Source of the DNA: a virus
Lineage: Duplodnaviria; Heunggongvirae; Uroviricota; Caudoviricetes
Strand: one strand, 5' to 3'
Virus record (IMG/VR): IMGVR_UViG_2778261246_000008
Length of the DNA stretch: 23,044 nt
Shown: positions 1 through 23,044 of the stretch, piece by piece
How the letters are laid out: every line of letters begins with the position of its first letter
Numbering within the stretch: the stretch's first letter is position 1
Notes under the pieces: model-generated
Databases searched by the model: none
The model's input: the letters and a program-made list of their open reading frames with translations, nothing else
Told to the model about the DNA's origin: nothing
Made by a program: the position numbers and the translations under genes

Positions 1-975
1 TTACCCAGCAATAGGATTAAATCTCACCGCATCCTGCAAGTAATCCGGCGCAAGGTGGGCATAAATCATCGTTGTCTGAATCTTTGCGTGCCCCAGAATT
101 TTCTGGAGCGTCAGAATATTGCCGCCGTTCATCATGAAATGACTGGCGAAGGTGTGGCGCAGCGCATGAACAGCCTGGCCGTCAGGAACATCAGGTGCGA
201 CCGTTTTGATGACATCGCGAACCAATGGATAATCCAGCGTCGGAAACACCAGTTTCCCGCCCCGTTTTTTGATCTTTTCAAACAGGCTTTCAGAAATAGG
301 AACGGTACGGTTTTTGCTGTTCTTCGTTTTTGAAAAAGTGATTCGACAATGAAGAACACGGCGCTGCTCCAGTGCCGCTACCTCGCCCCATCGCGCCCCG
401 GTCGACAGAAGGATTTCGACAGCCAGCCGTTCATCGGGATTTTCAGCCAGTGCATCCAGCAACTGAACACATTCAGACTTACTCAGATATCCCATTTCGC
501 GCTCGTTAACCTTCATTCCTTTAAGGCCTTGAACGGGGTTATCGTTAAGAAAATGGCCGGATGAGATGAGTGCGGTAAACATCGCGCTTAACGCCCCAAT
601 CTCTCGATTTATGGTGCTGGGCTGTATCCCCTGCTCTATCCTGGACACACGTAGCTCGGTGAGCATCGTTGTATTAAGTTTATGCACGCACGGGTCATCC
701 ATTGCCTCACTCAAGCGCAGCAATTTAAGGCGCGTGTTATGCCCTGACTTCATTAGCTGGCCGTGGTATTTCCACCACAAGTCAATAAGCACTGACAGCG
801 GACGGCGATCAATGGAGTTTCCTTTCCACTCATTGTTATGCTGTTGCGCCAGCACCCACCGCTCATATAAAACTGCATCCGATTTCGTTTTAAATTTTTT
901 GCGAATGCGTTTGCCTTTACGCCCCTCAGGACGCATGTCAAGAAGATACCCTCCCGGAATTGATTTTATGCTCAT
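1..975 (-). CDS. int: Phage tyrosine integrase (P2 Int-like site-specific recombinase)
   Basis: The minus-strand ORF 1..1125 ends with a stop at 1-3. Its C-terminal half carries the tyrosine-recombinase signature (ARWGE...HALRHTFASHFMMNGG...LGH...TTMIYAH). I chose the internal start MSIKS (ATG at 975) because it gives a ~324-aa protein and avoids a 100-nt overlap with the upstream repressor gene; the N-terminus from there reads like P2 Int as I recall it. Confidence 0.9.
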   Translation of the reverse strand: MSIKSIPGGYLLDMRPEGRKGKRIRKKFKTKSDAVLYERWVLAQQHNNEWKGNSIDRRPLSVLIDLWWKYHGQLMKSGHNTRLKLLRLSEAMDDPCVHKLNTTMLTELRVSRIEQGIQPSTINREIGALSAMFTALISSGHFLNDNPVQGLKGMKVNEREMGYLSKSECVQLLDALAENPDERLAVEILLSTGARWGEVAALEQRRVLHCRITFSKTKNSKNRTVPISESLFEKIKKRGGKLVFPTLDYPLVRDVIKTVAPDVPDGQAVHALRHTFASHFMMNGGNILTLQKILGHAKIQTTMIYAHLAPDYLQDAVRFNPIAG

Positions 976-1024
976 TCGTGAAGCCCCAGCGTTACAAGAC
1001 CACCATGCCCCCAGCGTTCCATGA

Positions 1025-1336
1025 TTAGCCGGGCTGTGTGCCAGTCTTGCGGGATTTTTGAGAAGACGATGTGTTTTCTGGCCCATCAGGGGAGAGAGAA
1101 GGACTGATCTGCCCAGCAGCCTCATTTGTTTCGTTACTCATCAACCACGTAGTGTATTTTTTAAATTCCGGGTGCATTGTGATTTTCAGTAAAACCTCCG
1201 TTCCCACACCTCGAATACCAGTCTCGTATTGCTTAACCGTACCAACCGCAATACCTATTGAATCCGCGAACTTTGCCTGACTAAGCCCCTCAGATTCTCG
1301 AATTGCTTTTAGCTTCTTTGATATCTCTATTGACAT
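1025..1336 (-). CDS. C: Immunity repressor, HTH (XRE-like), P2 C-type
   Basis: Internal start MSIEISKKLKAIRESEGLSQAKFADSIGIAVGTVKQYETG within ORF 1025..1438 gives a ~103-aa protein with an N-terminal helix-turn-helix. It is transcribed divergently from the early operon and sits immediately upstream of int, as in the P2 C-int arrangement. Confidence 0.75.
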   Translation of the reverse strand: MSIEISKKLKAIRESEGLSQAKFADSIGIAVGTVKQYETGIRGVGTEVLLKITMHPEFKKYTTWLMSNETNEAAGQISPSLSPDGPENTSSSQKSRKTGTQPG

Positions 1337-1431
1337 GGTGTGCACCTGAATACTATATTGGTTATCAGTTGAGTACCACTTGACGCTACAAAGAGCCACA
1401 AATAGCACCAGATTGAATAGGTTATCACACC
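1330..1431. promoter_or_regulatory. Immunity switch region: candidate early rightward promoter (TTGACA 1330-1335, 18-nt spacer, TATATT 1354-1359) and direct-repeat operator candidates
   Basis: A sigma70-like -35/-10 pair is read directly on the + strand and overlaps the repressor start codon. The 8-bp direct repeat GGTTATCA occurs at 1360-1367 and 1420-1427 (extended 10/12 match atNGGTTATCA), flanking the putative early transcription start region. P2-type repressors bind direct repeats. Confidence 0.45.
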
Positions 1432-1710
1432 ATGGCAAAAGTCCTTAACACATACGAACAAGCGGATTTTGAGCGTTTGGCGGCGTTCTACCCATACCGT
1501 AATGAACATGGGCTACCGGTACTTGAAGAAAGCCTAGAGGATTATGCGAAACGCACAAATCAAAGCATTCTCGCTGTAAGAAGGCAGGCTGATAGATCGG
1601 TAATTCCCGTTACTCAAGAAGGAAGAAACACAAAACGCAAAGTAAATCTCTTCGCAATTTTCCTGAAAACCATCAGAAACGCAGAGAAATACGTGCAGAT
1701 GACAAAATAA
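1432..1710 (+). CDS. cox: Cox-like excisionase / early transcriptional regulator
   Basis: First gene of the rightward operon, divergent from the repressor. The segment DYAKRTNQSILAVRRQADRSVIPVTQEGR has the small winged-helix excisionase pattern and resembles the corresponding part of P2 Cox from memory. No obvious Shine-Dalgarno. Confidence 0.6.
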   Translation: MAKVLNTYEQADFERLAAFYPYRNEHGLPVLEESLEDYAKRTNQSILAVRRQADRSVIPVTQEGRNTKRKVNLFAIFLKTIRNAEKYVQMTK

Positions 1711-1724
1711 CGAGGTGTCATTTT

Positions 1725-2063
1725 ATGCTGAAGCAACGCCGTAATTTTTGTACCGGAACAGAACGCCACGCTAACCGTTTCACTACCAGTGCATCACGCA
1801 GCAACATCCGCTACAGCCTGAGTGATACACACGCAACGCCGGATGGCTACCCAGTAAAACAAATCGGCGAGCACGCCTGGCTGATTGAGAAAGCTGGAAT
1901 CGTGATCCACAAATGCCCACGCAATCCGTTTACCGGAAACCGCATTTTTGCACTGAGCTGTGGCGACAATCAGTTCGGGCAGGATTTCACATTATACGAA
2001 GCACTTCGCACGGTTGATCGTCTGCTTCGCGGGCAAAGTTTTATTAAACAGGCTGATTTATAA
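1725..2063 (+). CDS. Hypothetical early protein (Cys/His-containing, possible zinc-binding)
   Basis: ORF with a GAGGTG Shine-Dalgarno 8 nt upstream of the ATG and consistent codon usage, in the early operon between cox and A. No family recognised. Confidence 0.6.
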   Translation: MLKQRRNFCTGTERHANRFTTSASRSNIRYSLSDTHATPDGYPVKQIGEHAWLIEKAGIVIHKCPRNPFTGNRIFALSCGDNQFGQDFTLYEALRTVDRLLRGQSFIKQADL

Positions 2064-2073
2064 CAGGTGCTTT

Positions 2074-2361
2074 ATGACCAAAGACCATGCACAAGGTGTA
2101 TTTATCCGTTTTATTGATTTTCGCGGTGAACTGTTATTACGTGCATCCGCTATTGACGGAGTGACTCCGGCGGGTAAAAACGGAGCCGACGAAGCCACTT
2201 ACGTTTATCTGAACGGCACGCGACTGCTTGTGGAACTTCCGTACCAGACCGTACGAGAAATCATCAGCGAAGCTGAAAAGGCACGCCAGGTTAATGGCGA
2301 TGAACCCTATATCGAAATTATTTGTATGGATTCAGAGGCTGAAATACAGAAAGCAGATTAA
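2074..2361 (+). CDS. Hypothetical early protein
   Basis: Internal ATG at 2074 (MTKDHAQG...) within ORF 1960..2361, preceded by an AGGTG Shine-Dalgarno and starting 11 nt after the upstream stop. Confidence 0.55.
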   Translation: MTKDHAQGVFIRFIDFRGELLLRASAIDGVTPAGKNGADEATYVYLNGTRLLVELPYQTVREIISEAEKARQVNGDEPYIEIICMDSEAEIQKAD

Positions 2362-2372
2362 AGGGCGTTGTG

Positions 2373-2615
2373 ATGGGCAAAGAATATAAAACTCTCATTA
2401 ACAAAGCACTTGAGCGTTTTTATTTTCGCTTAAGTGCATCAGGCGCTCATGCTGAACGTGCGGCCCGTGACTCATTGACCAGAGCAATCCGAAGTCTGTA
2501 TGACGTGGCTTTTTACGCTGATGATCTGGATGCACTTAACGAACTTTCCGAGCTGATCTGTGCCGCAGAATGCGGGGAACATATTGAACCGTATAAGCTG
2601 GGAAATATCGCATGA
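2373..2615 (+). CDS. Hypothetical early protein
   Basis: ORF 2370..2615 with an ATG at 2373; tightly packed with its neighbours in the early operon. Confidence 0.55.
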   Translation: MGKEYKTLINKALERFYFRLSASGAHAERAARDSLTRAIRSLYDVAFYADDLDALNELSELICAAECGEHIEPYKLGNIA

Positions 2616-2725
2616 GTATATTTATTTCATGGCTTGTTCTGATTATTTCGGTGGTCTGCGCCATTGGGATTATGCGAATTATTAATTCAGTAAAAAAGAT
2701 TGAACGCTTTTTCACTGAAGAATAA
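2612..2725 (+). CDS. Small single-pass membrane peptide (37 aa), unannotated in the ORF track
   Basis: ATG at 2612 overlaps the upstream stop as ATGA. Hand translation gives MSIFISWLVLIISVVCAIGIMRIINSVKKIERFFTEE: a ~20-residue hydrophobic helix followed by a charged tail. Confidence 0.4.
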   Translation: MSIFISWLVLIISVVCAIGIMRIINSVKKIERFFTEE

Positions 2726-2811
2726 CCGCGCAAATAAGACCCCAGGTTAAATAAGAAAATGTGAAAACAATCCGCATTCGCGGAGGTATTCGCACACGCC
2801 AAGGAGGCGTA

Positions 2812-3015
2812 ATGGCAATTAAGCATTTTCCTGTCGTTCGTTTCACCTCCAGAGGACGTGAATACGAAGTTGACGAACGCCTGATTACCACAATCGACAA
2901 ACACCGTTCAGAAAAGGATGCACATCACATCTATCTCACTGACGGCACTTACTTCTGCGCCACCAACGTGGTGCAGGTGAATCTTATCAGACAGGTACAG
3001 GAGTCACGCAGATGA
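2812..3015 (+). CDS. Hypothetical early protein
   Basis: ATG at 2812 is preceded by a strong AAGGAGG Shine-Dalgarno (2801-2807). It lies in frame within ORF 2761..3015. Confidence 0.55.
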   Translation: MAIKHFPVVRFTSRGREYEVDERLITTIDKHRSEKDAHHIYLTDGTYFCATNVVQVNLIRQVQESRR

Positions 3016-3257
3016 CCATTCTGGACTACATCGCTGCCAATCCGGGTTGTAGCAGTGGAGAAATCGCCGCAGCACTGAATACACCAACCACAACCATTAA
3101 TGCGGAGCTACGCCGTCTCTGGCGCAGCGATTTAGTCACAAGAAAAGAGCGCAAAACAGGCGGTCGCTTTTCTTATCAGGTAAACCTGATGCCGTTTGGG
3201 TGTAGCAACCCACTAACCCAGATGTTCAACCAGCTACTGAGGGAAATCAGAGCATGA
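3012..3257 (+). CDS. Small winged-helix DNA-binding protein (putative regulator)
   Basis: ATGA overlap with the upstream gene and an AGGAG Shine-Dalgarno. The segment SSGEIAAALNTPTTTINAELRRLWRSDLV resembles a MarR/wHTH recognition helix-wing. Confidence 0.55.
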   Translation: MTILDYIAANPGCSSGEIAAALNTPTTTINAELRRLWRSDLVTRKERKTGGRFSYQVNLMPFGCSNPLTQMFNQLLREIRA

Positions 3258-3382
3258 GCACCTCCAACTGCCGGAAACCACGTCGGGCTTCAGCAGCTCA
3301 TCCGGCAGCAAAACAAACTCCATTAATTCCTGTTCCGGGCCTTTCCTGCACCTTGCGGCGGGAGGCCTTCGCACATCTGTAA
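3254..3382 (+). CDS. Possible small ORF (42 aa, basic/proline-rich)
   Basis: ATG at 3254 overlaps the upstream stop as ATGA, and GAGGGA lies 9 nt upstream. The ORF fills the gap before the next gene. Weak call because it is short and low-complexity. Confidence 0.2.
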   Translation: MSTSNCRKPRRASAAHPAAKQTPLIPVPGLSCTLRREAFAHL

Positions 3383-3398
3383 CAAGAGGATTGCCGCA

Positions 3399-3764
3399 AT
3401 GATTCTCGCCAACGACTTTCTTGAATACCTGCTCAACACAGAGCGTGATCTTGCCGCTCGCGTGCGTGATCGTTATGACATGTACCTGAAATCCCTGCCT
3501 GTACCGCAGCTCGCTGACGGAAAGATTGTTATTGATGGTCGCTACATGATTGACAGCCACGAGGGAAATTACAGGCTTTACCGCATTGAAGGTGGCACCC
3601 CGTCCGTTATTGGCATTTACCAGCGCCCATCCTCTGCAATCGTCGATGTGATTGCCGACAGCATCCGCATCACACATCGCCATGCCGACACAGAAGACAC
3701 CGTGCTGGAAATTCAGCGGCTGGCTACAGTCTGCCGCGACACCCTGAATGGCATGACGAAGTAA
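3399..3764 (+). CDS. Hypothetical early protein
   Basis: ORF with an AAGAGGA Shine-Dalgarno; immediately upstream of gene A. Confidence 0.6.
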   Translation: MILANDFLEYLLNTERDLAARVRDRYDMYLKSLPVPQLADGKIVIDGRYMIDSHEGNYRLYRIEGGTPSVIGIYQRPSSAIVDVIADSIRITHRHADTEDTVLEIQRLATVCRDTLNGMTK

Positions 3765-3770
3765 ATCACT

Positions 3771-6593
3771 ATGACGGCAGAGTACATCAGGGACTGGCAA
3801 CAACCGCGCCACGCAGTGGGGCGTGAAGGAACGGGGATCCCCGCTCCTGAATCCGCGCTTTCCTCCTGGCTGGATGCCTACCGGGTAGAGAACGAGCGCC
3901 GCCAGGAAATGGCTGATGCGGCCTTCTCCGCCACGCCACTGGGCAACCTGATTAATAAAAGCCTGGACGCACAGGAAAAACAGGACAAAACCATCACACT
4001 GGCAGGAGACGCCAGAAAACAGGCACGCGGCGCGGTGGATGAAGCCATGGCCTCGCTGCGCCTGCTGCCGTCCTATCTGCGCGATCCGCTTATTCGCCAC
4101 CTCTCCTTCCTGCGCAAAAAACAGGAAGCCGATCGCCGGAAAGGCAAAAAGAGCTGGCAGGCGGAACGCTATGCACGCGGAACCCTGCGCAAAATATTCG
4201 AACGTCTGGATCGCACTGACGGACACTGGCTGACACCGGGTTATCGCTCCCTTGCCGGACGCGAACGCCTGGACGATTTGCTTTACCTGCCGCAGCTCAA
4301 CAAACACCAGATACAGACGCTGGCCACCATGACGGCGGCGATGTTCAGCAGCACCTTCGAAAAACTCTGCGATGGCTTTGGCGCGACCGATGGCGAACTG
4401 ACCATGGATGTAACGCTGAAGGCGTATCAGATGCTGGCCCGCATGGCGTTACACCTGCACATCATGCCTCCACATTATGACGCACTGACAACAGATAAAG
4501 ACCGGAGGAACGAACCGGACACGGAGCTGCTGCCGGGCGCAATCCTTCGCCTGACCTGTGCGGAATGGTGGAAACGCAAACTGTGGCTGTTACGTTGCGA
4601 GTGGAGAGAAGAACAACTCCGCGCCGCCTGTCTGGTTTCCAGAAAAACATCACCCTATCTGAGCCAGGACGCGTTAAGCGAGTTTCGCGCACAGCGCGAG
4701 AAAACACGCGATTTCCTGAAAAGTTTCATGCTGGAAAACGAAGACGGGTTCACGATTGATCTCGAGACAGTGTATTACGCGGGAGTAAGTAACCCGGTTC
4801 ACCGTAAGGCAGAAATGATGGCCACCATGAAGGGGCTGGAACTTCTGGCCGAAGCCCGTGGCGACAAAGCGGTGTTTCTGACTGTCACCTGCCCGTCAAA
4901 ATACCACGCCACAACAGAGAACGGTCATCCGAATCCCAAATGGAACGGGGCCACCATGCGCGACTCCAGCGATTACCTAGTTAACACGTTTTTTGCAGCG
5001 GTCCGCAAGAAACTGAACCGCGACGGCCTGCGCTGGTATGGCATCCGCACGGTGGAGCCTCACCATGACGGCACCGTGCACTGGCATATGATGGTCTTTG
5101 CTCATCCGGAAGAAATCGACACCATTGTGTCCCACACCCGCGATATTGCCATTCAGGAAGATCGTCACGAGCTGGGTGATGATATTACCCCACGCTTTAA
5201 GGCGGAGTACGTCGACGGCTCAAAAGGCACGCCAACCAGCTACATCGCCACCTACATCGGAAAGAACCTGGACAGCCGCGCCGTGGATGGCATCGACCCG
5301 AAAACGGGCAAGCCACGCGTTGACCACGAAACAGGTAAATCAATGGCCGAGAGCGTGGAGCGCGCCATCGGCTGGGCGCGCCTTCACCGGGTCCGCCAGT
5401 TCCAGTTCTTTGGCATCCCCTCCCGTCAGGTGTGGCGTGAACTCCGCCGCCTTGCCAGCCAGATGGCACGCAACCCGGAAGGCCCGCAACGGCTGAAGGA
5501 TGACGCAATGGATGCGGTACTCGCTGCCGCTGATGCCGGATGTTTTGCCACCTACATTGAAAAACAGGGTGGCGTACTTGTTCCGCGCAAGGACTACCTG
5601 ATTCGCACAGCCTACGACCTCGCAGATGAGCTGAACGATTACGGCGAACAGAGTGTACAGATTTACGGGATCTGGTCGCCATTCATCGGGGAATCCTCCC
5701 GTGTGTGCACGCATCCGGATAACTGGAAGCTGGTAAGACGTAAACCGGAAGCGGAAGACAGCGCCCGCGAAAATGGTTTTGACCTTCAGGGCGGCCCTGC
5801 CGCCCCTTGGACTCGTGGCAATAACTGTCCCCGTGTACAGGAAACGGACAACAACGGGACAGAACAGCCGGAAGAACGGCCAGCACCGTGGCCGCAGCTC
5901 CCTGATGGCGTTGAAGTGAACGAATGGATGCGCTCACTGAAACGACACGAACGCCGGGCGCTGATGCGTTCGCTTCGTGACAAACAGGCAAAAAACAGCA
6001 GCGATGAAATGCAGAGCTGGACACAGAGCCGCAAACAGCCACGGCCTTTGCCTGATAACCACGAATTACTCGCTAAAGAATGGCGGGAGTCTGCTGAATC
6101 TCTCGGCCTGCATATCGGTGAACAACAGATGCAGCACCTGTTACGGGGCGGCAGTCTGTACGTTGACGGCAGCATCATTGCACCGCAGGGATTTGAAATT
6201 GTACGCAAACCGGATACCCGCCCGGACAGCCGAATCACGCAGCTCTGGCAGCGCCTGAGCCGTAATCATGGCGTAAGCAGCACGGAGATCCGCCATAACC
6301 CGGTCGCCAGCTATCTGGCACAGCTGGGGGCATCAGACCCTGAAGCCGCCGCACGCCTGGCATCCACACTTCAGCAGGACCAGAACACCATGAAAACACC
6401 CGTTACCGTGCTTTCTGACATGCTGCGCGCCATCCGCGACGCAGAGCACGCACAGAGAATCAGTGAAACCACTGAACGCGCCAGCCGCAAAGCAGACCTG
6501 CTGCGGGGTGGCATGACCAGTGGAAACAAAAAACAGACAGAAACGGGATTCACAAATCCCATAAATGAGCAAAAAACGTGCCGCGATATATGA
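3771..6593 (+). CDS. A: Rolling-circle replication initiator / endonuclease, P2 gpA family
   Basis: 940-aa ORF with the HUH metal-binding motif (TVHWHMMVF) and the paired catalytic tyrosines (TSYIATYIGKN) typical of P2 A-type initiators. Position after the early small genes matches P2. Confidence 0.9.
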   Translation: MTAEYIRDWQQPRHAVGREGTGIPAPESALSSWLDAYRVENERRQEMADAAFSATPLGNLINKSLDAQEKQDKTITLAGDARKQARGAVDEAMASLRLLPSYLRDPLIRHLSFLRKKQEADRRKGKKSWQAERYARGTLRKIFERLDRTDGHWLTPGYRSLAGRERLDDLLYLPQLNKHQIQTLATMTAAMFSSTFEKLCDGFGATDGELTMDVTLKAYQMLARMALHLHIMPPHYDALTTDKDRRNEPDTELLPGAILRLTCAEWWKRKLWLLRCEWREEQLRAACLVSRKTSPYLSQDALSEFRAQREKTRDFLKSFMLENEDGFTIDLETVYYAGVSNPVHRKAEMMATMKGLELLAEARGDKAVFLTVTCPSKYHATTENGHPNPKWNGATMRDSSDYLVNTFFAAVRKKLNRDGLRWYGIRTVEPHHDGTVHWHMMVFAHPEEIDTIVSHTRDIAIQEDRHELGDDITPRFKAEYVDGSKGTPTSYIATYIGKNLDSRAVDGIDPKTGKPRVDHETGKSMAESVERAIGWARLHRVRQFQFFGIPSRQVWRELRRLASQMARNPEGPQRLKDDAMDAVLAAADAGCFATYIEKQGGVLVPRKDYLIRTAYDLADELNDYGEQSVQIYGIWSPFIGESSRVCTHPDNWKLVRRKPEAEDSARENGFDLQGGPAAPWTRGNNCPRVQETDNNGTEQPEERPAPWPQLPDGVEVNEWMRSLKRHERRALMRSLRDKQAKNSSDEMQSWTQSRKQPRPLPDNHELLAKEWRESAESLGLHIGEQQMQHLLRGGSLYVDGSIIAPQGFEIVRKPDTRPDSRITQLWQRLSRNHGVSSTEIRHNPVASYLAQLGASDPEAAARLASTLQQDQNTMKTPVTVLSDMLRAIRDAEHAQRISETTERASRKADLLRGGMTSGNKKQTETGFTNPINEQKTCRDI

Positions 6594-6632
6594 AGCGCGC
6601 ACAAAACAGGCAAAAGCGGGATTTAAAAATCC
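6534..6632. repeat. Two copies of a ~27-bp direct repeat, each with a palindromic core (GGGATT-N4-AATCCC and GGATTT-AA-AAATCC)
   Basis: ACAGACAGAAACGGGATTCACAAATCC (6534-6560) and ACAGGCAAAAGCGGGATTTAAAAATCC (6606-6632), about 22/27 identical, spanning the 3' end of A and the A-parM intergenic region. Confidence 0.5.
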
Positions 6633-6669
6633 TGTAAACGATTAATTAATCAACATAAGGAAAAGCGAC

Positions 6670-7629
6670 ATGAAAATTTGTATCGACGACGGCTCCACCA
6701 ACATCAAGCTGGCATGGACTGAGAACGGCGAACGCCGCAACGCCATCAGCCCGAACAGCTTCAAGTCGGAATGGTCTGCGCCGTTCGGTGGCTCGCAGCC
6801 CGCGAACTACATGCTTGATGGCGTGCGCTATGGTTTTGATCCGGTCAGCGATCGCTTTGTCCAGACGACCGACACGCAATACCAGTACAGCGATGTGAAT
6901 GTCATTGCCATTCATCACGCGCTGGTCAAATCAGGCATCACGCCACAGGAGGTGGATGTGGTTGTCACCCTGCCATTGAGCGAGTATTTCGACACAAACG
7001 CACAGCCGGACATGGCCAACATCAGCCGCAAAAAAGCGAACGTTATGCGCCCGGTGGAGTACCAGAACGGCGAAACATTCACTATCCGTAACGTACGGGT
7101 TATGCCTGAATCCATTCCGGCTGGCTTTAAGGCACTGGCTGACATGAGTCCGTTTGAATCCCTGCTGATTGTGGATTTGGGCGGAACCACTCTGGATGTG
7201 GCAAAGGTTCAGGGGCAACTGGCAGGTATCAGCCAGGTGTTTTGCGATCCACACGTAGGCGTTTCTCTGATGGCCGATGCCGTACTGTCGGTGATGGCCA
7301 CTAACGGTATGCGCACCAGTCACCACATCGCCAATACCATTATCGAACATCGCCATAATGAAGCCTGGCTGCGCCAGCACATCCACAATGACGCGCATTA
7401 CGCCAGCCTGATGGCGATTATTCGTGAAAAGGAAGAAACACTGAAACAACGCGTGATCCGCGCGCTGGCGGGTTTTTCGGGTTACGGGCGGGTGATGGTT
7501 GTCGGTGGCGGGGCGGAGATTGTGGCACCCGCTATCCGCGAAGCCTGCGGAGTTAATGCGACTTTCATCGCGGACGGGGTGCCACAGTTTGCTCTGGTTA
7601 ATGGGCTGTACGCAATGGACAAGGAGTAA
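6670..7629 (+). CDS. parM: Actin-like ATPase of the ParM/StbA family
   Basis: The N-terminus MKICIDDGSTNIKL, plus SPNSFK, YSDVNVIAIHHAL, VMPESIPAG, LLIVDLGGTTLD and VVGGGAE, line up with the phosphate-1, connect and adenosine motifs of plasmid R1 ParM as recalled. AAGGA Shine-Dalgarno upstream. Confidence 0.85.
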   Translation: MKICIDDGSTNIKLAWTENGERRNAISPNSFKSEWSAPFGGSQPANYMLDGVRYGFDPVSDRFVQTTDTQYQYSDVNVIAIHHALVKSGITPQEVDVVVTLPLSEYFDTNAQPDMANISRKKANVMRPVEYQNGETFTIRNVRVMPESIPAGFKALADMSPFESLLIVDLGGTTLDVAKVQGQLAGISQVFCDPHVGVSLMADAVLSVMATNGMRTSHHIANTIIEHRHNEAWLRQHIHNDAHYASLMAIIREKEETLKQRVIRALAGFSGYGRVMVVGGGAEIVAPAIREACGVNATFIADGVPQFALVNGLYAMDKE

Positions 7630-7633
7630 ACCA

Positions 7634-7945
7634 ATGACGACACCAACCAGACGGATAAGTTTCTATCTGAAGCCCGCCGCCGTCAAGAACGAAGGTGAAG
7701 CATGCGCCTGGCTGGACAGCCTTACACCAGAAGCGCGCAAAAGCGGCCAACGCGTGGCTTTTCTGGCCGGGCTGGCACTTCTGAAAATGAATCCGGCAGA
7801 GGCTTACCGACTGGCTGCATGGGCTGATGATGAAGCGTTATCAGTGACACAAACCAGGACAGAACGCCCCGCGTCACAGCCAGTATCAACCGCACAGATA
7901 ACCAGTCAGATGGCTGGAAATATCCGGGCGTTATTTCCCGAATAA
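7634..7945 (+). CDS. parR: ParR/StbB-like adaptor, probable ribbon-helix-helix DNA-binding protein
   Basis: Immediately downstream of parM with an AAGGAG Shine-Dalgarno. RISFYLKPAAV...AFLAGLALL...IRALFPE parallels the R1 ParR pattern from memory. Size (103 aa) and position fit the family. Confidence 0.6.
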   Translation: MTTPTRRISFYLKPAAVKNEGEACAWLDSLTPEARKSGQRVAFLAGLALLKMNPAEAYRLAAWADDEALSVTQTRTERPASQPVSTAQITSQMAGNIRALFPE

Positions 7946-8008
7946 CACAACATCAGTGCGCATCCGCCCTGATGACTTTAACCCGGGAACATAAACAAGG
8001 GGGACACA

Positions 8009-8344
8009 ATGCAACGCATTGACAGAGAAAAAGCGCAGCGACTGATTGAGCGGATGGAAGCGCTGGCGAAAGAAGAAAATGTCAACATCCAAAAAATAGC
8101 TGAATGTGGCCAGATAGTTCTTCGTCGTGAAAAAGACCTCAAACAACTGATGTCTGGCGAAACCAGCAAAACATGGACTTCAGGTGAGGAGACGATTTAT
8201 TGCAGCTTCTGCAATAAATCCCAGTACGAAGTCACAAAGGTGATTGCCGGACCGTCTGTTTACATCTGCAATGAGTGCGTTGATTTGTGCAATGAAGTTA
8301 TCAGGAGAGAAGTGACAGACCATGAAGAAAAAACGCATGAATGA
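8009..8344 (+). CDS. Stand-alone ClpX zinc-binding-domain-like protein (C4 zinc ribbon) with an unrelated N-terminal helical extension
   Basis: The C-terminal segment [40 protein letters not shown] is near-colinear with the N-terminal zinc-binding domain of bacterial ClpX (CSFC...CxxC), but there is no AAA+ module. AGGGGGA Shine-Dalgarno. Confidence 0.8.
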
Positions 8345-8510
8345 CGAATTTGACGGCTTTTAATTTTATCGGGGCGCACTGTCGCCCTGCATGGAGAAAA
8401 ACAATAAAAAAGATGAATAACTGCTCATGTCAGACGCGCTGCGGGCAAGTCTGGCACCCTGCCCTGTCTCCGCAAAGGCTGTTGTCTTAACACGACAGAG
8501 TATGCCAGCA

Positions 8511-8918
8511 TTAAATATAATCTTCTTCGTAGTCGCTGATTAATTCATTGCCATAATCAGACAGCAATTTCAAAGCAAAGGTAACTTCCTCAAGGGTAGC
8601 TATCCCCATTGCTGAAAACACCGTTAATTTAACCAGCAGCAGGGAGTTTGAAAGTTCGGAAGAGTTCATCATTAAAAATATTGATGCAGCCTGAAAAGCT
8701 GTGCGTTTATTCCCATCATGAAAGGCATGAGCCTTGGCTATACCAATCAAATACATAGCAGCCAGAGCATGAATATCATCAACCCCTTCATAGTAGTGTA
8801 GTGTCCTGACGCGATTTAAAGCACCTTCAAGTAGCCCGTCATTGGCATTTCCGCTCTGGGGTAAAGTTTCAGCATGGATACGTTCTACTTGTTCTTTTGA
8901 CAAAAACACTATGTCCAT
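8511..8918 (-). CDS. doc: Doc-family toxin (Fic/Doc fold)
   Basis: Contains the Fic/Doc motif HAFHDGNKRTA. Its start overlaps the stop of the upstream antitoxin gene as ATGA on the minus strand. AT-rich relative to the phage backbone. Confidence 0.85.
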   Translation of the reverse strand: MDIVFLSKEQVERIHAETLPQSGNANDGLLEGALNRVRTLHYYEGVDDIHALAAMYLIGIAKAHAFHDGNKRTAFQAASIFLMMNSSELSNSLLLVKLTVFSAMGIATLEEVTFALKLLSDYGNELISDYEEDYI

Positions 8919-9274
8919 CAGTTATCCTCAAGCTTTTTAATGATATCCGCATGTTTTTCTCTTGTACGCTTCATTGCATCTTCAAAAGACAATCCTTTTT
9001 TTCTCTGTGCGACAAGAGCTGGATGACGTTTTTCCAGATCTCTCACTGCATTTATTAAGAGTGGTTGCTTCATTTTGTTTATTTGATCCCGCAGTTTTTT
9101 GGTTTTGCCAAGGACAGCCCGTATTTCAGGACTAAGATCAGAACCAGCAAGAACAACATCCTTCCCTCCCTGCGCCGTGATAACGACACTGCCACCGGAA
9201 GAAAGGTAATCCAGAATTTCACTCAGGTTCTCACGAAATTCATCATCAGTTACAGTTTTCATATTCATTTCCAT
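8918..9274 (-). CDS. phd: Phd/YefM-family antitoxin
   Basis: Small acidic protein immediately upstream of doc and translationally coupled to it. The N-terminus (KTVTDDEFRENLSEILDYL) fits the Phd/YefM pattern. The true start may be one of the internal ATGs (MEMNMK). Confidence 0.7.
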   Translation of the reverse strand: MEMNMKTVTDDEFRENLSEILDYLSSGGSVVITAQGGKDVVLAGSDLSPEIRAVLGKTKKLRDQINKMKQPLLINAVRDLEKRHPALVAQRKKGLSFEDAMKRTREKHADIIKKLEDN

Positions 9275-9348
9275 TATGCACGCCCATAACGTAAGTATAA
9301 CGGCTTGTTGGGCAGTAATAACACCGCCATATTTTCATTTTATACACC

Positions 9349-9374
9349 GCACAATAGTGCACAAATTTGCACAA
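9349..9374. repeat. Three GCACAA hexamers phased at 10 bp (9349, 9359, 9369), with a fourth at 9441
   Basis: Read directly in the sequence: ccGCACAAtagtGCACAAatttGCACAAttttt. One-helical-turn phasing suggests a protein-binding array, either a phd-doc operator or a terminase/cos accessory site. Confidence 0.4.
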
Positions 9375-9417
9375 TTTTTTTGAACAACTTTTTACCCTTC
9401 CGGCCCGCGTGGCGACT

Positions 9418-9520
9418 GGATCCGTCAAGGATCCGTGCGTGCACAAAAAAACGCGTTTTTTCTGCGCGCAGGTGACGGGGGAACAGCCCGCGTTTCAGGG
9501 GGTAAATAGCATCCCCTGAA
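9418..9520. other. Probable cos (cohesive end) region of the prophage
   Basis: Non-coding stretch between the cargo island and the portal gene Q, where cos lies in P2-like phages. GGTGACGGGGGAACAGCCC (9471-9489) matches the P2 19-nt cohesive end as I recall it (GGCGAGGCGGGGAAAGCAC) at about 13/19 positions. Flanked by a GGATCCGT direct repeat (9418-9425, 9429-9436), the perfect palindrome AAAAAACGCGTTTTTT (9446-9461) and the inverted repeat CAGGGG-N11-CCCCTG (9496-9518). Confidence 0.4.
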
Positions 9521-9748
9521 CGATGTCGCAGCGACACAACAGAATGGCTGTATTTCTCACGCTGAGCATGAAAAAGACGTGAGGACTTTTGATTTGATGG
9601 GGTAGCAGATAAGGCCGTCAAAATCGCACTGAGGCGGCGAGAACATGCAGTCAGCGCAGTGGGATTGCGTAAGAGCCTGACCGTCGATGATGGCGATAAG
9701 CTGGAAGACGTCGTGAAATTATCTGATTGATACAGGAGTTGGAGAGTC

Positions 9749-9771
9749 GGGGCATAAATTTTTTATGCCCC
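9749..9771. other. Perfect 10-bp-stem palindrome GGGGCATAAA-ttt-TTTATGCCCC just downstream of the Q stop
   Basis: Read directly. There is no flanking U-tract on either strand, so it is not a canonical intrinsic terminator; it could be a bidirectional terminator variant or a protein-binding site. Confidence 0.3.
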
Positions 9772-9798
9772 GGCGAAGCAGCAGACAAGCGAAGCGCG

Positions 9799-10845
9799 TC
9801 AGGATGTGGGCTGGGTGTCCAGCAGTGCGTAAGGGTTAAATCGGATCACCTCTTCGCCAAGCCAGTCATTGATATGCTTCATGGCCTCCATGACGGGCAT
9901 CAGCTCGTTAATTGCGTAAACCCGCGCGGCCTTCTCCACATCACCAAACGCACTTTTTTCGCCCGGCATCGCCCCCATCAGTTGCGGCGGAACGCGGTGC
10001 GCAGCCAGCACATCATCACGGGATGCCGCCTTAACATTCATGAACTCATCCTTTGCGGTGATCTGCTGGAACGGCAAAATTTGCACCCCCTCTTTGCCAC
10101 CGTTGGGGGCATGAATGAGCACGTTTTTAAACGCACCACCACCACGTGCACCCTGTAGCGTTTCTTTCAGGGAGTCCATGCTTTCGCGGTTTACCTGCGC
10201 TGCACCGATGTAGATGATGCACCCGGCGTGGGATCCGTTGTCGTAATACAGTTTTCTGAACATGTCCGCCGAATGAGACAGGCTGGCCGAGAGTAATGCG
10301 CCAAGATATTCCGGCATGCCGTAGATTTCCTGGTTAATGTCAGGATTCATCAGGTGGCACACTTTACCAGGGCGAAACTGAAACGCATCCTTGCCATCCT
10401 GCACATACCACCATGATTCAAGATCGCTTCCGCGTCGCATGTATTTCGCCAGGGCGTGCCGTAATTTAAGCGGTTCGCCGAGCATATTGCTTCGAAGCTC
10501 AAGGAATGCGTTACCGAACACAAACCAGTCCAGCGCCAGCGCCGAGAAATCCTGCCGGGAAAGCAGCGGGTGCGGAATATAGCAGCCGAGCAATACATTG
10601 CGCTTAAAGTAAAGCGCAGACTGATGCCAGGACGTTTGCCGGGCAGCTCTTGCCAGACCGTACCAGTCTACCGGGGTTTCATACCACCGCCCGTTATCAG
10701 CACAGTACATATTGTCCAGCAAATCATGCCCGGTCAGGCGATAAGGACCATCAAAAGTGAATGCACTGAGCGACGATTCTTTCCTGAGTGCATCAGCGAG
10801 ATCAATGCGTGAACTCATGCGCACTTTTTTATTTTTTCTGCTCAT
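9799..10845 (-). CDS. Q: Portal protein (P2 gpQ family)
   Basis: 348-aa ORF adjacent to the putative cos and directly downstream of the large terminase gene, with a 1-nt ATGA overlap. Order and size match P2 Q. Confidence 0.88.
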   Translation of the reverse strand: MSRKNKKVRMSSRIDLADALRKESSLSAFTFDGPYRLTGHDLLDNMYCADNGRWYETPVDWYGLARAARQTSWHQSALYFKRNVLLGCYIPHPLLSRQDFSALALDWFVFGNAFLELRSNMLGEPLKLRHALAKYMRRGSDLESWWYVQDGKDAFQFRPGKVCHLMNPDINQEIYGMPEYLGALLSASLSHSADMFRKLYYDNGSHAGCIIYIGAAQVNRESMDSLKETLQGARGGGAFKNVLIHAPNGGKEGVQILPFQQITAKDEFMNVKAASRDDVLAAHRVPPQLMGAMPGEKSAFGDVEKAARVYAINELMPVMEAMKHINDWLGEEVIRFNPYALLDTQPTS

Positions 10846-12596
10846 CAGAACTCCATAACCGTGAAACGCTCGTTTTCTCCTTCGCCGCCAATTGGTTCGT
10901 TAATGACAGCAAGCATGGTTGCCCACGCAAGGTCGCCGTGGCTGATCCCCCTCGCGCGGTCCGTTTCGTAAGTGATAAAGCCGCCCGGTGTTTTCACCTT
11001 ACGCACGGCGTTAAAGGCCGCGACCAGCTCGCGTTCGGCGCGATCGTATTCCCACCGCCCGGCACGCATTATTTGCAGCATTTTCAGTACCAGCGACCGT
11101 TTTGATGACAGCGTGAAGGTGTACGGAATAGCGGCAGGGAAAAACCGTTTCACTATCTGATAAACAGCCTCCCCGTTCCCGCCCGTCACATCAATGCCGA
11201 TGTGTTCCACGTTGTAGCGATACGTGAAATCTTCAATGACTCTGGCCTGTTCTTCAAACTCCAGCCCCTGAACGCGTCGCGTCTCCACCGTTCGAAAACG
11301 GCCACCAGGAACAGCCGGAGGAACCACCACGGACACAGCGCCGCTGTCGCCGTTGCCACTGCTGCCGTTTGCGTCATACCCAATCCATACCGGACGATTC
11401 CCCATCGGGCGGGGAGCAAAAGGTTTCCAGTCTTTCCAGTCGTCGTATCCGTCAACACCGCAGCCAATCAGGATATTCAGGTTAAATGCCGATTCCCCTT
11501 CGCGGACAAACTCACACATATAGAGATTGAGGAACTCGTCTTCGGTGTATTCATCACGAATTTCGTCGATATCGGTGTGTTTCCAGCCGTGATTAACCAC
11601 ATCTTCCAGCGTGACAATTTGCCGCCACATCCGGTCAGGGCAGATAAGCCCGTTATGCAGCGTTTTCCAGTCCACAGAAAAACGCTGGCGTTTATGCGTG
11701 GCCTTTTTCTCGTTCCAGCGGTCGCCGTTCCAGTAGGCGTATGCTTCGTGCGTTTCGGTGGATGGCGTGGAGAAGTAGGTGCGCCGCAGTCCGCTGAGGG
11801 TTGCCATAGCGCCAGCCACCTTGCGCAGTTCAGCAAAGCGACTGACCCAGAAAAATTCATCAAAATAAAAATTGCCCGTATAGGACTGCGCCGACGCAGC
11901 AGAAGTGCCGAGAAAATGCAGCTCTGCGCCGTTGGAGAGGATGATTTTATCGCCCCCTTTCAGCTCCACATCAACTTCAGCCGCAGCCTTCTGAATAATG
12001 CTTTTAAACTGGAACGCCTGACGACGCGACGCAGACAAAAAAATCTGGTTACGCTGGTAAGGTTGCGCCACATCGTCACGCAGCGCCATCAGCAGTGCTT
12101 CCTGTGCAAAATACCAGGTCGCCCCAATCTGTCGGGATTTCAGGATCATCCTGTTACGTATCCCGGCTTCCCTGCAAAGGGTCAGGGAGTCAAACCAGCC
12201 CCGCTGATGCCACTCCAGCCTGCTGATGATTTTTTCCCGCAGTGCGGCAATCTGTTCCGGCGTGAAATGATTTTTGAGTTTTTTCGCCCGGCCTTTCTTC
12301 CCTGTGGCCGTCGCATCCGGCTGGCCATCATGCAGTTTTTTAAGCTGCCGGGTCAGCAGGTCTATTTCCTTGAAGTCACCACCTGTTTTATTCTGTTTTT
12401 CAGTGAGCTGGATGAGGCGCGCATCGATGGACTGCGTGACACGCTGCACGGGTGGCGTTTCATCCCACTGGTCGCGTTTTTTCCACGCATAAATCGTGTT
12501 CGGGTTTATTCCCATCAGACGTGATATTTCTGCGGGCGGATAACCCTGCCAGTAAAGTTGTCGCGCACGCTGGCGCACAAAAGCGTCCTGAATCAT
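10845..12596 (-). CDS. P: Terminase large (ATPase) subunit (P2 gpP family)
   Basis: 583-aa ORF divergent from the O-N-M capsid operon, with a GGGGGAG Shine-Dalgarno. Position and size match P2 P. Confidence 0.9.
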   Translation of the reverse strand: MIQDAFVRQRARQLYWQGYPPAEISRLMGINPNTIYAWKKRDQWDETPPVQRVTQSIDARLIQLTEKQNKTGGDFKEIDLLTRQLKKLHDGQPDATATGKKGRAKKLKNHFTPEQIAALREKIISRLEWHQRGWFDSLTLCREAGIRNRMILKSRQIGATWYFAQEALLMALRDDVAQPYQRNQIFLSASRRQAFQFKSIIQKAAAEVDVELKGGDKIILSNGAELHFLGTSAASAQSYTGNFYFDEFFWVSRFAELRKVAGAMATLSGLRRTYFSTPSTETHEAYAYWNGDRWNEKKATHKRQRFSVDWKTLHNGLICPDRMWRQIVTLEDVVNHGWKHTDIDEIRDEYTEDEFLNLYMCEFVREGESAFNLNILIGCGVDGYDDWKDWKPFAPRPMGNRPVWIGYDANGSSGNGDSGAVSVVVPPAVPGGRFRTVETRRVQGLEFEEQARVIEDFTYRYNVEHIGIDVTGGNGEAVYQIVKRFFPAAIPYTFTLSSKRSLVLKMLQIMRAGRWEYDRAERELVAAFNAVRKVKTPGGFITYETDRARGISHGDLAWATMLAVINEPIGGEGENERFTVMEF

Positions 12597-12750
12597 TGCT
12601 CCCCCTGAGTAATTACAGGAAGATTACCCGCGCGCGAAACTGTTCTCCTTAACCCCCTGTTCTGGCCGTTTTCTTACAACAAAAGCCCTTTGTATCAGCC
12701 TGTTACGCTTTGCCATCATGACTGAAGAACCAGTCAGAGGGGCAAAAACT
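12597..12750. promoter_or_regulatory. Divergent late promoter region (P2 P/O-type), presumably activator-dependent
   Basis: 154-bp intergenic region between divergent late operons. It contains the partial dyad cTGT-N15-ACAa (12658-12678). No exact TGT-N12-ACA Ogr-type site was found. Confidence 0.45.
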
Positions 12751-13587
12751 ATGGCTAATGAAAAAAAGACATCCCGCAAAAAGTTTCGCGTGGCTGTCTC
12801 CGGATCAACTGTTGATGGCCGCGAAATCAGCCCGGTACATCTGCGTGAAGCCGCCGAGAACTTCAACCCGGATGTTTACGCTGCCCGCGTGAACGTTGAG
12901 CACTATCTCTCGCCATGCCCGTCAAGCGAATTTTCCGCAATGGGCGATGTCACCGCACTGAGTACGGAAGACATTACGGAAGGTCCGCTGGCCGGACGTA
13001 CTGCGCTGTATGCAGAAATCGAACCGACCGAGCGCATGAAGCAGCTTGTCGCGGACGGCAAGAAAATCTATTCCAGTATCGAACTGCACCCGCAGTTCTC
13101 CGTTAACGGGCGCGCCTATCTGGTCGGGCTGGCGATGACCGACACCCCGGCAAGCCTGGGCACTGAGCGCCTGAAATTCACGGCACAGCAACGTCAGGCG
13201 GTGATGACGTTCAACAGTGTCCAGGGTGAAGCACCGCTCATTTCCGAAGCCATCGAGTCTGAAATCATCGAAATGGCAGAACAACGCCAGGAAGAAGGCA
13301 CCCAGTGGTTTAACCGCGTTATGGGGATTATTGGCCGTGGCCGCAAAGCGGATGACGCCAGTTTCTCCCGTATTCAGGAAGCGGTGGAAGGCGTCGCAAC
13401 GTCACAGGCCGACATTATCGACCGTTTTAATGTGCTGGAAACCCGCCATCAGCAGGACCGCCAGAAAATCACGTCACTGACCACAGAGCTGACAGCACTG
13501 AAGGAAAAACTGCGCACGCAGGACGGCGATCCGCAGAACCGCTTCACCGCAACGGGCGCAGCCTCCGACCAGCTGGCTGACTTCTGA
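12751..13587 (+). CDS. O: Capsid scaffolding protein (P2 gpO family)
   Basis: Start MANEKKTSRKKFRVAVSGSTVDGREIS with a GAGGGG Shine-Dalgarno. FRV..G.T.DGR.IS and YLVGLAMTDTPASLGTE correspond to P2 O as recalled. Confidence 0.88.
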   Translation: MANEKKTSRKKFRVAVSGSTVDGREISPVHLREAAENFNPDVYAARVNVEHYLSPCPSSEFSAMGDVTALSTEDITEGPLAGRTALYAEIEPTERMKQLVADGKKIYSSIELHPQFSVNGRAYLVGLAMTDTPASLGTERLKFTAQQRQAVMTFNSVQGEAPLISEAIESEIIEMAEQRQEEGTQWFNRVMGIIGRGRKADDASFSRIQEAVEGVATSQADIIDRFNVLETRHQQDRQKITSLTTELTALKEKLRTQDGDPQNRFTATGAASDQLADF

Positions 13588-13609
13588 TAAGACAAAGGAG
13601 CAAATTTTT

Positions 13610-14662
13610 ATGAATCTGGTGATGTCAGATATTACCCGCAACAAGCTGGGTTGCTATATGGCGCAGCAGGCGTCGCTTAACAATATCCCGGTATCTGCAC
13701 TGGTATCGCGATTTACCGTGGAACCCTCGGTGCAGCAGCGTTTTGAAAACGCAGTAAAGGAGAGCACTGAATTTACAAAAAAAATTAACGTGTTCGGTGT
13801 GACTGACCAGAAAGGCGAAAAAATCCTCCTGGACACCACCGGGCCGATTGCGCGCACGAATACCAGTTATGACGGCACAAAACGCCGTAACCCGAATAAC
13901 GTGGTTGATCTGAAAAACCGCAAATACCAGTGCGAACAGGTGAACTACGACACGTTTATTTCGTATCCGCAGCTTGATGCCTGGGCGGCACACCCTGATT
14001 TTCAGTCCCGCGTCAGCACACAGATTGCCCGGCAGGTGGCGCTTGACCGCATCATGATCGGTTTCAACGGCACGTCTCACGCAGATGAGTCCAACTTCAG
14101 CACTAACAAGCTGCTTCAGGACGTTAACGTGGGATGGCTGGAGCACATCAGAACCGACGCCAGCGAGCGCGTTATGAATGATGTAACGCTGACCTCCCGC
14201 AACATGGACAACACCGTGGCGCACGCGGGTAAATATGCGAACGCTGATGCACTGGTACAAGACGCGCGCTCATCCCTGCTGGATGAATGGCACAAGGAAG
14301 CTGACGACCTCGTGGTGATTATGGGGCGCAACCTGTTTAACTCGCTGCGTCTGCCCGTGCTGAACAGCATCAGCGGCCAGAATCCCAATGCGGAATTACT
14401 TGCCGGACAGCTCATCCTGTCATCGCGCGCCATTGGCGGGCTGGATGTATTCCTTGCGCCGTTCTTCCCGGATGCAACGATGCTGATCACCTCGTTCAAC
14501 AACCTGTCAATTTACTGGCAGAAAGGAACAATGCGTCGCCTGATGAAAGACGAGCCGGAATACAACCGCATCGCCACCTACCAGTCCATCAATGACGCTT
14601 ATGTCGTTGAAGACTATGGCAAGTGCGCGATGGTCACTGGCCTGAAGTTCGCCGACAGCTAA
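13610..14662 (+). CDS. N: Major capsid protein (P2 gpN family)
   Basis: 350-aa ORF with an AAGGAG Shine-Dalgarno. FTVEPSV, GWL, LVVIMGRNL, LITSFNNLSIY and YVVEDYG correspond to P2 N as recalled. Confidence 0.9.
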   Translation: MNLVMSDITRNKLGCYMAQQASLNNIPVSALVSRFTVEPSVQQRFENAVKESTEFTKKINVFGVTDQKGEKILLDTTGPIARTNTSYDGTKRRNPNNVVDLKNRKYQCEQVNYDTFISYPQLDAWAAHPDFQSRVSTQIARQVALDRIMIGFNGTSHADESNFSTNKLLQDVNVGWLEHIRTDASERVMNDVTLTSRNMDNTVAHAGKYANADALVQDARSSLLDEWHKEADDLVVIMGRNLFNSLRLPVLNSISGQNPNAELLAGQLILSSRAIGGLDVFLAPFFPDATMLITSFNNLSIYWQKGTMRRLMKDEPEYNRIATYQSINDAYVVEDYGKCAMVTGLKFADS

Positions 14663-14671
14663 TCACCTCAC

Positions 14672-14690
14672 GGCGGGCATCATGCCCGCC
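14672..14690 (+). other. GC-rich hairpin (GGCGGGC-atcat-GCCCGCC) in the N-M intergenic region
   Basis: Read directly. No U-tract follows; it may be an mRNA-stabilising or processing structure downstream of the highly expressed capsid gene. Confidence 0.35.
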
Positions 14691-14707
14691 TGTAACGGAG
14701 AGAAAAA

Positions 14708-15508
14708 ATGATTACTCCTGCACAGCAACACTGGCAGAACGTGATGGCACAGCGCGCAGGCCGGGCGAATGAAGGCGTGGACCACGCCGCGCGTACCGCG
14801 CATGAAGAGGTGCTGTATCGTCTGCGTCTGGTACAGGCCCGGCTTAAGGGCGTACAGGCCAGAAGCGCGAAAGCCGCCATCAAAAAAGAGTTATTGCCGG
14901 ACTTTTCCGGCTGGATTGAGGGAACGCTGGAGGCTGACGGCGGGCAGCAGGATGAAGTGATTGCCACGCTGATGGTCTGGGCGATTGACTGCGGCGATCT
15001 TCCGCTGGCGCTGCGTATTGGCGCATATGTGGTCCGTCACAACCTCATCATGCCGGATAACTTTGGACGTACTGCTGCCACGGTACTGACCGAAGAAATC
15101 TGTAATCCGGTACTGACGCAGGCCGGGACGGATGCCGACGCGGATTTGTCCGCCTTTATCGAACCACTGGACACCCTCCGGGAGATTGTCACCGACCAGG
15201 ACATGCCGGACGAAGTGCGCGCCAAATTATGCAAAGCGTGCGCCTTTGCCCGCCGTGGCCTGAGTGATGCGGACAGCATGGCCCTGTCACTGAAGCTGCT
15301 GCGCGAAGCAATGCACCTGAACCCGAACGCAGGTGTGAAACGCGAGATTGCAACCCTTTCCCGCGCCCTGAAAAAAGCCGATTCCGCAGCCGCACCAGAA
15401 GACGCCAGCGCACAGCAGACGCAGGACGAAAGCAGCAAAAGTAAAAAGACAACGCGGAAGCCTGCAACACGAAAAACCACCGCGACGCAGAAGGCGAAGC
15501 GCGGTTAA
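14708..15508 (+). CDS. M: Terminase small / endonuclease subunit (P2 gpM family)
   Basis: 266-aa ORF following N, with a GGAGAG Shine-Dalgarno and a basic Lys/Thr-rich C-terminal tail. Order matches P2. Confidence 0.82.
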   Translation: MITPAQQHWQNVMAQRAGRANEGVDHAARTAHEEVLYRLRLVQARLKGVQARSAKAAIKKELLPDFSGWIEGTLEADGGQQDEVIATLMVWAIDCGDLPLALRIGAYVVRHNLIMPDNFGRTAATVLTEEICNPVLTQAGTDADADLSAFIEPLDTLREIVTDQDMPDEVRAKLCKACAFARRGLSDADSMALSLKLLREAMHLNPNAGVKREIATLSRALKKADSAAAPEDASAQQTQDESSKSKKTTRKPATRKTTATQKAKRG

Positions 15509-15523
15509 CGACTGACCCCGTCA

Positions 15524-15596
15524 GCGGGCGGCGTGCGCGGTGTTCCGGTTTGACTCCGTGACCGTTTACACCGCGCACCCACCGCCCGATTTTTTT
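15524..15596 (+). terminator. Compound GC-rich stem-loop followed by a T7 run (probable intrinsic terminator or attenuator after M)
   Basis: GCGGGCGGcGTGCGCGGTG (15524-15542) pairs with CACCGCGCACccaCCGCCCG (15569-15588) around a 26-nt loop, followed by A and TTTTTTT (15590-15596). Confidence 0.55.
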
Positions 15597-15610
15597 CAGG
15601 AGTGAACCCC

Positions 15611-16105
15611 ATGAGTATGGTTGCCAGAACTGAACCCGGACCCGCAGAGGACGACATCACCGATACCGATGATGGCGATACCCGCATTTCAGCGGGTGCA
15701 TTCTGGCCGGATATTGTGCTGCGCGAGCTGCGTCTGGCGGTACGACTGCCGGGCCGCGTGACCACCTCCCGCCTGCTGCATACTGCCACCGGGGCTGTGG
15801 CACACGTTACCCGCGAGCTGGAAGCATGGCAGCAGGAACAGCAGGCAGCTGGCCATCAGACGCTGGCCGATGTTCCGGCACCCGTAATTAACGGAGAAAG
15901 CGTCAATCTCTGGCACTGGCGCAATGCTGTTTATACCGCCACGCGCGCCCTGATTCTGGAGCGTTATCGTGATGCAGACACAACGGACAAGGGCGACCGC
16001 CGGGCGGACGCACTGGATATACAGACATCGGATTTGTGGCGCGATGTGAGCTGGGCCATCTCTGACATTCTGTGCCGCCCGCGAATCTTTGCGGAATTGT
16101 GCTGA
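15611..16105 (+). CDS. L: Head completion/stabilisation protein (P2 gpL family)
   Basis: ATG at 15611 with an AGGAG Shine-Dalgarno. Position after M and size (164 aa) match P2 L. Confidence 0.8.
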   Translation: MSMVARTEPGPAEDDITDTDDGDTRISAGAFWPDIVLRELRLAVRLPGRVTTSRLLHTATGAVAHVTRELEAWQQEQQAAGHQTLADVPAPVINGESVNLWHWRNAVYTATRALILERYRDADTTDKGDRRADALDIQTSDLWRDVSWAISDILCRPRIFAELC

Positions 16106-16305
16106 TGAAAGTGAAGGCACTGGAAGGCGACACCGTGGATTCGCTCTGTTTCCGGTACTACGGCACGACGCAGGGCGTCACCGAAAAGGTGCTGGATGCC
16201 AACCCCGGACTCTGTCAGCAGGTATTTCTGGACGCCGGGCAGGAAGTGGAGATGCCGGAGCCGGAGAAGAAGAAACGAGAAATGATTCAGTTGTGGGGGG
16301 AGTAG
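16105..16305 (+). CDS. X: Tail protein X (LysM-like, P2 gpX family)
   Basis: 66-aa MKVKALEGDTVDSLCFRYYGTTQGVTEKVLDANPGL...LW resembles P2 X as recalled. ATGA overlap with L. Confidence 0.85.
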   Translation: MKVKALEGDTVDSLCFRYYGTTQGVTEKVLDANPGLCQQVFLDAGQEVEMPEPEKKKREMIQLWGE

Positions 16306-16307
16306 CA

Positions 16308-16631
16308 GTGAGCACCATTCAAACAGGGATCACAGAGCAGGTTATTGCGTGGCTCTTTGACCACCTGCCAACGGTGTATGCAGCAGGCGCGGCGGTCAGC
16401 ATTTCCGCGCTGATGAGTCTTTATGACGGACGAACACTGGTTCAGACCGTAACGGGATCGCTGGCGTGCGGCGTTCTTGCCATGGCCGTGGCCGGGTCGT
16501 TGCGCTTCTTCGGGTTTCCTGAAGATGCCGTGACGTTTATCGGCGCATCAATCGGTTTTATGGGGGCAGAGAAAGCACGCGACAAGGTTATTGCGGCCTT
16601 TAATCGCAGGGTGAAGGAGAAGGACGAATGA
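16308..16631 (+). CDS. Holin (P2 Y position)
   Basis: GTG start with a GGGGGGAG Shine-Dalgarno. The small protein has hydrophobic segments (AAGAAVSISALM, LACGVLAMAVAG) and a charged C-terminus, and lies directly upstream of the endolysin. Confidence 0.7.
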   Translation: MSTIQTGITEQVIAWLFDHLPTVYAAGAAVSISALMSLYDGRTLVQTVTGSLACGVLAMAVAGSLRFFGFPEDAVTFIGASIGFMGAEKARDKVIAAFNRRVKEKDE

Positions 16632-17020
16632 GCAACACATTTAAATTCAGCAGCCGGAGCGAAAAGAATTTGCAGGGCGTAAATCCTGATCTGGTGAAAG
16701 TGACCCGACGGGCACTGGAAATCTCGGAAGTGGATTTTGGTATCACCGAAGGGTTGCGCAGCCGTTACCGCCAGAAGCAACTGGTGGCCACGGGTAAGAG
16801 CCAGACCATGAACAGCCGCCACCTTACGGGACATGCCGTGGATGTTGTGGCTTATATCGGCAGCCAGGTGTCATGGGAATGGCCGCTGTACGAAAAAATC
16901 GCAGCAGCATTCAGACAGGCCAGCCGGGAACTGAATATTCCGGTGGAATGGGGAGGCGACTGGAAGACTCTGAAAGACGGACCGCATTTTCAGTTACCAC
17001 ACGGAGCCTATCCGGCATGA
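16628..17020 (+). CDS. Endolysin, peptidase M15-type (L-alanyl-D-glutamate peptidase-like)
   Basis: 130-aa ORF with SRH..G.A.D and WGGDW..L.D.PHFQL, matching the zinc-peptidase endolysin pattern (phage T5 endolysin-like). AGGAG Shine-Dalgarno; ATGA overlap with the holin. Confidence 0.82.
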   Translation: MSNTFKFSSRSEKNLQGVNPDLVKVTRRALEISEVDFGITEGLRSRYRQKQLVATGKSQTMNSRHLTGHAVDVVAYIGSQVSWEWPLYEKIAAAFRQASRELNIPVEWGGDWKTLKDGPHFQLPHGAYPA

Positions 17021-17424
17021 AGCTCTGGCCCACGCTTGGCGTCGCTTTCCTTCTGATTGCCGGATGGGGAACATCCATGCGTCTGTCGTGGTCGCTGGGC
17101 CGGGAGAACGCCAGAAACGAAGCGCAGGCCAGCACCCTGAAAAGTACCGCCGACACCCTGAATATCATCAGCGCCGGGGTACAGGATATGCAGCAGGTGC
17201 TGGCGCAACTCCGCGTGGAAAATCAGCAACGCAATCAGGACGGAGAGGTAAGACGTGAACAGCTACGCAACGATATTGCAAAAGATGAATGCGCCCACGC
17301 TTTGCCTGACGCTCGTTTTACTGACAGGCTGCGCAGGCACGCAGAACGCGCCACGGACAGCGCCGTCAGTCCGGCTTATACCGCAGACGCTGACCATACC
17401 GGTAACGCCTCCCCCCTTCCCTGA
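17017..17424 (+). CDS. lysB: i-spanin (Rz / LysB-like)
   Basis: Internal ATG at 17017 (MKLWPTLGVAFLLIAGWG...): an N-terminal transmembrane segment followed by a coiled-coil-like, charged periplasmic region. Downstream of the endolysin. Confidence 0.7.
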   Translation: MKLWPTLGVAFLLIAGWGTSMRLSWSLGRENARNEAQASTLKSTADTLNIISAGVQDMQQVLAQLRVENQQRNQDGEVRREQLRNDIAKDECAHALPDARFTDRLRRHAERATDSAVSPAYTADADHTGNASPLP

Positions 17425-17575
17425 TACTCCCACATGGGGAAATCTCGGTATATGGGGCGACCGCCTTCTGGATGCACTGGAAACCTGTAACGCGGATAAA
17501 CGGGCCATTGAATTACTGGAACAGCGCAGGCTGCAACGACTGAACAACGAGGATAACAACCATGCTGAAAACTGA
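17255..17575 (+). CDS. lysC: o-spanin lipoprotein (Rz1 / LysC-like), out of frame and overlapping lysB
   Basis: GTG at 17255 with a GGAGAGG Shine-Dalgarno. Lipobox LLTGC followed by a proline-rich region. The start lies inside lysB in a different frame and the gene extends past the lysB stop, as in P2 lysB/lysC. Confidence 0.7.
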   Translation: MNSYATILQKMNAPTLCLTLVLLTGCAGTQNAPRTAPSVRLIPQTLTIPVTPPPFPDTPTWGNLGIWGDRLLDALETCNADKRAIELLEQRRLQRLNNEDNNHAEN

Positions 17576-18029
17576 TTCCCTGCGTGAAGCCATGACCCGT
17601 TCATGCCGATGGTGTCAGGCCAACCCGGAAAAATTCACCATTTTCGTGGAGAGCGGCAACATTGAAACGACCGGAGAAACGCCCTCGTTTGTTTACCGCT
17701 ATCAGATGGTGATGTTTGTCATGGATTACGCCGGGGAGCTGGACGACCTCACGCTGCCGCTACTGGCGTGGTTATCCGAAAATCAGCCACAGTTGTTGCT
17801 CAATCCGGAGCGTAATCAGGACATCAAATTCTCCGCCGTTATCAATGACGATGACAGCGCCGATCTCCTGTTTACGCTCCCCCTGCGGGAACGCGTTCGC
17901 ATCACGCGCAGCAGTCAGGGCACACCGCAGGCAGAACACCTGCCTGAGCCAAAACCCCGCCTGCCATCTTCCGAAGGCGACTGGTCGCATGTATTCCAGG
18001 ATGTGACGTGGGGTGAAAGCGATGGATAA
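17562..18029 (+). CDS. R: Tail completion protein (P2 gpR family)
   Basis: 155-aa ORF with a GAGGA Shine-Dalgarno; position and size match P2 R. Confidence 0.82.
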   Translation: MLKTDSLREAMTRSCRWCQANPEKFTIFVESGNIETTGETPSFVYRYQMVMFVMDYAGELDDLTLPLLAWLSENQPQLLLNPERNQDIKFSAVINDDDSADLLFTLPLRERVRITRSSQGTPQAEHLPEPKPRLPSSEGDWSHVFQDVTWGESDG

Positions 18030-18657
18030 GGCATTCACCCGCGTGGATGAAACCTTTGAGGCCATCCGCGACAGCCTGAATCAGCAGGCCATCAATAACA
18101 TCGCCAGAAAGCTGGCACAGGATTTACGCCGCGCCCAGCAGGCGCGTATCCGGTCACAGAAAGCGCCGGACGGGACCGCGTGGACACCACGCAGACGCCG
18201 CGTAACCCGGATACAGGAACGCATTCGCTTTATCTGGAATAACGAAGCACGCACGCTGAAAAACTGGCATCACGACACGGGGAAATACGGGCGAACCATT
18301 ACCGGGTGGGATGAGGATAAAAACAATATCCGCACGTTTTACCGGGATGACATCGACCGTTTTCTGGAAATACGCACCCGGCGCATCAACCAGGACAGCA
18401 CAAAGCGCGTCCCCATGTTCGTAAAACTGCGCACCGCCCGCTACCTGAAAGCCCGTGCAGATGCATCCGGTGTGACGGTGGGTTACAGCGGCGTGGCCGC
18501 ACGTATTGCACGCGTTCATCAGTTAGGTGAGCGCGATCAGGTTGCGCCGGGCATTTTCACCGATTACCCGGTACGTGAGCTGCTGGGTATCAGCCAGGCA
18601 GATGAGCGCCTGATTTATAACACGGTGCTGGGCCGGATTGCGGAGGCTGTACGGTGA
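18013..18657 (+). CDS. S: Tail completion / virion morphogenesis protein (P2 gpS family)
   Basis: ORF following R and overlapping its 3' end. The start is ambiguous between GTG 18013 and ATG 18022. Confidence 0.78.
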   Translation: MKAMDKAFTRVDETFEAIRDSLNQQAINNIARKLAQDLRRAQQARIRSQKAPDGTAWTPRRRRVTRIQERIRFIWNNEARTLKNWHHDTGKYGRTITGWDEDKNNIRTFYRDDIDRFLEIRTRRINQDSTKRVPMFVKLRTARYLKARADASGVTVGYSGVAARIARVHQLGERDQVAPGIFTDYPVRELLGISQADERLIYNTVLGRIAEAVR

Positions 18658-19235
18658 GCGCAGAACTCATGCGACTGCTGAGCAACATCATCCGTACCGG
18701 GATCATCTCTGAAGTTGATGAGGAATCCTGGTGCGTGCGCGTTCGCAGCGGCGAACTGGAAACAGGCTGGCTGCGCTGGAACACCACGCGCGCGGGAGCC
18801 TTCAATGTGTGGCTGCCGCCATCACCCGGCGAACAGGTGGTAATTGCCTGCATTGGCGGCAACCCGGAAACCGCCATGATAATTGGCAGCCTGTGGAGTG
18901 ATGCCATTCCGGCCCCCGGCAAAAGCCTGAAAGAAATCGTGGTCAGCGCGCCGGATGGCACGGTGTTCCGCTACGACGCGGACGCAGGCGCACTGAGCGC
19001 CAGCGGCATGAAAACAGCCACCCTGCAGGCATCCGTCAGCGTGACACTGGATACGCCCGTCGTGGAATGCACAGACCTTCTGAGAACGGCGACGCTTGAC
19101 GTCACAAAAGGGGGAAAGATGAGCGGCAATATCACGCACAGCGGCGGCAATTTCACCTCAAACGGCATCACAGTGCATACGCATAAACACGGTGGCGTTA
19201 AAGGTGGCAGCGATTCGACAGGAGGCCCGCAGTGA
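18654..19235 (+). CDS. V: Baseplate spike/hub protein (P2 gpV family)
   Basis: GTG start with a GGAGG Shine-Dalgarno; 193-aa Gly/Ser/Thr-rich C-terminus; order S-V-W-J-I-H. Confidence 0.82.
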   Translation: MSAELMRLLSNIIRTGIISEVDEESWCVRVRSGELETGWLRWNTTRAGAFNVWLPPSPGEQVVIACIGGNPETAMIIGSLWSDAIPAPGKSLKEIVVSAPDGTVFRYDADAGALSASGMKTATLQASVSVTLDTPVVECTDLLRTATLDVTKGGKMSGNITHSGGNFTSNGITVHTHKHGGVKGGSDSTGGPQ

Positions 19236-19582
19236 CAACCCGCTACACAGGAATGAACCCGGACGGAACGGGAAACCTGAACGATATGGAGCACCTGAAA
19301 CAGTCAGTCAGGGACATCCTGACCACCCCGCTGGCAAGCCGGGTTATGCGACGGGAATATGGCAGCCTTGTGCCTGATTTGATTGACGAACCCATGAATA
19401 ACACCACGCGTCTGCAATGCATGAGTGCTGCCGTGATTGCGCTGACACGATGGGAACCCCGCATTGCCCTGGACGCTATCGACGTTGTCTGGAAGGCAGG
19501 AGGCCGCGCCGGGGTGACGCTGTCGGGCACTGTCATGCAGACCATGCAGAATGTTGAATTAACCATCACGCTGAGGGAGTAA
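19232..19582 (+). CDS. W: Baseplate wedge protein (P2 gpW / T4 gp25-like)
   Basis: 116-aa ORF; GTG start with a GGAGG Shine-Dalgarno, overlapping the V stop. Confidence 0.82.
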   Translation: MTTRYTGMNPDGTGNLNDMEHLKQSVRDILTTPLASRVMRREYGSLVPDLIDEPMNNTTRLQCMSAAVIALTRWEPRIALDAIDVVWKAGGRAGVTLSGTVMQTMQNVELTITLRE

Positions 19583-19585
19583 ATC

Positions 19586-20482
19586 ATGCCTGCCGTTGAC
19601 CTTTCACAGTTACCGGACCCCGCCATCATCGCGGAGCCTGACTTTGAGGCAATTCTGGCTGACACAAAGGCCATGATGATTGCGTCCTATCCCGCCGAAC
19701 AGCGTGAAGCCGTTTCCGCCGCGCTGGAGCTGGAATCGGAACCCCTTAACGTTATCGCTCAAACCATGTCGTTTCGTGAAATGCTGTTACGCCAGCGGGT
19801 CAATGAGGGTGCACGCGCCTGCATGCTAAGCCACAGCGCCGGGACAGACCTGGACAACCTCGCGGGCAATATGAACACAAAGCGCCTGGTTATCACTCCG
19901 GCAACGGATACCACCGACGCAGTGATGGAAAGTGACACCTCGCTGAGACTACGGGCGCAACGGGCATATGACGGTCTGAGTGTTGCTGGCCCGTCAGGTG
20001 CATACGAGTATTTTGCACGCAGCGCCAGCGGTCTGGTACGCGATGCGCGGGCCATCAGCCCGTCTCCGGCCAACGTGACGGTTTCCATCCTGTCCACTGA
20101 GGGCGACGGCACAGCAACGGAGGCGTTGCTTAATACCGTTCGCGCCGTTCTGAATGCAGAGGATACCCGCCCGGTGGCCGACCGCCTGACCGTACAGAGT
20201 GCCAGAATCGTGACATGGCGGCTGAATGCAAAACTGTACTTTTACCCCGGCCCGGAATCCGAACCTATTCTGGCCGCGGCGGAATCGTCGTTCAGGAAGT
20301 GGCTGTCTGAGCAGGGGCTTATCGGTCAGGATGTGGCGTTGTCAGCCATTGCTGCCGCACTGCATGTGCACGGTGTGCAACGCGTGGAGATAATCGAACC
20401 CACACAAAATATGGCCATCAGCGACATACAGGCGGCGCGCTGTGAGTCATTCACCATCAGCGAAGGTGGGCGTAATGAGTAA
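19586..20482 (+). CDS. J: Baseplate assembly protein (P2 gpJ family)
   Basis: 298-aa ORF with a GGGAG Shine-Dalgarno; position and size match P2 J. Confidence 0.88.
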   Translation: MPAVDLSQLPDPAIIAEPDFEAILADTKAMMIASYPAEQREAVSAALELESEPLNVIAQTMSFREMLLRQRVNEGARACMLSHSAGTDLDNLAGNMNTKRLVITPATDTTDAVMESDTSLRLRAQRAYDGLSVAGPSGAYEYFARSASGLVRDARAISPSPANVTVSILSTEGDGTATEALLNTVRAVLNAEDTRPVADRLTVQSARIVTWRLNAKLYFYPGPESEPILAAAESSFRKWLSEQGLIGQDVALSAIAAALHVHGVQRVEIIEPTQNMAISDIQAARCESFTISEGGRNE

Positions 20483-21005
20483 TTCACTGTTACCGCCATC
20501 AGCCAGCAATTTCATGCGTTGTGCCGAAGCTGTCGGAACGCGCATTACAGACATTCCGGTAGACCTCAACACGCTGTGGTCGCCGGACACCTGCCCGGTG
20601 CATCTGCTGCCTTATCTCGCCTGGGCATTTTCCGTTGACCGCTGGGATCGCAACTGGCCGGAAGAGACAAAGCGACAGGTGATTCGTGATGCATGGCTGA
20701 TACACCGACACAAAGGGACCATCAGCGCACTGCGCCGGGCCATTGAGCCGCTGGGATACCTCATTCGTGTGTCTGAGTGGTGGGAGTTCGGCGGAGAACC
20801 GGGAACATTTACCGTTGAAGTCGGCACGCTGGACAGTGGCGTGACGGAGGAAATGTATCTGGAAATGGAGCGGTTGATTGCTGATGCCCGCCCGGTCAGC
20901 CGCCACATGACAGGGCTGAATATCATTCAGGAGATCCCGGGGGATATTTTCGCGGCGGCAGCAACTTACGACGGTGAAGTCATTACCATTTATCCGGACG
21001 ATTAA
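20475..21005 (+). CDS. I: Baseplate/tail protein (P2 gpI family)
   Basis: Internal ATG at 20475 (MSNSLLPPSASNF...) gives 176 aa, the size I recall for P2 I; it overlaps the J stop by 8 nt. Confidence 0.82.
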   Translation: MSNSLLPPSASNFMRCAEAVGTRITDIPVDLNTLWSPDTCPVHLLPYLAWAFSVDRWDRNWPEETKRQVIRDAWLIHRHKGTISALRRAIEPLGYLIRVSEWWEFGGEPGTFTVEVGTLDSGVTEEMYLEMERLIADARPVSRHMTGLNIIQEIPGDIFAAAATYDGEVITIYPDD

Positions 21006-21007
21006 GC

Positions 21008-23044
21008 ATGAGTACCACAACACGAAAATTTAAAACCGTTATCACCGATACGGGTGCCAAAAAATTAGCTCAGGCAGCCGCGCCAGATGGTAATCCTGTC
21101 CGCCTGACTCACATGGCCGTGGGCGACGGTGGCGGCACGTTGCCCACACCAGACAGTAAGCAGACCCGTCTGGTGCATGAGGTGTGGCGACATACTGTTA
21201 ATCGCGTCATCCTGGACGCAACACATCAGAACCGCATTATTGCGGAGCTGGTTATTCCTCCTGAAACGGGCGGATTCTGGATCCGGGAAATTGGTGTATT
21301 TGATGAGCACGGCGATTTAATCGCGGTGGGCAATACTGCCGAAAGTTACAAGCCAGCCGTTGCCGAAGGATCCGGACGTGCACAAACATTTCGCACCATT
21401 CTGACCGTATCCAGCACTGCCACCGTGGCGCTTACCGTGGATAACACCATGGTTATGGCCACAGTGGATTACGTGAATGACAAACTGAAAGAACATGAAC
21501 AGTCACGACGTCACCCGGACGCCTCGCTGACCGCAAAAGGCTTTGTTCAACTCAGTAGCGCCACCAACAGCACGTCTGAAGCACTGGCCGCAACGCCGAA
21601 AGCGGTCAAGGCAGCCTATGACCTTGCTAACGGGAAATATACCGCACAGGACGCCACCACAGCGCGAAAAGGTCTTGTCCAGCTCAGTAGCGCCACCAAC
21701 AGTGATTCTGAAACGCTTGCGGCAACGCCAAAGGCGGTAAAGGCAGCATATGACCTCGCTAACGGGAAATATACCGCACAGGATGCCACCACAGCGCGAA
21801 AAGGTCTTGTCCAGCTCAGTAGCGCCACAAACAGCGATTCTGAAACGCTTGCGGCAACGCCAAAGGCGGTAAAGGCCGCGTATGACCTTGCTAACGGGAA
21901 ATACACTGCACAGGATGCCACTACAGCGCGAAAAGGTCTTGTCCAGCTCAGTAGCGCCACCAACAGTGATTCTGAAACGCTGGCCGCAACATCAAAAGCG
22001 GTGAAGTCTGCCTATGACAATGCTGAAAAACGTCTTCAGAAAGATCAGAACGGTGCGGATATTCCGGGAAAGGATACCTTCACGAAAAATATCGGTGCCT
22101 GTCGTGCTTATAGCGGCGCTTTGAGCACTGAAGCCGGAAACTGGACAACCGCTCAGTTTATTGAATGGCTGGATTCCCGTGGTGCATTTAATCATCCGTA
22201 CTGGATGTGCAAAGGCTCATGGTCATATGCAAATAACAAAATCATTACGGATACCGGATGTGGTGATATCCACCTGGCTGGTTGTGTCGTCGAGGTCATG
22301 GGAACTAAATCTGCAATCACTATCCGAGTGACCACGCCGACAACATCAAGTGGTGGCGGTACAACCAGCGCGCAATTCACTTACATTAATCATGGGGACG
22401 GCTACTCCCCCGGCTGGCGTCGTGACTGGAATCGTCAGGGCGACTCAATGACCGGAACGATTAATCAGGATGGCGGAAGCCAGAATGCCTATATGTCTAC
22501 GGCCTTATGTTCAGGCACCAGAGGCGGCAAAAAATATCTCAGAAAGTTTCGTGGTGGAGAAGGAGACACTATCTGGCATGAAACAGTACAGGGCGGGGTA
22601 ATTCGCTGGGCGACAGGAAACTATGACGCTCAGGAAGAATTATCACTCAGCTCCGCTTATGGTCTCCGTTCAAGAGGTGAGATTACATCACTCAGTGCTA
22701 ATGGTCTGCGCATTGCTTATGGCAATTATGGATTCTTTATCAGGAATGATGGCGGCAGCACATATTTAATGCTGACGGCCTCTGGCGATAAATTTGGGAC
22801 ATGGAACGGCTTAAGACCGCTGACTATCAATAACGCCAATGGCGGAGTGTCAATGGGGCATGGCCTGAGTGTTACAGGTGATATTGTCTGTTCTTGCCCC
22901 CTTATTTCCAGACAGGGGTTGTATCTTAAGTTAACATTACCCGCTGACGTCGATATTCTCGCGGAGAGCGATAACCCAACGCACTATGCGGATGGTTTTC
23001 ATTGTAATGCTCGATCGCCACTGCAAGGTTATGCAATGCCGTTC
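21008..23044 (+). CDS. H: Tail fibre protein (P2 gpH family), 3' end beyond the window
   Basis: Hand translation from ATG 21008 is open through to the window end (679 codons). The N-terminus [21 protein letters not shown]...MAVGDGGG...HEVWRH...[17 protein letters not shown] is the conserved P2 H virion-attachment domain. Absent from the ORF track because no stop falls inside the window. Confidence 0.88.
21536..22030 (+). repeat. Tandem array of ~3.7 copies of a 132-bp (44-aa) unit inside H
   Basis: The unit [44 protein letters not shown] starts at 21536, 21668, 21800 and 21932 (period exactly 132 bp), with synonymous and near-synonymous differences between copies. It also produces the repeat-containing antisense ORF 21616..21963. 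Confidence 0.85.

Follow-up and report, generated by a model that had tools for sequence, protein, structure and literature searches.

The lysis-lysogeny switch of the P2 type, built on the proteins C and Cox, is a well-studied system. The C repressors of these switches are unusual in that they read non-palindromic direct repeats, and Cox binds phased direct repeats at the lysogenic promoter Pc and in attP. To our knowledge, only three C operators have been mapped so far, namely, those of P2, P2 Hy dis, and WPhi. Immunity classes I-VII were reportedly defined by Karlsson et al. in 2006. The spacing of C-operator half-sites known in the P2 family is 22-34 bp (PMC1904268), and the transcripts of the early promoter Pe and of Pc overlap by 35 nt in P2 and by 82 nt in WPhi (PMC1904263). 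PhiECO5, a prophage of E. coli UTI89, has been placed in a tentative class IX (Nilsson et al. 2011, PMC3448106). Phage 186 uses a repressor, CI, which is about twice as large, is unrelated in sequence, and binds inverted repeats together with distant flanking sites (PMC1904268, PMC3448106).

For the present comparison, a switch is called P2-type when the integrase and C genes are read leftward and a cox-type gene is the first to be read rightward, across a spacer of about 80-150 bp. Its repressor is a P2 C homolog of about 100 aa which has a single HTH and carries no RecA-cleavable peptidase domain, and its first early gene encodes a winged-helix protein of the Cox/Apl type. The early promoter, Pe, is a strong sigma-70 promoter that adjoins or overlaps the C start codon and is directed at cox; it is repressed by C, which gives class-specific immunity to superinfection, and a weaker Pc faces it, the two transcripts overlapping. 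A P2-type operator consists of two direct repeats of 8-10 bp, 22-34 bp apart from centre to centre, which span the -10 or the -35 of Pe. A 186-type switch is recognized by a two-domain CI of about 190 aa that is unrelated to P2 C.

Genes of the locus and the early promoter

The window, as the whole stretch of 23,044 nt analysed here is called, opens within a P2-like prophage, as seen from a reading of positions 1-3000 and from the listing of open reading frames (Table 1). The integrase is the second gene of the leftward, lysogenic operon. In an identical copy of the prophage, in E. coli 1303, it is annotated as a phage integrase in RefSeq, and the prophage adjoins btuC. The repressor C can be aligned with P2 C (PDB 2xcj/2l49) from residue 1 to residue 99 in both proteins (E 5.5e-18) and matches phrog_147 (4.9e-34); in a domain search, an HTH_3-type domain is the only one detected in its 103 aa. 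A spacer of 95 nt separates the C gene from the cox-like gene. The 92-aa product of the latter gives no match in Pfam or NCBIfam; its predicted fold matches P2 Cox best, and pairwise BLAST against P2 Cox gives 24.5% identity (E 1e-4). On its 3′ side lie small early genes, followed by that of a 940-aa replication endonuclease.

The divergent int-C/cox arrangement of a P2-type switch is present in the window, the repressor has the size, the kinship, and the single HTH of this type, and the first early gene encodes a protein of the Cox/Apl winged-helix type. Since C aligns with P2 C, an integrase gene lies beside it, the 92-aa protein is Cox-like, and the prophage resides in E. coli, positions 1330-1431 are where a P2-like prophage of E. 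coli controls lysis and lysogeny, through a switch of the P2 (C/Cox) type. This is what the original prediction had proposed, and C proves to be a full-length homolog of P2 C. The C class of the window is widespread. Of 5426 complete E. coli genomes, 30 cover at least 80% of positions 1000-1750, which hold the C gene together with the spacer and the first early gene, and in several of the complete genomes the copy is 100% identical. The class also has members in Salmonella (class-mates), whose C protein is listed by 7046 index blocks of the contig collection.

Table 1. Coordinates of the features discussed, in positions of the window
Feature	Position	Strand	Remarks
P2-type tyrosine integrase	1-975	-	Pfam Int_N (1.5e-28), Phage_integrase (7.9e-20)
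Immunity repressor C	1025-1336	-	103 aa, HTH_3 domain; start codon CAT at 1334-1336 on the + strand
Block that follows the type of C recognition helix	1327-1378		52 bp; C operator most probably inside
Pe	1330-1359	+	-35 TTGACA at 1330-1335, 18-nt spacer, -10 TATATT at 1354-1359; predicted start about 1366-1367
TGGTGTGCA, putative O1, partner of box 1	1336-1344	+	23 bp upstream of TGGTTATCA, between -35 and -10
TGTGCACC / TGAGTACC, alternative pair	1339-1346 / 1371-1378		Offset 32; TGGTACTCA contains the second half
Proximal GGTTATCA (box 1)	1360-1367	+	Probable operator half-site, equivalent to O2; covers the Pe start
TGGTACTCA, third TGGTnnnCA, inverted	1370-1378	-	End of the conserved block; the edge in L008 and L013 coincides with its end
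CTACA / CCACA / CACCA	1386-1410	+	10-bp phase; possible sites of the Cox homolog
Distal box (GGTTATCA at 1420-1427 on +)	1419-1427	-	TGATAACCT on the - strand; may be the extended -10 of Pc
First early gene, Cox homolog	1432-1710	+	92 aa; predicted Pc repressor and excision directionality factor

Pe matches the consensus at 11 of 12 positions and overlaps the repressor start codon. Among 3000 shuffles of the 1 kb around it, 66 yield a promoter site with at least 11 of 12 matches, and no promoter-like site besides Pe is found between positions 900 and 1900. Ten related switches were scanned by PWM, among them those of P2 and WPhi, that of a T22 “P2,” and those of six prophage classes retrieved in the analysis. 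The top score on either strand belongs in these to a TTGACA overlapping or abutting the C start codon, with the -10 hexamer 16-18 nt downstream. The GenBank record of WPhi and P2 itself have Pe at the same place, its -35 overlapping the C start codon. Pe is well supported by its match and by this conserved placement, and its transcripts are predicted to start at about 1366-1367. The strong sigma70-like early promoter overlapping the repressor start, as originally described, is borne out by the match at 1330-1359 and by a position shared with P2 and WPhi. An RNA-based explanation of the region was considered and rejected, as the window contains no match to an Rfam family and the Pe leader (1366-1440) is unstructured, folding no better than shuffles (z = -0.05).

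The repeat pair and the C-linked block

The spacer contains two copies of GGTTATCA, which lie 60 bp apart from start to start and extend to ATTGGTTATCA and ATAGGTTATCA, with 10 of 11 positions matching. The 8-mer has four copies in the 23-kb window versus 0.5 expected. Dinucleotide shuffles of the 95-nt spacer yield an exact direct repeat of at least 8 nt in 95 of 2000 cases, and a 10/11 match in 18 of 1000. The repeat is real, and it exceeds chance only marginally; statistically, it is the best-scoring repeat of the spacer. Its first copy (box 1) begins directly after the -10 hexamer and extends over the predicted Pe start, and the second (the distal box) is found 60 bp further downstream, 4 nt before the ATG (1432) of the first early gene. 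It had been claimed that the promoter is flanked by repeats 60 bp apart; the repeats and their spacing are confirmed, but the flanking is not, both copies being downstream of the promoter.

The explanation that is preferred here, and considered probable as a whole, is a P2-type switch in which C acts at 1327-1378 with the proximal box as a half-site, the distal box being part of the cox/Pc module. Pe would fire rightward from about 1366 into the Cox homolog and the early operon. C would shut Pe by binding within the block at 1327-1378, which is always inherited with its recognition helix. Box 1, at the place of P2 O2, would probably be one half-site, and its partner would most likely be TGGTGTGCA, giving a P2-like geometry around the -10. 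The distal box, which would not be specific to the window C, would most likely form the extended -10 (TGaTAACCT on the - strand) of a facing lysogenic promoter, Pc. Transcripts from Pc would start near 1412 and overlap those of Pe by about 45 nt, and the Cox homolog would repress Pc via the CACA boxes in 10-bp phase at 1386-1410.

The search for half-sites relied on a script that lists exact direct repeats after the -35. As a positive control, it recovers the published half-sites (PMC1904268) of P2 (GTTTAGAT, 22 bp) and of WPhi (TATTGGTGAC, 34 bp). The script finds analogous pairs flanking the -10 in the T22-P2, L281, L009, and L011 classes; in the L291 class, inspection of the sequence by eye gave a pair of TGGTTCA with a 32-bp spacing. 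TGGTTCA is found with one and the same helix 3, ISISTIKKYE, in L011 (24 bp apart) and in L291 (32 bp apart); its recurrence at different spacings shows that the comparison detects real half-sites. Applied to the window class, the script lists the 60-bp pair alone, there being no exact direct repeat of at least 6 nt at offsets of 12-45 bp; for the Salmonella class-mates, it lists none. Among the compared classes, that of the window is the only one without a clear proximal repeat.

The position of the operator can be approached through the way in which the region is inherited. Relatives came from three sources, namely, C homologs looked up exactly, a search of viral and metagenome contigs with a 20-base pattern, and IMG/VR relatives of either protein; a 14-base pattern scan of genome contigs returned random matches only. 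The block at 1327-1378 is 92-98% identical in four lineages in which the DNA of the C gene is only 67-79% identical. The lineages that share it, with the same or nearly the same helix 3, are those of the Salmonella class-mates, L008, and L013. L009 and L011 have a different helix 3, and with a C gene that is 71% identical they retain only 60-62% identity in the block. The similarity of the window to L008 and L013 stops right after 1378, and the cox-like gene of these two lineages is much diverged (35-38% identity). Since the block tracks the type of helix 3 and the similarity to L008 and L013 ends after 1378, the C-linked module corresponds to 1327-1378 and includes the proximal box.

Box 1 occupies positions p25-32 after the -35, as compared with p27-34 for P2 O2 and p25 for the second TGGTTCA of the L011 class. 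Of the 10 positions of the WPhi half-site TATTGGTGAC, 8 agree with the overlapping TATTGGTTAT (1356-1365). Box 1 is invariant in about 45 loci of the window class; in L008 and L013, its central TAT is replaced by AAG or TAG, and its flanks are invariant. Given the O2 position shared with P2 and L011, the likeness to the WPhi half-site, and the fact that the helix 3 of WPhi is the closest, box 1 is probably part of the true C operator, and we infer that C binds there.

The best candidate for the partner of box 1 is the degenerate TGGTGTGCA, which stands in the register of P2 O1 (22 bp) and of the first TGGTTCA of the L011 and L291 classes. TGGTGTGCA and TGGTTATCA share only TGGTnnnCA, a motif that was defined post hoc; taken alone, the pair does not exceed chance, and the match at O1 is partly generic because TGGTG right after the C start codon, at the position of TGGTGTGCA, is common to most classes. 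The longer 15-mers GGTGTGCACCTGAAT and GGTTATCAGTTGAGT were rejected as an operator, since their 9/15 match is equalled in 885 of 1000 shuffles, and they are kept as a positional candidate only.

Other repeats of the region lead to a reading, regarded as unlikely, in which neither box is a C contact, the identity of the two 8-mers, one in the Pe start region and the other in the Pc -10 / cox ribosome-binding element, is coincidental, and C binds either CAnnTGA repeats (at 1343-1349, 1366-1372, and 1377-1383) or the pair TGTGCACC / TGAGTACC. Chance identity is plausible to the extent that an exact 8-mer repeat occurs in 95 nt in about 5% of shuffles. In addition, it is the central three bases of box 1 (TAT, AAG, or TAG) that vary between lineages, and CACCTGA and CA[G/C]TTGA are kept, offset by 23 bp, in all three lineages. 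The last base of TGAGTACCA is also the last of the conserved block, and a single natural variant, L254, turns TGTGCACC into TGTGTACC, which is closer to TGAGTACC. However, none of these alternative repeats goes beyond chance. Three 7-mers within one mismatch, as in the CAnnTGA triplet, are obtained in 246 of 1000 shuffles, so that the triplet was rejected as an operator, and 977 of 1000 shuffles do as well as the best 8-mer match at offsets of 15-40. Box 1, moreover, is placed like the O2 of P2 and L011 and is similar to the half-site of WPhi.

The distal box, Pc, and the cox module

The distal box has a different distribution. Just 5′ of the 92-aa gene, (A)GGTTA[T/A/C]CAC is found in the window class and in the L009, L011, L281, and L224 C classes, and GG[T/A/G]TA[N]CA occupies this place in every class that carries the cox-like gene. 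The sixth base of the box (T/A/C) varies with the cox lineage and not with the C class. Equivalents of the box are GGGTAACA in WPhi and GGGTACCA in T22-P2. On the - strand, the element reads TGaTAACCT in the window, TGtTACCCT in WPhi, and TGgTACCCT in T22-P2, and its sole freely varying base is the n of TGn. In WPhi, GGGTAACA lies inside the annotated Pc, which has TGTTAC as its -10 and a start at 1875, in agreement with the published transcript overlap of 82 nt (PMC1904263). The distal box belongs to the cox module and is most likely the extended -10 of Pc. By analogy with WPhi, the position of Pc is a candidate one, with a start near 1412 and an overlap of about 45 nt with the Pe transcripts.

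Some features call for caution as regards this assignment. A PWM scan reveals no consensus promoter on the - strand, and the same scan, which also misses the annotated Pc of WPhi, is uninformative on this point; TAACCT agrees with TATAAT at 3 of 6 positions. The distal box is also within the ribosome-binding zone of the cox-like gene, for which its AGG is the only ribosome-binding-like element. The conservation of this AGG could stem from the ribosome-binding site of cox alone, and translation signals may account for part of the conservation. Another leftward candidate for Pc, GTGGTA-16-TATAGT (1379 to 1352), is less likely, having a 9-nt leader without the AGGTG ribosome-binding site. Of the face-to-face promoters that were originally proposed, Pe is confirmed, and a facing Pc, on a strand without a consensus promoter, is a candidate only.

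The two copies of GGTTATCA had been taken for the operator pair of the repressor. In such a model, C dimers at both copies would cooperate through looping or bending and would block the Pe start, the Pc -10, and the cox ribosome-binding region. The pair is the sole exact direct repeat in the spacer and has the best statistics, both for the 8/8 and for the 10/11 match. A clear proximal repeat, present in six other classes, is missing from that of the window, the place of box 1 is a bona fide operator position, and every variant of the distal box still fits GGTnnnCA. It has also been reported that P2 C autoregulates Pc and that WPhi C can bind a single half-site (PMC1904263, PMC2995052).

The distribution of the distal box, however, argues against this model. 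The box is kept in at least five C classes; in at least four of them, other than that of the window, it accompanies the cox-like gene in the presence of the class's own half-sites, so that its presence needs no C binding. In three of these four, the half-sites flanking the Pe -10 are obvious, namely, AGACGACT in L009, TGGTTCA in L011, and TATAAGTACAC in L281; the fourth class is L224. Conversely, in the Salmonella phages, whose C recognition helix is identical, the box is GGTTAACA, at 59 bp. L008 retains the C-linked block but lacks the distal box, and the L013 lineage has only GGATA[A/G/C]CA (GGATACCA) at a different distance. These last two lineages carry Met in place of Thr at the P2 Thr33 position and may not share the specificity of the window C, which makes the argument from their missing distal box weaker. 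A distance of 60 bp is, furthermore, beyond the known range and about twice the largest known spacing, 34 bp (PMC1904268). The two boxes are probably not the paired operators of the repressor, and cooperation of C dimers across them appears quite improbable. The distal box is also unlikely to be an obligate C half-site, because its presence has reasons that would be unrelated to the window C.

A related proposal, to which only a small probability is assigned, is that this C class has dropped the canonical exact proximal pair and reads GGTnnnCA sites including the distal box over the Pc -10 and the cox ribosome-binding region, so that one assembly bridging 60 bp would shut Pe at its start and directly autoregulate Pc. 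If this were true, bridging over 60 bp together with dual-promoter occupancy would be undescribed for P2-type C repressors.

Between the two boxes lie the elements that may be bound by the Cox homolog. In the sister classes, the equivalent of 1386-1410 contains an exact CCACA-N5-CCACA. In the identical prophage of E. coli 1303, the attL arm carries ACACA/ACACA/CCACA in 10-bp phase, beside TGTGGTCA and TGTGGATCA, which fit the consensus of P2-type Int arm sites, tgTGGaCa (PMC3448106). The exact motif MCACA-N5-MCACA has two matches in 12.7 kb, both of which are in the attL array, versus 0.17 expected. On these grounds, the boxes of the CACA type are candidate Cox sites.

The same evidence bears on the idea that it is not C that binds the two GGTTATCA boxes, but the Cox homolog or the host factor IHF; TATCA, which is the core of the IHF consensus WATCAANNNNTTR, is present in each box. 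The distal box is indeed inherited with the cox-like gene, and TCACA, forming the 3′ part of the box, keeps an approximate 10-bp phase with the putative Cox boxes at 1396 and 1406. On the other hand, other classes with a Cox homolog that is 80% identical have no box near the Pe -10, each box has two mismatches to the IHF consensus, and the arrays of attL and of the sister classes point to CACA-type boxes and not to GGTTATCA. Binding of both boxes by Cox or IHF is regarded as highly improbable.

The two boxes are inherited in different modules, the proximal one with C and the distal one with cox. The comparison of lineages shows the switch as two apparently exchangeable modules, one composed of C, Pe, and the operator and the other of cox and Pc, with a putative junction near 1379-1392.

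Immunity class and comparison with known switches

None of the sequenced phages encodes a C more than 63% identical to that of the window. The identity is 47% with WPhi C, about 40-48% with P2 C (about 40% in global alignment), and 42% with PhiECO5 C. At the base-contact positions of P2, the residues are YTSYR in P2 C and VTKQI in the window C. Among the characterised repressors, WPhi C has the closest helix 3 (ALGTVKNYE, compared to AVGTVKQYE in the window C). As judged by sequence, the C class is new relative to the sequenced phages (at most 63% identity), the numbered classes compared being I (P2), III (WPhi), and IX (PhiECO5). A distinct immunity specificity, as first suggested, is very probable with respect to P2, WPhi, and PhiECO5, from whose repressors the window C differs at 40-48% identity, in the base-contact residues, and in the operator region.

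The switch is an ordinary case of a well-studied system with an uncharacterised repressor specificity. Being alone without a clear proximal repeat, the window class offers a useful test of how half-site sequence and spacing evolve with helix 3. Beyond the exchange of modules and this value as a test case, the locus represents routine prophage regulation.

Comparison with the immunity regions of P2, 186, and related phages identified the switch as P2-type and ruled out the 186 type. The locus would resemble 186 in its face-to-face lytic and lysogenic promoters and in having as first lytic gene that of a small winged-helix protein acting as excision factor and repressor. A CI/Apl switch was nevertheless rejected, since the window repressor has 103 aa and belongs to the P2 C family.

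In PhiECO5, as in the window, a P2-type int-C-cox region precedes the same early genes, those of DUF4761 and DUF4754. Its C has 113 aa and is 42% identical, and its Cox, annotated as Cox family, has 173 aa. The integration sites also differ, being serS/dmsA for PhiECO5 and btuC for the window prophage.

WPhi (immunity class III; GenBank AJ245959; Liu and Haggard-Ljungquist 1999) has the same order of int-C, Pe/Pc, and cox. As in the window, its Pe has the -35 TTGACA at the C start codon and the -10 TATATT, its half-site resembles TATTGGTTAT (8/10), and the GGGTAACA of its Pc -10 region resembles the distal box. In contrast, WPhi has two exact 10-bp half-sites 34 bp apart that flank the -10, whereas the window class has no exact proximal repeat. 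The spacer measures 152 nt in WPhi and 95 nt in the window, and the Pc element is 22 nt from the cox ATG in WPhi as compared to 4 nt in the window. The WPhi Cox and the 92-aa protein are not alignable by sequence.

P2 (immunity class I; C structure 2xcj, Cox structure 4lhf) provides a full-length homolog of C and shares the Cox-like fold. Its half-sites, GTTTAGAT, are unlike those proposed for the window. P2 Pc has the consensus TATAAT about 45 nt from cox, whereas the element of the window, TGnTAACCT, is at the cox start. Around the C start, TTGACATGGTG is identical in P2 and in the window. The 22 bp between O1 and O2 of P2 would be matched by 23 bp if TGGTGTGCA and TGGTTATCA are the half-sites of the window, and in both switches O2 would be placed over the start site of Pe.

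Modular organization of the switch

As judged from sequence comparison, the switch is made up of two exchangeable modules, one consisting of the immunity repressor gene C, the early promoter Pe, and the operator and the other of cox and the facing promoter Pc. In lineages that share only the left module with the window (L008 and L013), similarity stops at 1378, and in those that share only the right module (L009, L011, L281, and L224), it starts near 1392-1397. In prophages of E. coli, Salmonella, and Klebsiella, the repressor module and the cox module have repeatedly been exchanged against each other.

Repeats and operator architecture

Within the switch, an inverted repeat, CATGGTGTG / CACACCATG, is found at window 1334-1342 and 1426-1434 (88% over 16 nt), and the identical six bases CACACC precede the ATG of both divergent genes. 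In Salmonella, the counterpart of CACACC is CACATC and the inverted repeat is not kept; because of this lack of conservation, the repeat is probably a coincidence or reflects translation context. A single natural variant falls within the invariant block that is coinherited with the C recognition-helix type. At the position equivalent to window 1343, GTGCACC is changed to GTGTACC in the Salmonella class-mate L254 / L222; the substitution may be neutral, or it may alter the operator.

In P2, the repeat script returned a third partial copy of the half-site, TGTTTAG, at an offset of 37 from operator half-site O1 and 15 from O2. The published P2 footprint reaches downstream of O2, about to the position of this copy (PMC1904263).

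Among the IMG/VR loci, direct repeats combined with palindromes were observed in the switch regions of L281 and L224. In the L281 class of C, an 11-bp direct repeat, TATAAGTACAC, is present in two exact copies at a distance of 34 bp, and a perfect 18-bp palindrome, GTGTACTTATAAGTACAC, surrounds the second copy. In L009, CTAAAAGTCG...CGACTTTTAG likewise surround the second half-site. Palindromes enclosing direct-repeat operators might bear on how symmetric C dimers read such operators.

Accessory genes and the attL arm

The coordinates of the features are collected in the table. Downstream, the ParM gene is adjoined by a gene annotated in RefSeq as plasmid partitioning/stability, all within a P2-like prophage. 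Such an arrangement suggests that the prophage might be able to maintain itself like a plasmid or that the module was borrowed. The minus-strand genes at window 8511-9274 likely represent, by their family assignments, a prophage-borne Phd-Doc toxin-antitoxin pair.

Features of the prophage and of related loci
Feature	Locus and position	Strand	Basis or remark
Module junction	window 1379-1396		comparison with L008, L013 (left) and L009, L011, L281, L224 (right)
ParM actin-like segregation protein	window 6670-7629	+	StbA_N 4e-82; ParM C-terminal domain 1.6e-67
111-aa protein with ClpX-type C4 zinc finger	window 8009-8344	+	E 3e-17
Fic/Doc family gene	window 8511-8918	-	after Phd/YefM antitoxin-like gene
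Phd/YefM antitoxin-like gene	window 8918-9274	-	
Third partial half-site copy TGTTTAG	L312 (P2), ~37 bp downstream of O1		repeat script
131-aa ORF	L001 4596-4991	-	between int and attL, just beyond the window's left end

In the identical prophage copy of E. coli 1303 (L001), the attL side, between btuC and int (4540-4598), contains ACACA/ACACA/CCACA phased at exactly 10 bp. Next to these come TGTGGTCA and TGTGGATCA, both of which agree with the consensus of P2-type Int arm sites. The segment is likely a P' arm with putative Cox boxes. The neighboring 131-aa ORF gave no Pfam match, and P2 is without a gene between int and attL. The ORF is possibly cargo, or a moron.

Follow-up and report, generated by a model that had tools for sequence, protein, structure and literature searches.

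Which genes occupy the early region between the cox-like gene and the replication gene A of a P88-like prophage, and what could they do for the phage? The window analysed here is a stretch of 23,044 nucleotides (IMG/VR record IMGVR_UViG_2778261246_000008), in which positions 1725–3764 form the cox-to-A stretch of the early operon. The prophage belongs to the P2 family (Xuanwuvirus, Peduoviridae), and annotated RefSeq DNA of E. coli (strain E. coli 1303) matches 1725–3764 at 100% identity. According to the original prediction this interval holds six to eight small, uncharacterised and tightly coupled genes, among them one for a winged helix-turn-helix protein and one for a Cys/His-rich protein, and none recognisable as P2 B. 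The features of the region are listed below; positions are those of the window and the proteins are named by their length.

1330–1359, plus strand: putative Pe-like promoter of the early genes (TTGACA, 18 nt, TATATT), in the interval that separates the repressor and cox-like genes.
1432–1710, plus strand: cox-like gene, 92 aa, with which the early operon begins; phrog_11533.
1725–2063, plus strand: p112, 112 aa, DUF4761 family (Pfam PF15958).
2074–2361, plus strand: p95, 95 aa, phrog_3800; a small protein rich in beta strands that also has a long helix and ends in an acidic tail.
2373–2615, plus strand: p80, 80 aa, DUF4754 family (Pfam PF15946).
2612–2725, plus strand: p37, 37-aa peptide, hydrophobic at about residues 3–22, with a charged C-terminal tail; its start overlaps the p80 stop (ATGA).
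2726–2811, plus strand: conserved spacer of 86 nt, empty cargo site 2, recognised from gap sizes across loci.
2812–3015, plus strand: p67, 67 aa; phrog_3459 (E 1.3e-45); strong Shine–Dalgarno sequence AAGGAGG.
3012–3257, plus strand: p81, 81 aa, minimal winged helix-turn-helix protein (MarR_2/HTH_24); its start overlaps the p67 stop (ATGA).
3258–3398, plus strand: deletion scar, empty cargo site 3, with a spurious ORF (3254–3382) and the remnant of an "ash family" pseudogene (3283–3402).
3399–3764, plus strand: p121, 121 aa, probable divergent member of DUF5405, with an N-terminal extension of about 40 residues; phrog_3237; stop 6 nt before A.
3771–6593, plus strand: A, 940 aa, initiator of rolling-circle replication, which bounds the block on its downstream side; Phage_GPA 439.9 bits; "replication endonuclease" in RefSeq.

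Small ORFs such as these could have arisen by chance within an untranslated leader of A and not be genes. p37 is very short and is absent from the PHROGs and from some annotations, and an eighth ORF of 42 aa (3254–3382) is indeed spurious: it carries no sign of selection and lies across the junction of a deletion of about 1.9 kb relative to phage P88, and is thus a deletion-junction artefact. For the seven other ORFs, however, comparison of 18–80 related loci per ORF gave pN/pS values of 0.08–0.37 in frame against 0.6–2.4 in the other frames, as expected for purifying selection (p80, 0.08; p67, 0.10; p121, 0.13; p37, 0.29; p81, 0.37; the cox-like gene upstream, 0.12), and all seven are kept as ORFs in distant loci. 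The pN/pS values already refute the chance-frame explanation for the seven genes, and it retains hardly any credibility. The block consequently comprises seven real genes, within the predicted range. The Cys/His-rich protein did not survive this analysis. The only ORF enriched in these residues (10%) is the junction artefact, and the real genes reach at most 6–7% Cys plus His (p112 and p67). The cysteines of p112 are not conserved; at the three positions DUF4761 homologues carry Y, G, N, S, I or R. Near-invariance is confined to the histidines His36, His50 and His62, and a conserved Cys/His metal site is absent.

The tight coupling, on the other hand, is evident from the layout. The stop and start codons of p80/p37 (2612–2615) and of p67/p81 (3012–3015) overlap as ATGA, the spacers from the cox-like gene through p112 and p95 to p80 measure 10–14 nt, and the stop codon of p121 is separated from the start of A by 6 nt. 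Upstream of the cox-like gene, the candidate promoter matches the consensus at 11 of 12 positions in a consensus scan; it is placed like P2 Pe and 186 pR, and its role is proposed by this placement. The cox-like gene itself gave a weak Cox-like match (phrog_575, E 0.008) and a Smith–Waterman score of 49 against P2 Cox (shuffled sequences, 22 ± 3.9). Within the block, consensus matches to promoters and terminators were at chance level and a convincing plus-strand terminator was not found; an Rfam search of 1000–4000 returned no match. With one strong promoter-like site, overlapping genes and short spacers, the consensus scans point to a single operon.

The same gene content and order is found in phage P88 (gp04–gp09 and gp15; 88–92% DNA identity), whose annotation reads, in order, DUF4761, hypothetical, DUF4754, membrane protein, hypothetical, winged helix, hypothetical and replication endonuclease. 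Two differences were noted. The cox allele of P88 differs from the cox-like gene here, and P88 keeps about 1.9 kb between its winged-helix gene and its homologue of p121, encoding an ead/Ea22-like protein, a membrane protein, a lipoprotein and a derepression protein, which are deleted here. The left flank of the scar aligns to P88 3524–3587 and the right flank to P88 5470–5636; RefSeq marks the ash pseudogene at this place, which shows no selection signal. Related DNA is carried by 1410 of 5426 complete E. coli genomes (~26%), and most of the block is present in 17% of them; the gene families of the block are restricted to few Enterobacteriaceae. The genes are already catalogued in Pfam (DUF4761 and DUF4754), in five PHROG families and as RefSeq WP_ entries. 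As to the claim that they are uncharacterised, literature searches using the DUF names, WP_ accessions and the genus name found no functional study of the block proteins, so that they are uncharacterised yet not unknown. The finding is genuine but ordinary, and the evidence gives no sign of a new kind of system.

Comparison of 80 IMG/VR loci showed that the block is a fixed core amid three variable cargo sites, two of which lie inside 1725–3764 and are both empty here. The order of the block is fixed while the immunity cassette and the three cargo sites vary: in many loci the block is unchanged beside unrelated immunity cassettes, with int 42–48% and C 34–46% identical and the cox allele undetectable. 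A scan of genome contigs with a profile from the DUF4761 alignment yielded only three loci. Even distant loci in which p80 is only about 40% identical keep the order DUF4761, DUF4754, 41-aa membrane peptide, p67-like protein, pre-A gene and A. On balance we lean towards regarding the block as the conserved core of the Pe (early) operon in a P88-like prophage of the P2 family, and its products as non-structural, lineage-restricted accessory proteins.

Both p80 and p121 are near 100% identical in most loci (p121 97–100% in the 80 loci). Conservation of this degree also fits an essential phage function, which is a counterpoint to the accessory reading.

In P2 the cox-to-A position holds B, a replication protein required for lagging-strand synthesis, and the original prediction recognised none of the proteins here as B. 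This was borne out. A homologue of P2 B (166 aa) was not found in the block by pairwise, profile or whole-library HMMER tests, and tblastn with B matched 82 phage records, all of the P2 type and none of Xuanwuvirus or P88. One candidate had to be rejected: p80 resembles a shortened B with 29% identity over 45 residues (B 115–155; z ~4.9), but hhalign with a diverse alignment gave a probability of 0.4% and no B-like protein occurs among the 21 HMMER matches in 1.84 billion representatives.

The shared map position could nevertheless mean that the block is a replication-accessory set replacing B, for instance with one of p112, p95, p80, p67, p81 and p121 recruiting DnaB without being homologous to B, or associating with the origin or with A. 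The genes are co-inherited with A, p121 is coupled to A and its family is always found close upstream of A, and viral replacement of helicase loaders by non-homologous proteins has been documented in other systems (PMC11087808). Map position is, however, all that the block has in common with gpB. The annotated early region of phage 186 is likewise without B, and its DUF5405 gene is annotated as not essential. Replication of 186 uses host DnaA and DnaC, and the phage is not known to encode a B. Moreover, p95 and p81 are absent from some relatives, p81 also from the isolated phage Chuche. We regard the replacement of B as improbable.

The remaining P2 genes of this interval gave a mixed result. 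DUF2732 (PF10809; P2 Orf80/186 CP80) and the DksA/TraR zinc finger (PF01258; P2 Orf82/186 CP81) match the P2 proteins but no block protein at E <= 0.1, and P2 Orf78 is not matched by any block protein either. That the block holds no counterpart of orf80–83 is thus correct for Orf80 and Orf82 but not for the DUF5405 family of Orf81 and Orf83, to which p121 probably belongs on profile evidence. The own match of p121 to DUF5405 (PF17399; E 0.074, 13.9 bits) stays below the cut-off of 21.6 bits. A 72%-identical homologue (P0136) reaches 26.5 bits with residues 43–117 on profile positions 8–85 of 88, four other homologues reach 15.7–18.4 bits with DUF5405 always the sole family match, and hhalign of the p121 family against P2 Orf81, Orf83 and 186 CP83 gave probabilities of 60–77% (best E 2e-5). 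We therefore regard p121 as a probable member of DUF5405, a remote and new family link. A sequence search of the PDB with P2 Orf81 gave nothing significant.

The position of p121, just upstream of A, is that expected for the family. P2 Orf83, like p121, is encoded directly upstream of A, with orf83 overlapping A, and 186 CP83 lies one gene before A; in two distant loci (L171, L172) and in Chuche the pre-A gene abuts or overlaps A. P2 carries two DUF5405 copies and the phage here one, and the proteins of P2 and 186 comprise 91–100 aa, whereas p121 has its additional N-terminal residues. According to the 186 annotation, A seems to be translated only if ribosomes read through to the end of orf84, and CP80–CP84, the DUF5405 gene included, are not essential.

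The early operon of 186 resembles the block in being a run of small packed genes between an excisionase-like gene and A, the last of which is translationally coupled to A in the annotation. A sequence relationship is not found save for DUF5405, and the DksA-like zinc finger, the DnaQ-like exonuclease and the PAPS-reductase-like gene of the 186-type region are absent here. Neither CII (Phage_CP76) nor Fil (Phage_186_Fil) nor Dhr of 186 has a counterpart in the block: there was no Pfam match, Smith–Waterman scores were no better than those of shuffled sequences and hhalign probabilities stayed below 1%.

The predicted winged helix-turn-helix protein was confirmed as p81. Residues 2–52 match MarR_2 with 32.8 bits (cut-off 27) and HTH_24 with 30.7 bits (cut-off 21.9), and phrog_1687 (162 aa) matches p81 only via phrog positions 69–149. 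Full-length MarR proteins comprise about 140–150 aa. p81 has the winged-helix core in common with the MarR regulators, but the flanking N- and C-terminal helices that form the dimer interface and the ligand pocket are absent from the 81-aa protein; a sequence search did not find a close relative of solved structure. Since p81 is a bare winged-helix domain, it is most likely a DNA-binding protein. The protein occurs in two allele classes. It has no match in four loci (L005, L068, L071 and L076), and an 81-aa homologue was not found in L171 or Chuche. A natural fusion of p67 and p81 was considered as evidence of their coupling and discarded: phrog_19053 (246 aa) spans both, but the fused gene is not in the records checked, and distant loci have the pair separate or lack it.

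A DNA-binding fold, together with the location of p112 in the slot after cox/apl where 186 has cII, raises the question whether p112 or p81 is a lysis–lysogeny regulator analogous to CII that governs how lysogeny is established or the early/late timing. An activator specific to one immunity type should vary along with its target, whereas the block is constant beside unrelated immunity cassettes. With the missing CII match and the loss of p81 in some relatives, this role is very unlikely.

The other proteins offer less to compare. p112 matches PF15958 above the gathering score (225.4 bits, residues 8–112 on profile positions 1–105 of 105), with a conserved basic N-terminus of about 25 residues predicted to be disordered, followed by a five-strand sheet and a C-terminal helix. 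p80 matches PF15946 along its whole length (181.7 bits, 1–80 on 1–80 of 80), again above the gathering score, and looks helical from its sequence; only 21 representatives were found at E <= 1e-3 among 1.84 billion (HMMER), the full-length distant ones comprising 80–81 aa. p37, annotated "membrane protein" in P88, is a predicted single-pass membrane peptide; its conservation extends to loci in which p80 has dropped to ~40% identity (phmmer E 1e-12 to 1e-16). Divergent p67 homologues of 71–72 aa occur in three loci (L171, L172 and L173).

For p95 the structural model gave weak Foldseek matches to small phage proteins labelled "Flagellar and swarming motility protein" (E 8e-3 to 5e-2, TM ~0.45–0.5), so that its likeness to FlbD-like small phage beta proteins is a resemblance only, with all structural scores below reliable thresholds; FlbD in Pfam had no match at E <= 0.1. 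The possibility that p95 and p67 are paralogues or FlbD-like was dropped: a motif is common to both by eye, but hhalign gave a probability of 10% (E 0.003) and the structure matches are weak. Programmed frameshifting in p95 was dismissed too; an alternative tail occurs in only 2 of 72 loci, and indels are the simpler explanation.

Searches directed at function were negative. The PHROGs and NCBIfam gave no functional match for the block proteins, PADLOC gave weak partial matches only (a generic HTH for p81, a partial match with E 0.012 for p80), and sequence searches of the PDB with p112, p95, p80, p67, p81 and p121 gave nothing significant. Two AlphaFold models, that of p95 included, had no confident structural neighbour, which is weak evidence as the alignments are shallow (18–23 sequences at >=53% identity). 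The profile and structure searches proposed originally thus produced family assignments (DUF4761, DUF4754, MarR_2/HTH_24 and the remote DUF5405) and no function.

Proteins of this kind may serve in host takeover or anti-defence: p112, p95, p80, p37 and/or p67 could inhibit division, replication, RecBCD or defence systems in the manner of 186 Fil and Dhr. We consider this unlikely, though the foremost alternative to be kept in mind. No similarity to Fil or Dhr is present, and the candidate genes are the invariant part of the region and not its variable cargo, whereas genes for anti-defence are reported to diversify rapidly (PMC13586616). In the same study, only 28 of 8165 P2-like prophages surveyed with DefenseFinder carried known anti-defence genes (PMC13586616), which also counts against anti-defence.

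Under the accessory-operon reading, derepression or infection would start one transcript at ~1330–1359 that reads cox, p112, p95, p80, p37, p67, p81, p121 and A, and the short spacers and the two ATGA overlaps would couple translation. From its position and by analogy, p121 may exert its effect chiefly through A or together with it; by being translated it probably brings ribosomes to the weak start of A, as with orf84 and A in 186. p112, p95, p80 and p67 most likely bind partners of host or phage origin at an early lytic stage, because they are too small for enzymes and have no detectable enzyme relatives. Because B is missing, DnaB would probably be loaded by the host loader, as in 186. The mechanistic part of this reading rests on position, size and analogy.

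A more specific idea follows from the observation that DUF4761, DUF4754 and the membrane peptide are not separated even in relatives whose DUF4754 protein has only ~40% identity. DUF4761, DUF4754 and the 37–41 aa membrane peptide, with the p67-like protein, might form an unrecognised module, either a B-independent replication helper, which would direct the replication machinery of the host to the origin nicked by A, or a membrane-acting device for host shutoff or anti-defence. We put this forward as a speculative proposal, rather unlikely as it stands. If true, it would provide a function for two Pfam DUFs carried by roughly one quarter of complete E. coli genomes.

Judged by their position, the block genes are expressed at the first step of the lytic cycle. 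Which of them are dispensable, which contact host replication, division or defence, and whether the DUF5405 gene governs synthesis of A is a gap in P2-family biology, which so far has been worked out only for P2 and 186. To this the analysis contributes a clean gene list minus one spurious ORF, the new remote link of p121 to DUF5405, and a map from int to A that separates fixed genes from cargo sites.

Cargo site 2 illustrates such a map position. The gap measures about 87 nt in 36 loci and about 530 nt in 33 loci, and filled loci carry 350–850 nt. A split alignment with the filled locus L059 places the insertion point just upstream of the p67 Shine–Dalgarno sequence. In the empty spacer 2726–2811 hairpins are predicted (z -3.1), one of which covers this Shine–Dalgarno sequence.

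The interval between the cox-like gene (1432-1710, + strand) and A (3771-6593, + strand), which encodes the replication initiator, contains seven open reading frames named by their length in amino acids:

1725-2063, + strand: p112, DUF4761 protein
2074-2361, + strand: p95, phrog_3800
2373-2615, + strand: p80, DUF4754 protein
2612-2725, + strand: p37, small membrane peptide
2812-3015, + strand: p67, phrog_3459
3012-3257, + strand: p81, winged-helix protein
3399-3764, + strand: p121, phrog_3237

The original prediction, which placed six to eight small genes at 1725-3764, was largely right, and seven of them are real. With alleles drawn from 80 related IMG/VR loci and summed against one reference, so that the counts are not independent, pN/pS for each of the seven was 0.08-0.37 in the annotated frame, whereas the other two frames gave 0.6-2.4. 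This contrast between frames clearly supports the seven ORFs as genes. An eighth ORF (3254-3382, 42 aa) is not supported: it showed no selection signal and spans a deletion junction. The left flank of this junction aligns to positions 3524-3587 of phage P88 and the right flank to 5470-5636; about 1.9 kb of P88 (locus L002, 3587-5470) is absent at window 3258-3398, a clean deletion. In P88 the missing segment codes for ead/Ea22-like, membrane, lipoprotein and derepression proteins, and the 'ash' fragment annotated in RefSeq belongs to this scar as well. Of the 80 related loci, 54 carry the derepression gene (assigned to Pfam PF25738 in relatives), which the window has lost.

The seven genes are tightly coupled, as had been proposed. 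Spacers of 10-14 nt separate cox, p112, p95 and p80, ATGA overlaps join p80 to p37 and p67 to p81, and p121 lies 6 nt from A. A single strong promoter-like site was found at 1330-1359, and no convincing + strand terminator was found within the block. This and the spacing of the genes suggest one early transcript, which would run from cox through A.

In P2 the region from cox to A contains orf78, B, orf80 (DUF2732), orf81 (DUF5405), orf82 (DksA/TraR zinc finger) and orf83 (DUF5405); the early genes of phage 186 are cII, fil, dhr and CP80-CP84. Scans of the window proteins against Pfam, PHROGs, NCBIfam and PADLOC returned DUF4761, DUF4754 and, for p81, winged-helix families, bearing out the winged-helix protein expected among the small genes. 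The remaining proteins fall into PHROG families without known function, except p37, which matches none. A Cys/His-rich protein, also expected, was not found: Cys plus His reach at most 6-7% in the real genes, and the Cys positions of DUF4761 vary among homologues.

That none of the proteins is recognisable as B was upheld. Pairwise, p80 shows 29% identity to B 115-155 (Smith-Waterman z ~4.9), but the profile match fell to only 0.4% once the alignment was enlarged with ~40%-identical p80 homologues, and p80 was rejected as a relative of B. An exhaustive HMMER (phmmer) search of 1.84 billion representatives gave 21 matches to p80 and no B-like protein among them; the distant full-length matches are DUF4754 proteins of 80-81 aa. 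B is present in 82 phage records, none of them Xuanwuvirus, so its absence from the window is unremarkable.

The companion claim that nothing corresponds to orf80-83 appears to fail for p121. Its own DUF5405 match is weak (E 0.074), but a homologue 72% identical to it scores 26.5 bits against a cut-off of 21.6 bits over almost the whole profile, and in four more homologues DUF5405 is the only family matched (E 0.003-0.02). The p121 family alignment, which takes in relatives of 137-138 aa from distant loci, matched an alignment of P2 Orf81, Orf83 and 186 CP83 with 77% hhalign probability (E 2e-5), and Orf83 alone with 60% over 76 columns. From these profile matches and the shared place directly before A, p121 can be read as a divergent member of DUF5405, the family of Orf81 and Orf83, with about 40 residues added at the N-terminus. 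It is right that B and most of the early genes of P2 are missing from the block.

We mapped the window genes onto the 80 related loci. p112-p95-p80-p37 are contiguous in every mapped locus, p67 and p81 are adjacent wherever both were detected, and p121 adjoins A except in three loci. Three sites are variable. At the first, from the repressor gene to p112, the immunity cassette is swapped whole, and 0.4-2 kb of extra genes are possible. Comparing window 1-1710 with loci L005-L084 showed that int-C-cox is exchanged as a unit among early regions that are near-identical in other respects: the integrase is either ~100% or just 42-48% identical, and in the latter loci C is 34-46% identical and cox undetectable. 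A role of the block genes as immunity regulators is unlikely because the block stays unchanged next to unrelated cassettes. The second site, p37 to p67, measures ~87 nt in 36 loci, including the window, and ~530 nt in 33; the third, p81 to p121, ~142 nt in 18, ~900 nt in 32 and ~2000 nt in 17. Recurring cargo comprises Ea22-like, derepression, membrane, Band-7-like lipoprotein and coiled-coil proteins. Sites 2 and 3, both inside 1725-3764, are empty in the window. The p37-p67 spacer (2726-2811) is 93-94% identical to other loci and folds as two hairpins, one over the p67 Shine-Dalgarno sequence (MFE -25.8 kcal/mol, z -3.1); cargo of other loci enters near 2801, directly 5' of this sequence.

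Distant prophages (p80 ~40% identical) retain cox, DUF4761, DUF4754, a 41-aa membrane peptide, a p67-like gene, a pre-A gene of 137-138 aa and A, and can lack p95 or p81. The isolated phage Chuche has no p81 and a pre-A relative of 129 aa.

Because p81 is a bare winged-helix domain, it most likely serves as a small regulator that binds DNA; at least one viable relative does without it. p37 combines a single hydrophobic span with a charged tail and is more strongly conserved than the neighbouring p80. Given their small size and the lack of enzyme-like relatives, p112, p95, p80 and p67 would most plausibly act through partner binding; the partners might be targets of host takeover, defence proteins or replication proteins. 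An anti-defence or host-takeover role seems rather doubtful. According to a 2026 survey (PMC13586616), the int-to-gpA interval of P2-like prophages is a minor defence hotspot, with 8% of systems. The p121 stop codon precedes a weakly signalled A start; according to the annotation of phage 186, A there appears to be translated only when ribosomes read the preceding ORF to its end, and by analogy p121 and A are probably coupled in translation. That the small proteins assist replication is quite improbable.

There is no sign that the block is a new type of system. The E. coli 1303 chromosome matches window 1400-3800 at 100%, in a prophage adjoining btuC; beyond A, where the content of the gpA-gpQ hotspot differs, the window does not come from this strain. 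With this query, 1410 of 5426 complete E. coli genomes contain related DNA, 935 at ≥80% query coverage. The nearest phage records are Xuanwuvirus P88, P884B11, 520873 and 503458 (Peduoviridae; 88-97% identity), and P88 has the same gene order. RefSeq lists, in this order, integrase, HTH repressor, a hypothetical protein at the cox position, DUF4761, hypothetical, DUF4754, a 37-aa hypothetical, hypothetical, MarR-family regulator, 'ash family' pseudogene fragment, hypothetical and replication endonuclease. Since P88 and RefSeq annotate the same genes, the block is already catalogued sequence; its genes are common, belong to DUF and PHROG families, and have had no functional study.

Word-indexed searches gave 154 clusters for p112 (among the matches listed all ≥67% identical), 107 for p95 and 35 for p121. 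Named sources of the families are Escherichia, Shigella, Salmonella, Citrobacter, Cronobacter and Hafnia. In 185,579 species-representative genomes the DUF4761 alignment found three loci, in Salmonella enterica, E. albertii and a contig labelled Vagococcus. The latter (NZ_JBQPOM010000071.1, Vagococcus sp. WN89Y, a Gram-positive genus) has a DUF4761 gene 83% identical and is most likely a contaminated or mislabelled enterobacterial assembly.

The AlphaFold2 models rest on shallow input alignments, and neither they nor the fold search point to a function. For p112 (mean pLDDT 72.9) the confident core consists of five strands and a C-terminal helix; residues 1-24 are predicted disordered yet highly conserved. 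The p95 model (pLDDT 81.1, pTM 0.73) combines a beta sandwich with a long helix and a short strand; Foldseek against BFVD gave weak matches to uncharacterised small phage proteins (E 5e-4 to 5e-2), some with FlbD-like names. Five p95 homologues (P0187, P0199, P0207, P0227, P0243) shift to the +1 frame at differing positions, and a basic tail (...MNPISKLFVWIQKLKYRKQIKGRCDGQRI) replaces the acidic one. Even genes with the acidic tail keep the +1 frame at the p95 3' end (window 2228-2389) open for 51-58 codons, but just 2 of 72 loci use it; the switch probably reflects indel variants, not programmed frameshifting. phrog_19053 (246 aa) matches both p67 (profile 84-135) and p81 (162-243), as if fused in some phages. 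In the one record checked, phage 520873, the winged-helix gene is separate and p67 unannotated, and the profile may come from mis-called ORFs.

G+C is 0.44-0.47 from cox to p67, 0.53-0.56 near p81 and p121 and 0.55-0.61 in A (1500-3000 versus 3500-6500), a step that suggests separate histories for the operon's two halves. A has 940 aa, whereas the coordinates of its counterparts give 761 aa for P2 and 694 aa for 186, and the Phage_GPA domain of the window protein spans residues 179-503 only. Directly 3' of A, 6670-7945 (+ strand) encodes two proteins: an actin-like ATPase of the ParM type, which matches StbA_N (274 bits) and the ParM C-terminal domain, and a ParR/StbB-like Plasmid_stab_B protein. 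This pair, absent from the P2 and 186 records examined, is a plasmid-type partition module in an integrating P2-family prophage. Encoded in the gpA-gpQ hotspot (8009-9274) are a ClpX-type C4 zinc-finger protein of 111 aa (8009-8344, + strand) and, on the - strand, a Phd/Doc-like toxin-antitoxin pair (Fic/DOC 8511-8918, Phd_YefM 8918-9274); E. coli 1303 has a TOPRIM protein and a 399-aa hypothetical protein there instead.

Follow-up and report, generated by a model that had tools for sequence, protein, structure and literature searches.

The prophage and its early operon

The DNA analysed here (the window) comprises 23,044 nucleotides of the IMG/VR virus record IMGVR_UViG_2778261246_000008. Over the 2.5-kb region that was compared, it matches the E. 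coli 1303 chromosome at 100% identity, and the prophage is P2-like and belongs to the P88 group (Xuanwuvirus, Peduoviridae). At the left end of the prophage, an integrase gene on the minus strand is followed by a repressor gene, and a Pe-like promoter lies between this divergent HTH_3 repressor gene and the first early gene (Table 1). The early genes are arranged in the order cox-position 92-aa gene, DUF4761 gene, 95-aa gene, DUF4754 gene, the 37-codon frame that is the subject of this work (hereafter pep37), an 86-nt gap and a 67-aa gene, after which the operon continues with a MarR-like gene, an ash remnant, a 121-aa gene and the 940-aa replication gene A. Among the early genes upstream of DUF4754 (1432..2361), matches to phrog_575 (Cox-like, E = 0.008) and PF15958 (E = 1e-67) were found. 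Repressor, promoter and operon share the C/Pe/cox...A layout of P2, and because the gene order is that of P2, pep37 is placed as the fifth cistron of a Pe-type early lytic operon, in agreement with the early-operon location given in the original prediction. A promoter scan revealed no promoter above chance level for pep37 itself: the sole internal promoter-like site (2398..2426, 9/12) is at chance level. A weak terminator-like hairpin on the plus strand (2020..2034) lies between Pe and pep37. The lysis cassette, consisting of a holin/antiholin (phrog_126), an endolysin (phrog_465) and an Rz gene (phrog_214), is located in the late region at about 16.1–17.6 kb, i.e. about 13.5 kb from pep37. 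The region between gene A and the portal gene codes for ParM/StbA, StbB, a ClpX-type zinc-finger protein and a Phd/Doc pair.

Table 1. Features of the pep37 locus (positions refer to the window).
Feature	Position	Strand	Basis or remark
HTH_3 repressor gene	1025..1336	-	divergent from early operon
Pe-like early promoter, TTGACA-18-TATATT	1330..1359	+	11/12 consensus positions; near-consensus sigma-70
92-aa gene, cox position	1432..1710	+	RefSeq annotation
DUF4761 gene	1725..2063	+	RefSeq annotation
95-aa hypothetical gene	2074..2361	+	RefSeq annotation
DUF4754 gene, 80 aa	2373..2615	+	PF15946, E 2.8e-54
Weak Shine-Dalgarno-like GGGA	2600..2603	+	8 nt 5' of the pep37 ATG
ATGA start/stop overlap (putative translational coupling site)	2612..2615	+	read from sequence
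pep37	2612..2725	+	ATG at 2612, TAA ending at 2725; 37-aa product, P88 gp07 family
Predicted transmembrane helix SIFISWLVLIISVVCAIGIM, codons 2–21	2615..2674	+	KD19 2.81
Basic amphipathic tail RIINSVKKIERFFT, codons 22–35, predicted cytoplasmic	2675..2716	+	hydrophobic moment
T5 run	2708..2712	+	1-nt deletion in relatives gives a 45-aa C-terminal frameshift variant (..ERFSLxNN..)
Conserved stem-loop in the 86-nt gap after pep37	2760..2794		MFE -15.2 kcal/mol, z -3.5
Next early gene, 67 aa	2812..3015	+	phrog_3459; strong SD

The 37-aa reading frame that had been proposed is present with the start and stop codons listed in Table 1, and its translated product is MSIFISWLVLIISVVCAIGIMRIINSVKKIERFFTEE. 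The proposed overlap with the upstream gene is likewise there: the pep37 ATG and the TGA stop codon (2613–2615) of the DUF4754 gene share a 4-nt ATGA. This ATGA was found in 83 of 83 loci with a tabulated junction and at all further junctions that were inspected, including those of homologs with only 50–65% identity. The GGGA preceding the start codon is predicted to form an anti-SD duplex of -4.6 kcal/mol, which is within the range of other genes of the operon (cox-position gene, -3.1; 95-aa gene, -3.8; DUF4754, -4.8 kcal/mol), and divergent pep37 homologs have a stronger SD at the same place (GAGG, -7.6 kcal/mol; GAGGAG, -8.5 kcal/mol).

The stem-loop in the gap downstream of pep37 contains an inner hairpin, TCCGC-ATTC-GCGGA (2771..2784). 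On the minus strand, a conserved T-rich tract, TTGTTTTC, comes after the hairpin, which has a terminator-like score there. The 5-bp inner stem is 99.1% paired and shows one two-sided C:G to T:A change; pairing is lower in the outer stem (85.7%), and there is free variation in the loop. The same element can be read as a mini-ORF (GTG at 2761, MKTIRIRGG..), but most relatives have GTA at this position, and the hairpin was therefore preferred. In relatives, an extra gene of 105–138 aa is inserted at about 2798, just 3' of the stem-loop and upstream of the 67-aa gene.

pep37 is annotated in public records and is widespread in E. coli

The frame was missing from the ORF track on which the original prediction was based, which had a length cut-off, and it had been called unannotated; public records, however, already hold the gene. 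RefSeq lists it at exactly the same coordinates as EC1303_RS28820, coding for a 'hypothetical protein' (WP_000021668.1) to which the pep37 product is an exact match, the UniRef label for the exact sequence is 'Prophage membrane protein', and the sequence falls into a 90%-identity cluster with 118 members. In phage P88, gp07 (YP_009113050.1, 'membrane protein') is 91.9% identical (tblastn E = 2e-13) and agrees with pep37 in its length of 37 aa, its position after DUF4754 and its ATGA overlap, the two proteins differing by a few substitutions only (V15A, N25H, E36G). No functional evidence is carried by the P88 gp07, WP_000021668.1 or UniRef records. Among 5426 complete E. coli genomes, 1393, about a quarter, matched a 171-nt probe across the ORF, with O157:H7, ST131 and O111 strains among the carriers, and PGAP had placed a 'hypothetical protein' at the ORF in 11 of 11 sampled genome records whose match covers it. 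pep37 is thus an already annotated and widespread gene for a small phage protein with a predicted location in the inner membrane.

Literature searches for DUF4754, the peptide sequence and the accessions found no mention, and those for P88 and for small membrane proteins of prophages or early operons yielded nothing on the function of pep37; the gene is not discussed in the papers on P88 and PhiSM. Both of these phages form plaques on K-12 (PMC5285337, PMC6456863), which makes pep37 experimentally tractable.

The pep37 frame is conserved and under purifying selection

Conservation of the reading frame in related phages had been named as a check of the original prediction. Of 94 related loci, 93 have an open frame. 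In the 83 loci fetched from IMG/VR and genomes via the neighbouring DUF4754 gene, it is open throughout, with 28 protein variants and 37 DNA variants. The one broken copy, which has 57% identity and comes from phage 503458 (NC_049341), was dropped as a counter-example, as the DUF4754 and replication genes of this phage are also broken by indels, and it was treated as an artefact of record quality or decay. The 45-aa frameshift variant (Table 1) was present in 7 of the 83 loci as well as in several database clusters (e.g. P0105, 63 members), and 30-aa variants are also common, suggesting that the last residues of pep37 are dispensable.

A phmmer scan of 1.84 billion representatives returned 8 clusters, down to 50% identity, and a profile search headed by a 41-aa homolog returned 156 clusters, almost all from Escherichia, all named 'hypothetical' and none with a Pfam domain. 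The homologs fall into two length classes of 37 aa (..FFTGE) and 41 aa (..FTGDKRRK). The two homologs P0080 and P0081 (50–65% identical) come from other P2-like prophages, where they lie directly after DUF4754 with a 4-nt overlap, and the same layout with an ATGA overlap is found in P88 and in the divergent loci L087–L094. The frame is therefore kept, at the same position, down to 50–65% identity, and the lack of conservation that would have refuted the original prediction is not seen.

When the window was compared with divergent loci by the Nei-Gojobori method, synonymous differences exceeded non-synonymous ones in the pep37 frame (pS 0.51 and pN 0.21 against L087; pS 0.81 and pN 0.24 against L091), whereas in the two other frames pS was similar to pN or lower in every substantially diverged pair. 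Random substitutions at the observed divergence gave equally few amino-acid changes with p = 5e-5 and 1.3e-3. Within the P88 group, piN/piS was 0.23. These data show purifying selection on pep37 that is confined to this frame, although with an omega of about 0.2–0.3 the selection is fairly relaxed. The open frame across loci, the excess of pS over pN in this frame only and the simulation p-values make the reading of pep37 as a genuine protein-coding gene well supported at the sequence level.

The alternative is that pep37 gives no functional product, being either a chance ORF or a coupled frame of which only the act of translation matters, e.g. through an effect on mRNA stability or on the downstream hairpin. 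The shortness of the ORF, its weak SD, the conserved hairpin 46 nt downstream and the tolerated C-terminal frameshift variants would fit such a frame, but the amino-acid sequence is conserved as well, with pS two- to three-fold above pN (p down to 5e-5), a Kyte-Doolittle value of 2.7–2.8 is kept in homologs of 50–65% identity, and gene callers including PGAP call pep37 consistently. We consider this alternative extremely improbable.

pep37 is predicted to code for a bitopic inner-membrane protein

The best 19-residue Kyte-Doolittle window (KD19) of the pep37 product scores 2.81, the highest value among the 254 ORFs that reach 30 aa or more when the window is read in all six frames. AlphaFold2 (AF2), run with a 34-sequence alignment, predicted a single helix from residue 2 to residue 35 (pLDDT 87.9). 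There is no K or R before the hydrophobic stretch and there are four after it (R22, K28, K29 and R32), to which the 41-aa class adds KRRK. According to the positive-inside rule, the charge lies on the cytoplasmic side, and since K and R occur only C-terminally of the transmembrane segment, an N-out/C-in orientation with an N-terminus barely reaching into the periplasm is predicted. The hydrophobic moment of the tail is higher than expected by chance (shuffle p = 0.013), and its variable positions (25, 26, 29 and 32) lie on the polar face. The single-pass architecture of one hydrophobic helix plus a charged tail, as originally proposed, thus agrees with hydropathy, structure prediction and charge distribution, and the product is predicted to be a bitopic inner-membrane protein with N-out/C-in topology.

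Invariant or nearly invariant residues are M1, S6, W7, L10, I11, A17, G19, R22, I24, I30 and F34. The helical periodicity of conservation within the transmembrane segment was not significant (p = 0.09), so that a specific helix-packing face is suggestive at most. A signal peptide or lipoprotein was considered and rejected: a K/R-containing n-region is lacking, the S-V-V preceding C16 is not a lipobox, and homologs have M, F or I in place of C16.

pep37 shows no sign of co-variation with the adjacent DUF4754 gene

DUF4754 and pep37 are adjacent in every locus examined. The AF2 model of DUF4754 is a helical hairpin (helices 4–48 and 52–66, pLDDT 88.8), for which a Foldseek search against the PDB returned no match with E < 1. 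Translational coupling is a common route to partner proteins made at a fixed ratio, and pep37 could accordingly be the anchor of DUF4754, the two coupled products forming a stoichiometric complex that tethers the hairpin protein to the inner membrane. The constant adjacency, the ATGA at every inspected junction including those of divergent lineages, and the fixed-ratio production for which coupling would provide all speak for such a partnership. Against it stands a comparison of L087 and L088, the DNA of which is 100% identical from the first pep37 codons onward for about 450 nt, whereas identity between their DUF4754 genes is as low as about 50% (pN 0.42), so that the same pep37 DNA occurs next to DUF4754 alleles with differences at 42% of non-synonymous sites. 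Since the identity begins at the pep37 start, a mosaic breakpoint is placed at the DUF4754/pep37 junction, and recombination at this point also argues against an obligate pair. Across lineages, pN was 0.21–0.24 for pep37 versus 0.46–0.54 for DUF4754, and this much better conservation of pep37 gives no sign of co-variation between the two. Database 'DUF4754' proteins of 103–128 aa, considered as natural DUF4754-pep37 fusions, were rejected as such because they are frameshift read-throughs, mostly in the wrong frame and mostly singletons. A DUF4754 partnership is therefore rather improbable. The constraint on pep37 may instead be read as having a source that is independent of variation in DUF4754, the simplest candidates being a host component and the membrane itself.

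Family searches and gene position argue against lysis, toxin and lysogen-exclusion roles

The architecture of the peptide had been taken as typical of small phage membrane toxins, superinfection-exclusion peptides or holin-like modulators. Searches of Pfam, PHROGs, NCBIfam and PADLOC, however, revealed no match to a toxin, exclusion or defence family. In Pfam, neither the window peptide (E up to 1) nor any of 34 homologs (E up to 10) matched a family, the only PHROGs match of the window peptide was phrog_5620 (function unknown, E = 0.58), NCBIfam gave only weak matches of transmembrane type, no PADLOC family matched pep37, and a profile search of PDB sequences returned chance matches only (E of at least 0.23). 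Membership in the TatA/TatE family (Pfam MttA_Hcf106; NCBIfam PRK04561) was rejected, as the best homolog, P0080, reached 16.9 bits (E = 0.004) versus a cut-off of 104 bits; none of the 34 members of the pep37 family matched the Pfam TatA family, and the window peptide did not match NCBIfam TatA.

A holin-like role is unlikely in view of the position of pep37 at 2.6 kb, in a Pe-type early operon and far from the late lysis cassette. More broadly, pep37 might act as a membrane-perturbing toxin or a modulator of lysis timing that oligomerises and depolarises or thins the membrane, in the manner of type I toxins, pinholins or TatA-like peptides. Its short transmembrane segment followed by an amphipathic helix resembles small pore-forming or depolarising peptides, and the weak TatA match of one homolog points in the same direction. 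On the other hand, pep37 would be made early, long before lysis, with the lysis genes about 13.5 kb away, none of the Hok, TisB, Ldr, Ibs, ShoB, holin and TatA families was matched in Pfam, and the TatA score is far below the cut-off. Nor was an antisense promoter or an Rfam sRNA found: Rfam gave no match anywhere in the window, and the interval 1000–4000 contained no promoter-like site on the minus strand, although a weak or unconventional one may have escaped the scan; a type I toxin-antitoxin layout is thus unsupported. Taken together, a toxin or lysis-timing role is very unlikely.

Superinfection exclusion in its classical, lysogen-expressed form is also argued against, since no promoter above chance level was assigned to pep37 itself and the gene is located downstream of the repressible early promoter; it would thus not protect lysogens. 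An early-lytic form of exclusion, in which pep37 in the inner membrane would block entry of secondary phage DNA in the way of T4 Imm rather than of lysogen-expressed Sie proteins, is more compatible with a small, predicted inner-membrane protein encoded in an early operon, with a narrow, phage-restricted family and with the moderately fast amino-acid variation (28 protein variants in 83 loci). The lack of similarity to exclusion or defence families in Pfam, PHROGs and PADLOC, the absence of an own promoter above chance and the size of the protein, which at 37 aa offers practically nothing on the periplasmic side that an incoming tail or tape measure could touch, weigh against this form, which we regard as unlikely. 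Toxicity of pep37 and exclusion during lytic growth are possible effects.

A proposed role for pep37 in the early lytic cycle

Our preferred reading is that pep37 is a real gene of the early lytic operon whose product is located in the inner membrane and acts there on a host target, and we assign this combined reading a probability of roughly 0.5. Its first part, that pep37 codes for a real small membrane protein, is very probable. The mode of action, in which an accessory early protein would act through its transmembrane helix on a target in the host membrane, is a tentative proposal.

According to this proposal, infection or induction would lead to transcription of pep37 from the Pe-type promoter, and ribosomes terminating on DUF4754 would restart at the ATGA, assisted by the weak SD. 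The 37-aa bitopic product would insert into the inner membrane at an early stage of the lytic cycle in N-out/C-in orientation, with residues 2–21 forming a strongly hydrophobic helix that has almost no periplasmic N-terminus and residues 22–35 an amphipathic helix on the cytoplasmic side. The transmembrane helix, with its conserved S6, W7, S/A13, A17 and G19, may then act on a conserved membrane protein or complex of the host, and pep37 would be a non-structural accessory 'host-modulation' factor rather than an obligate partner of DUF4754. A bolder version, which would set pep37 apart from the P2-phage factors described so far and which is highly speculative, is that it is a TatA-like early membrane effector, with a short N-out transmembrane helix and an in-plane amphipathic helix, that plugs into and poisons a conserved inner-membrane machine of the host such as a translocase, division or transport complex, or thins the membrane locally, thereby shutting off a host function or blocking entry of secondary phage DNA in the lytic cycle, the downstream hairpin and the insertion hotspot making it part of a swappable accessory module.

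Comparison with known small membrane proteins and phage early proteins

TatA/TatE proteins resemble pep37 in having a short N-out transmembrane segment followed by an amphipathic helix, and they share with it a local motif of ISW, a hydrophobic run, G and a basic residue. They differ in their hinge Gly, since AF2 predicted one continuous helix without a hinge for pep37. Type I toxins (Hok, TisB, Ldr, Ibs, ShoB and DinQ) are of similar size and also consist of a single hydrophobic helix; these are stand-alone loci, whereas pep37 lies inside a polycistronic operon, with no antisense RNA or promoter found and no family match. Among exclusion proteins, T4 Imm is likewise small and located in the inner membrane, is produced early in the lytic phase and has about twice the length of pep37; searches of Pfam, PHROGs and PADLOC gave no sequence similarity of pep37 to Imm or to other phage inner-membrane exclusion proteins. 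Prophage Sie proteins are expressed in the lysogen, which is not expected for pep37.

AcrZ, CydX, MgtS, SgrT and the like are encoded by chromosomal host genes. Like pep37, these regulators have 30–50 aa, a single N-terminal transmembrane segment and a short cytoplasmic tail; unlike them, as far as Pfam holds the respective families, pep37 had no Pfam match at E up to 10. Regulators of this type act by packing against a larger membrane protein, as described in PMC12648545 and in part generally known.

With respect to gene position, the closest counterparts of pep37 are Fil and Dhr of phage 186 and Orf78 of P2, which occupy the same slot of the early operon, after the switch genes and before an intra-operon hairpin or terminator, and which are likewise small (56–75 aa). 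The phage 186 record describes fil as a cell-division inhibitor and dhr as an inhibitor of host DNA replication and carries no note on essentiality. These proteins show no sequence similarity to pep37 and belong to other Pfam and PHROG families, and their KD19 values (Fil, 1.26; Dhr, 0.49; Orf78, 0.17) indicate no clear transmembrane helix, compared with 2.81 for pep37. By position, pep37 would correspond to the non-essential fil/dhr block of phage 186, and should it target a protein of the host inner membrane, it would be an additional tool or inhibitor, 37 residues long, and would help to explain the non-essential part of P2-type early operons.

Insertion hotspot and mosaic structure around the 37-codon gene

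The region between the hairpin downstream of pep37 (2612..2725, coding for a predicted small inner-membrane protein) and the next early gene, which encodes a 67-aa product, is an insertion hotspot within the early operon. Of the 85 close relatives, more than 20 had a spacing of 350-540 nt between pep37 and the 67-aa gene, compared with 86 nt in the window, and the long-gap relatives inspected carried at this position an additional plus-strand gene coding for a protein of 105-138 aa (N-termini MHAKEEGII.., MKAKEEGII.. and MNTK..). Different genes occupied the same position in the divergent lineages L087 and L088. Between these two lineages (locus coordinates ~4760-5450) the DUF4754 genes, located directly upstream of pep37, were approximately 50% identical, while pep37 and the following 450 nt were essentially identical, placing a mosaic recombination breakpoint at the DUF4754/pep37 junction. 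L088 (GCA_900536625.1) has, at positions 1..2795 of its locus, genes for a Mu-type transposase and MuB that adjoin the P2-like early region and replace the integrase, repressor and cox genes; this arrangement may reflect a Mu-like insertion or the hybrid nature of the element.

Features of the early operon and the adjoining cargo region (window coordinates)
Feature	Position	Strand	Remarks
T5 run	2708..2712		close to pep37 3' end
Stem-loop	2760..2794		gap 3' of pep37; inner hairpin 2771..2784
Insertion hotspot	~2797-2811		between hairpin and 67-aa gene (start 2812)
'ash family' pseudogene	3283..3402		N-terminally truncated; RefSeq mark; inside early operon
Replication protein A gene	3771..6593		940 aa
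Cargo region	6670..9274		several modules, between replication gene A and portal gene
ParM/StbA	6670..7629		cargo region
StbB plasmid-stability protein	7499..7945		ORF; Pfam domain in C-terminal half
ClpX-type C4 zinc-finger protein	8009..8344		cargo region
Doc/Fic toxin	8511..8918	minus	paired with Phd-like antitoxin
Phd-like antitoxin	8918..9274	minus

Variation at the 3' end of pep37 and in related records

Loss of one T in the T5 run gives rise to a recurrent 45-aa variant of the pep37 product ending in ..ERFSLxNNxxNKTxx. Seven of 83 loci carried this form, and several database clusters contain it as well; the last four residues are thus dispensable or variable. Multiple frameshifts over DUF4754, pep37 and the replication gene, the latter split into two CDS, were present in Escherichia phage 503458 (NC_049341.1, RefSeq). 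Such damage points either to prophage decay or to sequencing errors of the indel type, and this record is therefore unfit as evidence of gene loss. This E. coli-type prophage region was also present on a contig labelled 'Vagococcus sp. WN89Y' (NZ_JBQPOM010000071.1), with a DUF4754 98% identical at the protein level and DNA 95.8% identical. Vagococcus is a Gram-positive genus, and the contig probably reflects assembly contamination or mislabelling.

Comparison with P2 and 186

Among the cargo genes, the plasmid-type actin-like partition module is unusual for an integrated P2-like prophage. Replication protein A is also longer than that of P2 (940 versus 761 aa), with the Phage_GPA domain spanning residues 179-503 and approximately 440 residues lying beyond it. 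The stem-loop after pep37 (TCCGC-NNNN-GCGGA) is retained in divergent P2-like prophages, with a variable loop in the inner hairpin and one compensatory change (C:G to T:A) in the stem. On the minus strand a conserved T-rich run comes after the stem-loop, which looks terminator-like in this orientation; the equivalent position in P2 and 186 holds an intra-operon terminator.

Follow-up and report, generated by a model that had tools for sequence, protein, structure and literature searches.

Introduction

In plasmid pB171, many short direct repeats form two partition sites that bracket the genes upstream and downstream. The ribbon-helix-helix N-terminal domain of pB171 StbB/ParR, the protein of PDB 2JD3, is said to bind repeated DNA cooperatively. 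The parC site of plasmid R1 consists of curved DNA in which two sets of five 11-bp repeats surround a 39-bp promoter region (PMC2241845). An actin-like filament, a DNA-binding adaptor, and specific sites also make up the AlpA/AlpC/alpS system of Corynebacterium prophage CGP3, and AlpAC is reported to aid viral DNA transport and replication (PMC4446434, PMC5539076). The presence of a ParM/ParR cassette in the gpA-gpQ cargo hotspot of P2-like phages was already noted by Rousset et al.; the passages searched describe neither a centromere nor repeats (PMC9122126). No description of the putative centromere presented below was found in the literature searched.

Herein, we analyze a 23,044-nucleotide stretch of DNA (the window), which is a P88-like prophage (Xuanwuvirus, P2 family) of E. 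coli. We put the probability at about 70% that two 42-bp repeat blocks between its replication gene and its parM and parR genes serve a type II ParMRC cassette as its cis-acting centromere/operator (parC), bound by ParR. They would then most likely be a previously uncharacterised instance of a familiar type of site.

Results

Gene Context of the Repeats

P88-like phages integrate, and 1530 of 1532 placements in complete E. coli genomes were chromosomal. The cassette was carried by about a quarter of the complete E. coli genomes (1370 of 5426), and O157:H7 and other pathogenic lineages were among the carriers. Its slot, the gpA-gpQ hotspot, is bounded by gene A and the portal gene. A Phd/Doc addiction pair neighbours the cassette in the window. 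The ORF map places the repeats between the 3' end of gene A and parM/parR:

3771-6593, plus strand: replication gene A, 940 aa, endonuclease, Pfam Phage_GPA family.
6657-6661, plus strand: parM Shine-Dalgarno AAGGA, with CATAAGGA, a leader motif common to R1-type parM.
6670-7629, plus strand: parM, 319 aa, actin-like partition ATPase (Pfam StbA_N, 4e-82; ParM C-terminal model, 1.6e-67).
7634-7945, plus strand: parR, 103 aa, centromere-binding adaptor (Pfam Plasmid_stab_B, PF10784, 4e-24).

Copy 1 lies inside the last ~22 codons of A, whose stop codon is TGA at 6591-6593, and copy 2 lies in the 76-bp gap between A and parM. The repeats thus span the 3' end of A and the parM leader, as originally predicted. 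They stop 29 nt before the parM ATG at 6670, forming a co-oriented site directly upstream of parM-parR. The last ~20 codons of A extend into the par cassette. In a relative (L194), A ends at the residue aligning with residue 921 of the window's A.

By its family profile, ParR belongs to the ribbon-helix-helix ParR/StbB family. The profile matched pB171 StbB/ParR (PDB 2JD3, E = 1.9e-14), the only solved structure that it matched, and a single-sequence ParR search of PDB gave no match. Over its N-terminal 56 aa, ParR is 34% identical to R1-type ParR. The N-terminal segment TRRISFYLKP, which aligns to the family beta-strand, was invariant in all alleles, even where the C-terminal half of ParR was only about 50% identical. 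By this alignment, TRRISFYLKP probably corresponds to the DNA-reading strand. The invariance of this strand leaves no room for covariation between ParR and the putative site within the clade. A single-chain AlphaFold prediction for ParR was of poor quality (pLDDT 57), rendering the strand as a helix, and was left out of fold searches. A ParR word search found just this clade. ParM/ParR was also considered as a defence system and rejected, with no PADLOC match.

Anatomy of the Repeat Blocks

A repeat finder run on the window returned one family with two direct copies, at 6527-6568 and 6600-6641. The copies are 42 nt each and identical at 33 of 42 positions (79%), with a start-to-start distance of 73 bp. 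The region is composed as follows:

6527-6568, no strand: repeat block 1, 42 nt, phased A-tracts and palindrome 1, within the A ORF.
6543-6562, no strand: palindrome 1, ACGGGATTCACAAATCCCAT, from the sequence and a motif scan.
6569-6599, no strand: core between the blocks, 31 bp, holding the A stop codon.
6600-6641, no strand: repeat block 2, 42 nt, phased A-tracts and palindrome 2, in the A-parM intergenic region.
6616-6635, no strand: palindrome 2, GCGGGATTTAAAAATCCTGT, from the sequence and a motif scan.

The repeat finder and the motif scan confirmed the paired repeats with palindromic cores that the original prediction had described, and they proved larger than noted. The 27-mers given there as about 80% identical and 72 bp apart (21 of 27 positions by count) are the inner part of the copies, whereas the real units are 42 nt long and 73 bp apart.

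Each block contains one 20-bp palindrome. The consensus of the relatives, ACGGGATT-N4-AATCCCGT with 8-bp arms, holds for both palindromes at most of about 80 related loci. In the window, the inverted repeats read GGGATTCACAAATCCC at 6545-6560 in copy 1 and GGGATTTAAAAATCCT at 6618-6633 in copy 2. Palindrome 1 is ACGGGATT-CACA-AATCCCGT in most relatives, and their commonest palindrome 2 allele is ACGGGATT-TCAG-AATCCCGT. A dimeric DNA-binding protein at the palindromes is a reasonable expectation from this symmetry. Allowing at most one mismatch, the motif GGGATTNNNNAATCC occurred at just these two sites in the 23-kb window, giving 4 strand-matches against 0.49 expected, and none of 100 shuffles reached 4. 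No further copy of the palindromes occurred in the rest of the window, elsewhere in the first 18 kb of P88, or elsewhere in 29.5 kb of a related genome, and so they do not belong to a dispersed regulon. The motif scan also found no second site after parR.

The DNA around the palindromes is strongly phased. With a period of 10.6 bp, the A-tract phasing of 6520-6644 ranked first among 917 scan windows of this sequence, and by eye a loose CAnAAA pattern recurs every 10-11 bp in the repeats. For a centromere, two inverted-repeat sites would be a small number if ParR did not bind the A-tract flanks as well.

Inheritance and Conservation

Comparison of relatives supports inheritance of the repeats together with parM/parR and independently of the 3' end of A. 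Two mosaic relatives (L193 and L050) differ at the 3' end of A and carry an extra 155-aa ORF, yet both repeats and parMR are kept, and their homology to the window begins at about 6529. In L194, IetA/IetS come after an A of 97% identity, and both parMR and the palindromes are missing. In a Hafnia phage that has the repeats, parM and parR are the sole genes of the slot and the ClpX zinc-finger ORF is lacking. ParM and ParR are the sole cassette proteins that always accompany the repeats.

All carriers are close relatives, with the Hafnia phage as the only well-diverged one, so the comparative depth is shallow. Most carriers are 95-99% identical, and conservation among them says little. Two IMG/VR scans returned close relatives only, with ParM at least 98% identical to that of the window or 94-95% identical to the Hafnia query. 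A two-site DNA pattern scan with one genome per species added three more P88-like loci; its remaining matches came from Desulfobacterales, Poribacteria, and other non-enteric genomes, whose repeats are unrelated. A presence/absence comparison across phage records was uninformative, as every P88-type A there accompanies parM.

The Hafnia alignment shows that conservation of the repeats acts at the DNA level. Four flank and palindrome segments were 0.80-0.94 identical between Hafnia and the window (60 of 72 positions combined), and the flank at 6600-6615 was identical at 15 of 16. The 31-bp core reached 0.57, versus 0.62 at 4-fold degenerate sites of parM. The core is thus no more conserved than neutral sites, and the repeat blocks are above neutral. 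The A stop codon of Hafnia falls in the centre of palindrome 1, the 73-bp spacing is also kept there, and Escherichia, Salmonella, and Hafnia all preserve the arms. Substitutions in the arms are tolerated, with GGGACT in about a third of the loci; such changes would fit degenerate protein sites but prove nothing.

Promoter Signals

A consensus promoter scan of the region found none. A weight-matrix scan gave one weak candidate:

6622-6650, plus strand: weak sigma-70 promoter candidate, TTTAAA-17 nt-ATTAAT, with the -35 element in the centre of palindrome 2.

The score of this candidate was 6.9, where 200-nt windows of this sequence had a median of 5.6, and a sigma-70 promoter here is speculative. 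The best candidate on the minus strand scored 8.3, about the 90th percentile of the background. The consensus and weight-matrix scans together gave no convincing sigma-70 promoter between or after the blocks, and the operator role is therefore weak.

Alternative Explanations

The region folds strongly as RNA. The z-score against shuffles was -4.4 for the 141-nt region on the plus strand, and -3.2 and -4.6 for the single hairpins. Such folding could point to hairpins in an A-parM transcript that affect processing, stability, or parM translation, or to intrinsic terminators on the minus strand. This is unlikely, as similar palindrome pairs always fold well and fold scores are unspecific. Rfam gave no match with E up to 1 across 6300-6900 on either strand. 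No intrinsic terminator was found on the plus strand, and neither hairpin has a U-run behind it on the coding strand. The A-rich flanks read as a T-rich run behind each hairpin on the minus strand, where the terminator scan passed palindrome 1 alone, but this stem has just 3 G-C pairs, and the DNA just downstream holds neither a gene nor a good promoter on the minus strand. Terminator-like sites in the region numbered 2, versus 1.2 expected. A hairpin of the core (GTGCCGCG...CGCGCAC, 6578-6602) was rejected as a minus-strand terminator, being unconserved in Salmonella (L098), Hafnia (L087), and some E. coli alleles. Changes in the palindrome arms are never compensated (GGGACT/AATCCC at many loci, CAGGATT in L050, AAACCC in L031), and both copies carry the same arm sequence across the three genera, which hairpins alone would not need. 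The palindromes could instead be operators at which another dimeric protein, from host or phage, regulates cargo genes without any centromere. Symmetric dimers such as helix-turn-helix regulators classically bind a 20-bp palindrome whose 4-nt centre varies, and R1-type ParR sites are direct repeats rather than palindromes. However, these sites occur only beside parMR and are lost with parMR, and only ParM and ParR are constant among the cassette proteins. The P88 immunity region holds no copy of the palindromes, and an unsystematic comparison by eye with consensuses of common E. coli regulators recognised no match. Taken together, these points leave a separate operator improbable.

The original prediction also offered the repeats as part of the A-dependent replication origin. 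The P2 record annotates its rep_origin at 29892, inside gene A, and copy 1 likewise lies inside the A ORF. Rolling-circle initiator nucleases of A's superfamily often use hairpins near nick sites, which would suit an A-binding or accessory element. A scan of the whole window that allowed up to 3 mismatches gave no match to the P2 nick site GCGCCTCGGAGTCCTGTCAA, and DNA alignment to P2 located the homologue of this site away from the repeats:

5791-5828, plus strand: P2 ori nick-site homologue, predicted nick near 5809-5811.

About 31 of its 38 bases match P2, though the proteins are only 30% identical. It forms a separate conserved island (93-95% versus Hafnia) about 730 bp upstream of the repeats. 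Moreover, the repeats are not present wherever the cognate A is, since L194 lacks them beside its nearly identical A, and they persist behind a different ORF in L193 and L050. Other A homologues are unaligned past residue ~256 of a 340-aa C-terminal query and therefore lack the tail that holds copy 1. The origin explanation is already largely refuted, and we consider it highly improbable. A duplication without function that merely travels with the cassette is also a very improbable account of the repeats. The near identity of most carriers would be compatible with this, but the blocks exceed the neutral rate against Hafnia while the core does not, the spacing and arms have been kept across genera, and the A-tract phasing is the strongest in the window.

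Discussion

The ParR-bound parC that we favour agrees with the earlier proposal of a parC-like centromere or operator for the downstream ParR, which position, architecture, and comparative genomics now support. The locus combines several features of a type II parC: a site upstream of parM-parR, a ribbon-helix-helix ParR, clustered repeats, and co-inheritance. From these we infer ParR binding, centromere activity, and autoregulation. In the mechanism that we propose, the ribbon-helix-helix ParR would bind the two 20-bp palindromes as dimers. A distance of 73 bp, about 7 helical turns, separates the palindromes, which would therefore lie on the same face of the DNA. ParR would probably spread over the phased A-tract flanks and wrap the intrinsically curved DNA into a partition complex. 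This complex would capture the ends of ParM filaments, and the filaments would push copies of the circular phage genome apart. ParR at block 2 may also control parMR expression, because this block overlaps the only promoter-like site and the parM leader.

A tentative extension, which we hold to be possible but rather doubtful, is that the ParMRC cassette is an active device of an integrating P2-family phage and not a passive plasmid relic. If so, an unintegrated or excised circular genome might segregate as a facultative plasmid, helped by Phd/Doc. Alternatively, replicating genomes might be positioned during lytic growth, as by AlpAC in CGP3. With parC fused to the end of the cis-acting A, ParR could then affect A expression or the passage of the rolling-circle fork. 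The likely centromere offers a small and concrete target of two 20-bp palindromes. Plasmid persistence of an integrating P2-like phage, action during lytic replication, and the way in which a ribbon-helix-helix ParR would read inverted rather than direct repeats are now testable. The putative centromere is now set apart from both the probable origin at 5791-5828 and the native end of gene A, which helps annotation and the engineering of P2-like vectors.

Comparison with Known Systems

Other occupants of the gpA-gpQ slot are defence systems, such as IetAS in L194. The likeness to AlpAC of CGP3 is a functional analogy only, drawn from its description: the host belongs to another phylum, and the alpS sites are not comparable. 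pB171, whose StbB/ParR supplies the one structural match, has two sites in par2, whereas the window has a site upstream of parM alone within the motif scan. A related ParM (47% identity) is found in just one further phage record, that of the plasmid-prophage D6. Judging from the P1-like genes and the ParA-like partition protein in its record, D6 is apparently a plasmid prophage, in contrast to the integrating P88-like phages. Its repeat clusters also lie upstream of parM, but its ATTCTCAA-type repeats and its ParR N-terminus differ from those of the window.

Compared with R1 parC, the window carries two 42-bp blocks with one 20-bp palindrome each in place of two sets of five direct 11-bp iterons, and the R1-specific ten-iteron arrangement (5 + 5) is absent. 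The R1 core is 39 bp with a clear par promoter that ParR represses, whereas the core here is 31 bp, is unconserved, lacks a clear promoter, and includes the stop codon of A. Between the repeats of the two systems there is no sequence relationship, except for a resemblance by eye between AAATCCC and AAAACCC. Nevertheless, both sites lie directly upstream of parM-parR, both place two repeat clusters around a short core in A-rich DNA that is phased and curved, and both are accompanied by homologous ParR proteins of the same Pfam family and by the CATAAGGA leader of parM. The R1-type, IncL/M, IncI, and phage D6 loci share this arrangement of a core between two repeat clusters immediately ahead of parM, and every locus has a repeat sequence and a ParR N-terminus of its own.

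Results and Discussion

Two palindrome-bearing repeats at the end of gene A

The original prediction described two 27-mers of about 80% identity, 72 bp apart, with palindromic cores. The repeats proved real and larger: a repeat finder placed one 42-nt copy at 6527-6568 and a second, in direct orientation, at 6600-6641, with a spacing of 73 bp and 79% identity between them. An inverted repeat lies within each, GGGATTCACAAATCCC (6545-6560) in copy 1 and GGGATTTAAAAATCCT (6618-6633) in copy 2. Their predicted placement was also borne out, with copy 1 inside the final ~22 codons of A (stop 6591-6593) and copy 2 in the intergenic leader of parM. The locus shares 96-98% identity with members of Xuanwuvirus (P2 family, Peduoviridae), Escherichia phage P88 among them, and the region around the repeats matches the E. 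coli strain C7 chromosome at 100% identity.

Features of the locus
3771-6593, replication gene A, 940 aa (Pfam Phage_GPA, 6e-132)
6670-7629, parM (StbA_N, 4e-82)
7634-7945, parR (Plasmid_stab_B, 4e-24)
8009-8344, ORF with a ClpX-type C4 zinc finger, 111 aa
8511-8918 (-) and 8918-9274 (-), pair of Doc (Fic/DOC, 3.5e-11) and Phd-type antitoxin (7.8e-07, slightly below the Pfam cut-off)

The palindrome motif is confined to these two sites in 23 kb (4 strand-matches versus 0.49 expected; 0 of 100 shuffles reached 4). It was not found elsewhere in the first 18 kb of P88, immunity region included, or in 29.5 kb of a related genome. Full 20-bp palindromes, ACGGGATT-N4-AATCCCGT, are the most frequent forms among ~80 related loci, and variation falls chiefly in the 4-nt centre, at one copy-1 arm position (T to C) and in the outermost bases. 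Helically phased A-tracts with a period of 10.6 bp span 6520-6644, the strongest such signal in the window (rank 1 of 917). The second-strongest, of T-tracts at ~8926-9100 between the cargo genes and the portal gene, may lie near cos. A perfect 12-bp palindrome, GATTAATTAATC, occupies 6640-6651 between block 2 and the parM ribosome-binding site and has no conserved counterpart in the Hafnia relative. Palindromes of the type found in the two repeat blocks, CGGGATTnnnnAATCC(C), occur in multiple dispersed or tandem copies in Desulfonema magnum, other Desulfobacterales and Poribacteria (12 loci); ParM, ParR and A were each absent near these repeats, which are unrelated to the phage locus.

The repeats travel with the par cassette

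On genome comparison, the repeats belong to the par cassette, as three natural variants demonstrate. L193 (E. coli 2014EL-1345-2) and L050 carry a different A allele of 877 aa, which ends ~400 bp earlier and is followed by a 155-aa zinc-ribbon ORF; homology to the window restarts at ~6529 with the opening bases of copy 1, and parMR and the two repeats are all kept. The A of L194, a P88-like prophage of E. coli SA31-1, is 97% identical to that of the window and stops at the residue aligned with residue 921 of the latter, immediately ahead of palindrome 1, 19 codons shorter at its end. The IetA/IetS defence pair (L194 5318-8688) takes the place of parMR in the slot, and neither palindromes nor parMR follow A. 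The Hafnia phage (L086, L087) carries parM and parR alone in the slot, with both palindromes and the 73-bp spacing retained. The native end of A therefore lies near 6530, and the last ~20 codons of the window A are read-through into the par cassette. The 155-aa ORF (L193 5598-6065), unannotated and between the shorter A allele and the cassette, has an N-terminal CxxC...CxxC zinc ribbon and zero Pfam matches; its last ~20 codons enter copy 1, and its stop codon is the one used by A in the window.

The slot, between gpA and gpQ, is a known cargo hotspot of P2-like phages (Rousset et al., PMC9122126). In agreement with this, the region is present in 1370 of 5426 complete E. coli genomes, where it is almost always chromosomal (just 2 of 1532 places are plasmid-borne). 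A quarter of E. coli genomes contain an integrating phage with a plasmid partition system whose putative centromere is joined to the end of gene A. The ClpX-type zinc-finger ORF lies 3' of parR in most E. coli carriers; the Hafnia phage has the repeats without it. The Doc/Phd-type pair shares the slot with parMR, and the P88 record annotates zero minus-strand genes in the corresponding stretch. The plasmid-prophage P1 uses the same kind of addiction module. One P88-like genome with integrase, A, parMR and phage structural genes (NZ_CP148288.1, 34,461 bp, 29.5 of 34.5 kb viewed) was submitted as a non-mobilizable circular plasmid from a feline E. coli isolate, and may represent episomal carriage or assembly of excised phage DNA. 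An enterobacterial-type P88-like A-parC-parM-parR (ParM 96.6%) also sits on a 226-kb contig titled Vagococcus sp., a Gram-positive genus (NZ_JBQPOM010000071.1); this label may reflect contamination or mislabelling.

Function of the repeats

Identity between the window and the Hafnia phage
Flanks and palindromes of both blocks, by segment: 0.80-0.94 (60/72 overall)
Core of 31 bp: 0.57
Part of gene A directly 5' of the repeats: 0.41
parM, 4-fold degenerate sites: 0.62

The Hafnia A stop is a TGA at the centre of palindrome 1, GGGATTCA-TGA-ATCCC, so the palindrome is not conserved at the protein level. Several copy-1 variants in E. coli, read from the alignment, also alter an amino acid. The stems are the same in both copies and across genera, which points to recognition of a specific sequence. 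Transcript hairpins or minus-strand terminators are an unlikely explanation. The RNA hairpins fold well, but any two similar palindromes would; Rfam gave no match for the repeat region, and arm changes are uncompensated among related loci. On the minus strand, T-runs follow the hairpins and a loose terminator filter accepts palindrome 1, although no obvious transcription there needs termination. Operators for another regulator are a possible but unlikely reading, since the sites are local and lost jointly with parMR.

Both left arms are changed from CGGGATT to CAGGATT in L050/L160, and the T of AATCC is substituted in both right arms in L031/L180; the ParR DNA-binding domain is unchanged in these cases. 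Such matched changes could arise from short-patch conversion between copies or from selection for matched sites.

The proposal that the repeats form part of the A-dependent origin was not upheld. The P2 record annotates the A nick site at 29892, within gene A, and P2 GCGGCATCGCCGCGCCTCGGAGTCCTGTCAATAACTGT aligns to window 5791-5828 GCGGCCCTGCCGCCCCTTGGACTCGTGGCAATAACTGT with ~31 of 38 bases matching, while the A proteins share just 30% identity. This stretch is an island of 93-95% identity to the diverged Hafnia relative L087, against 40-80% in the rest of the gene. From the match and the island together, the replication origin probably lies at 5791-5828, ~730 bp upstream of the repeats. The origin reading of the repeats was also rejected because the 97%-identical A of L194 exists without palindromes.

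A consensus scan found no good sigma-70 promoter at the locus. The best candidate, TTTAAA (6622) and ATTAAT (6645) separated by 17 nt, has its -35 inside palindrome 2 and scores barely over background. A terminator scan found no plus-strand terminator after A, which suggests that parMR is probably transcribed as part of the early operon; it may in addition have a weak promoter under ParR control.

Comparison with known centromeres

We consider a parC-type centromere/operator of a P88-like ParMRC cassette the most likely identity of the repeats, with a probability of about 70%. This candidate from the original prediction is favoured by linkage to parMR, conservation at the DNA level, the ParR family and the layout. 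The profile of this ParR family matches only pB171 StbB/ParR (PDB 2JD3, E = 1.9e-14), and the N-terminal domain of the phage ParR is 34% identical to R1-type ParR. The N-terminal segment TRRISFYLKP is invariant across all alleles, including mosaics with a C-terminal half only ~50% identical. In parR of the window and four compared loci, conservation covers the first ~20 residues and an NI..LFPE motif at the C terminus; between alleles, identity in the middle and C-terminal half falls to ~50%, while ParM stays at 98%.

R1 parC comprises ten 11-bp iterons, five on either side of a 39-bp promoter core; its DNA is strongly curved, and each iteron binds about one ParR dimer (PMC2241845). The phage locus differs in having inverted rather than direct units, just two clear sites, and a core that is not conserved, holds the A stop codon and lacks a good sigma-70 promoter. 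The R1-type, IncL/M, IncI and D6 loci each combine a distinct repeat sequence with a distinct ParR N-terminal strand, and all have two repeat clusters around a core upstream of parM, as here.

Follow-up and report, generated by a model that had tools for sequence, protein, structure and literature searches.

The interval between the replication gene A and the portal gene Q of P2-family phages is a well-known variable spot, and in the element considered here it holds five genes that raise the question of whether they form a single system or are simply neighbors. The genes encode an actin-like partition ATPase (parM), its adaptor (parR), a small protein with a ClpX-type zinc-binding domain (ClpX-zf), and an antitoxin-toxin pair (phd-doc). 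An earlier note on this DNA had placed them at the P2 tin/old hotspot, with the first three genes converging on phd-doc, and had proposed that all five make up one candidate system of a kind so far undescribed. The window, by which we mean the whole stretch of 23,044 nucleotides that was analyzed, comes from a P88-like (Xuanwuvirus) prophage of the P2 family; it matches the E. coli C7 and C3 chromosomes with 100% identity, and the integrase is located at its start. The left border of the hotspot is formed by gene A (3771-6593, plus strand), which encodes a protein of 940 aa that matches PF05840 Phage_GPA (6.3e-132) and has 97% identity with P88 gp16. The right border is formed by the portal gene Q (9799-10845, minus strand; PF04860), which is 99-100% identical across P88-like loci. 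The island sits inside this interval, at the P2 A-Q (tin/old) hotspot, and both the location and the convergent layout had been read correctly. All five genes are present as described, and their identities hold on matches to Pfam, DOC_P1, and PDB 1mwk, with the antitoxin just below its Pfam cut-off. What does not hold is their unity, as the island is very probably a mosaic in which three modules, each inherited independently, share the A-to-portal variable region.

The first module is found directly after gene A. parM (6670-7629, plus strand) encodes an R1-type partition ATPase that matches both PF06406 StbA_N (274 bits, 4.1e-82) and the ParM C-terminal domain, PF21523 (227 bits, 1.6e-67), and aligns over residues 2-316 with the R1 ParM structure PDB 1mwk (E = 9e-93). 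After a gap of 4 nt comes parR (7634-7945, plus strand), encoding an StbB-type adaptor and DNA-binding protein that scores 85.9 bits against PF10784 Plasmid_stab_B (cut-off 25; 1.6e-24) and also matches the partition proteins of phrog_2515 (1.1e-58). In every examined P88-like locus where both genes are intact, parR is directly 3' of parM. The region upstream of parM (6527-6641) harbors a candidate parC, or ParR operator, composed of two 42-nt direct repeats (6527-6568 and 6600-6641), the first of which lies within the 3' end of gene A. Each repeat contains the palindrome GGGATT-N4-AATCC (6545-6560 and 6618-6633), which is restricted to these two sites in the window, a count matched by 0 of 100 shuffles. 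Across P88-like loci the arms of the palindrome are conserved and the spacers vary. By analogy with R1, we infer that the two repeats bind ParR as a predicted parC/operator. The genes themselves are under selection, with a dN/dS of 0.08 for parM (35 alleles) and 0.31 for parR, and purifying selection on parM is as strong as on A and the terminase.

The second module is the ClpX-zf gene (8009-8344, plus strand), which is the first gene of the AT-rich cargo and encodes a protein of 111 aa that belongs to phrog_6797, a family of unknown function. The protein opens with a two-helix hairpin (residues 6-48), which a disordered linker (53-59) joins to a C4 zinc-binding domain, or ZBD, of the ClpX type (64-109); this domain matches PF06689 zf-C4_ClpX at residues 64-99 (62.6 bits, 3.1e-17). 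Residues 59-104 share 72-78% identity with the ZBD of E. coli ClpX, and the model of the protein superimposes on this domain with an rmsd of 0.7-0.8 Å, including in the complex of the ZBD with the SspB tail (2DS8). The four zinc cysteines are invariant throughout the family. The AAA+ module of ClpX is absent, since the protein reaches only 49.3 bits against TIGR00382 (cut-off 370.75) and matches model positions 6-53 alone. The hairpin is found in only about 12 clusters among 1.84 billion representatives. It is this family alone, with its unique hairpin and its host-like ClpX ZBD, that is the fairly new part of the island. From its sequence, ClpX-zf plausibly acts as a ClpX decoy, but its dN/dS of 0.45 indicates a weaker constraint that counts against such a role.

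The third module is encoded on the opposite strand. The gene doc (8511-8918, minus strand) encodes a Fic-fold death-on-curing toxin of 135 aa that matches PF02661 Fic (3.5e-11) and passes the NCBIfam model DOC_P1 (TIGR01550) with 53.6 bits against a cut-off of 38.65. It aligns with P1 Doc (3k33, E = 6e-13), and the HxFxDxNKR kinase motif is kept as HAFHDGNKR. The gene phd (8918-9274, minus strand) encodes an atypical, long Phd-like antitoxin of 118 aa, for which RefSeq places the start 4 codons later. Its match to PF02604 PhdYeFM (7.8e-07) is confined to residues 5-42 and, at 29.2 bits, falls just under the cut-off of 29.8; phrog_375 is matched at 4e-05, and neither a PDB sequence match nor an NCBIfam match was found. 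The two genes lie on the same strand with the antitoxin first, and the phd stop and the doc start share a single base (8918), as expected of a bicistronic operon whose translation is coupled. The bounds of the cassette that carries them (8486-9348, 40.8% GC) are set by break-points in similarity to other P88-like prophages, which ends at 8485 and returns at 9349. Flanking repeats were looked for around the cassette and none were found.

The composition of the DNA mirrors these divisions in part. The GC content of the window is 53.6%, and parM and parR, at 55%, match the backbone, whereas the phd-doc genes are at 40-41%. The AT-richness that had been noted for phd-doc is therefore real, and its separate acquisition is supported. 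However, the break had been placed after ClpX-zf; as this gene is itself at 44.0% and parMR is backbone-like, the compositional break begins after parR.

The decisive evidence on whether the genes travel together comes from their distribution. Among 5426 complete E. coli genomes the counts are nested, with parM-parR found in 1318, ClpX-zf in 112, and phd-doc in 20. All five genes are contiguous in 18 of these genomes, as well as in 4 IMG/VR contigs. The full arrangement characterizes about 1.5% of the prophages that carry parMR. ClpX-zf is found without phd-doc in 94 of its 112 genomes, and 12 classes of cargo come next after it in 39 P88-like loci. In UPEC132 and strain 300444 phd-doc lies beside a truncated parM, and inspection of the UPEC132 locus reveals that parR and ClpX-zf are deleted with phd-doc retained. 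Further afield, P2-like prophages of Enterobacter, Citrobacter, Klebsiella, and Symbiopectobacterium, as well as one viral contig, carry relatives of Doc (80-89% identity) next to the portal gene. At these five loci ClpX-zf, ParM, and ParR are not detectable, and the neighbors include methyltransferase, KAP NTPase, and DUF262-type genes. Similarly, three other P2-like lineages have full-length homologues of ClpX-zf (43-53% identity) in the corresponding slot, and one homologue is found in the early-gene block of a P1-like phage-plasmid, in each case without ParM, ParR, or Doc. Two observations count against complete independence. The E. coli distribution is nested rather than random, with 18 of the 20 phd-doc copies adjoining ClpX-zf, and in a very distant P2-like element, L046, phd-doc is also beside ClpX-zf at a different position. 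The phd-doc cassette is 99.5-100% identical across all 20 E. coli genomes that have it, and the whole island is 98.2-100% identical. Co-occurrence across related prophages had been set beforehand as the comparison that could refute a single system, and it is independent occurrence that was found. The combination is not new either, as the exact five-domain arrangement is already listed in Table S5 of Rousset et al. 2022; it is tabulated there and is not, in the accessible text of that paper, one of the systems reported to have been cloned or tested.

How, then, should the five genes be interpreted? That they form one interdependent circuit for lysogen maintenance or abortive infection appears very improbable. 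The contiguity described above speaks for such a circuit, and P1 Phd is reportedly a ClpXP substrate, which makes a ClpX-domain protein beside phd-doc suggestive. Set against this, each module is found on its own in relatives both close and distant, UPEC132 keeps phd-doc after losing parR and ClpX-zf, base composition differs between the modules, and the full arrangement is rare among parMR-bearing prophages. Nor is a defense-system model matched, given that the PADLOC-DB 2.0 models return nothing for ParM, ParR, ClpX-zf, or Phd and only weak Fic-domain matches for Doc, the best being to the candidate PDC-S23 (7.4e-06). The one-circuit reading is thus largely refuted by gene distribution. A looser coupling, in which ClpX-zf would modulate how fast ClpXP turns over the Phd-like antitoxin, for instance by protecting Phd during the lytic cycle of the phage so that Doc spares it, and which would help phd-doc to be kept beside ClpX-zf, is a little easier to entertain but still unlikely. 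The near-copy of the host ClpX domain would suit it, as would the adjacency of phd-doc and ClpX-zf both in most of the E. coli copies and in two unrelated P2-like backbones with different insertion points, namely the window and L046, whose backbone proteins are 30-35% identical. Yet the same phd-doc family exists without ClpX-zf at the five other P2-like loci, phd-doc is missing from most E. coli genomes that have ClpX-zf, UPEC132 is able to carry the pair in the absence of ClpX-zf, and two co-occurrences within a locus of 2-3 kb make weak statistics.

Two further alternatives concern the roles of single modules. The cargo half, meaning phd-doc and possibly ClpX-zf, may be primarily an anti-phage abortive-infection defense as opposed to a means of prophage addiction; we regard this as possible, if doubtful. 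The locus is an established defense hotspot where most of the characterized content is defensive, toxin-antitoxin systems of such hotspots have already been validated as defenses, and the neighbors of the cassette elsewhere, a KAP NTPase and a DUF262 protein, are defense-like. However, PADLOC yields no more for the cassette than the weak matches to Doc, and Doc/Fic toxin-antitoxin pairs are not mentioned as validated defenses at this locus in the accessible text of Rousset 2022, Vassallo 2022, and the 2026 NAR survey. Somewhat less probable again is that ParMR does not serve plasmid-type inheritance, and instead positions or separates replicating phage genomes in the lytic cycle or acts only in ParR-mediated transcriptional regulation. 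Of the 1468 places where it was found in E. coli, 1466 are chromosomal and 2 are on plasmids, which counts against a partition role, and P88 itself is a mitomycin-inducible chromosomal prophage. The strong purifying selection on parM persists nonetheless, and the cassette stands at the end of the early/replication operon. Against this, ParM has a very close relative in a genuine partition ATPase of plasmids, a circular replicon of 34.5 kb is the recorded form of one complete P88-like genome, and plasmid maintenance is the role favored in the part of Rousset et al. 2022 that treats the putative partition system found at the P2 A-Q hotspot in about one-quarter of P2-like phages.

The mosaic reading remains the preferred one, and under it each module would have its own task. 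The three would coincide at this locus because it is a recombination hotspot and not through any mutual need. The parC-parM-parR set would be an R1-type (type II, actin-like) partition cassette that belongs to the lineage-level gene set of P88-like phages. As in R1, the two palindromic repeats ahead of parM would be the sites where ParR binds and connects the DNA to ParM filaments, which would drive sister molecules apart. The target would be a transient or occasional circular episome, present after infection, after excision, or upon failed integration. ClpX-zf would be a separate, AT-rich accessory gene that is probably read through from the A/parMR transcript, because only 63 nt separate it from parR and there is no convincing terminator between them. 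Structural mimicry suggests that its product is most likely a decoy, in competition with the N-domains of ClpX for the substrates or adaptors that depend on them. A fuller version of this role can be put forward tentatively, and is less assured than the mosaic itself by a wide measure. As an N-domain mimic, ClpX-zf might tie up substrates that depend on the N-domain, or adaptors that do so, among them SspB, or it might heterodimerize with ClpX N-domains via its zinc module while the hairpin recruits or blocks a partner, and in so doing retune host ClpXP early in P2- and P1-like phages; it might also gate antitoxin turnover where phd-doc is present. Finally, phd-doc would be a self-contained type II toxin-antitoxin cassette inserted beside the portal gene, in which, as in P1, a labile antitoxin would counter the Doc kinase toxin. 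The cell would thereby come to depend on the prophage, and abortion of infected cells is a further possibility. The broad idea of maintenance-type functions put forward in the earlier note is supported.

The five-gene system as such is of no importance, since its genes are linked only by the accident of sharing a recombination hotspot and their arrangement has already been catalogued. What the variable spot contains is mosaic cargo of an ordinary kind, made up of three pieces that were inherited independently. The parts are of greater interest. The prophage is found in around one-quarter of E. coli genomes and its parM is selected as strongly as the replication and packaging genes; knowing why an integrating prophage keeps parM would help to tell whether the life of P2-like phages includes a hidden episomal phase. 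In ClpX-zf, several phage lineages keep an almost exact copy of the domain with which host ClpX recognizes its substrates, and judged by its sequence this protein is an obvious candidate for a decoy that a virus directs at a central bacterial protease. If true, its mimicry would add a new class to the factors with which phages counter proteases or adaptors.

In comparison with known systems, the locus is the same gpA-gpQ interval as the P2 old/tin hotspot described in Rousset et al. 2022, where, in the accessible text, the zf-C4_ClpX protein is given no function. The near-identical C4 ZBD links ClpX-zf to the N-domain of E. coli ClpX (PDB 1OVX, 2DS5-2DS8), from which it differs in having no AAA+ module and in having its ZBD preceded by a two-helix hairpin that is limited to a small phage family. 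The likeness to R1 ParMRC (stbA/stbB) lies in the full-length match of ParM (E = 9e-93), in the membership of ParR in PF10784 Plasmid_stab_B, and in the order of repeats, parM, and parR, with palindromic repeats immediately upstream. However, R1 parC contains ten iterons, whereas here two palindromes of 15-16 bp are visible as predicted sites, one repeat is inside the coding region of gene A, and the genome that carries the cassette is that of a phage and is integrated in nearly all cases. The phd-doc pair resembles that of P1 in its DOC_P1 toxin with the catalytic HxFxDxNKR motif, in its upstream antitoxin gene with a stop that overlaps the toxin start, and in the Phd/YefM-like N-terminus of the antitoxin, albeit below the Pfam cut-off; in both cases, too, a temperate phage with phd-doc also bears a partition system. 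The differences are that the antitoxin here, at 118 aa, has a long, non-homologous C-terminal part, that the carrier is an integrating P2-like phage, and that the cassette moves among P2-like hotspots.

The window is a P88-type prophage of the P2 family (genus Xuanwuvirus, Peduoviridae) with an integrase at its left end. Between replication gene A (3771-6593, +) and the portal gene (9799-10845) it harbors an island of five cargo genes, which are those that the earlier note had placed there: five open reading frames are found, and Pfam, NCBIfam and PHROGs agree on them. The product of parM (6670-7629, +) matches StbA_N (4.1e-82) and the ParM C-domain (1.6e-67), that of parR (7634-7945, +) matches Plasmid_stab_B (1.6e-24), and both are partition proteins in PHROGs. 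They are followed by ClpX-zf (8009-8344, +), which encodes a 111-aa protein with a ClpX C4 zinc finger at residues 64-99 (3.1e-17) and belongs to phrog_6797, a family of unknown function. On the opposite strand lie doc (8511-8918, -; Fic 3.5e-11, DOC_P1 53.6 bits vs a 38.65 cut-off), assigned by PHROGs as a Doc-like toxin, and the gene of a Phd-like antitoxin (8918-9274, -), whose PhdYeFM match (7.8e-07) covers only the first ~40 residues and, at 29.2 bits, falls just under the 29.8 cut-off. The 2847-bp island is matched at 100% identity in the chromosomes of E. coli C7 and C3, and at 97.5% by phage P88 across its first 61%. The phd-doc genes are AT-rich (40-41% GC), as had been claimed, whereas parM and parR resemble the backbone (55%); however, ClpX-zf is likewise AT-rich (44.0%), so the foreign-looking DNA begins after parR and not after ClpX-zf.

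Several other features of the window deserve mention. Its A protein has 940 aa, of which the GPA domain takes up residues 179-503 only, and a C-terminal extension of ~440 residues matches no family; in the other lineages compared, A has 763-838 aa. A 49-aa open reading frame (8341-8490, +), with a start codon that overlaps the stop of ClpX-zf (ATGA), matches no family; it may be the remnant of a former cargo, as the DNA as far as 8485 is common to a cargo class with a YafO-family toxin, or a mere intergenic spacer. Two sites, 9353-9378 and 9748-9772, are listed for an AT-rich palindrome (GTGCACAAATTTGCAC) just outside the phd-doc cassette, upstream of phd in the conserved backbone, and for a perfect hairpin with an 11-bp stem, a probable bidirectional terminator directly downstream of the portal stop codon; cos is expected in the interval between them. 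Rfam returned no family at threshold in the whole window, so the island is without a hok/sok-like or other known RNA, and a promoter and terminator scan was uninformative (one promoter-like site vs 3.4 expected, weak hairpins only). ARAGORN calls a 90-nt tRNA-Leu(CAG) at 18941-19030 (-), which lies amid tail and baseplate genes, overlaps long open reading frames on both strands and is probably a false positive.

The proposal that the five genes make up one system does not survive a comparison of their occurrence. Of 5426 complete E. coli genomes, 1318 have the parMR region (at 1468 places, of which 1466 are chromosomal), 112 the window's allele of ClpX-zf, 20 the phd-doc cassette and 18 the whole island. 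The two further phd-doc genomes are those of UPEC132 and 300444, in which a truncated parM adjoins phd-doc. In UPEC132 the DNA between about codon 55 of parM and a point just upstream of doc has been deleted, and phd-doc is intact in a viable strain despite the loss of parR and ClpX-zf; the parM remainder there is 165 bp (L002, the UPEC132 chromosomal locus, 4841-5005), with a similar match in 300444. In phages P884B11 and 520873 other genes fill the slot after parR, and the 39 P88-like IMG/VR loci with ClpX-zf carry 12 classes of cargo downstream of it, phd-doc being present in only four. One of these classes has a YafO-family toxin in place of phd-doc. It is represented in E. coli CDE6306 (L083, 5057-6992), where ClpX-zf is a pseudogene interrupted by an internal stop; downstream come genes for two hypothetical proteins (174 and then 197 aa) with an Ead/Ea22 fragment between them, and after these the YafO-family toxin, so that a second toxin type follows ClpX-zf. 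The break-points in similarity (7945, 8341, 8485 and 9349) coincide with gene boundaries.

The same separation is seen in more distant lineages. P2-like prophages of Enterobacter hormaechei, Citrobacter youngae, Klebsiella sp. and Candidatus Symbiopectobacterium, as well as one further viral contig, have relatives of Doc (80-89% identity) immediately next to the portal gene. The A proteins of these five loci are 30-36% identical to that of the window; ParM, ParR and the zinc-finger protein are undetectable in them, and the neighbors of doc are DNA methyltransferase, KAP NTPase and DUF262-type genes. A divergent ClpX-zf hidden between doc and A is ruled out in the four bacterial loci, as no such reading frame exists. 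Conversely, full-length ClpX-zf homologues (43-53% identity) occupy the A-to-portal slot of three further P2-like lineages without ParM, ParR or Doc. Taken with the E. coli and P88-like loci, these distributions make the three modules separable in every pairing, and the separate origin suggested for phd-doc is upheld. Small reading frames upstream of ClpX-zf in other lineages were considered as divergent ParR and rejected, a parR remnant being found in one locus only (L046). A conserved small reading frame comes directly after gene A, overlapping its end, in several non-P88 P2-like lineages (L046 4473-4763, L059 5580-5879, L058 5140-5577, L063 5364-5795); its copies have in common a C-terminal segment, which in L046 and L059, for instance, is '...ARQVMNIYRELEAEK...RQILAHK'. 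Pfam gives no match for it, and the window lacks a copy. A ClpX C4 zinc-finger homologue with 52% identity over the matched part is also encoded by pEc1079_2, a P1-like phage-plasmid (L057, 5776-6138), in a block of early genes that includes DUF4406, Ead/Ea22 and metallophosphoesterase genes and has ref, icd and ash nearby, far removed from any partition genes or phd-doc.

One locus invites a different reading, in which phd-doc and ClpX-zf are facultatively coupled. L046 (IMGVR_UViG_2757320580_000004) is a very distant P2-like element, with A, portal and terminase proteins 30-34% identical to those of the window, and its gene order is doc (57%), phd (28%), a parR pseudogene remnant and a zinc-finger gene (35%). 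The remnant (5640-5995) has lost its 5' end and contains an in-frame stop, and retains the conserved '...AFFPE' C-terminus; together with the zinc-finger gene it indicates that the parMR and zinc-finger combination was once present in a second backbone, where phd-doc appears to have replaced parM. This amounts to a second landing of phd-doc beside a zinc-finger gene, at a different position, as coupling would have it. However, the locus is only 2-3 kb long and the same toxin-antitoxin family occurs in five loci without a zinc-finger gene, so the adjacency in L046 is weak evidence and coupling is kept as an improbable, minor rival to the separate inheritance of three modules.

Of these modules, the phd-doc cassette (8486-9348) retains in its Doc the HxFxDxNKR motif of P1 Doc, and the antitoxin gene overlaps doc by one base. 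Copies of the cassette are 99.5-100% identical across the 20 genomes that carry it, and those of the whole island 98.2-100%, a difference in uniformity which suggests that the cassette has spread recently by recombination. No convincing repeats flank it that would point to transposition or site-specific insertion. The pair is expected to work by itself as an addiction module, and it may also serve in abortive infection. A search of PDB sequences matched neither Phd nor ParR.

The AlphaFold model of the ClpX-zf protein (mean pLDDT 79.5) consists of a two-helix hairpin (residues 6-48), a disordered linker (53-59) and a zinc module; no AAA+ module was found. The zinc module superposes on the zinc-binding domain of E. 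coli ClpX, including that in complex with the SspB tail, at 0.7-0.8 A and with 72-78% identity. The likeness to host clpX is at the protein level only: a recent capture from the host is rejected, as megablast with the ClpX-zf gene recovered clpX in no genome. A fold search gave no specific match for the hairpin, and a hairpin-only profile run against 1.84 billion representatives found 18 proteins, of which about 12 are real; those whose sequence was retrieved have 109-129 aa and the same hairpin-linker-zinc-module layout. The free N-domain of ClpX reportedly inhibits, in trans, the degradation of N-domain-dependent substrates, and our best guess is therefore that ClpX-zf would act as a decoy or anti-adaptor.

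ParM is closely related to that of R1 over its full length (E = 9e-93), and its dN/dS of 0.08 indicates strong purifying selection, the values being 0.13 for A, 0.14 for terminase, 0.31 for ParR and 0.02 for portal. Directly upstream of parM a 42-nt repeat occurs twice (6527-6568 and 6600-6641). Both copies contain a GGGATT-N4-AATCC palindrome, which has no other site in the window; 0 of 100 shuffles reach its count. The 4-nt spacer is specific, the pattern with a 6-nt spacer giving chance-level matches; among relatives the arms are conserved and the spacers variable. The repeats are plausibly a small parC or operator to which ParR would bind. P88 is an inducible chromosomal prophage. On the simplest interpretation, the cassette would partition a transient or occasional episomal form of the phage; alternatively, it may act in the lytic cycle. 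A complete P88-like genome has been deposited as a circular, non-mobilisable 'plasmid' (L082; NZ_CP148288.1, pZ1323PEC0009-2, 34461 bp). It keeps an intact integrase, cox, parMR and structural genes, also has a Hok/Gef gene and a Com/methyltransferase pair, and may represent either a genuine episome or an excised phage caught by assembly.

The A-Q locus is an established hotspot of P2 diversity and defence, and the combination is not undescribed, as had been supposed. Rousset et al. list the five-gene arrangement in a survey whose Table S5A covers 18,150 A-Q loci; among the rows listed in Table S5, StbA appears at least 489 times, ClpX at least 43 and Phd at least 10, the same proportions as in our E. 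coli counts. The arrangement is not among the systems that the available parts of that paper describe as cloned or tested, and PADLOC gave nothing past weak Fic-domain matches for the five proteins, so the combination is catalogued but uncharacterised. The parts available of a 2026 NAR survey of P2/P4 hotspots make no mention of ParM, Doc, Fic or ClpX, and a literature search returned nothing relevant on stand-alone phage ClpX zinc-domain proteins, P88 parM or Xuanwuvirus. What remains of interest is an uncharacterised ClpX-domain family and an unexplained, strongly conserved parM in an integrating phage. Individually, parMR is a ParMRC-type cassette, phd-doc is a Phd-Doc-type toxin-antitoxin pair with an atypically long antitoxin, and ClpX-zf is a stand-alone ClpX N-domain protein.

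Follow-up and report, generated by a model that had tools for sequence, protein, structure and literature searches.

Why should a phage that integrates into the chromosome of its host keep a partition machine of the plasmid kind? The question is raised by a stretch of phage DNA of 23,044 nucleotides (IMG/VR virus record IMGVR_UViG_2778261246_000008; hereafter "the window", meaning this stretch at its full length). It is easily testable, with a module of only 1.4 kb, E. coli as the host and clear candidate cis sites. A preliminary description of the window reported a type II ParM/ParR pair inside an integrating P2-like prophage and placed it at a cargo hotspot. It suggested that the pair allows the phage to persist as a phage-plasmid, that it serves defence or exclusion, or that its adaptor binds the centromeres of R1-type plasmids. 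The evidence assembled here inclines us, with some reserve, towards a different reading, in which parMR is a functional ParMRC-type module, vertically inherited as a core part of the phage replication module, and acts on replicating phage circles.

A type II partition pair in an integrating P2-like prophage

Positions 6500-8000 of the window are 100% identical to the chromosomes of E. coli strains C7 and C3, and in an annotated chromosomal record the prophage adjoins btuC. An integrase gene lies at the window start, and from there the order of the P2-like prophage runs through a P2-type early region and gene A to the portal, terminase, capsid and tail genes. Among isolated phages, P88 and others of the genus Xuanwuvirus (Peduoviridae) come closest, with 94-98% DNA identity over the query. 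Gene A (3771-6593, + strand) encodes gpA, a P2-type replication endonuclease of 940 aa (Pfam Phage_GPA, 6.3e-132). Downstream of it and co-oriented with it lie parM (6670-7629, + strand) and parR (7634-7945, + strand). These are followed by a gene for a ClpX zinc finger-only protein (ClpX-zf; 8009-8344, + strand), a Doc/Phd pair (8511-9274, - strand) and, from position 9799, the portal/terminase region, with the portal gene on the - strand. PADLOC returned weak Fic-domain matches for Doc only. A scan of the whole window against Rfam at the gathering threshold gave no match.

The product of parM is a 319-aa actin-like segregation ATPase of the ParM/StbA family, as identified with Pfam, PDB and PHROGs. 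It is full-length with both domains, StbA_N (residues 1-157, 4.1e-82) and the ParM C-terminal domain (residues 159-316, 1.6e-67), and a sequence search of the PDB matched it to R1 ParM (1mwk) over residues 2-316 with an E value of 9.2e-93. In PHROGs it belongs to phrog_691 ("partition protein", 1.1e-89), and in NCBIfam it gave sub-threshold matches only. The motifs DDGSTNIK, DLGGTTLD and GGGAE are intact, and are aligned and identical to those of R1 ParM; the phosphate 1 (DDGST), phosphate 2 (DLGGTT) and adenosine (GGGA) motifs that they contain are invariant in a four-sequence ParM alignment. For a measure of selection we used 87 related loci, namely the window, non-duplicate P88-like loci, three loci from species genomes and 79 IMG/VR contigs. 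The gene is under strong purifying selection, with a dN/dS of 0.055, and in 86 of these 87 loci it is intact and encodes 319 aa.

The parR gene begins 4 nt after the parM stop, with an ATG that is internal to a longer open reading frame (7499-7945), and encodes a 103-aa adaptor of the ParR/StbB family (PF10784 Plasmid_stab_B, 1.6e-24; phrog_2515 "partition protein", 1.1e-58). NCBIfam gave no match to ParR, and a sequence search of the PDB found none even at an E value of 1. Thus, profile searches assign both proteins to partition families, the 319-aa protein to StbA/ParM and the 103-aa protein to PF10784. Together with the PDB match to R1 ParM, the integrase and the P2-like genes, they bear out the original observation of a type II pair inside an integrating P2-like prophage.

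The adaptor is built of a conserved N-terminal domain, a hypervariable linker and a conserved C-terminal tip, NIxxLFPE. The stretch RRISFYLKP in the N-terminal segment is invariant, and the tip, in the form NIxxLFP(D/E), is common to the ParRs of IncF and IncL/M plasmids, of D6 and of other P2-like phages. Selection follows the same layout: codons 1-65 have a dN/dS of 0.12-0.21 and the linker one of 0.47-0.76, and the tip, as computed in the 103-aa class of phage ParRs, has one of ~0.10. Within the 87 loci ParR comes in two length classes, of 103 aa (65 loci) and 104 aa (17 loci), which are ~56% identical to each other but do not differ in the N-terminal segment or in the upstream palindromes (see below). 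Several unrelated versions of the linker are found among them, and their tip consensus is NI(R/Q)xLFPE. The segment R-R-I-S-F-Y-L-x-P and the family match are consistent with an N-terminal ribbon-helix-helix domain. An AF2 monomer model built from a 21-sequence alignment was of low confidence (pLDDT 54) and contained no strand, so it is the Pfam match that carries this fold assignment.

A core gene pair beside a variable slot

The claim that the pair sits at a cargo hotspot held in one respect, since parMR adjoins a variable slot, but the pair itself is not cargo: it is the conserved, gpA-linked left border of that slot. The variable part starts only 3' of parR and extends over 1.0-4.2 kb before the portal gene is reached. 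Of 85 loci, 18 have ClpX-zf in it and 2 have Doc/Phd, and in P88, 569R5 and the pZ1323 record it is filled with other genes. In every relative examined, by comparison, the order gpA-ParM-ParR is kept.

We estimated how common the pair is and how closely it follows gene A. DNA of parMR was found in 1308 of 5426 complete E. coli genomes (~24%), and P88-type gene A, at a coverage of at least 80%, in 1322 of the 5426; the pair and P88-type gpA thus travel together almost one to one. Carriers of this lineage include O157:H7 strains. Within a collection of 50,697 phage records, ParM homologues (E ≤ 1e-5) were present in 16, and these are confined to P88-like phages and the phage-plasmid D6.

The association extends beyond E. 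coli. A search of 5.8 billion proteins gave as the next-closest ParMs those of Hafnia (62% identity), Plesiomonas (62%), Serratia (57-58%) and Enterobacter (54%), and all four are encoded in P2-like prophages at the same position. The shared order is Phage_GPA, zero to two small open reading frames, ParM, a PF10784 ParR, variable cargo (HicAB, a KAP NTPase or hypothetical proteins), and the portal and terminase genes. The Plesiomonas locus also has an integrase and Cox, and the Serratia and Enterobacter copies lie on contigs of 465 kb and 2.3 Mb. A neighbour-joining tree, drawn without support values, placed the ParMs of the four genera and of the P88 type in one clade. Among the plasmid, ICE and phage-plasmid ParMs included in that tree, this clade stands apart from those of IncF and IncL/M plasmids, from D6 and from a large group of 318-aa proteins. 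Of the chromosomal members of the 318-aa group, one lies in an ICE-like region of Dickeya and another in an integrated plasmid. Matches of at least 95% identity in PLSDB were only to the prophage itself, inserted in large replicons.

The frequency matched to that of gpA, the fixed position across genera and the purifying selection lead us to conclude that parMR is a conserved core pair of the P88-type lineage and part of its replication module, rather than cargo.

Paired palindromes upstream of parM as candidate ParR-binding sites

The repeats that the preliminary description had placed at 6534-6632 are real, and consist of a 42-nt direct repeat present twice (6527-6568 and 6600-6641) with 79% identity between the copies. 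Each copy contains a 20-bp palindrome, ACGGGATT-N4-AATCCCGT. Copy 1 lies inside the last codons of gene A, with its palindrome, ACGGGATTCACAAATCCCAT, at 6543-6562. Copy 2, whose palindrome, GCGGGATTTAAAAATCCTGT, is at 6616-6635, is 73 bp from copy 1 and 35 bp 5' of the parM start codon. No further good copy of the palindrome was found in the window or in a 41.5-kb chromosomal stretch that contains most of the prophage. In all 85 related loci the arms of the palindrome are kept and the 4-nt centre is variable, with a population consensus of AAACGGGATT-N4-AATCCCGTAA. Conserved arms around a variable centre are the pattern expected of a site for a dimeric DNA-binding protein, and we infer that both palindromes are candidate parC-like sites, to which ParR would bind, although another protein might bind them instead.

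Both palindromes fall within an A-rich stretch (6520-6660) whose AA dinucleotides recur at 9.5-11.5 bp more strongly than in 99.9% of shuffled sequences and than in 99.8% of the other 141-nt windows taken from the same DNA. A period of ~10-11 bp points to phased A-tracts, and the stretch is therefore predicted to be curved. The same layout of two sites recurs in the Plesiomonas prophage, as GCGGGACAACA..AACCC with a spacing of 72 bp, and the Serratia and Enterobacter prophages have other inverted repeats. Such differences between genera would fit co-evolution of the sites with their cognate ParR.

The surrounding signals bear on when the pair is expressed. A crude consensus scan predicted no sigma-70-like promoter in 6300-6700, and in a scan of 6300-8600 neither a promoter-like site nor a + strand terminator-like site was found between the gene A stop and parM; the + strand terminator-like matches in that range are all within parM or parR. 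A terminator-like match on the minus strand (6562-6543) was set aside, being palindrome 1 itself. Since parMR and gene A point the same way and nothing resembling a promoter or terminator was found between them, the pair is probably expressed with the early operon, and co-transcription with gene A is the simplest reading of this arrangement. Given how crude the consensus scan is, there may nonetheless be an autonomous, ParR-regulated promoter that is active in lysogens.

Comparison with known partition systems

The locus resembles the R1/NR1 ParMRC system (parA/stb) in many respects. The proteins are of the same families, with a full-length ParM (E 9e-93) and a PF10784 ParR/StbB; parM precedes parR; repeated sites lie directly upstream in DNA that is curved, as a prediction in the phage; and the ParR tip is conserved. 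Strong curvature has been reported for R1 parC (PMC2241845). The two systems differ in that the phage ParM is at most ~52-53% identical to any plasmid ParM, and in that the ParRs of the IncF and IncL/M examples compared have 140-147 aa, whereas that of the phage has 103 aa and tblastn gives no link between it and plasmid ParRs. The 11-bp direct iterons of R1 parC form two sets of five on the two sides of an autoregulated promoter, whereas the phage has two 20-bp palindromes and no detected promoter; upstream of parM in the IncF and IncL/M examples there are likewise multiple direct repeats of ~10-11 bp, unlike the palindromic sites of the phage. Finally, R1 and NR1 are plasmids, whereas parMR is carried by an integrating phage.

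Actin-type partition can serve integrating elements too, as two precedents demonstrate. In prophage CGP3 of Corynebacterium glutamicum, AlpAC is induced early, its adaptor binds sites upstream, and the system is needed for efficient replication of the phage DNA (PMC4446434). AlpA/AlpC and parMR each consist of an actin-like filament protein and a DNA-binding adaptor (a putative one in parMR) encoded by an integrated prophage, and AlpAC is the closest functional analogy to the role that we propose below. The layout of parMR, co-oriented behind gene A with no intervening signals, is suggestive of a role of the AlpAC type, although AlpA/AlpC belong to a different Alp subfamily, with a different adaptor and a Gram-positive host. 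The second precedent is srpMRC of the SXT/R391 ICEs, a type II-like, actin-type locus in a normally chromosomal element, which reduces loss of the excised form (PMC4489591). Its centromere has a few direct and inverted repeats and, as in the phage, no long iteron arrays. The element in that case is an ICE, whereas here it is a phage, and SrpR has no homology to known ParR (PMC4489591), whereas the phage ParR is a clear member of PF10784.

D6, a P1-like phage-plasmid, has a ParM that is 47.5% identical to that of the window, and downstream of it a small ParR-like protein that carries the same motif at its C terminus. It differs in living outside the chromosome as a genuine phage-plasmid (91 kb) and in having direct repeats upstream (TCTCAAAT-type), and its ParM falls outside the clade of P2-like phages in the neighbour-joining tree.

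The finding as stated in the preliminary description was already known from RefSeq, PHROGs, phage records, the phiSM paper and a phage-plasmid survey (cited below). RefSeq uses the names "plasmid segregation protein ParM" and "plasmid partitioning/stability family protein" in ~1300 genomes, the records of P88, P884B11 and phiSM annotate the partition genes, and the paper on C. rodentium phiSM lists the gene as a possible fitness factor. New here are the core-gene status of the pair, the clade of P2-like-phage ParMs with synteny to gpA across genera, the domain-wise pattern of selection in ParR, and the reduced, two-palindrome site in predicted curved DNA. Because the pair was annotated and the idea of dual states published, the value of the locus lies in follow-up experiments rather than in discovery. 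Our literature search found no experiments or functional study on P88-type parMR, and no data on the parMR genes in the CP-933T papers.

A proposed role in the segregation of replicating phage circles

The replicating form of P2-type phage DNA is a monomeric circle, and gpA is cis-acting. A segregation or positioning device produced at the same time as gpA would be active just when the cell contains several free circles: after infection but before lysis or lysogeny is decided, or following induction. P88-type prophages are inducible, as cited from PMC5285337.

The biological role that sequence comparison points to would comprise three steps. Dimers of ParR would bind the two palindromes, which lie in predicted curved DNA on either side of the gene A stop; ParR would recruit ParM-ATP through its conserved C-terminal tip; and filaments of ParM would push circular phage genomes apart. 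Switched on along with the early operon, upon infection or induction, the module would have extrachromosomal circles as its target during replication, and would lie idle in the integrated, repressed state. The benefit could be that replicating genomes are spread or positioned for efficient replication and packaging, and that each daughter cell gets a copy before integration or lysis. That the candidate ParR sites number just two, compared with ten iterons in R1 parC, counts against this role; on balance we still hold it to be probable, if by no means secure.

We put forward a wider proposal more tentatively, as plausible but short of probable: that in a P2-like sub-lineage of Enterobacterales, found in roughly one in four complete E. 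coli genomes, an actin-like cytoskeleton is a core replication function that uses a two-site centromere, positions or segregates phage circles and may allow the phage a transient plasmid phase after infection and before integration. If true, this would provide a Gram-negative, genetically tractable counterpart of AlpAC in CGP3. If parMR does organise replicating DNA, actin-based positioning of virus genomes would extend to very common enterobacterial phages.

Alternative explanations

The main rivals to a role in the replication phase are a facultative plasmid state and pure retention of the prophage. In the former, lysogeny would be established either by integration or as a stable, low-copy circular plasmid partitioned by ParMRC. 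Pfeifer et al. 2021 (PMC7969092) flagged P88 in a screen for phage-plasmids, noted its partition genes and proposed that it has both episomal and integrative states. A 34,461-bp circular record in PLSDB, NZ_CP148288.1, is a complete P88-like genome with an integrase; addiction-type genes occur in the lineage (Hok/Gef in NZ_CP148288.1, Doc/Phd in the window); and D6 uses a related, StbA-type ParM at the identity given above. A 26.8-kb match to a Shigella boydii "plasmid" proved to be a linear, IS1-riddled prophage fragment and is uninformative.

The bulk of the genomic data is nonetheless at odds with a stable plasmid state. In complete E. coli genomes, 1454 of 1456 places with parMR and 1630 of 1632 with gpA are chromosomal, and because nearly all copies are thus placed, the phage does not normally live as a stable phage-plasmid. 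Every examined locus that reaches the int end contains an integrase. The junction analysis that had been suggested as a check for an episome went against one: an attP-spanning query was contiguous in 0 of 442 genomes and was always split between int and the chromosomal flank, although a circular record opened at attP would look split too. The lone circular record, NZ_CP148288.1, may be excised, replicating phage DNA caught in assembly. Of the suggested persistence as a phage-plasmid, what stands is this one 34.5-kb circle, and what falls is persistence as the usual state; we consider a facultative plasmid lifestyle unlikely. If parMR did support an episomal state, the line between prophage and plasmid would be blurred for a lineage that ~24% of complete E. 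coli genomes carry.

Alternatively, ParMRC might be a prophage-retention device that, as in the SXT/R391 ICEs, prevents loss from the rare cells in which the prophage has excised without lysis, until it re-integrates. For such a device the srpMRC locus, itself part of an integrating element, provides a direct precedent, ParMR occurs also in the ICE-like region of the Dickeya chromosome, and the pair is strongly conserved in a very successful resident prophage lineage, that of ~24% of complete E. coli genomes. P2-type phages, however, couple excision to the Cox/early switch and lytic development, and the scan revealed no promoter that would work independently of the early operon. We regard pure retention as rather improbable, although it overlaps with segregation of replicating circles to an extent that sequence analysis cannot separate the two.

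In P2-like phages, the region from gene A to the portal gene is a known place for defence cargo, and parMR adjoins this slot. PMC13586616 deals with the defence hotspots of these phages. A repurposed module could block incoming phages, or it could bind the centromeres of R1/IncF-type plasmids and cause incompatibility, in keeping with the ~50% identity of its ParM to plasmid ParMs. The suggested role in defence or exclusion found no support: PADLOC had no match for ParM, ParR or the neighbouring ClpX-zf, and the pair behaves as a conserved core without the turnover of cargo. Binding to R1-type centromeres is unlikely as well. In tblastn at an E value of 1e-3, ParR found no plasmid ParR, returning only seven copies of the prophage from 72,556 plasmids; it is 24-32% identical to plasmid ParRs in alignment; and the candidate sites are palindromic, unlike plasmid iterons. 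We rejected R1 incompatibility on this divergence of ParR, and deem the repurposed functions together very improbable.

That the pair is a decaying, functionless relic of an old recombination between plasmid and phage, for which only its apparent lack of use in an integrated element speaks, is scarcely credible and was rejected: selection and synteny data contradict it, with parM intact in 86 of 87 copies at a dN/dS of 0.055, synteny kept across genera at 54-62% ParM identity, and both the ParR tip and the palindromes conserved.

A circular form of a P88-like phage and the state of the present copy

A circular replicon of 34,461 bp, deposited as a plasmid from an E. coli isolate from a cat (PLSDB NZ_CP148288.1, 1-34461), was found to be the complete genome of a P88-like phage. 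Integrase, Cox, gpA and ParMR are all encoded on it, along with a Hok/Gef gene and a Com-methyltransferase pair, and it was the sole circular replicon of phage size that we found. The prophage copy analyzed here may be defective, because the RefSeq annotation of strain C7 flags its portal gene (window 9799-10846) as frameshifted and its ash gene and tail protein X gene as partial (16784-16903 and 29607-29804 in L001, the 41.5-kb chromosomal stretch that holds most of the prophage). Contrary to the frameshift flag, however, the ORF listing of the window gives a portal ORF of 348 aa without interruption.

ParM and ParR in other records

A ParM 97% identical to that of the E. coli prophage was found in a 226-kb contig labeled 'Vagococcus sp. 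WN89Y' (NZ_JBQPOM010000071.1). The label is that of a Gram-positive genus. This record is probably contamination of enterobacterial origin or an assembly under the wrong label. Chromosomes also carry ParM/ParR pairs that belong to the other clade (318 aa), as seen in Dickeya (L099) and Mangrovibacter (L100). One of these two pairs is located in a region that resembles an ICE, with integrase, TraG_N and TraU, and the other in an integrated plasmid (Rep3, ParA/ParB).

The parMR module and the adjacent variable slot

Upstream of parM, the region surrounding the two palindromes (6520-6660) is 46% A, and its AA dinucleotides show a strong periodicity of ~10-11 bp, i.e., phased A-tracts, that ranks in the top 0.2% among the sequence's 141-nt windows. 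This periodicity suggests that the DNA around the palindromes is intrinsically curved. At the other end of the module, the ParR linker (codons 66-92, window 7829-7909; dN/dS 0.47-0.76) occurs in many mutually unalignable versions among phages that are near-identical elsewhere and whose ParM proteins are ~98% identical. Recombination breakpoints seem to lie within parR, where it borders on the variable slot.

Immediately 3' of parR, a plus-strand gene (window 8009-8344) found in 18 of 85 related loci codes for a 111-aa protein that consists of an N-terminal part of ~55 aa followed by the C4 zinc finger of ClpX (zf-C4_ClpX, 3.1e-17) as its sole ClpX portion. It matches phrog_6797, labeled as unknown function in PHROGs, and could be a mimic of, or a competitor to, the ClpX N-domain. 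The variable slot that separates parR from the portal gene contains a minus-strand toxin-antitoxin pair of Doc (Fic/DOC, 3.5e-11) and Phd/YefM (window 8511-9274). This pair is present in only 2 of the 85 loci, and GC content falls to ~0.43 there.

Follow-up and report, generated by a model that had tools for sequence, protein, structure and literature searches.

The DNA analyzed here (the window, 23,044 nucleotides over its whole length) is a P88-type prophage (Xuanwuvirus, Peduoviridae, P2-like) of Escherichia coli. Between its replication endonuclease and portal genes lie a partition cassette, a toxin–antitoxin pair and a small open reading frame for a stand-alone ClpX-type zinc-binding domain (ZBD) protein, hereafter the ZBD gene (Table 1). 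The 2.8 kb around this gene are 100% identical in strains C7 and C3, and the C7 prophage adjoins btuC. The site is the left edge of the gpA–gpQ hotspot of P2-like phages, which holds mostly defense and other accessory genes, and about one quarter of P2-like phages have a putative partition system in the hotspot, perhaps being maintained as plasmids (Rousset et al. 2022, PMC9122126). The window itself has an actin-type ParM/ParR cassette (6670–7945) within an integrated P2-like prophage. Its replication endonuclease comprises 940 amino acids, with a C-terminal part that is variable in relatives (88–100% identity, some truncations). P2 gpA has a length of ∼761 amino acids, and the window endonuclease is well above this.

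Table 1. Coordinates of the ZBD gene, the parts of its product and the neighboring genes in the window
Feature	Position	Strand	Remarks
Replication endonuclease	3771-6593		First in gene order
parM	6670-7629	+	Context
parR	7634-7945	+	Context; 63-nt gap to ZBD gene
Shine-Dalgarno-like purine-rich AAGGGGGA	7997..8004	+	4 nt before ATG; read from the sequence
ZBD gene (stand-alone ClpX-ZBD protein)	8009..8344	+	ATG start, 111 codons + stop; WP_001561007.1, PHROG 6797
Helical hairpin, residues 1-48 (helices 6-22, 27-48)	8009..8152	+	AlphaFold2 (AF2) model; dN/dS 0.06-0.57
Flexible linker, residues 49-61	8153..8191	+	Low pLDDT; length and sequence variable; near-neutral dN/dS
C4 treble-clef ZBD, residues 64-99	8198..8305	+	Pfam, PDB sequences, Foldseek; dN/dS 0.05-0.46
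Charged C-terminal tail, residues 100-111	8306..8341	+	Extends the ZBD helix (AF2 model); end varies among relatives
doc	8511-8918	-	Convergent with ZBD gene, 166 bp downstream
phd	8918-9274	-	Convergent with ZBD gene
Portal	9799-10845	-	Last in gene order

The product of the ZBD gene is identical to a RefSeq protein named “ClpX C4-type zinc finger protein” and has a full-length match to phrog_6797 (E = 1.6e-57, residues 1–105 against profile positions 5–106 of 107), a family labeled “unknown function” to which P88 gp19 and D6 orf93 also belong. The exact locus has been entered in a 2022 supplementary table on P2-like phages, and the domain call is thus already present in RefSeq, PHROGs and the published literature. 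A full-text literature search returned no functional study on the family or on other stand-alone ZBD proteins of phages. The name given to the gene in GenBank and older records is “carboxylate--amine ligase” in the window (8009–8344), in P88 (gp19, L002 5410–5742) and in D6 (orf93, L167 3480–3800); this is a spurious, propagated misannotation, unsupported by any domain search. A promoter scan of the 63-nt gap after parR found no consensus sigma-70 promoter, so the ZBD gene is probably transcribed by read-through from the early/replication operon. For a LexA box or a Tum-like antirepressor, a reading of the same gap gave no support, as it revealed no SOS box.

The C-terminal part of the protein is a ClpX-type ZBD. 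Pfam PF06689 (zf-C4_ClpX) matches residues 64–99 with E = 3.1e-17 and 62.6 bits against a cut-off of 27, covering profile positions 2–38 of 39, and a phmmer search against PDB sequences placed the E. coli ClpX ZBD (1ovx, 2ds5) at E-values of 2e-19 to 1e-18, with ClpX N-domains as the only significant matches and query positions equal to the ClpX position plus 50. The zinc ligands C65, C68, C87, and C90 (CxxC...CxxC) align with C15, C18, C37, and C40 of ClpX, and every full-length family member examined has kept the four cysteines. The ClpX hydrophobic-patch residues F16 and I46 correspond to F67 and V97 here (I97 in most relatives), and the patch is kept in every lineage. We modeled the 111-residue protein with AlphaFold2 on nine family sequences (mean pLDDT 79). 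In the ZBD part, pLDDT reaches 84–90, and the predicted fold, a zinc ribbon with a long C-terminal helix (residues 88–109), superposes on 2ds5, 2ds6, and 2ds8 in Foldseek with an rmsd of 0.7 Å and TM scores of 0.87–0.91. The originally proposed likeness to the ClpX N-domain is therefore significant by profile, by sequence and by predicted fold. Its description as an almost residue-for-residue copy is a slight overstatement, if right in essence: 29 of 36 residues in the Pfam core and 30 of 45 over residues 60–104 are identical to MG1655 ClpX.

The missing motor, also part of the original prediction, is confirmed: the NCBIfam clpX models (TIGR00382 / NF003745) score only 48–49 bits against cut-offs of 359–371, their match is limited to residues 60–108, and by these models the AAA+ ATPase module with its ClpP-docking loops is absent from the 111-residue protein. 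Whereas the ZBD is N-terminal in ClpX, in the phage protein it is C-terminal and follows an orphan hairpin. The phage protein further differs from ClpX in being phage encoded and in having diverged from it long ago at the DNA level.

The sequence ahead of the ZBD is ∼61 residues long, where the original prediction gave ∼65 residues of unrelated helical sequence; the helices are indeed there, in the form of a hairpin, but the segment is a conserved, selected domain specific to the family. A hairpin-only profile search of 1.84 billion representative proteins gave 15 matches, 14 of them small proteins (29–129 amino acids) of the ZBD family or truncated or frameshifted fragments of these, and the remaining one, apparently spurious, a 1176-residue protein with 13 short matching segments. 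No homologs of the hairpin were found in Pfam or by Foldseek in the PDB and BFVD, and the best hit of a profile search against the PDB had an E-value of 0.21. The hairpin is thus an orphan domain and likely gives the protein its specificity. The linker that joins it to the ZBD has pLDDT values below 50 at residues 52–59. At the other end of the protein, the varying end of the tail marks a mosaic junction with the downstream cargo, the alignment to P88 stopping at window position 8341. A motif in helix 2 (LRRE) loosely resembles the tethering motifs of SspB (LRVVK) and UmuD (LREI); lying within a predicted helix, it was judged unconvincing as an XB-like motif.

The family is confined to temperate phages of Escherichia and Salmonella, namely P88-type P2-like prophages and D6-like phage-plasmids; by cluster names, the sources of its named members are Escherichia (coli, albertii, marmotae, and fergusonii) and Salmonella enterica. 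In the 41 P88-type loci of IMG/VR, the ZBD gene begins ∼66 nt after parR and is followed by 0.8–2.5 kb of variable cargo before the portal gene. The same slot is occupied in two diverged P2-like types, one without parMR (L048/49) and one with a ZBD protein only 35% identical to that of the window (L063/64). Phage-plasmids of the D6 type and plasmid records of 85–110 kb encode a homolog ∼50% identical (D6 orf93), which lies among the small ead/Ea22-type genes of an early operon, a setting unrelated to the P2-like one. Among 5,426 complete E. coli genomes, 112 carry the P88-type gene (coverage of at least 80%) and ∼105 plasmid places carry the phage-plasmid variant, so that ∼2% of the genomes have a chromosomal ZBD gene and another ∼2% have one on phage-plasmids. 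One Salmonella variant occurs on more than 700 contigs. Stand-alone ZBD proteins are also encoded by unrelated phages of Pseudomonas, Caulobacter, and Bacillus.

In related phages, similarity stops either just before the ZBD start codon or exactly at the stop codon. These breaks at the gene ends, together with the sparse presence of the gene, identify it as an accessory module that is complete in itself and sits at the hotspot's left edge.

Recent capture from the host can be ruled out. The ZBD codons share 64% nucleotide identity with MG1655 clpX, third positions are identical at only 18 of 45 codons (40%), dS is saturated and not computable, and a word-11 blastn search of the 5,426 complete E. 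coli genomes with the ZBD gene did not detect host clpX. Within the family, dN/dS ranges from 0.05 to 0.46 for the ZBD and from 0.06 to 0.57 for the hairpin, which indicates purifying selection on both folded parts. Most comparisons give ∼0.3–1.6 for the linker, and two pairs whose linkers are identical give 0. It is against this background that a non-functional clpX fragment, picked up by a phage, has to be judged. Truncated and frameshifted copies do exist in several prophages (L006 4551–4739; proteins P0010, P0018, P0126, and P0128), from which it follows that the gene is dispensable and decays in some lysogens. A mere fragment is nevertheless effectively refuted by the conservation of the protein in the face of synonymous sites saturated relative to host clpX, by purifying dN/dS in both folded parts across lineages, and by the full-length architecture being kept in two phage backbones and two genera.

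Each ZBD core of the family is nearer to E. coli ClpX than to the other cores, a star-like pattern that is expected if the lineages simply diverged from a ClpX-like ancestor. The phage-plasmid lineage has VKDC instead of VDLC, and the core of one divergent member (P0125) shares only 18 of 36 residues with ClpX, indicating that exact ClpX mimicry is not universally required. The window core, with 29 of 36 residues shared with E. coli ClpX, shares 27–29 of 36 with betaproteobacterial ClpX among the matches listed. Being equally near to both, it carries no signal of host-specific tuning. Among the same listed matches (L087–L166), Comamonadaceae ClpX is as similar to the window core as is enterobacterial ClpX.

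The neighbors of the ZBD gene invite two readings in which it would serve an adjoining module. One makes its product an accessory factor of the ParMR partition cassette, in keeping with its fixed position 66 nt past parR in P2-like relatives, even where ParR is only 40–56% identical. However, the 2.8-kb query region has matches in 1,307 of the 5,426 complete E. coli genomes, mostly in its parM–parR part only, compared with about 112 that have the ZBD gene; in related phages, similarity breaks off exactly where parR ends; and neither L048/L049 nor any of the phage-plasmid homologs has parMR adjacent. We therefore give a role in partition hardly any credence.

The other reading, which takes up the rationale of the original prediction, makes the ZBD protein a third component of the phd-doc module that tunes ClpXP turnover of the Phd antitoxin, the Phd of phage P1 reportedly being a ClpXP substrate. 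The two are adjacent in the window, as originally noted; the diverged P2-like L063 also has doc-phd close to its ZBD gene, upstream of a parR-like gene, and D6 carries both doc and the ZBD gene, 8 kb apart. A specific link does not follow, since the pairing occurs in only 18 of the ∼112 E. coli carriers and in 4 of the 41 P88-type IMG/VR loci. P88 and most IMG/VR relatives carry other downstream cargo, and tblastn finds no match to Doc in P88, PhiR44_2, or the ∼108-kb elements PhiR41_1 and CMS-2020a, all of which have the ZBD gene. Conversely, P1 has phd-doc without a ZBD gene, and its Doc is only 32% identical to that of the window. The convergent orientation further means that the ZBD gene and doc-phd are not co-transcribed. 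The doc-phd pair is one among alternative cargo modules at this site and its adjacency to the ZBD gene is incidental, making a tripartite module very improbable.

The cassette has features of its own. The Phd-like antitoxin is long (118 amino acids) and scores 29.2 bits, just below the Pfam PhdYeFM cut-off of 29.8, and Doc has weak matches to the PADLOC candidate systems PDC-S23 and PDC-M59B. Given its place in a defense hotspot, the cassette may act in phage exclusion rather than in addiction.

Immediately downstream of the ZBD gene, a 49-codon open reading frame (8341–8490) overlaps the stop codon in an ATGA, and may be a remnant of translational coupling at a recombination junction. In P88, pEc1079_2, and pEF-4, real but mutually unrelated genes start at this overlap, and in D6 there is none. 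A toxin–antitoxin-like pairing with a translationally coupled downstream gene is accordingly unsupported. More generally, the downstream genes differ among P88, pEc1079_2, pEF-4, D6, L048, and L063/64, which have no conserved partner in common. A known component of anti-phage defense was also considered for the ZBD protein itself and rejected, PADLOC-DB 2.0 returning 0 families at E ≤ 0.01.

With its ZBD joined to an orphan hairpin, the protein is a phage-borne paralog of an unfoldase N-domain. Phages and prophages have several modulators of host AAA+ proteases, including lambda RexB (ClpXP), T4 PinA and T7 Gp4.5 (both Lon), and SPO1 Gp53 (ClpCP). Like these, it may be a phage gene product that retunes host proteolysis, which some of them do by stabilizing antitoxins; to our knowledge, none of the four copies a protease domain, and no sequence relationship to them is expected. 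A free, phage-encoded ClpX-type ZBD is also present in the 65-residue protein of Pseudomonas phage PP9W2 (PHROG 12435 type), but these short proteins have no hairpin, are ∼45% identical in the ZBD and belong to other hosts. The closest analog in architecture, as judged for the phage protein from Pfam and the AF2 model, is mycobacterial ClpC2, in which an N-terminal dimerization domain, unrelated to the unfoldase, is fused to a free copy of the ClpC1 N-domain and which acts as a molecular sponge (PMC10030653). ClpC2 differs in unfoldase, fold and ligand (cyclomarin A) and is chromosomal, not viral. Moreover, its sponge function has been demonstrated, whereas the function of the phage ZBD is putative, and the resemblance is one of analogy, not homology.

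What a free ZBD might do is suggested by the role of this domain in ClpX. The ClpX N-domain recognizes FtsZ, MuA, and adaptors and is dispensable for ssrA tags (PMC5415555). Its hydrophobic side pocket (F16/I46) is needed for stimulation by trigger factor and overlaps both the site for lambda O and that for SspB and RssB (Rizzolo 2021, PMC7804408). We consider it nearly an even call that the phage protein is a functional two-domain accessory protein, acting in trans as a competitor or modulator of recognition by the ClpX N-domain. Its zinc binding, dimerization, ligand binding and any effect on ClpXP are putative and drawn from the likeness to ClpX. In this proposal, the free ZBD copy would act on the recognition network of the ClpX N-domain by binding SspB, RssB, trigger factor, lambda O, MuA, or FtsZ and competing with ClpX for them. 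Such competition would shift the choice of ClpXP targets and leave the protease itself unblocked, with little effect expected on substrates of the ssrA type, which are engaged by the pore directly. The hairpin would probably add a second binding or oligomerization function, and with it specificity or avidity. The isolated ClpX ZBD reportedly forms a very stable dimer, in which the primary sites for lambda O and SspB reside. With ZBD–ligand affinities in the weak, micromolar range, a decoy would depend on high expression or on avidity.

A decoy or dominant-negative role had been suggested from the outset, and as far as sequence can tell the idea is reasonable: it is compatible with the conserved patch of F67 and V97/I97 and with purifying selection. 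The presence of the gene in two unrelated phage backbones is the pattern expected of a self-contained module for host manipulation. Stated in its more specific form, namely that the ZBD copy sequesters adaptors and N-domain substrates or heterodimerizes with ClpX, thereby reprogramming the host and phage targets of ClpXP as the first viral decoy of an AAA+ unfoldase recognition domain, with a new specificity contributed by the orphan hairpin, the proposal is possible and held tentatively.

Two further explanations accept a functional protein and differ in what the ZBD is for. The phage ZBD might heterodimerize with the ZBD of host ClpX and so hang the hairpin on the unfoldase as a plug-in subunit, where it could recruit a new substrate (as an adaptor) or block one ZBD pair (as an anti-adaptor). 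Heterodimerization is proposed because the dimer-forming helix and hairpin are nearly identical to those of the ClpX ZBD, with segment 78–98 differing from ClpX residues 28–48 at only 4 of 21 positions. The orphan N-terminal hairpin is, for its part, conserved and selected as a functional appendage should be, and rates of lambda O degradation are known to depend on how many free ZBD dimers ClpX carries (PMC7804408). However, the phage-plasmid and P0125 lineages have changed within this very segment. Subunit exchange may also be slow if the ClpX ZBD dimer is as stable as reported, and on balance we think a plug-in subunit quite unlikely.

Alternatively, the ZBD may have been adopted as a compact dimerization or peptide-binding module for some other phage, satellite or host target, in which case the protein could be a regulator, or a defense or anti-defense factor of the P2 hotspot, with proteolysis unaffected. 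The mostly defensive and accessory content of the gpA–gpQ hotspot (PMC9122126) fits such a role, as do the divergence of some lineages from ClpX and the stand-alone ZBD proteins of the unrelated Pseudomonas, Caulobacter, and Bacillus phages; ClpC2 is in addition a DNA-binding autoregulator (PMC10030653). The conserved ClpX ligand patch argues against a role independent of ClpXP, as do the failure of the PADLOC models to match and the lack of a conserved adjoining partner gene. We regard such a role as unlikely, though deserving serious consideration.

If competition for ClpX N-domain ligands proves correct, phages would possess a portable means to stabilize chosen ClpXP targets without poisoning the protease, and domain mimicry would join, as a new mechanism, the few ways in which phages modulate the proteolysis of their hosts. 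Among the proteins under ClpXP control are lambda O, MuA, FtsZ, sigma S (through RssB), SOS proteins, and several antitoxins. As the family is common in E. coli and Salmonella, lysogen physiology could be widely affected. The protein would also be a natural tool to separate N-domain-dependent from pore-dependent recognition by ClpXP. Should it be unrelated to ClpXP, it would be one more uncharacterized hotspot gene. The hotspot also holds another zinc-finger gene in one of the diverged P2-like types, where an Ogr/Delta-like gene separates the ZBD gene from the portal gene (L063 7075–7410; L064 6656–6985, minus strand).

What the first reader, a model, noticed from the sequence alone, without database searches (positions are those of the whole stretch)
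8511..9274. phd-doc type II toxin-antitoxin pair as prophage cargo
This is a canonical translationally coupled antitoxin-toxin pair (Fic/Doc motif HAFHDGNKRTA) on the opposite strand to all neighbouring phage genes, in low-GC DNA. In P1 it acts as an addiction module; in an integrated prophage it may stabilise the lysogen or act in abortive infection.
Basis: partly seen in the sequence, partly recalled or inferred. Interest (0 to 1): 0.5.

Follow-up and report, generated by a model that had tools for sequence, protein, structure and literature searches.

The report
Phd–Doc toxin–antitoxin cassette in prophage
This is an intact but ordinary Phd–Doc-type toxin–antitoxin gene pair carried as an 861-base add-on in the known variable "cargo" region of a P2-family prophage of E. 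coli; it is already annotated and catalogued, though never tested.

Summary
The two overlapping minus-strand genes exist as described. Doc (8511-8918, 135 aa) passes the curated Pfam Fic and NCBIfam DOC_P1 cut-offs. It aligns without gaps to P1 Doc and keeps the Doc-type motif HAFHDGNKRTA, including the lysine that makes Doc a kinase. The antitoxin most likely starts at 9262 (114 aa). Only its first ~40 residues are Phd/YefM-like. The rest is a long helical linker plus a conserved 24-residue tail that also occurs on unrelated N-terminal domains, so it is probably the Doc-neutralising element.

The pair with ~85 bp of promoter forms an 861-bp, 41% GC cassette (8488-9348) in the gpA–gpQ hotspot of a P88-like prophage. 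There it replaced two other genes. It is found in 20 of 5,426 complete E. coli genomes. Orthologues sit next to the portal gene in P2-like prophages of four other genera. Both genes are under purifying selection.

RefSeq already names both genes, and Rousset et al. 2022 list this arrangement untested. Addiction versus anti-phage defence remains open. This is a new member of a known kind, of low interest.

The parts
8488..9348 (-). Whole toxin–antitoxin cassette (promoter, antitoxin, toxin), 861 bp, 40.8% GC, inserted in place of other cargo.
   Evidence: Boundaries come from alignment to a TA-less P88-like prophage (strain ES4, L002) and from the common break at query 1397-1400 in about 1,100 E. 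coli genomes. GC. The cassette is at least 99.8% identical in 20 genomes.
8511..8918 (-). doc: 135-aa Doc-family toxin (Fic fold, predicted EF-Tu kinase).
   Evidence: Pfam Fic, TIGR01550 and phrog_577 matches. Gapless alignment to P1 Doc residues 25-121. AF2 model pLDDT 80, best PDB matches are P1 Doc with TM 0.60-0.66. pN 0.08 against pS 0.79 versus Citrobacter.
8697..8729 (-). Doc-type active-site motif HAFHDGNKRTA (residues 64-74; K71 corresponds to P1 Doc K73).
   Evidence: H, F, D, N, K and R are invariant in 12 homologues. The role of K73 is taken from PMC7180214.
8916..8929 (-). Coupling junction: Shine-Dalgarno GAGGA (8925-8929), antitoxin stop TGA (8918-8920) overlapping the doc start ATG (8916-8918).
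   Evidence: Read from the sequence. The same overlap is called in orthologous loci.
8918..9262 (-). Antitoxin gene, 114 aa from the conserved third ATG. The open frame extends to 9274.
   Evidence: RefSeq WP_001561011. All homologues share MKTVTD at the N-terminus. Only the third ATG is conserved in the DNA alignment. pN 0.22 against pS 0.72.
9137..9262 (-). Antitoxin residues 1-42: Phd/YefM-type DNA-binding and dimerisation domain.
   Evidence: Pfam PF02604 29.2 bits, just below the 29.8 cut-off; phrog_375. The AF2 model superposes on the P1 Phd N-domain 4zlx_A, TM 0.81, rmsd 1.4 Å.
8921..8992 (-). Antitoxin residues 91-114 (LSFEDAMKRTREKHADIIKKLEDN): conserved portable tail, inferred to be the Doc-neutralising element.
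   Evidence: Nearly invariant in 16 homologues. Retained when the N-domain or linker changes. Predicted to form two short helices. The analogy to 'Phd-C' comes from PMC10440598. Binding to Doc is inferred, not shown.
9263..9348 (-). Cassette-specific upstream region with the putative promoter: -10 TATACT at 9294-9299, weak -35 TTATTA at 9316-9321, invariant GTGTTATTA at 9316-9324.
   Evidence: Conserved blocks in the alignment of E. coli, Citrobacter, Serratia and Klebsiella upstream regions. The pair scores below the threshold of the consensus promoter scan. Promoter and operator roles are inferred.
8385..8487 (+). Remnant (~70% identity) of the 5' end of the gene that occupies this position in TA-less P88-like prophages.
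   Evidence: Alignment with ES4 locus L002, where a 525-nt 'hypothetical protein' gene starts here.
9349..9380 (.). Conserved phage-backbone element at the right edge of the variable region: TTGTGC repeats, read on the minus strand, forming a hairpin followed by a T-run on the plus strand.
   Evidence: Identical in ES4 and conserved in Citrobacter, Serratia and Klebsiella P2-like prophages. Terminator-like hit on the plus strand at 9357-9372.

Best explanation
This is a self-contained, functional type II toxin–antitoxin operon of the Phd–Doc family. It is carried as accessory cargo in the cos-proximal gpA–gpQ variable region of a P88-like (P2-family) prophage integrated in the E. coli chromosome.

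Shown here:
- Doc has the Fic/Doc fold and the Doc-specific HxFxDGNKR motif.
- The antitoxin has a Phd/YefM-type N-terminal domain.
- The genes overlap by one base and have an internal Shine-Dalgarno sequence.
- Both genes are under purifying selection.
- The unit is a discrete low-GC replacement cassette.

Inferred from P1 Phd–Doc:
- Doc phosphorylates EF-Tu at Thr382 and stops translation.
- The antitoxin's conserved 24-residue C-terminal tail lies in Doc's active-site groove and neutralises it.
- The antitoxin dimer, with Doc as co-repressor, represses the promoter at 9263-9348.
- The antitoxin is degraded faster than Doc. Any interruption of its synthesis therefore frees Doc. Such interruptions include loss of the prophage or cassette, or shut-off of host expression by a superinfecting phage.

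My best guess for the selected role is addictive retention of the cassette and its prophage, with abortive-infection defence a close second. The two roles are not mutually exclusive.
For: Identity:
- Doc family matches and motif.
- Antitoxin fold.
- Coupling junction: and for orthologues.
- Purifying selection: (doc pN/pS about 0.10, antitoxin about 0.30, synonymous sites saturated).
- No FicA-type inhibitory motif [ST]xxxE[GN] in the antitoxin (read by eye from the translation).

Cargo status:
-.

Tail as neutraliser:
-.
- The precedent is that a SUMO-fused Phd-C alone neutralises a Doc (PMC10440598).

Addiction leaning:
- The pair keeps its place beside the portal gene in five genera while all other cargo differs.
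- Doc is more conserved (87% and 81% identity) than the portal protein (78% and 52%).
- In strain UPEC132 a deletion removed most of parM, plus stbB and clpX-ZnF, but stopped about 20 bp from doc.
- In E. coli the pair sits beside a ParM/StbB partition system. A related ParMR-carrying phage genome is deposited as a 34.5-kb circular plasmid.
- P1 Phd–Doc is a demonstrated addiction module (PMC7180214).
Against: - No experiment exists for this subfamily. Toxicity, the EF-Tu target, neutralisation by the tail, autoregulation and antitoxin lability are all inferred.
- The antitoxin scores just below the curated Phd cut-offs. Its tail has no detectable sequence similarity to the P1 Phd C-terminus.
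- The promoter hexamers are weak and fall below the scan threshold.
- Here the prophage is integrated next to btuC. Post-segregational killing matters less for an integrated prophage than for a plasmid prophage such as P1.
- The locus is best known as a hotspot for anti-phage systems. That favours the defence reading.
- The UPEC132 deletion is a single anecdote.
Confidence: 0.8

Rival explanations
1. The same toxin–antitoxin pair, but selected mainly as an abortive-infection defence. A superinfecting phage shuts off host transcription or translation, or triggers proteolysis. The labile antitoxin decays, Doc blocks EF-Tu, and the infected lysogen stops making phage proteins. This protects sister cells and the resident prophage.
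For: - The cassette lies in the gpA–gpQ region that Rousset 2022 and Vassallo 2022 showed to be rich in anti-phage systems such as old, tin, retrons and several new ones.
- In other genera it shares the region with HicAB, a KAP NTPase and methyltransferases.
- There are weak PADLOC matches to the Fic-domain candidate systems PDC-S23 and PDC-M59B.
- More distant relatives are also prophage morons.
Against: - I found no paper in the searched library showing phage defence by any Phd–Doc pair.
- Rousset 2022 catalogued this arrangement but did not report testing it.
- The hotspot also holds non-defence cargo such as partition systems and cdt toxins.
- The PADLOC hits are weak domain-level matches (E about 1e-5) to much larger proteins.
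Confidence: 0.35
2. Doc here is a Fic-type AMP-transferase like FicT, which targets gyrase and topoisomerase IV, or it has another target. It is not an EF-Tu kinase.
For: - Fic and Doc share a fold, and some Fic toxins form type II modules that target topoisomerases (PMC7180214).
- Identity to P1 Doc is only about 32%.
- This clade has a conserved acidic C-terminal extension (...LLSDYGNELIxDYEEDY) that is absent from P1 Doc.
Against: - The motif carries Lys (NKR) where AMPylating Fic proteins have Gly. That single change inverts ATP binding and makes Doc a kinase.
- The protein passes the Doc-specific TIGR01550 cut-off.
- Its best structural matches are all P1 Doc, and true Fic proteins score E>0.9.
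- The antitoxin has no [ST]xxxE[GN] inhibitory motif.
Confidence: 0.05
3. The pair is a decaying or inactive relic with no current activity.
For: Chromosomal and prophage toxin–antitoxin modules often decay. The cassette is rare, in 20 of 5,426 genomes.
Against: - Both ORFs are intact and at least 99.8% identical in all 20 genomes, with no pseudogene flags.
- The catalytic motif is invariant.
- Purifying selection is strong even though synonymous sites are saturated.
- The overlap, Shine-Dalgarno sequence and upstream promoter blocks are conserved across genera.
Confidence: 0.04

Closest known systems
Phd–Doc addiction module of phage P1 (PDB 3K33, 3DD7, 3KH2, 4ZLX)
   Same: - Antitoxin-then-toxin operon carried by a temperate phage.
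- Doc aligns without gaps to P1 Doc residues 25-121, with the same HxFx[DN][AG]NKR motif.
- P1 Doc is the best sequence and fold match in the PDB.
- The antitoxin N-domain superposes on the P1 Phd DNA-binding domain.
   Different: - Only about 32% identity for Doc.
- The antitoxin is 114 aa rather than 73. It has a predicted 35-residue helix and a differently sequenced C-terminal tail.
- Doc has an extra acidic C-terminal tail.
- The host element is an integrated P2-family prophage, not a plasmid prophage.
'Phd-C' portable Doc-neutralising element (Ernits et al. 2023, PMC10440598)
   Same: A short C-terminal helical element, attached to interchangeable N-terminal domains, is what neutralises Doc. 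Here one conserved tail is found on Phd/YefM domains with linkers giving total lengths of 108-214 aa, on an Ead/Ea22-like domain, and on other N-termini.
   Different: Neutralisation by this tail is inferred, not tested. No sequence similarity to the P1 Phd C-terminus was detected.
Cargo of the P2-like gpA–gpQ cos-proximal hotspot (old/tin locus; Odegrip 2006; Rousset et al. 2022, PMC9122126; Vassallo et al. 2022, PMC9519451)
   Same: - Same position between the replication gene A and the portal gene Q.
- Variable among otherwise similar prophages.
- This exact Pfam arrangement and antitoxin accession appear in Rousset's Table S5A.
   Different: Anti-phage activity has been shown for other cassettes at this locus, not for this one.

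Membership tests
Doc toxin (Fic/Doc superfamily; NCBIfam TIGR01550 DOC_P1, Pfam PF02661) | Profile score above the curated family cut-offs. | tested here: met
   PF02661 44.2 bits (cut-off 24). TIGR01550 53.6 bits (cut-off 38.65).
Doc toxin (Fic/Doc superfamily; NCBIfam TIGR01550 DOC_P1, Pfam PF02661) | Doc-type active-site motif HxFx(D/N)(A/G)NKR, with Lys where AMPylating Fic proteins have Gly. | tested here: met
   H64-A-F-H-D-G-N-K71-R72 aligns column for column with P1 HIFNDANKR. The motif is invariant in 12 homologues. The significance of the Lys is from PMC7180214.
Doc toxin (Fic/Doc superfamily; NCBIfam TIGR01550 DOC_P1, Pfam PF02661) | All-helical Fic/Doc fold. | tested here: met
   AF2 model pLDDT 80. 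The top five PDB matches are all P1 Doc chains (prob 1.00, TM 0.59-0.66). The C-terminal third is modelled with low confidence.
Doc toxin (Fic/Doc superfamily; NCBIfam TIGR01550 DOC_P1, Pfam PF02661) | Toxicity through phosphorylation of EF-Tu Thr382. | not testable with these tools
   Needs expression and phosphoproteomics.
Phd/YefM antitoxin (Pfam PF02604, NCBIfam TIGR01552) | Profile score above the curated family cut-offs. | tested here: not met
   PF02604 29.2 bits against a 29.8 cut-off, matching only profile positions 1-39 of 74. TIGR01552 16.6 bits against 20.8. Several family members do pass PF02604.
Phd/YefM antitoxin (Pfam PF02604, NCBIfam TIGR01552) | Phd/YefM N-terminal beta-alpha-beta-beta DNA-binding fold. 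| tested here: met
   The model (pLDDT about 82 over residues 1-40) matches P1 Phd 4zlx_A with TM 0.81, rmsd 1.4 Å and 31% identity. All of the top 40 hits are Phd/YefM-type antitoxins, including VapB46 and RelB.
Phd/YefM antitoxin (Pfam PF02604, NCBIfam TIGR01552) | C-terminal segment that binds and neutralises the cognate toxin. | tested here: inconclusive
   The conserved, portable 24-residue tail co-varies with the Doc clade and is predicted to be helical. It has no sequence similarity to the P1 Phd C-terminus.
Type II toxin–antitoxin operon | Adjacent, co-directional antitoxin and toxin genes with coupled translation and their own promoter. | tested here: met
   TGATG overlap, Shine-Dalgarno GAGGA, and conserved upstream blocks. 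Cross-genus homology ends at the doc stop codon. Promoter activity and autoregulation were not testable.
P2-like gpA–gpQ hotspot cargo (Rousset 2022) | Located between replication gene A and portal gene Q, and variable among related prophages. | tested here: met
   gpA is at 3771-6593 and the portal gene at 9799-10845. The cassette is in 20 of about 1,100 E. coli genomes that share the flanks. The arrangement is listed in their Table S5A.
Anti-phage defence system | Reduces infection by some phage. | not testable with these tools
   Only weak PADLOC domain-level hits. No published test was found in the searched library.

The most novel reading that the evidence does not exclude
The cassette is a true anti-phage abortive-infection system. 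It would be the first in which a Doc kinase that blocks EF-Tu is the effector. It would be kept at the cos-proximal edge of P2-family prophages in at least five enterobacterial genera. The unusually long, variable helical linker of the antitoxin would act as the sensor that couples phage infection to release of Doc. A further, less likely twist is that the neighbouring stand-alone ClpX zinc-finger protein tunes ClpXP turnover of the antitoxin.
Probability: 0.25. Interest if true: 0.5.

Novelty: new member of a known kind. Interest (0 to 1): 0.2.

Why it matters
It adds an uncharacterised Doc subfamily, with a long modular antitoxin, to the cargo of a well-known prophage hotspot. If phage-challenge tests were positive, it would extend Phd–Doc from plasmid addiction to phage defence. 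It would also provide a compact 861-bp system for studying how a portable antitoxin tail neutralises Doc. As it stands, it confirms existing annotation and an existing catalogue entry.

Tried and rejected
- I tried to model the antitoxin–Doc complex as a linker-fused chain.
- I guessed that viral contig L028 (Doc 63% identical) was also P2-like, because it has 573-aa and 346-aa ORFs upstream. The 346-aa ORF is not a portal homologue. The portal-adjacent claim is therefore limited to the clade with at least 74% identity.
- I tested whether the antitoxin is related to the Ead/Ea22-like gene it displaced. It has no similarity to the ES4 protein. The profile hit to Ea22-like protein P0160 is confined to the shared C-terminal tail.
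- I searched for the P2 19-nt cos sequence and found no match within 3 mismatches. 'Cos-proximal' therefore rests on Rousset 2022, not on a cos site mapped here.
- No Rfam family matched anywhere in the window.
- I found no intrinsic terminator downstream of doc in E. coli. Citrobacter and Klebsiella do have a GC hairpin with a T-run there.
- PADLOC gave only weak Fic-domain matches to the candidate systems PDC-S23, PDC-M59B and PDC-S05, which is not membership.
- I rejected a specific link between the ClpX zinc-finger gene or ParMR and the TA pair. Both occur in TA-less P88-like prophages, and both are absent from the orthologous loci in the four other genera.

Full report
**1. What is in the sequence**

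Two minus-strand ORFs occupy 8511-8918 (135 aa) and 8918-9274 (118 aa).
- The upstream gene's stop codon TGA (8918-8920) and the downstream gene's ATG (8916-8918) share one base (TGATG). A GAGGA Shine-Dalgarno sequence lies 6 nt before that ATG.
- The 135-aa product carries HAFHDGNKRTA at residues 64-74, window 8697-8729.
- GC is 40.8% for 8488-9348, against 52.6% and 53.5% on either side and 53.6% for the window.

One statement is wrong. The pair is not on the opposite strand to all its neighbours.
- Portal (9799-10845) and large terminase (10845-12596) are on the same minus strand.
- Only the early genes to the left are on the plus strand: gpA 3771-6593, parM 6670-7629, stbB 7634-7945 and a ClpX-type zinc-finger gene 8009-8344.

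**2. The toxin**

- The 135-aa protein passes the curated cut-offs of Pfam Fic (44.2 bits against 24) and of the Doc-specific NCBIfam TIGR01550 (53.6 against 38.65). It also matches PHROG 577, 'Doc-like toxin', at E=2.9e-26.
- Against PDB sequences the only significant hits are Doc proteins. The best are P1 Doc, aligned without a gap from residue 23 to 119 against P1 residues 25-121. HAFHDGNKRTA lies over HIFNDANKRTA.
- H, F, D, N, K and R of the motif are invariant in 12 homologues that reach down to 32% identity.
- The lysine, K71 here and K73 in P1, is the substitution that inverts ATP binding. It turns a Fic AMP-transferase into the Doc kinase that phosphorylates EF-Tu Thr382 (review PMC7180214).
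- An AlphaFold2 model (pLDDT 80) finds P1 Doc chains as its top five PDB matches (TM 0.59-0.66). True Fic enzymes score far behind.

**3. The antitoxin**

*Start codon.* RefSeq starts the gene at the third ATG (9262), giving 114 aa.
- All 16 homologues share MKTVTD from that point.
- In a DNA alignment across four genera only that ATG is conserved.

*It is not a canonical Phd.*
- Pfam PhdYeFM_antitox scores 29.2 bits, just under the 29.8 cut-off, and covers only the first 39 of 74 profile positions. TIGR01552 is also below its cut-off.
- PDB sequence search gives nothing significant.
- The AlphaFold2 model (pLDDT 72 overall, about 82 in the first 40 residues) has a strand-helix-helix-strand-strand N-terminal domain. 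This domain superposes on the P1 Phd DNA-binding domain (4zlx_A, TM 0.81, rmsd 1.4 Å, 31% identity). All of the top 40 PDB hits are Phd/YefM-type antitoxins, including VapB46 and RelB.
- After the N-terminal domain come a predicted 35-residue helix (45-79), a short helix (81-87), and two short helices (93-103 and 105-113).

*The C-terminal tail.*
- The last 24 residues, LSFEDAMKRTREKHADIIKKLEDN, are nearly invariant in the family, while the middle of the protein varies.
- An exhaustive profile search of 1.84 billion representative proteins found only 61 relatives at E≤1e-3.
- Among these, the same tail is attached to several kinds of N-terminus:
  - Phd/YefM domains, through linkers that give total lengths of 108 to 214 aa;
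  - an Ead/Ea22-like domain (P0160);
  - N-termini with no Pfam match (P0116), or none apparent from the sequence (P0158, not scanned).
- This is the behaviour described for 'Phd-C', the portable element that alone neutralises a Doc toxin (PMC10440598).
- I infer that the tail is the Doc-binding element. I could not model the complex.

**4. Where it sits**

*The host element.*
- The window is 100% identical over 8300-9700 to the chromosomes of E. coli strains C7 and C3 and two pig isolates. In C7 the prophage lies next to btuC.
- The gene order is that of a P2-family phage: integrase, repressor, early operon, gpA, cargo, portal, terminase, scaffold, capsid, small terminase.
- The non-coding flank matches phage P88 and its relatives (Xuanwuvirus) at 90-94%.

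*Frequency and boundaries.*
- About 1,100 of 5,426 complete E. coli genomes carry the same flanks. Only 20 carry the cassette.
- Alignment to a TA-less relative (strain ES4) fixes the cassette at 8488-9348.
- On the right, homology resumes at 9349, the same break seen in about 1,100 genomes.
- On the left, 8385-8487 is a ~70% identical remnant of the 5' end of the gene found there in ES4. In ES4 a 'hypothetical' gene and an Ead/Ea22-like gene fill the slot.
- So the cassette replaced earlier cargo.
- Across genera, homology starts about 85 bp upstream of the antitoxin and stops at the doc stop codon. The unit is therefore a minimal promoter-antitoxin-toxin module.

*The hotspot is already described.*
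- This slot is the gpA–gpQ cos-proximal hotspot that holds old and tin in P2 (Rousset et al. 2022; Vassallo et al. 2022).
- They did not report testing this arrangement.

**5. Relatives elsewhere**

- The cassette is absent from 50,697 deposited phage genomes. The best match there is a Salmonella record at 36% identity, and P1-like Doc matches at 32-35%.
- It is also absent from 72,556 plasmids, where the best is an Arsenophonus plasmid at 56%.
- It does occur in IMG/VR prophage-derived contigs.
- Doc orthologues at 74-87% identity were traced in Citrobacter, Serratia, Klebsiella and Hafnia. Each has an overlapping upstream antitoxin gene carrying the conserved C-terminal tail. The Citrobacter, Serratia and Klebsiella antitoxins are full-length homologues. 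The Hafnia one aligns only over the tail and appears to have a different N-terminal region.
- In every case the pair lies directly beside the portal gene of a P2-like prophage, in the same orientation. The rest of the slot differs: methyltransferase and DUF7415, HicAB, or a KAP NTPase.
- Doc is better conserved than the portal protein: 87% and 81% against 78% and 52% for Citrobacter and Serratia.
- More distant relatives are found in other settings. A 58% relative is a moron in a Klebsiella siphovirus-like prophage. A 63% relative is chromosomal in Sodalis.
- Synonymous sites between genera are saturated (pS 0.66-0.84). Non-synonymous change is low: pN 0.08-0.12 for doc and 0.22-0.27 for the antitoxin. 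Both genes have therefore been kept functional, the toxin more tightly than the antitoxin.

**6. How it most likely works**

The shown steps are listed above. The remaining steps follow from P1 Phd–Doc.
- Doc phosphorylates EF-Tu and arrests translation.
- The antitoxin tail blocks Doc's active site.
- The complex represses the promoter. I place the promoter at -10 TATACT (9294-9299) with a weak -35. It sits in conserved blocks that include an invariant GTGTTATTA, but it falls below the threshold of the consensus scan.
- The antitoxin is the more labile partner. In P1 it is degraded by ClpXP; this point is from my own knowledge and was not checked here.

*Biological role.* I lean slightly to addictive retention of the cassette and prophage, for these reasons:
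- The pair persists at the same edge of the slot while its neighbours turn over.
- A deletion in strain UPEC132 removed most of parM, plus stbB and clpX-ZnF, and stopped about 20 bp short of doc.
- In E. coli the pair sits beside a ParM/StbB partition system.
- A related ParMR-carrying phage genome is deposited as a circular 34.5-kb plasmid.
- Rousset et al. also suggest that such prophages may be maintained as plasmids.

Abortive-infection defence is nearly as likely, given the hotspot. I found no paper in the searched library testing Phd–Doc in phage defence or in P2-like phages.

**7. Verdict**

- The finding is real, correctly identified and correctly called cargo.
- It is also already annotated by RefSeq and already listed in a published hotspot catalogue.
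- New here: the exact cassette boundaries and the displaced-gene remnant; the non-canonical long antitoxin with a portable tail; the conserved portal-adjacent position in five genera; and the evidence of purifying selection.
- These points make it an uncharacterised member of a known family, not a new kind of system. Interest is low.

Noticed in passing
window 6670-7945 (+): A ParM (StbA_N/ParM, E=4e-82) plus StbB/ParR-like (Plasmid_stab_B) partition pair sits inside the P2-like prophage, between gpA and the TA cassette. A related ParMR-carrying P88-like phage genome is deposited as a 34.5-kb circular 'plasmid' (NZ_CP148288.1, L019). Rousset 2022 already note that about a quarter of P2-like phages carry such a system.
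   Followed up: partly
window 8009-8344 (+): A 111-aa protein whose residues 64-99 are a ClpX-type C4 zinc finger (E=3e-17) with no ATPase domain; phrog_6797, function unknown. It lies next to an antitoxin whose P1 counterpart is a ClpXP substrate. However, it also occurs in TA-less P88-like prophages and is absent from the orthologous TA loci in other genera, so no specific link is supported.
   Followed up: partly
window 8385-8487 (+), including ORF 8427-8543: A ~70% identical remnant of the 5' end of the 'hypothetical protein' gene that occupies this slot in TA-less relatives such as strain ES4. It shows that the TA cassette replaced earlier cargo.
   Followed up: yes
window 9349-9380: Three TTGTGC repeats (read on the minus strand), forming a hairpin followed by a T-run on the plus strand, mark the right edge of the variable region. 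They are conserved in P2-like prophages of E. coli, Citrobacter, Serratia and Klebsiella. If this is the early-operon terminator, early plus-strand transcription would run antisense through doc and the antitoxin gene before reaching it.
   Followed up: partly
window 9748-9772: A perfect 11-bp inverted repeat (CGGGGCATAAA / TTTATGCCCCG, 3-nt loop) lies just downstream of the portal stop codon. It is identical in strain ES4. It has no flanking T-run, so it is not a canonical terminator, and its function is unknown. The P2 19-nt cos sequence was not found in the window.
   Followed up: no
L020 (E. coli UPEC132, NZ_CP040456.1) 4339-5275: In this strain (and, judging from the search annotation, in strain 300444) parM is truncated to 54 codons, and stbB, clpX-ZnF and the remnant are deleted. 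The TA cassette is intact. An extra 525-nt ORF lies between the cos region and the portal gene.
   Followed up: partly
window 18941-19030 (-): ARAGORN calls a 90-nt tRNA-Leu(CAG) inside the tail/baseplate gene region. No Rfam tRNA match reached threshold, so it is probably a false positive.
   Followed up: no
L001 11500-12547 against window 9799-10845: RefSeq flags the portal gene as frameshifted in strain C7, whereas the window has an intact 348-codon portal ORF. The window therefore probably comes from another of the identical-cassette strains, or the C7 assembly has an indel.
   Followed up: no
window 8514-8560 (Doc residues ~120-135): Doc proteins of this clade share a conserved acidic C-terminal extension (LLSDYGNELIxDYEEDY) that is absent from P1 Doc. 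It is modelled with low confidence and its role is unknown.
   Followed up: no

Follow-up and report, generated by a model that had tools for sequence, protein, structure and literature searches.

A probable cohesive-end packaging site with GCACAA repeats in a P88-like, P2-family prophage of Escherichia coli

Introduction

What is the function of the repeat-rich, non-coding DNA at positions 9349-9520 of the prophage studied here, and could it be the cohesive-end (cos) site from which the phage DNA is packaged? The stretch of DNA that was analysed, called the window in this work, comprises 23,044 nucleotides (IMG/VR record IMGVR_UViG_2778261246_000008). The original prediction, made from the letters of the window, took the region for a likely cos region adjoining the portal gene; it left room for an array bound by IHF and for an operator of the neighbouring phd gene. 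In P2-like phages, a cargo hotspot directly adjoins cos (Rousset et al., PMC9122126). No description of the cos site of P88 or of any Xuanwuvirus was found in the literature searched, and none is annotated in the records examined.

Results

Position of the region between variable cargo and the portal gene

Judged by its matches, the window is a P2-family, P88-like prophage of E. coli. A 191-base query (9340-9530) was 100% identical to E. coli C7, and the query stretch is carried by about 1,150 of 5,426 complete E. coli genomes (~21%). The nearest named phages are P88 and other members of Xuanwuvirus/Gemsvirus, with 91-94% identity over the intergenic region. A 65-bp core was found at 1,314 places in E. 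coli genomes as compared with 1,325 for the whole 191 bp, and the weak core matches that were inspected were all located in P2-like prophages beside the portal gene. The neighbouring genes are as follows.

3771-6593, plus strand: gpA-type replication protein
6670-7945: ParM and Plasmid_stab_B (ParR-like) genes
8009-8344: ClpX-zinc-finger protein
8511..9274, minus strand: phd/doc toxin-antitoxin cargo cassette (phd 8918-9274, doc 8511-8918)
9799..10845, minus strand: portal gene (gpQ homologue; Pfam PF04860; 45% identity to P2 gpQ)
10845..12596, minus strand: large terminase, gpP-type, with an N-terminal helix-turn-helix (Pfam Terminase_5, Terminase_6N, Terminase_6C)
14708..15508, plus strand: small terminase subunit, gpM-type (Pfam PF05944, E = 9e-37; 33% identity to P2 gpM)

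The Fic/DOC Pfam match of the cassette was above the curated cutoff, and the PhdYeFM match was slightly under it (29.2 vs 29.8 bits). Region 9349-9520 sits between the phd/doc cargo and the 3' end of the portal gene (9799), inside a P2-type head/packaging cluster. The portal 3' end faces it, as is the case in P2, and both P2 and 186 have their annotated cos at the equivalent place between portal and cargo. A 93-amino-acid open reading frame (9340-9621, minus strand) had no Pfam match; together with the other short open reading frames across the region it was taken as spurious. Records of P88 carry annotations of small 'hypothetical proteins' at this place.

In 16 phage records and about 1,130 complete E. 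coli genomes, the left edge of homology coincided within a few bases with the first GCACAA (9349), whatever cargo was present on the left. The left-hand cargo of relatives consists of hypothetical genes (P88), a TumE toxin-antitoxin pair, a DUF4760 gene, or an S8 peptidase plus an AAA ATPase. Enterobacter phage T5282H was conserved only over 9349-9492 (75%) and not over the remaining intergenic DNA. Because homology starts at 9349 beside unrelated cargo, phd-doc is assigned to the cargo of the cos-adjacent hotspot and the repeats to the backbone; by this comparison, 9349-9520 is the first conserved phage-backbone sequence past the variable cargo. The phd/doc cassette is context and lies outside cos. 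The 74 bp that separate phd from the repeats (9275-9348), its presumed promoter region, are specific to the cassette.

The original prediction had considered that the repeats might be an operator of phd. In a fuller form of this idea, Phd or Phd-Doc would bind them as an autoregulatory operator or promoter of the neighbouring phd-doc operon, with cos being elsewhere or coincident only by chance. Indeed, the distance from the phd start (9274) upstream to the repeats is 75-100 bp, and they are on the strand from which phd is read. Moreover, the transcript of the P2 old-tin cargo starts 26-28 nt from the first TGCAT of P2, so that cargo promoters can overlap such an array. However, the same repeats are found beside cargo unrelated to phd-doc in more than 1,100 E. 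coli genomes as well as in prophages of Citrobacter, Enterobacter, Serratia, Pantoea and Morganella. Homology begins exactly at repeat 1, and the cassette-specific gap is long enough to hold the phd promoter. A scan of 9150-9850 detected no sigma-70-like promoter and no sigma-70 consensus in the region. With the operator of P1 phd-doc, the array shares only its location upstream of a phd homologue; the repeats of the window are direct and not palindromic, lie at least 75 bp from the start codon, and are conserved independently of phd-doc. We consider it highly improbable that the repeats are a phd-doc operator.

The sole terminator-like call in 9150-9850 falls on repeats 2-3 and the T-tract and is probably a repeat artefact. 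No match to known RNA families reached the threshold; one sub-threshold match to gyrA-RNA, on a hairpin at 9740-9793, was judged to be due to chance.

Repeat array and its geometry

The following elements were distinguished in region 9349-9520.

9349..9374, plus strand: repeats (iterons) 1-3, GCACAA at 9349, 9359 and 9369; exact 10-bp spacing; conservation of 95% or more among 95 distinct related sites
9375..9383, plus strand: T7 tract plus GA directly after repeat 3; conserved; probably serves as an intrinsic bend or belongs to the recognition site
9384..9439, plus strand: spacer of fixed length between repeats 3 and 4, which are 72 bp apart from start to start
9418-9425 and 9429-9436: direct repeat GGATCCGT within the spacer, copies 11 bp apart
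9440..9451, plus strand: repeat 4, TGCACAAAAAAA, with GCACAA at 9441; counterpart of the TGCATTAAAACC that opens the 55-bp cos core of P2/P4/186
9436..9470: left inverted repeat TGCGTGCACAAAAAA / TTTTTTCTGCGCGCA (arms 9436-9450 and 9456-9470), 87% complementary; a hairpin in the minimum-free-energy fold
9446-9461: perfect palindrome A6CGCGT6, AAAAAACG/CGTTTTTT (whole: AAAAAACGCGTTTTTT), inside the left inverted repeat
9464..9489, plus strand: GC-rich block, GCGCGCA followed by GGTGACGGGGGAACAGCCC; predicted nicking site, with the best-guess top-strand nick between the two; best-conserved block across genera
9494..9520: right inverted repeat TTCAGGGG-N11-CCCCTGAA, just past the predicted right nick; closes the region

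The helically phased GCACAA iterons noted in the original prediction were recovered at exact 10-bp intervals, with the additional copy at 9441. The triple pattern matched once in the window and was absent from 100 shuffled sequences, even when two mismatches were allowed. The single word GCACAA was not enriched in the window (17 found vs 22 expected), and for this reason it is the arrangement, and not the word, that constitutes the signal. By analogy to lambda cosB, repeats 1-3 are proposed to form a terminase recognition array.

For comparison, the two ends of each of the P2, 186 and P4 records, in all of which the cohesive ends are annotated, were joined. Phages P2 and 186 and satellite P4 all have three TGCAT copies (spacing 12-13 bp, then 10 bp) and a fourth TGCAT 72 bp past the third; the fourth copy is followed by an inverted repeat, and the annotated nick lies 29 nt after its start. 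The GCACAA copies of the window, with spacings of 10, 10 and then 72 bp, follow the same geometry with a different word. A GCACAA-type layout like that of the window was also present in T5282H and in the divergent E. coli prophages L009 and L010. This 3+1 geometry with its 72-bp distance was derived here from the sequences and not taken from a paper. P4 is reported to share only the cos region with P2; as it has all four repeats, it is argued that the P2-type repeats belong to the cos/packaging signal.

The conserved 55-bp cos core of Ziermann and Calendar (1990), as cited in PMC5694545 and PMC9594776, would correspond by our own count from the sequences to the fourth copy, the 19-nt end and seven further bases. 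Ungapped identity between the window and the P2 core was only 24/55. The window resembles the cos sites of P2, 186 and P4 in its place between cargo hotspot and portal, its linked gpM/gpP-type terminase genes, an inverted repeat between repeat 4 and the (here predicted) nick, and a GC-rich block similar to GG(C/T)GA..GGGG. Inverted repeats are found on both sides of the ends in P2 and 186, as they flank the predicted end of the window. The window differs in the word and its spacing (GCACAA at 10 and 10 bp, as opposed to TGCAT at 12-13 and 10 bp) and in the start of GGYGA, which is 31 nt after repeat 4 here and 29 nt in P2/186/P4, whose 5' cohesive ends are 19 nt long.

Conservation was determined in ungapped alignments anchored on repeat 1, initially of 15 and then of 95 distinct GCACA-type sites. 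Across the 95 sites, the four repeats, the T7 tract, CCCTT, GGATC (9429-9433), TGCACAAAAA and above all GCGCGCAGGTGACGGGGGAACAGCC were conserved. The sequence of the spacer was conserved only in part, namely at CCCTTCCG.CCC and at the above GGATC. Two of the elements listed in the original prediction turned out to be present but variable among relatives: the direct repeat GGATCCGT exists, yet its first copy is variable in the 95 sites and not conserved beyond close E. coli relatives, and the A6-CGCG-T6 palindrome is perfect in the window, yet its CGCG-T6 half is variable. Many close E. coli relatives read AAAAAAACGCGCTTTTTC (A7CGCGCT5) at this place, which is non-palindromic. The GGATCCGT pair and the perfect palindrome are confined to close relatives and probably not essential. 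The left inverted repeat finishes at the predicted left nick, with CCGCCCCgtgaaGCGGGCGG as its P2 counterpart at the same place; the sequence of the right inverted repeat is not kept in distant relatives. When folded as single-stranded DNA, segment 9430-9525 had a z value of -4.3 relative to shuffled sequences. All 84 GCACA-type viral-contig sites with enough flanking sequence (84/84) had a portal gene at a distance of 336-1078 bp.

Arrays of roughly 10-11-bp direct repeats are also characteristic of ParMRC centromeres, and the window encodes ParM and Plasmid_stab_B proteins at 6670-7945. The 10-bp repeats might thus be a parC-like partition centromere for these ParM/ParR-type genes, which lie 1.4-2.7 kb to the left. 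Against this, the repeats are kept in L009, L010 and T5282H, with no ParM/ParR genes in the stretches examined, and equivalent TGCAT arrays exist in P2, 186 and P4, which to our knowledge lack ParM/ParR. Furthermore, parC is normally situated directly upstream of parM, whereas the array of the window is found downstream, beyond two other cassettes and at 1.4 kb from the ParR-like gene. The probability of a centromere function is close to negligible.

Predicted nicking site and cohesive end

The 19-mer GGTGACGGGGGAACAGCCC at 9471-9489 agrees with the P2 cohesive end GGCGAGGCGGGGAAAGCAC at 13 of 19 positions. The P2-like 19-mer of the original prediction is thus present, but taken alone this degree of similarity is at chance level: eight 19-mers in the window match the P2 end at 13 or more of 19 positions, one of them, at 3919, with 14/19, and the mean in shuffled sequences was 5.4. 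The similarity appears to gain meaning only from its fixed position after repeat 4 and from two bridging sites, L033 (Morganella) and L157. Both have GCACA repeats and, exactly 29 nt after repeat 4, GGCGAGGCGGGGGAGCAA(T/G) continued by CGCGCGC. Their GGCGAGGCGGGGGAGCAA(T/G) is nearly identical to the P2 end, and in L157 GCGCGCA stands in front of it, an arrangement shared with the window. These two intermediates lend indirect support to homology with the P2 cohesive end and core. L033 and the window agree in the register of the central CGGGGGA.CA and of the AGGGGG downstream of it.

In the window, GGTGA starts 31 nt after repeat 4. From this and from the register shared with L033, a top-strand nick at 9470/9471 is our best guess, with 9468/9469 as the alternative. 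The bottom strand would be nicked about 19 nt further on, at 9487-9490. The predicted overhang of about 19 nt (range 17-19 nt) would lie within 9469-9489, its register and length depending on whether the GGYGA offset of 31 nt seen here or that of 29 nt in P2/186/P4 applies. Equating TGCGCGC of the window (9463) with the TGCGCGC after the P2 overhang was also considered and was dropped in view of the repeat-anchored alignment and of L033 and L157.

None of the phage records and viral contigs searched ends at the predicted nick. LR595891, the one record starting inside the region, begins between repeats 3 and 4 and not at the GC block; its start was judged to be arbitrary as there is no terminal redundancy. 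Viral-contig ends did not pile up but were scattered at 76, 157, 199, 295 and further bases after repeat 1. A second search of phage records with the T5282H site yielded no further informative records.

A different location of the cohesive ends was also weighed. The true site might be nearer to the portal gene, for instance at GGCGGCGAGAACATGCAG (~9633-9650), in which case 9349-9520 would be an accessory or unrelated conserved element. Its distance of 166 bp to the portal stop resembles the 186 bp of P2 and also the distance in phage 186. Its flanks are loosely P2-like (TCAAAATCGC... and TCAGCGCAG), and L009 and L010 have GGCGAGGTCGGAGATCGGG in the homologous stretch. On the other hand, its ungapped identity to the cohesive ends of P2, 186, L033 and L157 is below 12/19, and no repeat array is present at a fixed distance. 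Conservation does not extend to 9493-9799 in T5282H, nor in other genera in which repeats and GC block are retained, and the distance to the portal is no constraint, as cos is 1-4 kb from the portal in many loci with TGCAT repeats. We regard cohesive ends at 9633-9650 as very unlikely.

For region 9349-9520, in turn, three observations bear out the proposal of a cos region beside the portal gene, namely the backbone edge at 9349, the repeat geometry of P2/186/P4, and a GC-rich block that is best conserved across genera. With a probability of roughly 0.85, which rests on comparative sequence data, the region is the cos (cohesive-end packaging) site of this P88-like, P2-family prophage. As seen by comparison with P2, 186 and P4, it is a specificity variant of the P2-family cos that differs in its repeat word, in a nicking block that has diverged and in an offset of 2 bp.

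Repeat-word classes and terminase genes

Portal alignment was used to fetch 80 diverse P2-like prophage loci from many genera. These were scanned de novo for any 5-mer with three occurrences spaced by 9-14 bp and another one 60-89 bp beyond them; by our own estimate, about 0.03 matches per locus are expected by chance. GCACA (10, 10, 72) was found beside the portal in ~14 loci whose portals are 49-100% identical to that of the window, and TGCAT/GCATG (13, 10, 72) beside the portal in ~20 loci. Betaproteobacterial loci had GTTACC or TTAGG (12, 10, 67/76). The 72-bp distance between repeats 3 and 4 also occurs in P2, 186, P4, T5282H, L010 and 30 or more other loci. Many loci of the TGCAT class have their cos 1-4 kb from the portal.

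The gpM proteins of the GCACA class are mostly 50-97% identical to that of the window, with two outliers (29% and 41%), and those of the TGCAT class reach at most 38% identity. In the N-terminal helix-turn-helix of gpP, most GCACA-class loci have N-T-[IL]-Y as their recognition helix, as opposed to [PA]-T-V-[QH] in the TGCAT class. The repeat word thus tracks the terminase clade, a pattern which fits the terminase as reader of the repeats, with shared ancestry as a confounder.

The small subunit is the usual reader of cos or pac sites in other phages, and gpM is a candidate for reading the repeats here. A second candidate is gpP, the nuclease that would nick cos. Under this alternative the region is cos as well, and the protein that recognises the repeats would be gpP, through its N-terminal helix-turn-helix, or a host protein, and not gpM. 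The gpP of the window has the N-terminal Terminase_5/HTH_23 domain, and the helix N-T-[IL]-Y recurs in the divergent loci L031 and L033, as opposed to the helix of the TGCAT class. However, L035, with a weak GCACAA-like site, has a TGCAT/GTTAC-type helix, and the GTTAC and TGCAT classes have nearly the same helix despite different words. Moreover, gpM also splits by class, and all of this covariation is confounded by phylogeny. A reader other than gpM is therefore conceivable but the less probable option.

Discussion

Observed in this work were the repeats, their conservation, their geometry across the family and the linked terminase genes. With regard to protein binding, to the subunit in charge of recognition, to the sites of nicking and to the length of the overhang, we infer the following course of events. 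After excision and replication of the prophage, the terminase (gpM plus gpP) would bind the four GCACAA repeats, which are all on the same strand. With three repeats 10 bp apart and the fourth 72 bp further on (~7 helical turns), all four would lie roughly on one face of the helix. The T/A tracts and the spacer of fixed length would let the DNA bend or wrap, and bending would place the gpP nuclease on the block composed of GCGCGCA and GGTGACGGGGGAACAGCCC, which starts 24 nt past the start of repeat 4. Staggered nicks would then generate a GC-rich 5' cohesive end of ~19 nt, with 9471-9489 as best guess and 9469-9487 as alternative. As in P2, the chromosome end that carries the repeats would be the one distal to portal and terminase genes.

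In lambda, cos is organised as cosQ-cosN-cosB, with the sites R1-R3 for gpNu1 and the IHF site I1. A nicking site with a nearby array of three repeats bound by the small terminase subunit, and DNA bending in between, is what the predicted site has in common with this arrangement. It has no sequence relationship to lambda cos, its repeats and the terminase genes lie on opposite sides of the predicted nick, and it has a fourth repeat beside the predicted nick. Furthermore, it is without an IHF consensus: no match to WATCAANNNNTTR with at most one mismatch was detected in 9349-9520, which disagrees with the IHF binding that the original prediction had considered. The expected overhang is ~19 nt, as compared with 12 nt in lambda. 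Within the P2 family, the cos of the Ralstonia phages phiRSA1/phiRSY1 is GGTGAGGCGGGGTCCAAC (PMC5694545); its overhang opens with GGTGA like the GGTGACGGGGG of the window, although these phages belong to another host clade.

The exact site is present in ~21% of complete E. coli genomes though the packaging signal has been uncharacterised. A 170-bp candidate is now available for the construction of cosmids and for transducing particles of the P88-like group. The site would further be a fixed anchor beside which defence and toxin-antitoxin cargo is swapped. For finding cos in P2-like prophages from sequence, we suggest a rule that consists of the 3+1 array, the 72-bp spacing and a class-specific word. 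In addition, the swap of the repeat word makes it testable which terminase subunit reads cos in P2-type phages.

Among the E. coli genomes and the 84 viral-contig sites, which are a limited sample, no P4-like satellite with this type of cos was seen. A tentative and rather speculative extension of our data is that the P2 family splits into separate classes of packaging specificity, each marked by its own repeat word (TGCAT, GCACAA, GTTACC, TTAGG and others) in a 3+1 scaffold of ~72-bp spacing that does not vary. The GCACAA class, in about one fifth of the complete E. coli genomes, would then be free of P4-like satellites, whose cos is of the TGCAT type, and a switch of cos and terminase might be an escape from satellite piracy. 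If this is true, the repeat word would predict which helper phage packages which satellite or cosmid.

Genes left of the predicted cos site

To the left of the predicted cos site, and between it and the portal gene on its other side, lie the following features:

6670-7945, gene for ParM (StbA_N/ParM_N) together with a Plasmid_stab_B (ParR-like) gene, inside the integrated P2-like prophage
8009-8344, gene whose 111-aa product has a ClpX-type C4 zinc finger
8511-9274, phd (118 aa) and doc (Fic/DOC) pair, filling the cargo hotspot that adjoins cos
9749-9771, perfect hairpin GGGGCATAAA-TTT-TTTATGCCCC, just downstream of the portal stop

The product of phd matched PhdYeFM slightly under the Pfam cutoff. 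The 74 bp that separate phd from the first cos repeat hold a candidate for the real operator of phd, the direct repeat ATAACG-N5-ATAACG at about 9298-9314.

The ParM/ParR-like pair, a partition system of plasmid type carried here by an integrating phage, is also present in P88 and several relatives. The P88 homologue of the zinc-finger protein is annotated as 'carboxylate-amine ligase / ClpX'. In a P2-like prophage of Symbiopectobacterium (L056), the cargo region beyond cos contains the 10-bp unit ACGGTGAATT repeated about 12 times in tandem, located about 2.1 kb past the portal stop.

Stretch between the predicted cos site and the portal gene

The hairpin at 9749-9771 occupies the same position as the tQ terminator of P2. 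It was not called by the terminator scan because its stem lacks a following T-run; a sub-threshold match to gyrA-RNA overlaps it. In P88-type records, a 42-aa 'hypothetical protein' is annotated at the equivalent of positions 9602-9733. The matching ATG-led frame of the window ends early (ATG GGG TAG), 9602-9733 has an internal stop, and this segment is probably not a gene.

The spacer of the predicted cos site and record ends

Two GATC (Dam) sites are located in the spacer between cos repeats 3 and 4 of the window, at 9419-9423 and 9429-9433, the second of which is kept as GGATC in most enterobacterial relatives. The same spacer is cut in the linear phage record LR595891 (P88_4B11; L001 position 1 and L007 end), at the window equivalent of about 9394/9395 and without a terminal repeat. 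This was the only record starting inside the cos region, and its start is probably an arbitrary assembly break. The contig NZ_JBQPOM010000071.1 (L028), which is assigned to the Gram-positive 'Vagococcus sp. WN89Y', encodes a portal 100% identical to that of the window and carries the same cos region; very probably, E. coli DNA has contaminated this assembly or the assembly is mislabelled.

Repeat layouts, large terminase and cargo promoter

In the P2-like prophages of betaproteobacteria (L036, L048, L055, L057, L076, L079 and L082), the repeat words are GTTACC and TTAGG, spaced by 12, 10 and 67/76 bp, and extra inverted repeat copies are found on the opposite strand. The betaproteobacterial arrangement is thereby more symmetric than the repeat layout of the window.

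The N-terminal 65 residues of the large terminase (10845-12596) comprise a helix-turn-helix (Terminase_5/HTH_23), whose recognition helix varies by repeat class (N-T-[IL]-Y versus [PA]-T-V-[QH]). This N-terminal domain may read the cos repeats, either replacing the small terminase subunit gpM or acting jointly with it.

At the right end of P2 (L005 825-879), the annotated start sites of old-tin transcription are 26-28 nt away from the first TGCAT repeat, so that cargo promoter and cos repeat array overlap. Cargo expression and terminase binding could interfere mutually in P2.

Follow-up and report, generated by a model that had tools for sequence, protein, structure and literature searches.

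A single-copy structured element follows gene M in nearly all P2-like phages sampled and may act as a leaky attenuator in a P88-like phage

We found that the GC-rich hairpin between the small terminase gene M and the head-completion gene L of a P88-like phage represents, in this phage, a structured single-copy element that lies after M in nearly all P2-like phages sampled. The family-wide, covarying M-L element is without an Rfam family and is unannotated in the curated P2 record. The explanation that we favor, and to which we give about an even chance of being correct, is that the hairpin serves in this phage as a leaky attenuator and also protects the O-N-M message by remaining at its 3′ end, biasing expression toward scaffold, capsid, and terminase.

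The window (the whole stretch of DNA analyzed, 23,044 nucleotides) comes from a P88-like phage of the genus Xuanwuvirus, family Peduoviridae; P88 and 15 other phage records are 95–99% identical to it over bases 14700–16110. A head module of the P2 type was confirmed by Pfam (Table 1), and the gene context given in the original prediction was correct; O, N, M, and L all lie on the plus strand. In the P2 record, a single operon with an O promoter comprises O, N, M, L, X, Y, K, lysA, lysB, R, and S. The genes 3′ of the hairpin in this phage are L, X, the lysis genes, R, S, and the baseplate genes, and S overlaps V. The M-L spacer (15509–15610) is made up of a mini-hairpin (P1), a 64-nt compound hairpin, one A, T7, and AGGAG, and is followed by the L start codon, which lies 14 nt 3′ of the T-run. 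A sigma-70 consensus scan revealed no promoter near 15400–15700, and no sigma-70-like or TGT-N12-ACA promoter motif was recognized 3′ of M in this phage. The latter motif, i.e. the P2-type activator motif, has four matches in the window, all of them upstream of 10300 and no more than expected by chance, and a direct-repeat search for a shared late-promoter box found none. An internal promoter for L that follows a late-promoter consensus of this phage's own is conceivable.

Table 1. Head genes of the window and parts of the M-L element, with positions numbered from the first base of the window
Feature	Position	Strand	Remarks
Portal gene Q	9799–10845	minus	Pfam
Large terminase gene P	10845–12596	minus	Pfam
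Scaffold gene O	12718–13587	plus	Pfam
Capsid gene N	13610–14662	plus	Pfam
Small terminase gene M	14708–15508	plus	PF05944 at 9e-37; same gene annotated in P88
Covariance-model match, full extent	15498–15601	plus	56.4 bits, E = 8e-14, filters off
M stop codon TAA	15506–15508	plus	Opens the conserved block TAAC-GA(A/G)C ahead of the element
P1 mini-hairpin, CTGAC / CCC loop / GTCAG, 13 nt	15512–15524	plus	RNAfold; adjoins the long hairpin without a linker
Lower stem, 5′ strand, CGGGCGG	15525–15531	plus	Pairs with 15582–15588
Unpaired C, 5′ side of the asymmetric internal loop	15532	plus	Invariant; C in 120/121 detected elements
Upper stem, 5′ strand, GTGCGCGGTGT	15533–15543	plus	Lineage-specific sequence; pairs with 15568–15578, 11/11 complementarity
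Variable apical region, 24 nt, with a 5-bp stem (15546–15550 / 15560–15564)	15544–15567	plus	RNAfold
Upper stem, 3′ strand, ACACCGCGCAC	15568–15578	plus	RNAfold, inverted-repeat finder
CCA, 3′ side of the internal loop	15579–15581	plus	TCA in some lineages; 121 elements: CCA 107, TCA 13
Lower stem, 3′ strand, CCGCCCG	15582–15588	plus	RNAfold
T7 run (U-tract)	15590–15596	plus	One A (15589) between stem and run; lineage-specific, T6 or T7 in P88-like phages
Shine-Dalgarno AGGAG (15598–15602) and L ATG (15611–15613)	15598–15613	plus	
Head-completion gene L (ATG 15611)	15611–16105	plus	PF05926 at 2e-45; length and end agree with the P88 annotation

The original prediction had placed a GC-rich interrupted stem and a T7 run between M and L, and both the sequence and its folding bear this out. 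Bases 15505–15615 fold with −50.6 kcal/mol (RNAfold), compared with −32.1 ± 3.1 kcal/mol for 200 dinucleotide shuffles (z = −5.9), none of which folded as stably, and both arms of the long hairpin were recovered by an inverted-repeat finder. The long hairpin (15525–15588, 64 nt) has the form CGGGCGG-C-GTGCGCGGTGT ... ACACCGCGCAC-CCA-CCGCCCG and consists of a helix of 7 bp, a 1x3 internal loop, a perfect helix of 11 bp, and a 5-bp apical stem, which gives a main stem of 18 bp. Its start had been set one base too early, at 15524, which is the last base of P1. The minimum free energy and centroid folds were identical, and RNAfold predicted no competing helix; by eye, the only alternative is a pairing of 3–4 bp in which the P1-loop CCC meets the GGG of the lower stem. 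A ribosome-controlled antiterminator is unsupported, given that this alternative pairing is so short and that P1, but not the long stem, would lie within reach of a ribosome at the M stop codon.

With respect to termination, the hairpin is stable and GC-rich, with a 7-bp GC base that ends as close to the T-run as is usual for intrinsic terminators (~1–3 nt to the release site), and a U-rich tract (A and then T7) lies directly 3′ of it in this phage. When hairpins preceding the 84 T-runs of at least five Ts on both strands of the 23-kb window were compared, the one before T7, which ends 1 nt 5′ of the run, was the most stable (−42.2 kcal/mol, with the runner-up at −29.2). A comparable fold forms on the reverse strand, where no T-run follows it. 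A simple terminator scan did not list the M-L site, solely because the apical part exceeds the 8-nt loop limit of the scan.

The same fold is found in the 99-nt M-L spacer of P2, with GGGCGG/CCGCCC as the lower stem and C versus CCA in the internal loop; the P2 copy differs in its upper-stem sequence and in having only T4 after the hairpin. We took the M-L junctions from 16 further named phages and compared 13 junctions in detail, those of the window and P2 included. The architecture is shared by 12 of the 13, namely, in addition to the window and P2, by SEN5, Aeromonas LPM4, two Klebsiella phages, 186, PSP3, Pseudomonas Sirocco, Mannheimia 535AP1, a Yersinia phage, and Burkholderia FLC10, and the spacer is 92–111 nt long in these last ten. 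The exception is the Zymomonas element, in which M and L overlap and which is without the hairpin. When the pattern GGGCGGC-N30-60-CCACCGCCC was scanned through IMG/VR, it matched 120 loci, of which 57 lie between M and L homologues, and an upper stem of at least 6 consecutive bp flush with the internal loop was present in 54 of these 57. The remaining 63 matches, all outside M-L, have upper stems of 0–4 bp and are chance matches in GC-rich DNA.

For the presence and absence of the element, we relied on a covariance model built from 34 diverse M-L elements, because a regex detector (from which the 121-element and spacing counts derive) missed many true copies, its non-greedy match halting at the first downstream YCA. 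Relatives were retrieved by gpM alignments, the L protein alignment being without a sufficiently conserved stretch, and almost all loci in the three counts that follow (71/73, 57/80, and 74/80) were thus selected by protein alone. The first set comprised 73 loci, i.e. 16 from the named phages and 57 non-identical ones among the 79 retrieved by the first gpM alignment; exactly one model match, on the coding strand and right after M, was present in 71 of them, and the two misses are a record that ends at that point and the Zymomonas case. In the second set, which was biased to distant lineages, 57 of 80 loci were matched with default filters, and most of the other 23 are low-GC Pasteurellaceae-like copies, some with insertions, that have the same architecture by folding or by eye (CGGGG-C-...-CCA/TCA-CCCCG). 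Finally, among GTDB genomes (one per species, filters off), the element follows M in 74 of 80 species of beta- and gamma-proteobacteria, the genera including Mannheimia, Haemophilus, Pasteurella, Chromobacterium, Burkholderia, Paraburkholderia, Cupriavidus, Pseudomonas, Dyella, Lysobacter, Pectobacterium, Pantoea, Rahnella, Sodalis, and Plesiomonas. HP1 is without the element, because M and L overlap there, and the K139 hairpin has diverged, giving no model match but retaining the same 3′ tail.

The element is present in a single copy. Over the whole window, the match at M-L is the only one, the next best score being 7.3 bits (filters off), and the model with filters off detected no second copy in the window, in bases 1–10000 of P2, in HP1, in K139, or in the satellite P4. 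In P4, the best score was 11.7 bits, for an antisense match inside the alpha gene that we regard as noise. Further, among 5426 complete E. coli genomes, 1057 carry the P88-type junction; it always has gpM on one side and the head-completion gene on the other and occurs at a median of one place per genome. The suggestion that the hairpin marks an operon boundary specific to this phage is not supported, as P2 and nearly every P2-like phage examined have the homologous hairpin.

Both stems of the long hairpin are supported by covariation. In a sequence-only MAFFT alignment, 90.3% of cells held standard pairs, compared with 37–54% when the 3′ partners were slid by 1–3 columns; 14 of the 17 pairs showed changes on both sides, and the covariation score was 0.51 compared with 0.04–0.10 for the slid partners, with none of 500 shuffles reaching the observed values. 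RNAalifold, run without a given structure, recovered the lower and the upper stem, with compensatory changes in 15 of 17 predicted pairs. In the model-fitted alignment of 58 distinct sequences, 96.8% of cells were paired, a value that reflects an alignment fitted to the model itself. The upper stem has at least 11 different sequences across phages, with pairing always kept, and even the outermost lower-stem pair covaries (GC 19, AU 11, CG 2, and UA 2 in the MAFFT alignment). The P1 stem covaries between lineages as well (GCGC/GCGC, GCTC/GAGC, CTGAC/GTCAG, and GCAC/GTGC, from the fitted alignment and inspection), and we regard P1 as less certain than the long hairpin because RNAalifold did not recover it de novo.

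These observations bear on two alternatives that would make the element something other than a functional RNA. First, it might be a functionless palindrome that arose by chance or neutrally, or a mobile repeat of the REP/MITE type. The bare lower-stem pattern is indeed frequent in GC-rich genomes, as the 63 of 120 matches outside M-L demonstrate, but those lack any upper stem of the kind seen at M-L, whereas the element itself is kept at one locus, on one strand, and in single copy in hosts ranging from 41% to 70% G+C, with compensatory changes in 14–15 of 17 pairs. We consider this alternative to be effectively refuted by the covariation and the fixed position. Second, it might act at the DNA level as a hairpin or cruciform in single-stranded DNA during rolling-circle replication or packaging, providing a priming or protein-binding site. 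Covariation alone cannot separate RNA from single-stranded DNA of the same strand, and G.T is the least destabilizing mismatch in DNA. However, G.U outnumbers A.C by 47 to 15 cells, an excess that would follow from folding of the sense strand, most simply as mRNA; the element is placed precisely between stop codon and ribosome-binding site in all lineages; and its asymmetry (C versus CCA) makes it no site for a symmetric dimer. Moreover, cos lies at the genome ends in the P2 record, ~5.9 kb from the M-L spacer, and the replication origin of P2 lies within gene A. A role of the DNA itself therefore appears very improbable to us.

Conservation of the element extends beyond pairing. The upper-stem sequence, the length and sequence of the apical region, and the outermost lower-stem pair are free to vary, and the lower-stem core GGCGG/CCGCC, the bulged C, (C/U)CA, and the Cs of the P1 loop are near-invariant. 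Specifically, the bulged C is an invariant alignment column, the C and A columns of (C/U)CA are the same in all 58 distinct sequences, and the P1-loop Cs are C in 57 of 58. The geometry is also constrained: in most measured spacers, the lower stem starts 15–26 nt after the M stop codon, and the first CCC lies at most 14 nt from that codon in ~80% of them (most commonly 9–10 nt); the distance from the hairpin end to the next start codon is 13–25 nt, with a mode of 21. In one locus (L216), a gene is inserted after the element, and the inserted gene adopts the usual hairpin-to-start spacing. The invariant unpaired nucleotides argue for specific recognition, as neither a simple terminator nor a barrier to exonucleases would require them. 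The invariant core is probably recognized by a factor, e.g. the ribosome, RNA polymerase, an RNase, or a protein of the phage.

In contrast to this core, the feature that makes the hairpin of this phage resemble a terminator is not retained in homologous copies. T6–T7 follows the hairpin in P88-like phages and one sister group, T4–T5 in P2 (T4) and some Klebsiella and Burkholderia phages, and T6–T8 in most Pasteurellaceae lineages, where U6–8 tails recur independently. The copies in 186, PSP3, and Aeromonas, Pseudomonas, Ralstonia, and Chromobacterium phages have no T-run, the 186-type tail being AACCTGATG and having no U-tract. Because the U-tract is not conserved, termination would be a lineage-specific overlay, and the family-wide layer would be a structured RNA whose function does not depend on it. 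T-run length follows the G+C content of the locus and could therefore reflect compositional drift in a short linker ahead of the ribosome-binding site and not a selected terminator tail.

In this phage, U6–7 located one nucleotide after a 7-bp GC stem should cause some intrinsic termination by E. coli RNA polymerase, as predicted from established knowledge of terminators, and lower expression of the genes 3′ of M via the hairpin and T7 is plausible. Termination would have to be incomplete, however, because O to S form one operon in P2, S overlaps V, and no promoter-like motif follows M; efficient termination would starve every essential downstream gene. The terminator-like hairpin and U7 are consequently not to be read as an operon end. 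Thus, the original description of a strong terminator or attenuator holds for the sequence attributes of a terminator, but "strong" is doubtful, as the downstream genes seem to need substantial read-through, and the hairpin is probably best regarded here as a putative leaky attenuator. We note that a "rho-independent terminator (MFold)" is annotated on the upper part of the copy in a Mannheimia phage record; in the curated P2 record, an attenuator and terminators are marked elsewhere, but the M-L site is not.

According to the explanation that we favor, the sense transcript of the late head operon would fold so that the mini-hairpin with its C-rich loop is stacked against the long hairpin. Transcripts from the O promoter would then either end at about 15596–15600 or read through, and O-N-M mRNA that had been ended (or processed) there would keep a very stable 3′ hairpin that shields it from 3′ exonucleases. 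As a result, messages for scaffold, capsid, and terminase would outnumber those for L, X, the lysis genes, and the tail genes. Several observations speak against an attenuator: many lineages keep the structure without a U-tract, the length of the tract follows G+C content, a 64-nt compound hairpin is atypical for intrinsic terminators, and the bulged C, (C/U)CA, and C-rich P1 loop, which are invariant from 41% to 70% G+C, are explained neither by a plain terminator nor by an exonuclease barrier.

A different reading is that the hairpin is an RNA processing site and that termination is incidental. RNase III would cut within the internal loop, as it does in T7 R1.1-type sites, or RNase E would cut the U-rich linker just 3′ of the hairpin. 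Processing would leave the O-N-M segment ending in a protective hairpin, and the L-to-tail segment would begin without structure and with its ribosome-binding site accessible. The 18-bp stem with its 1x3 internal loop and additional 5-bp apical stem is consistent with such a site, the helix-loop-helix layout is kept in every lineage, including those without a U-tract, and the invariant internal loop suggests recognition at a specific site; further, the linker GAUUUU fits the RN↓WUU cleavage preference of RNase E, and both RNases are conserved across the beta- and gamma-proteobacterial hosts of the element. On the other hand, processing leaves the conservation of the C-rich P1 loop unexplained, and we know of no positive sequence requirement of RNase III that would fix the C versus CCA loop. 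We consider a processing site possible but unlikely.

We would assign a similarly low probability to the element being a factor-binding regulatory RNA, in which unpaired invariant bases on a rigid two-hairpin scaffold bind RNA polymerase, the ribosome, a ProQ/FinO-type protein, or a late protein of the phage. Such binding could serve put-like anti-pausing or antitermination, hold the ribosome after M to restart on L, or allow a protein to set the translation of L. This would account for the unpaired C, (C/U)CA, and the P1-loop Cs remaining invariant while the stems covary, for the tight spacing between the M stop codon and P1, by which a terminating ribosome would cover P1, and for the equally tight spacing between the hairpin and the next start codon, to which the inserted gene in L216 also conforms. 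It would also fit the need for read-through despite a terminator-like tail, and HK022 put is likewise a nascent RNA of ~70 nt with two stems and functional bulges (PMC9378689). Against it, the element has no sequence or model similarity to any described element, lies ~2.8 kb from the promoter in P2, unlike put, and is dispensed with by HP1 and the Zymomonas element, in which M and L overlap. A bolder form of the idea, which we put forward as speculation and think improbable, is that the M-L element represents an unrecognized family of functional phage RNAs whose unpaired P1 CCC, bulged C, and (C/U)CA form a surface on which the machinery of transcription or translation docks. The element might be a put-like RNA through which polymerase overcomes both the adjoining U-tract and attenuators farther along the ~10-kb late transcript, or it might be a tether by which ribosomes that have reached the M stop codon are handed on to the start codon of L.

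Both P2 and 186 belong to the textbook phages, and prophages of the P2 type are abundant; about one-fifth of complete E. coli genomes have the P88-type junction alone. The element points to an unstudied layer of late-gene control, which may affect how much capsid is made relative to completion and tail proteins, how much holin is made and with it lysis timing, or the processivity of late transcription. If it were a docking surface, it would be a conserved control point at the switch between head-precursor genes and completion, lysis, and tail genes in all P2-like phages. In practical terms, the ~90-nt cassette is an easy experimental handle and could be used to tune expression in P2/P4-based delivery vectors, and the covariance model flags the M/L boundary of P2-like prophages very specifically, which is useful for annotation.

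Comparison with known elements revealed no Rfam 15 family at the gathering threshold for the window and 10 diverse loci, and, at E values up to 10, only spurious miRNA and leader matches well below threshold. A description of the element was not found in the searchable literature; an earlier mention is possible in the original P2 sequence paper (Linderoth 1991) or in the 186 late-region paper (Portelli 1998). A 2023 catalogue of ~10,000 viral candidate RNAs may include the element among its entries (PMC10690425). Several candidate identities were rejected. The RfaH ops site shares with the lower stem only GGCGG of GGCGGTAG, its required T and A are never present, and the element occurs well outside enterics; inspection revealed no G.A pairs after the 3-nt loop, as would be expected of a K-turn, and no consistent NCCA tail of a tRNA-like acceptor end; and the absence of Rfam ribozyme matches argues against a pistol-type ribozyme.

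Among systems that the element resembles are the late-operon terminators and attenuators of phages, in which a GC-rich hairpin and then a U-run lie on the coding strand with downstream genes still to be expressed; the P2 O operon itself is annotated with a putative attenuator (8399–8417) and a terminator (9397–9433). Unlike these, the M-L element has an invariant internal loop and an accessory mini-hairpin throughout the family, and its U-run is not kept. Intercistronic hairpins that stabilize mRNA, such as those of the Rhodobacter puf operon and the REP sequences between malE and malF, set the stoichiometry within operons; like them, the M-L element is a very stable stem-loop between cistrons and lies 3′ of the most-needed products (here scaffold and capsid), but those hairpins need stability only, whereas the M-L element has invariant unpaired nucleotides. 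REP sequences, moreover, are multi-copy, and the M-L element is single-copy and not dispersed in the manner of REP, BIME, or MITE sequences.

At T7 R1.1-type RNase III sites, cleavage leaves a protective 3′ hairpin on the upstream message. The M-L element likewise lies between genes of a polycistronic phage message and has two stems, upper and lower, on either side of an asymmetric internal loop, and it has the approximately two helix turns with an asymmetric internal loop that are typical of RNase III sites. In contrast to R1.1, its loop is smaller (1x3 nt) and fixed in sequence, and it belongs to temperate phages of many hosts. In lambda sib/tI, a terminator hairpin extended by read-through becomes an RNase III site, which couples termination to differential decay of mRNA, and sib, at the 3′ end of int, destroys the upstream mRNA; this offers an analogy only, as P2-type phages need the genes flanking the element on either side late in infection. 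Finally, HK022 put is a cis-acting nascent RNA of ~70–85 nt with two long stems and functional bulges just 3′ of early promoters (PMC9378689). The M-L element is not a pair of stem-loops of ~70 nt shortly 3′ of a promoter: its hairpins are very unequal (13 and 64 nt), it lies ~2.8 kb from the start site of the O operon in P2, and no sequence relation to put was found. It shares with put, however, two stems with bulges, and a put-like role in passing terminators would, by analogy, fit the need for read-through into L and the genes beyond it.

We noted that, in several of the sampled loci encoding a relative of the small terminase protein gpM, the surroundings of the M-L hairpin (the conserved structured RNA element between gene M and the head-completion gene L) had acquired additional DNA (see the table). 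In five low-GC IMG/VR contigs (L218, L246, L289, L292, and L293), non-coding inserts containing long inverted repeats separate the M stop codon from the element, which nevertheless still adjoins L. The insert in L218 carries a 28-nt sequence duplicated with one copy at each end, and, because of this duplication, its sequence suggests a MITE-like insertion. In a further contig (L216, IMGVR_UViG_3300035312_000209), an ORF of the TraR/DksA zinc-finger type lies between the element and L, and its start is found at the post-hairpin spacing that is usual for L.

The M-L spacer has fared differently in two named phages. Vibrio phage K139 (L298) retains a spacer, which ends in the family-typical tail CACCTATTTAGAGAG, but its hairpin has diverged and no longer gives any match to the covariance model built from 34 diverse M-L elements. 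In HP1 (L297), the spacer is wholly lost, as M and L overlap.

Coordinates of features beside the M-L hairpin in other loci, and of features elsewhere in the window
Sequence	Position	Feature	Size
L216	2169-2500	TraR/DksA-type ORF	~75 aa
L218, L246, L289, L292, L293	~2151-2480	Non-coding inserts	190-350 nt
K139 (L298)	18285-18390	M-L spacer	106 nt
HP1 (L297)	16588-16595	M/L overlap	
Window	17425-17561	Gap, lysB-like to R-like ORF	137 nt
Window	18654-18657	Overlap, end of S-like ORF/start of V-like ORF	4 nt
Window	21535-22018	Tandem repeat, 3.7 copies, 89% matches	132-nt unit

The Dam methylation site GATC shows an apparent recurrence in the hairpin's apical region across several lineages that are not related to one another (L165-L202, L013, L017, and L214; e.g. 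GGTGATCTG and CCGATCTGCC). Separately, a P2-like gpM together with the element was seen in MAG records labelled Eremiobacteraeota and Chthonomonas (L341 and L364, genome_contigs), host labels that likely reflect binning contamination with proteobacterial prophage DNA.

Within the window, the tandem repeat probably falls in a tail-fibre gene, which extends beyond the window end. The gap between the lysB-like and R-like ORFs is the positional counterpart of the P2 region that contains lysC and an annotated putative attenuator; neither a hairpin nor a promoter motif was seen in this gap. Further downstream, the S-like and V-like ORFs overlap, whereas P2 has S and V in two different operons that are each driven by a promoter of their own. 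Transcription beyond the M-L hairpin may thus continue into the baseplate genes in P88-like phages.
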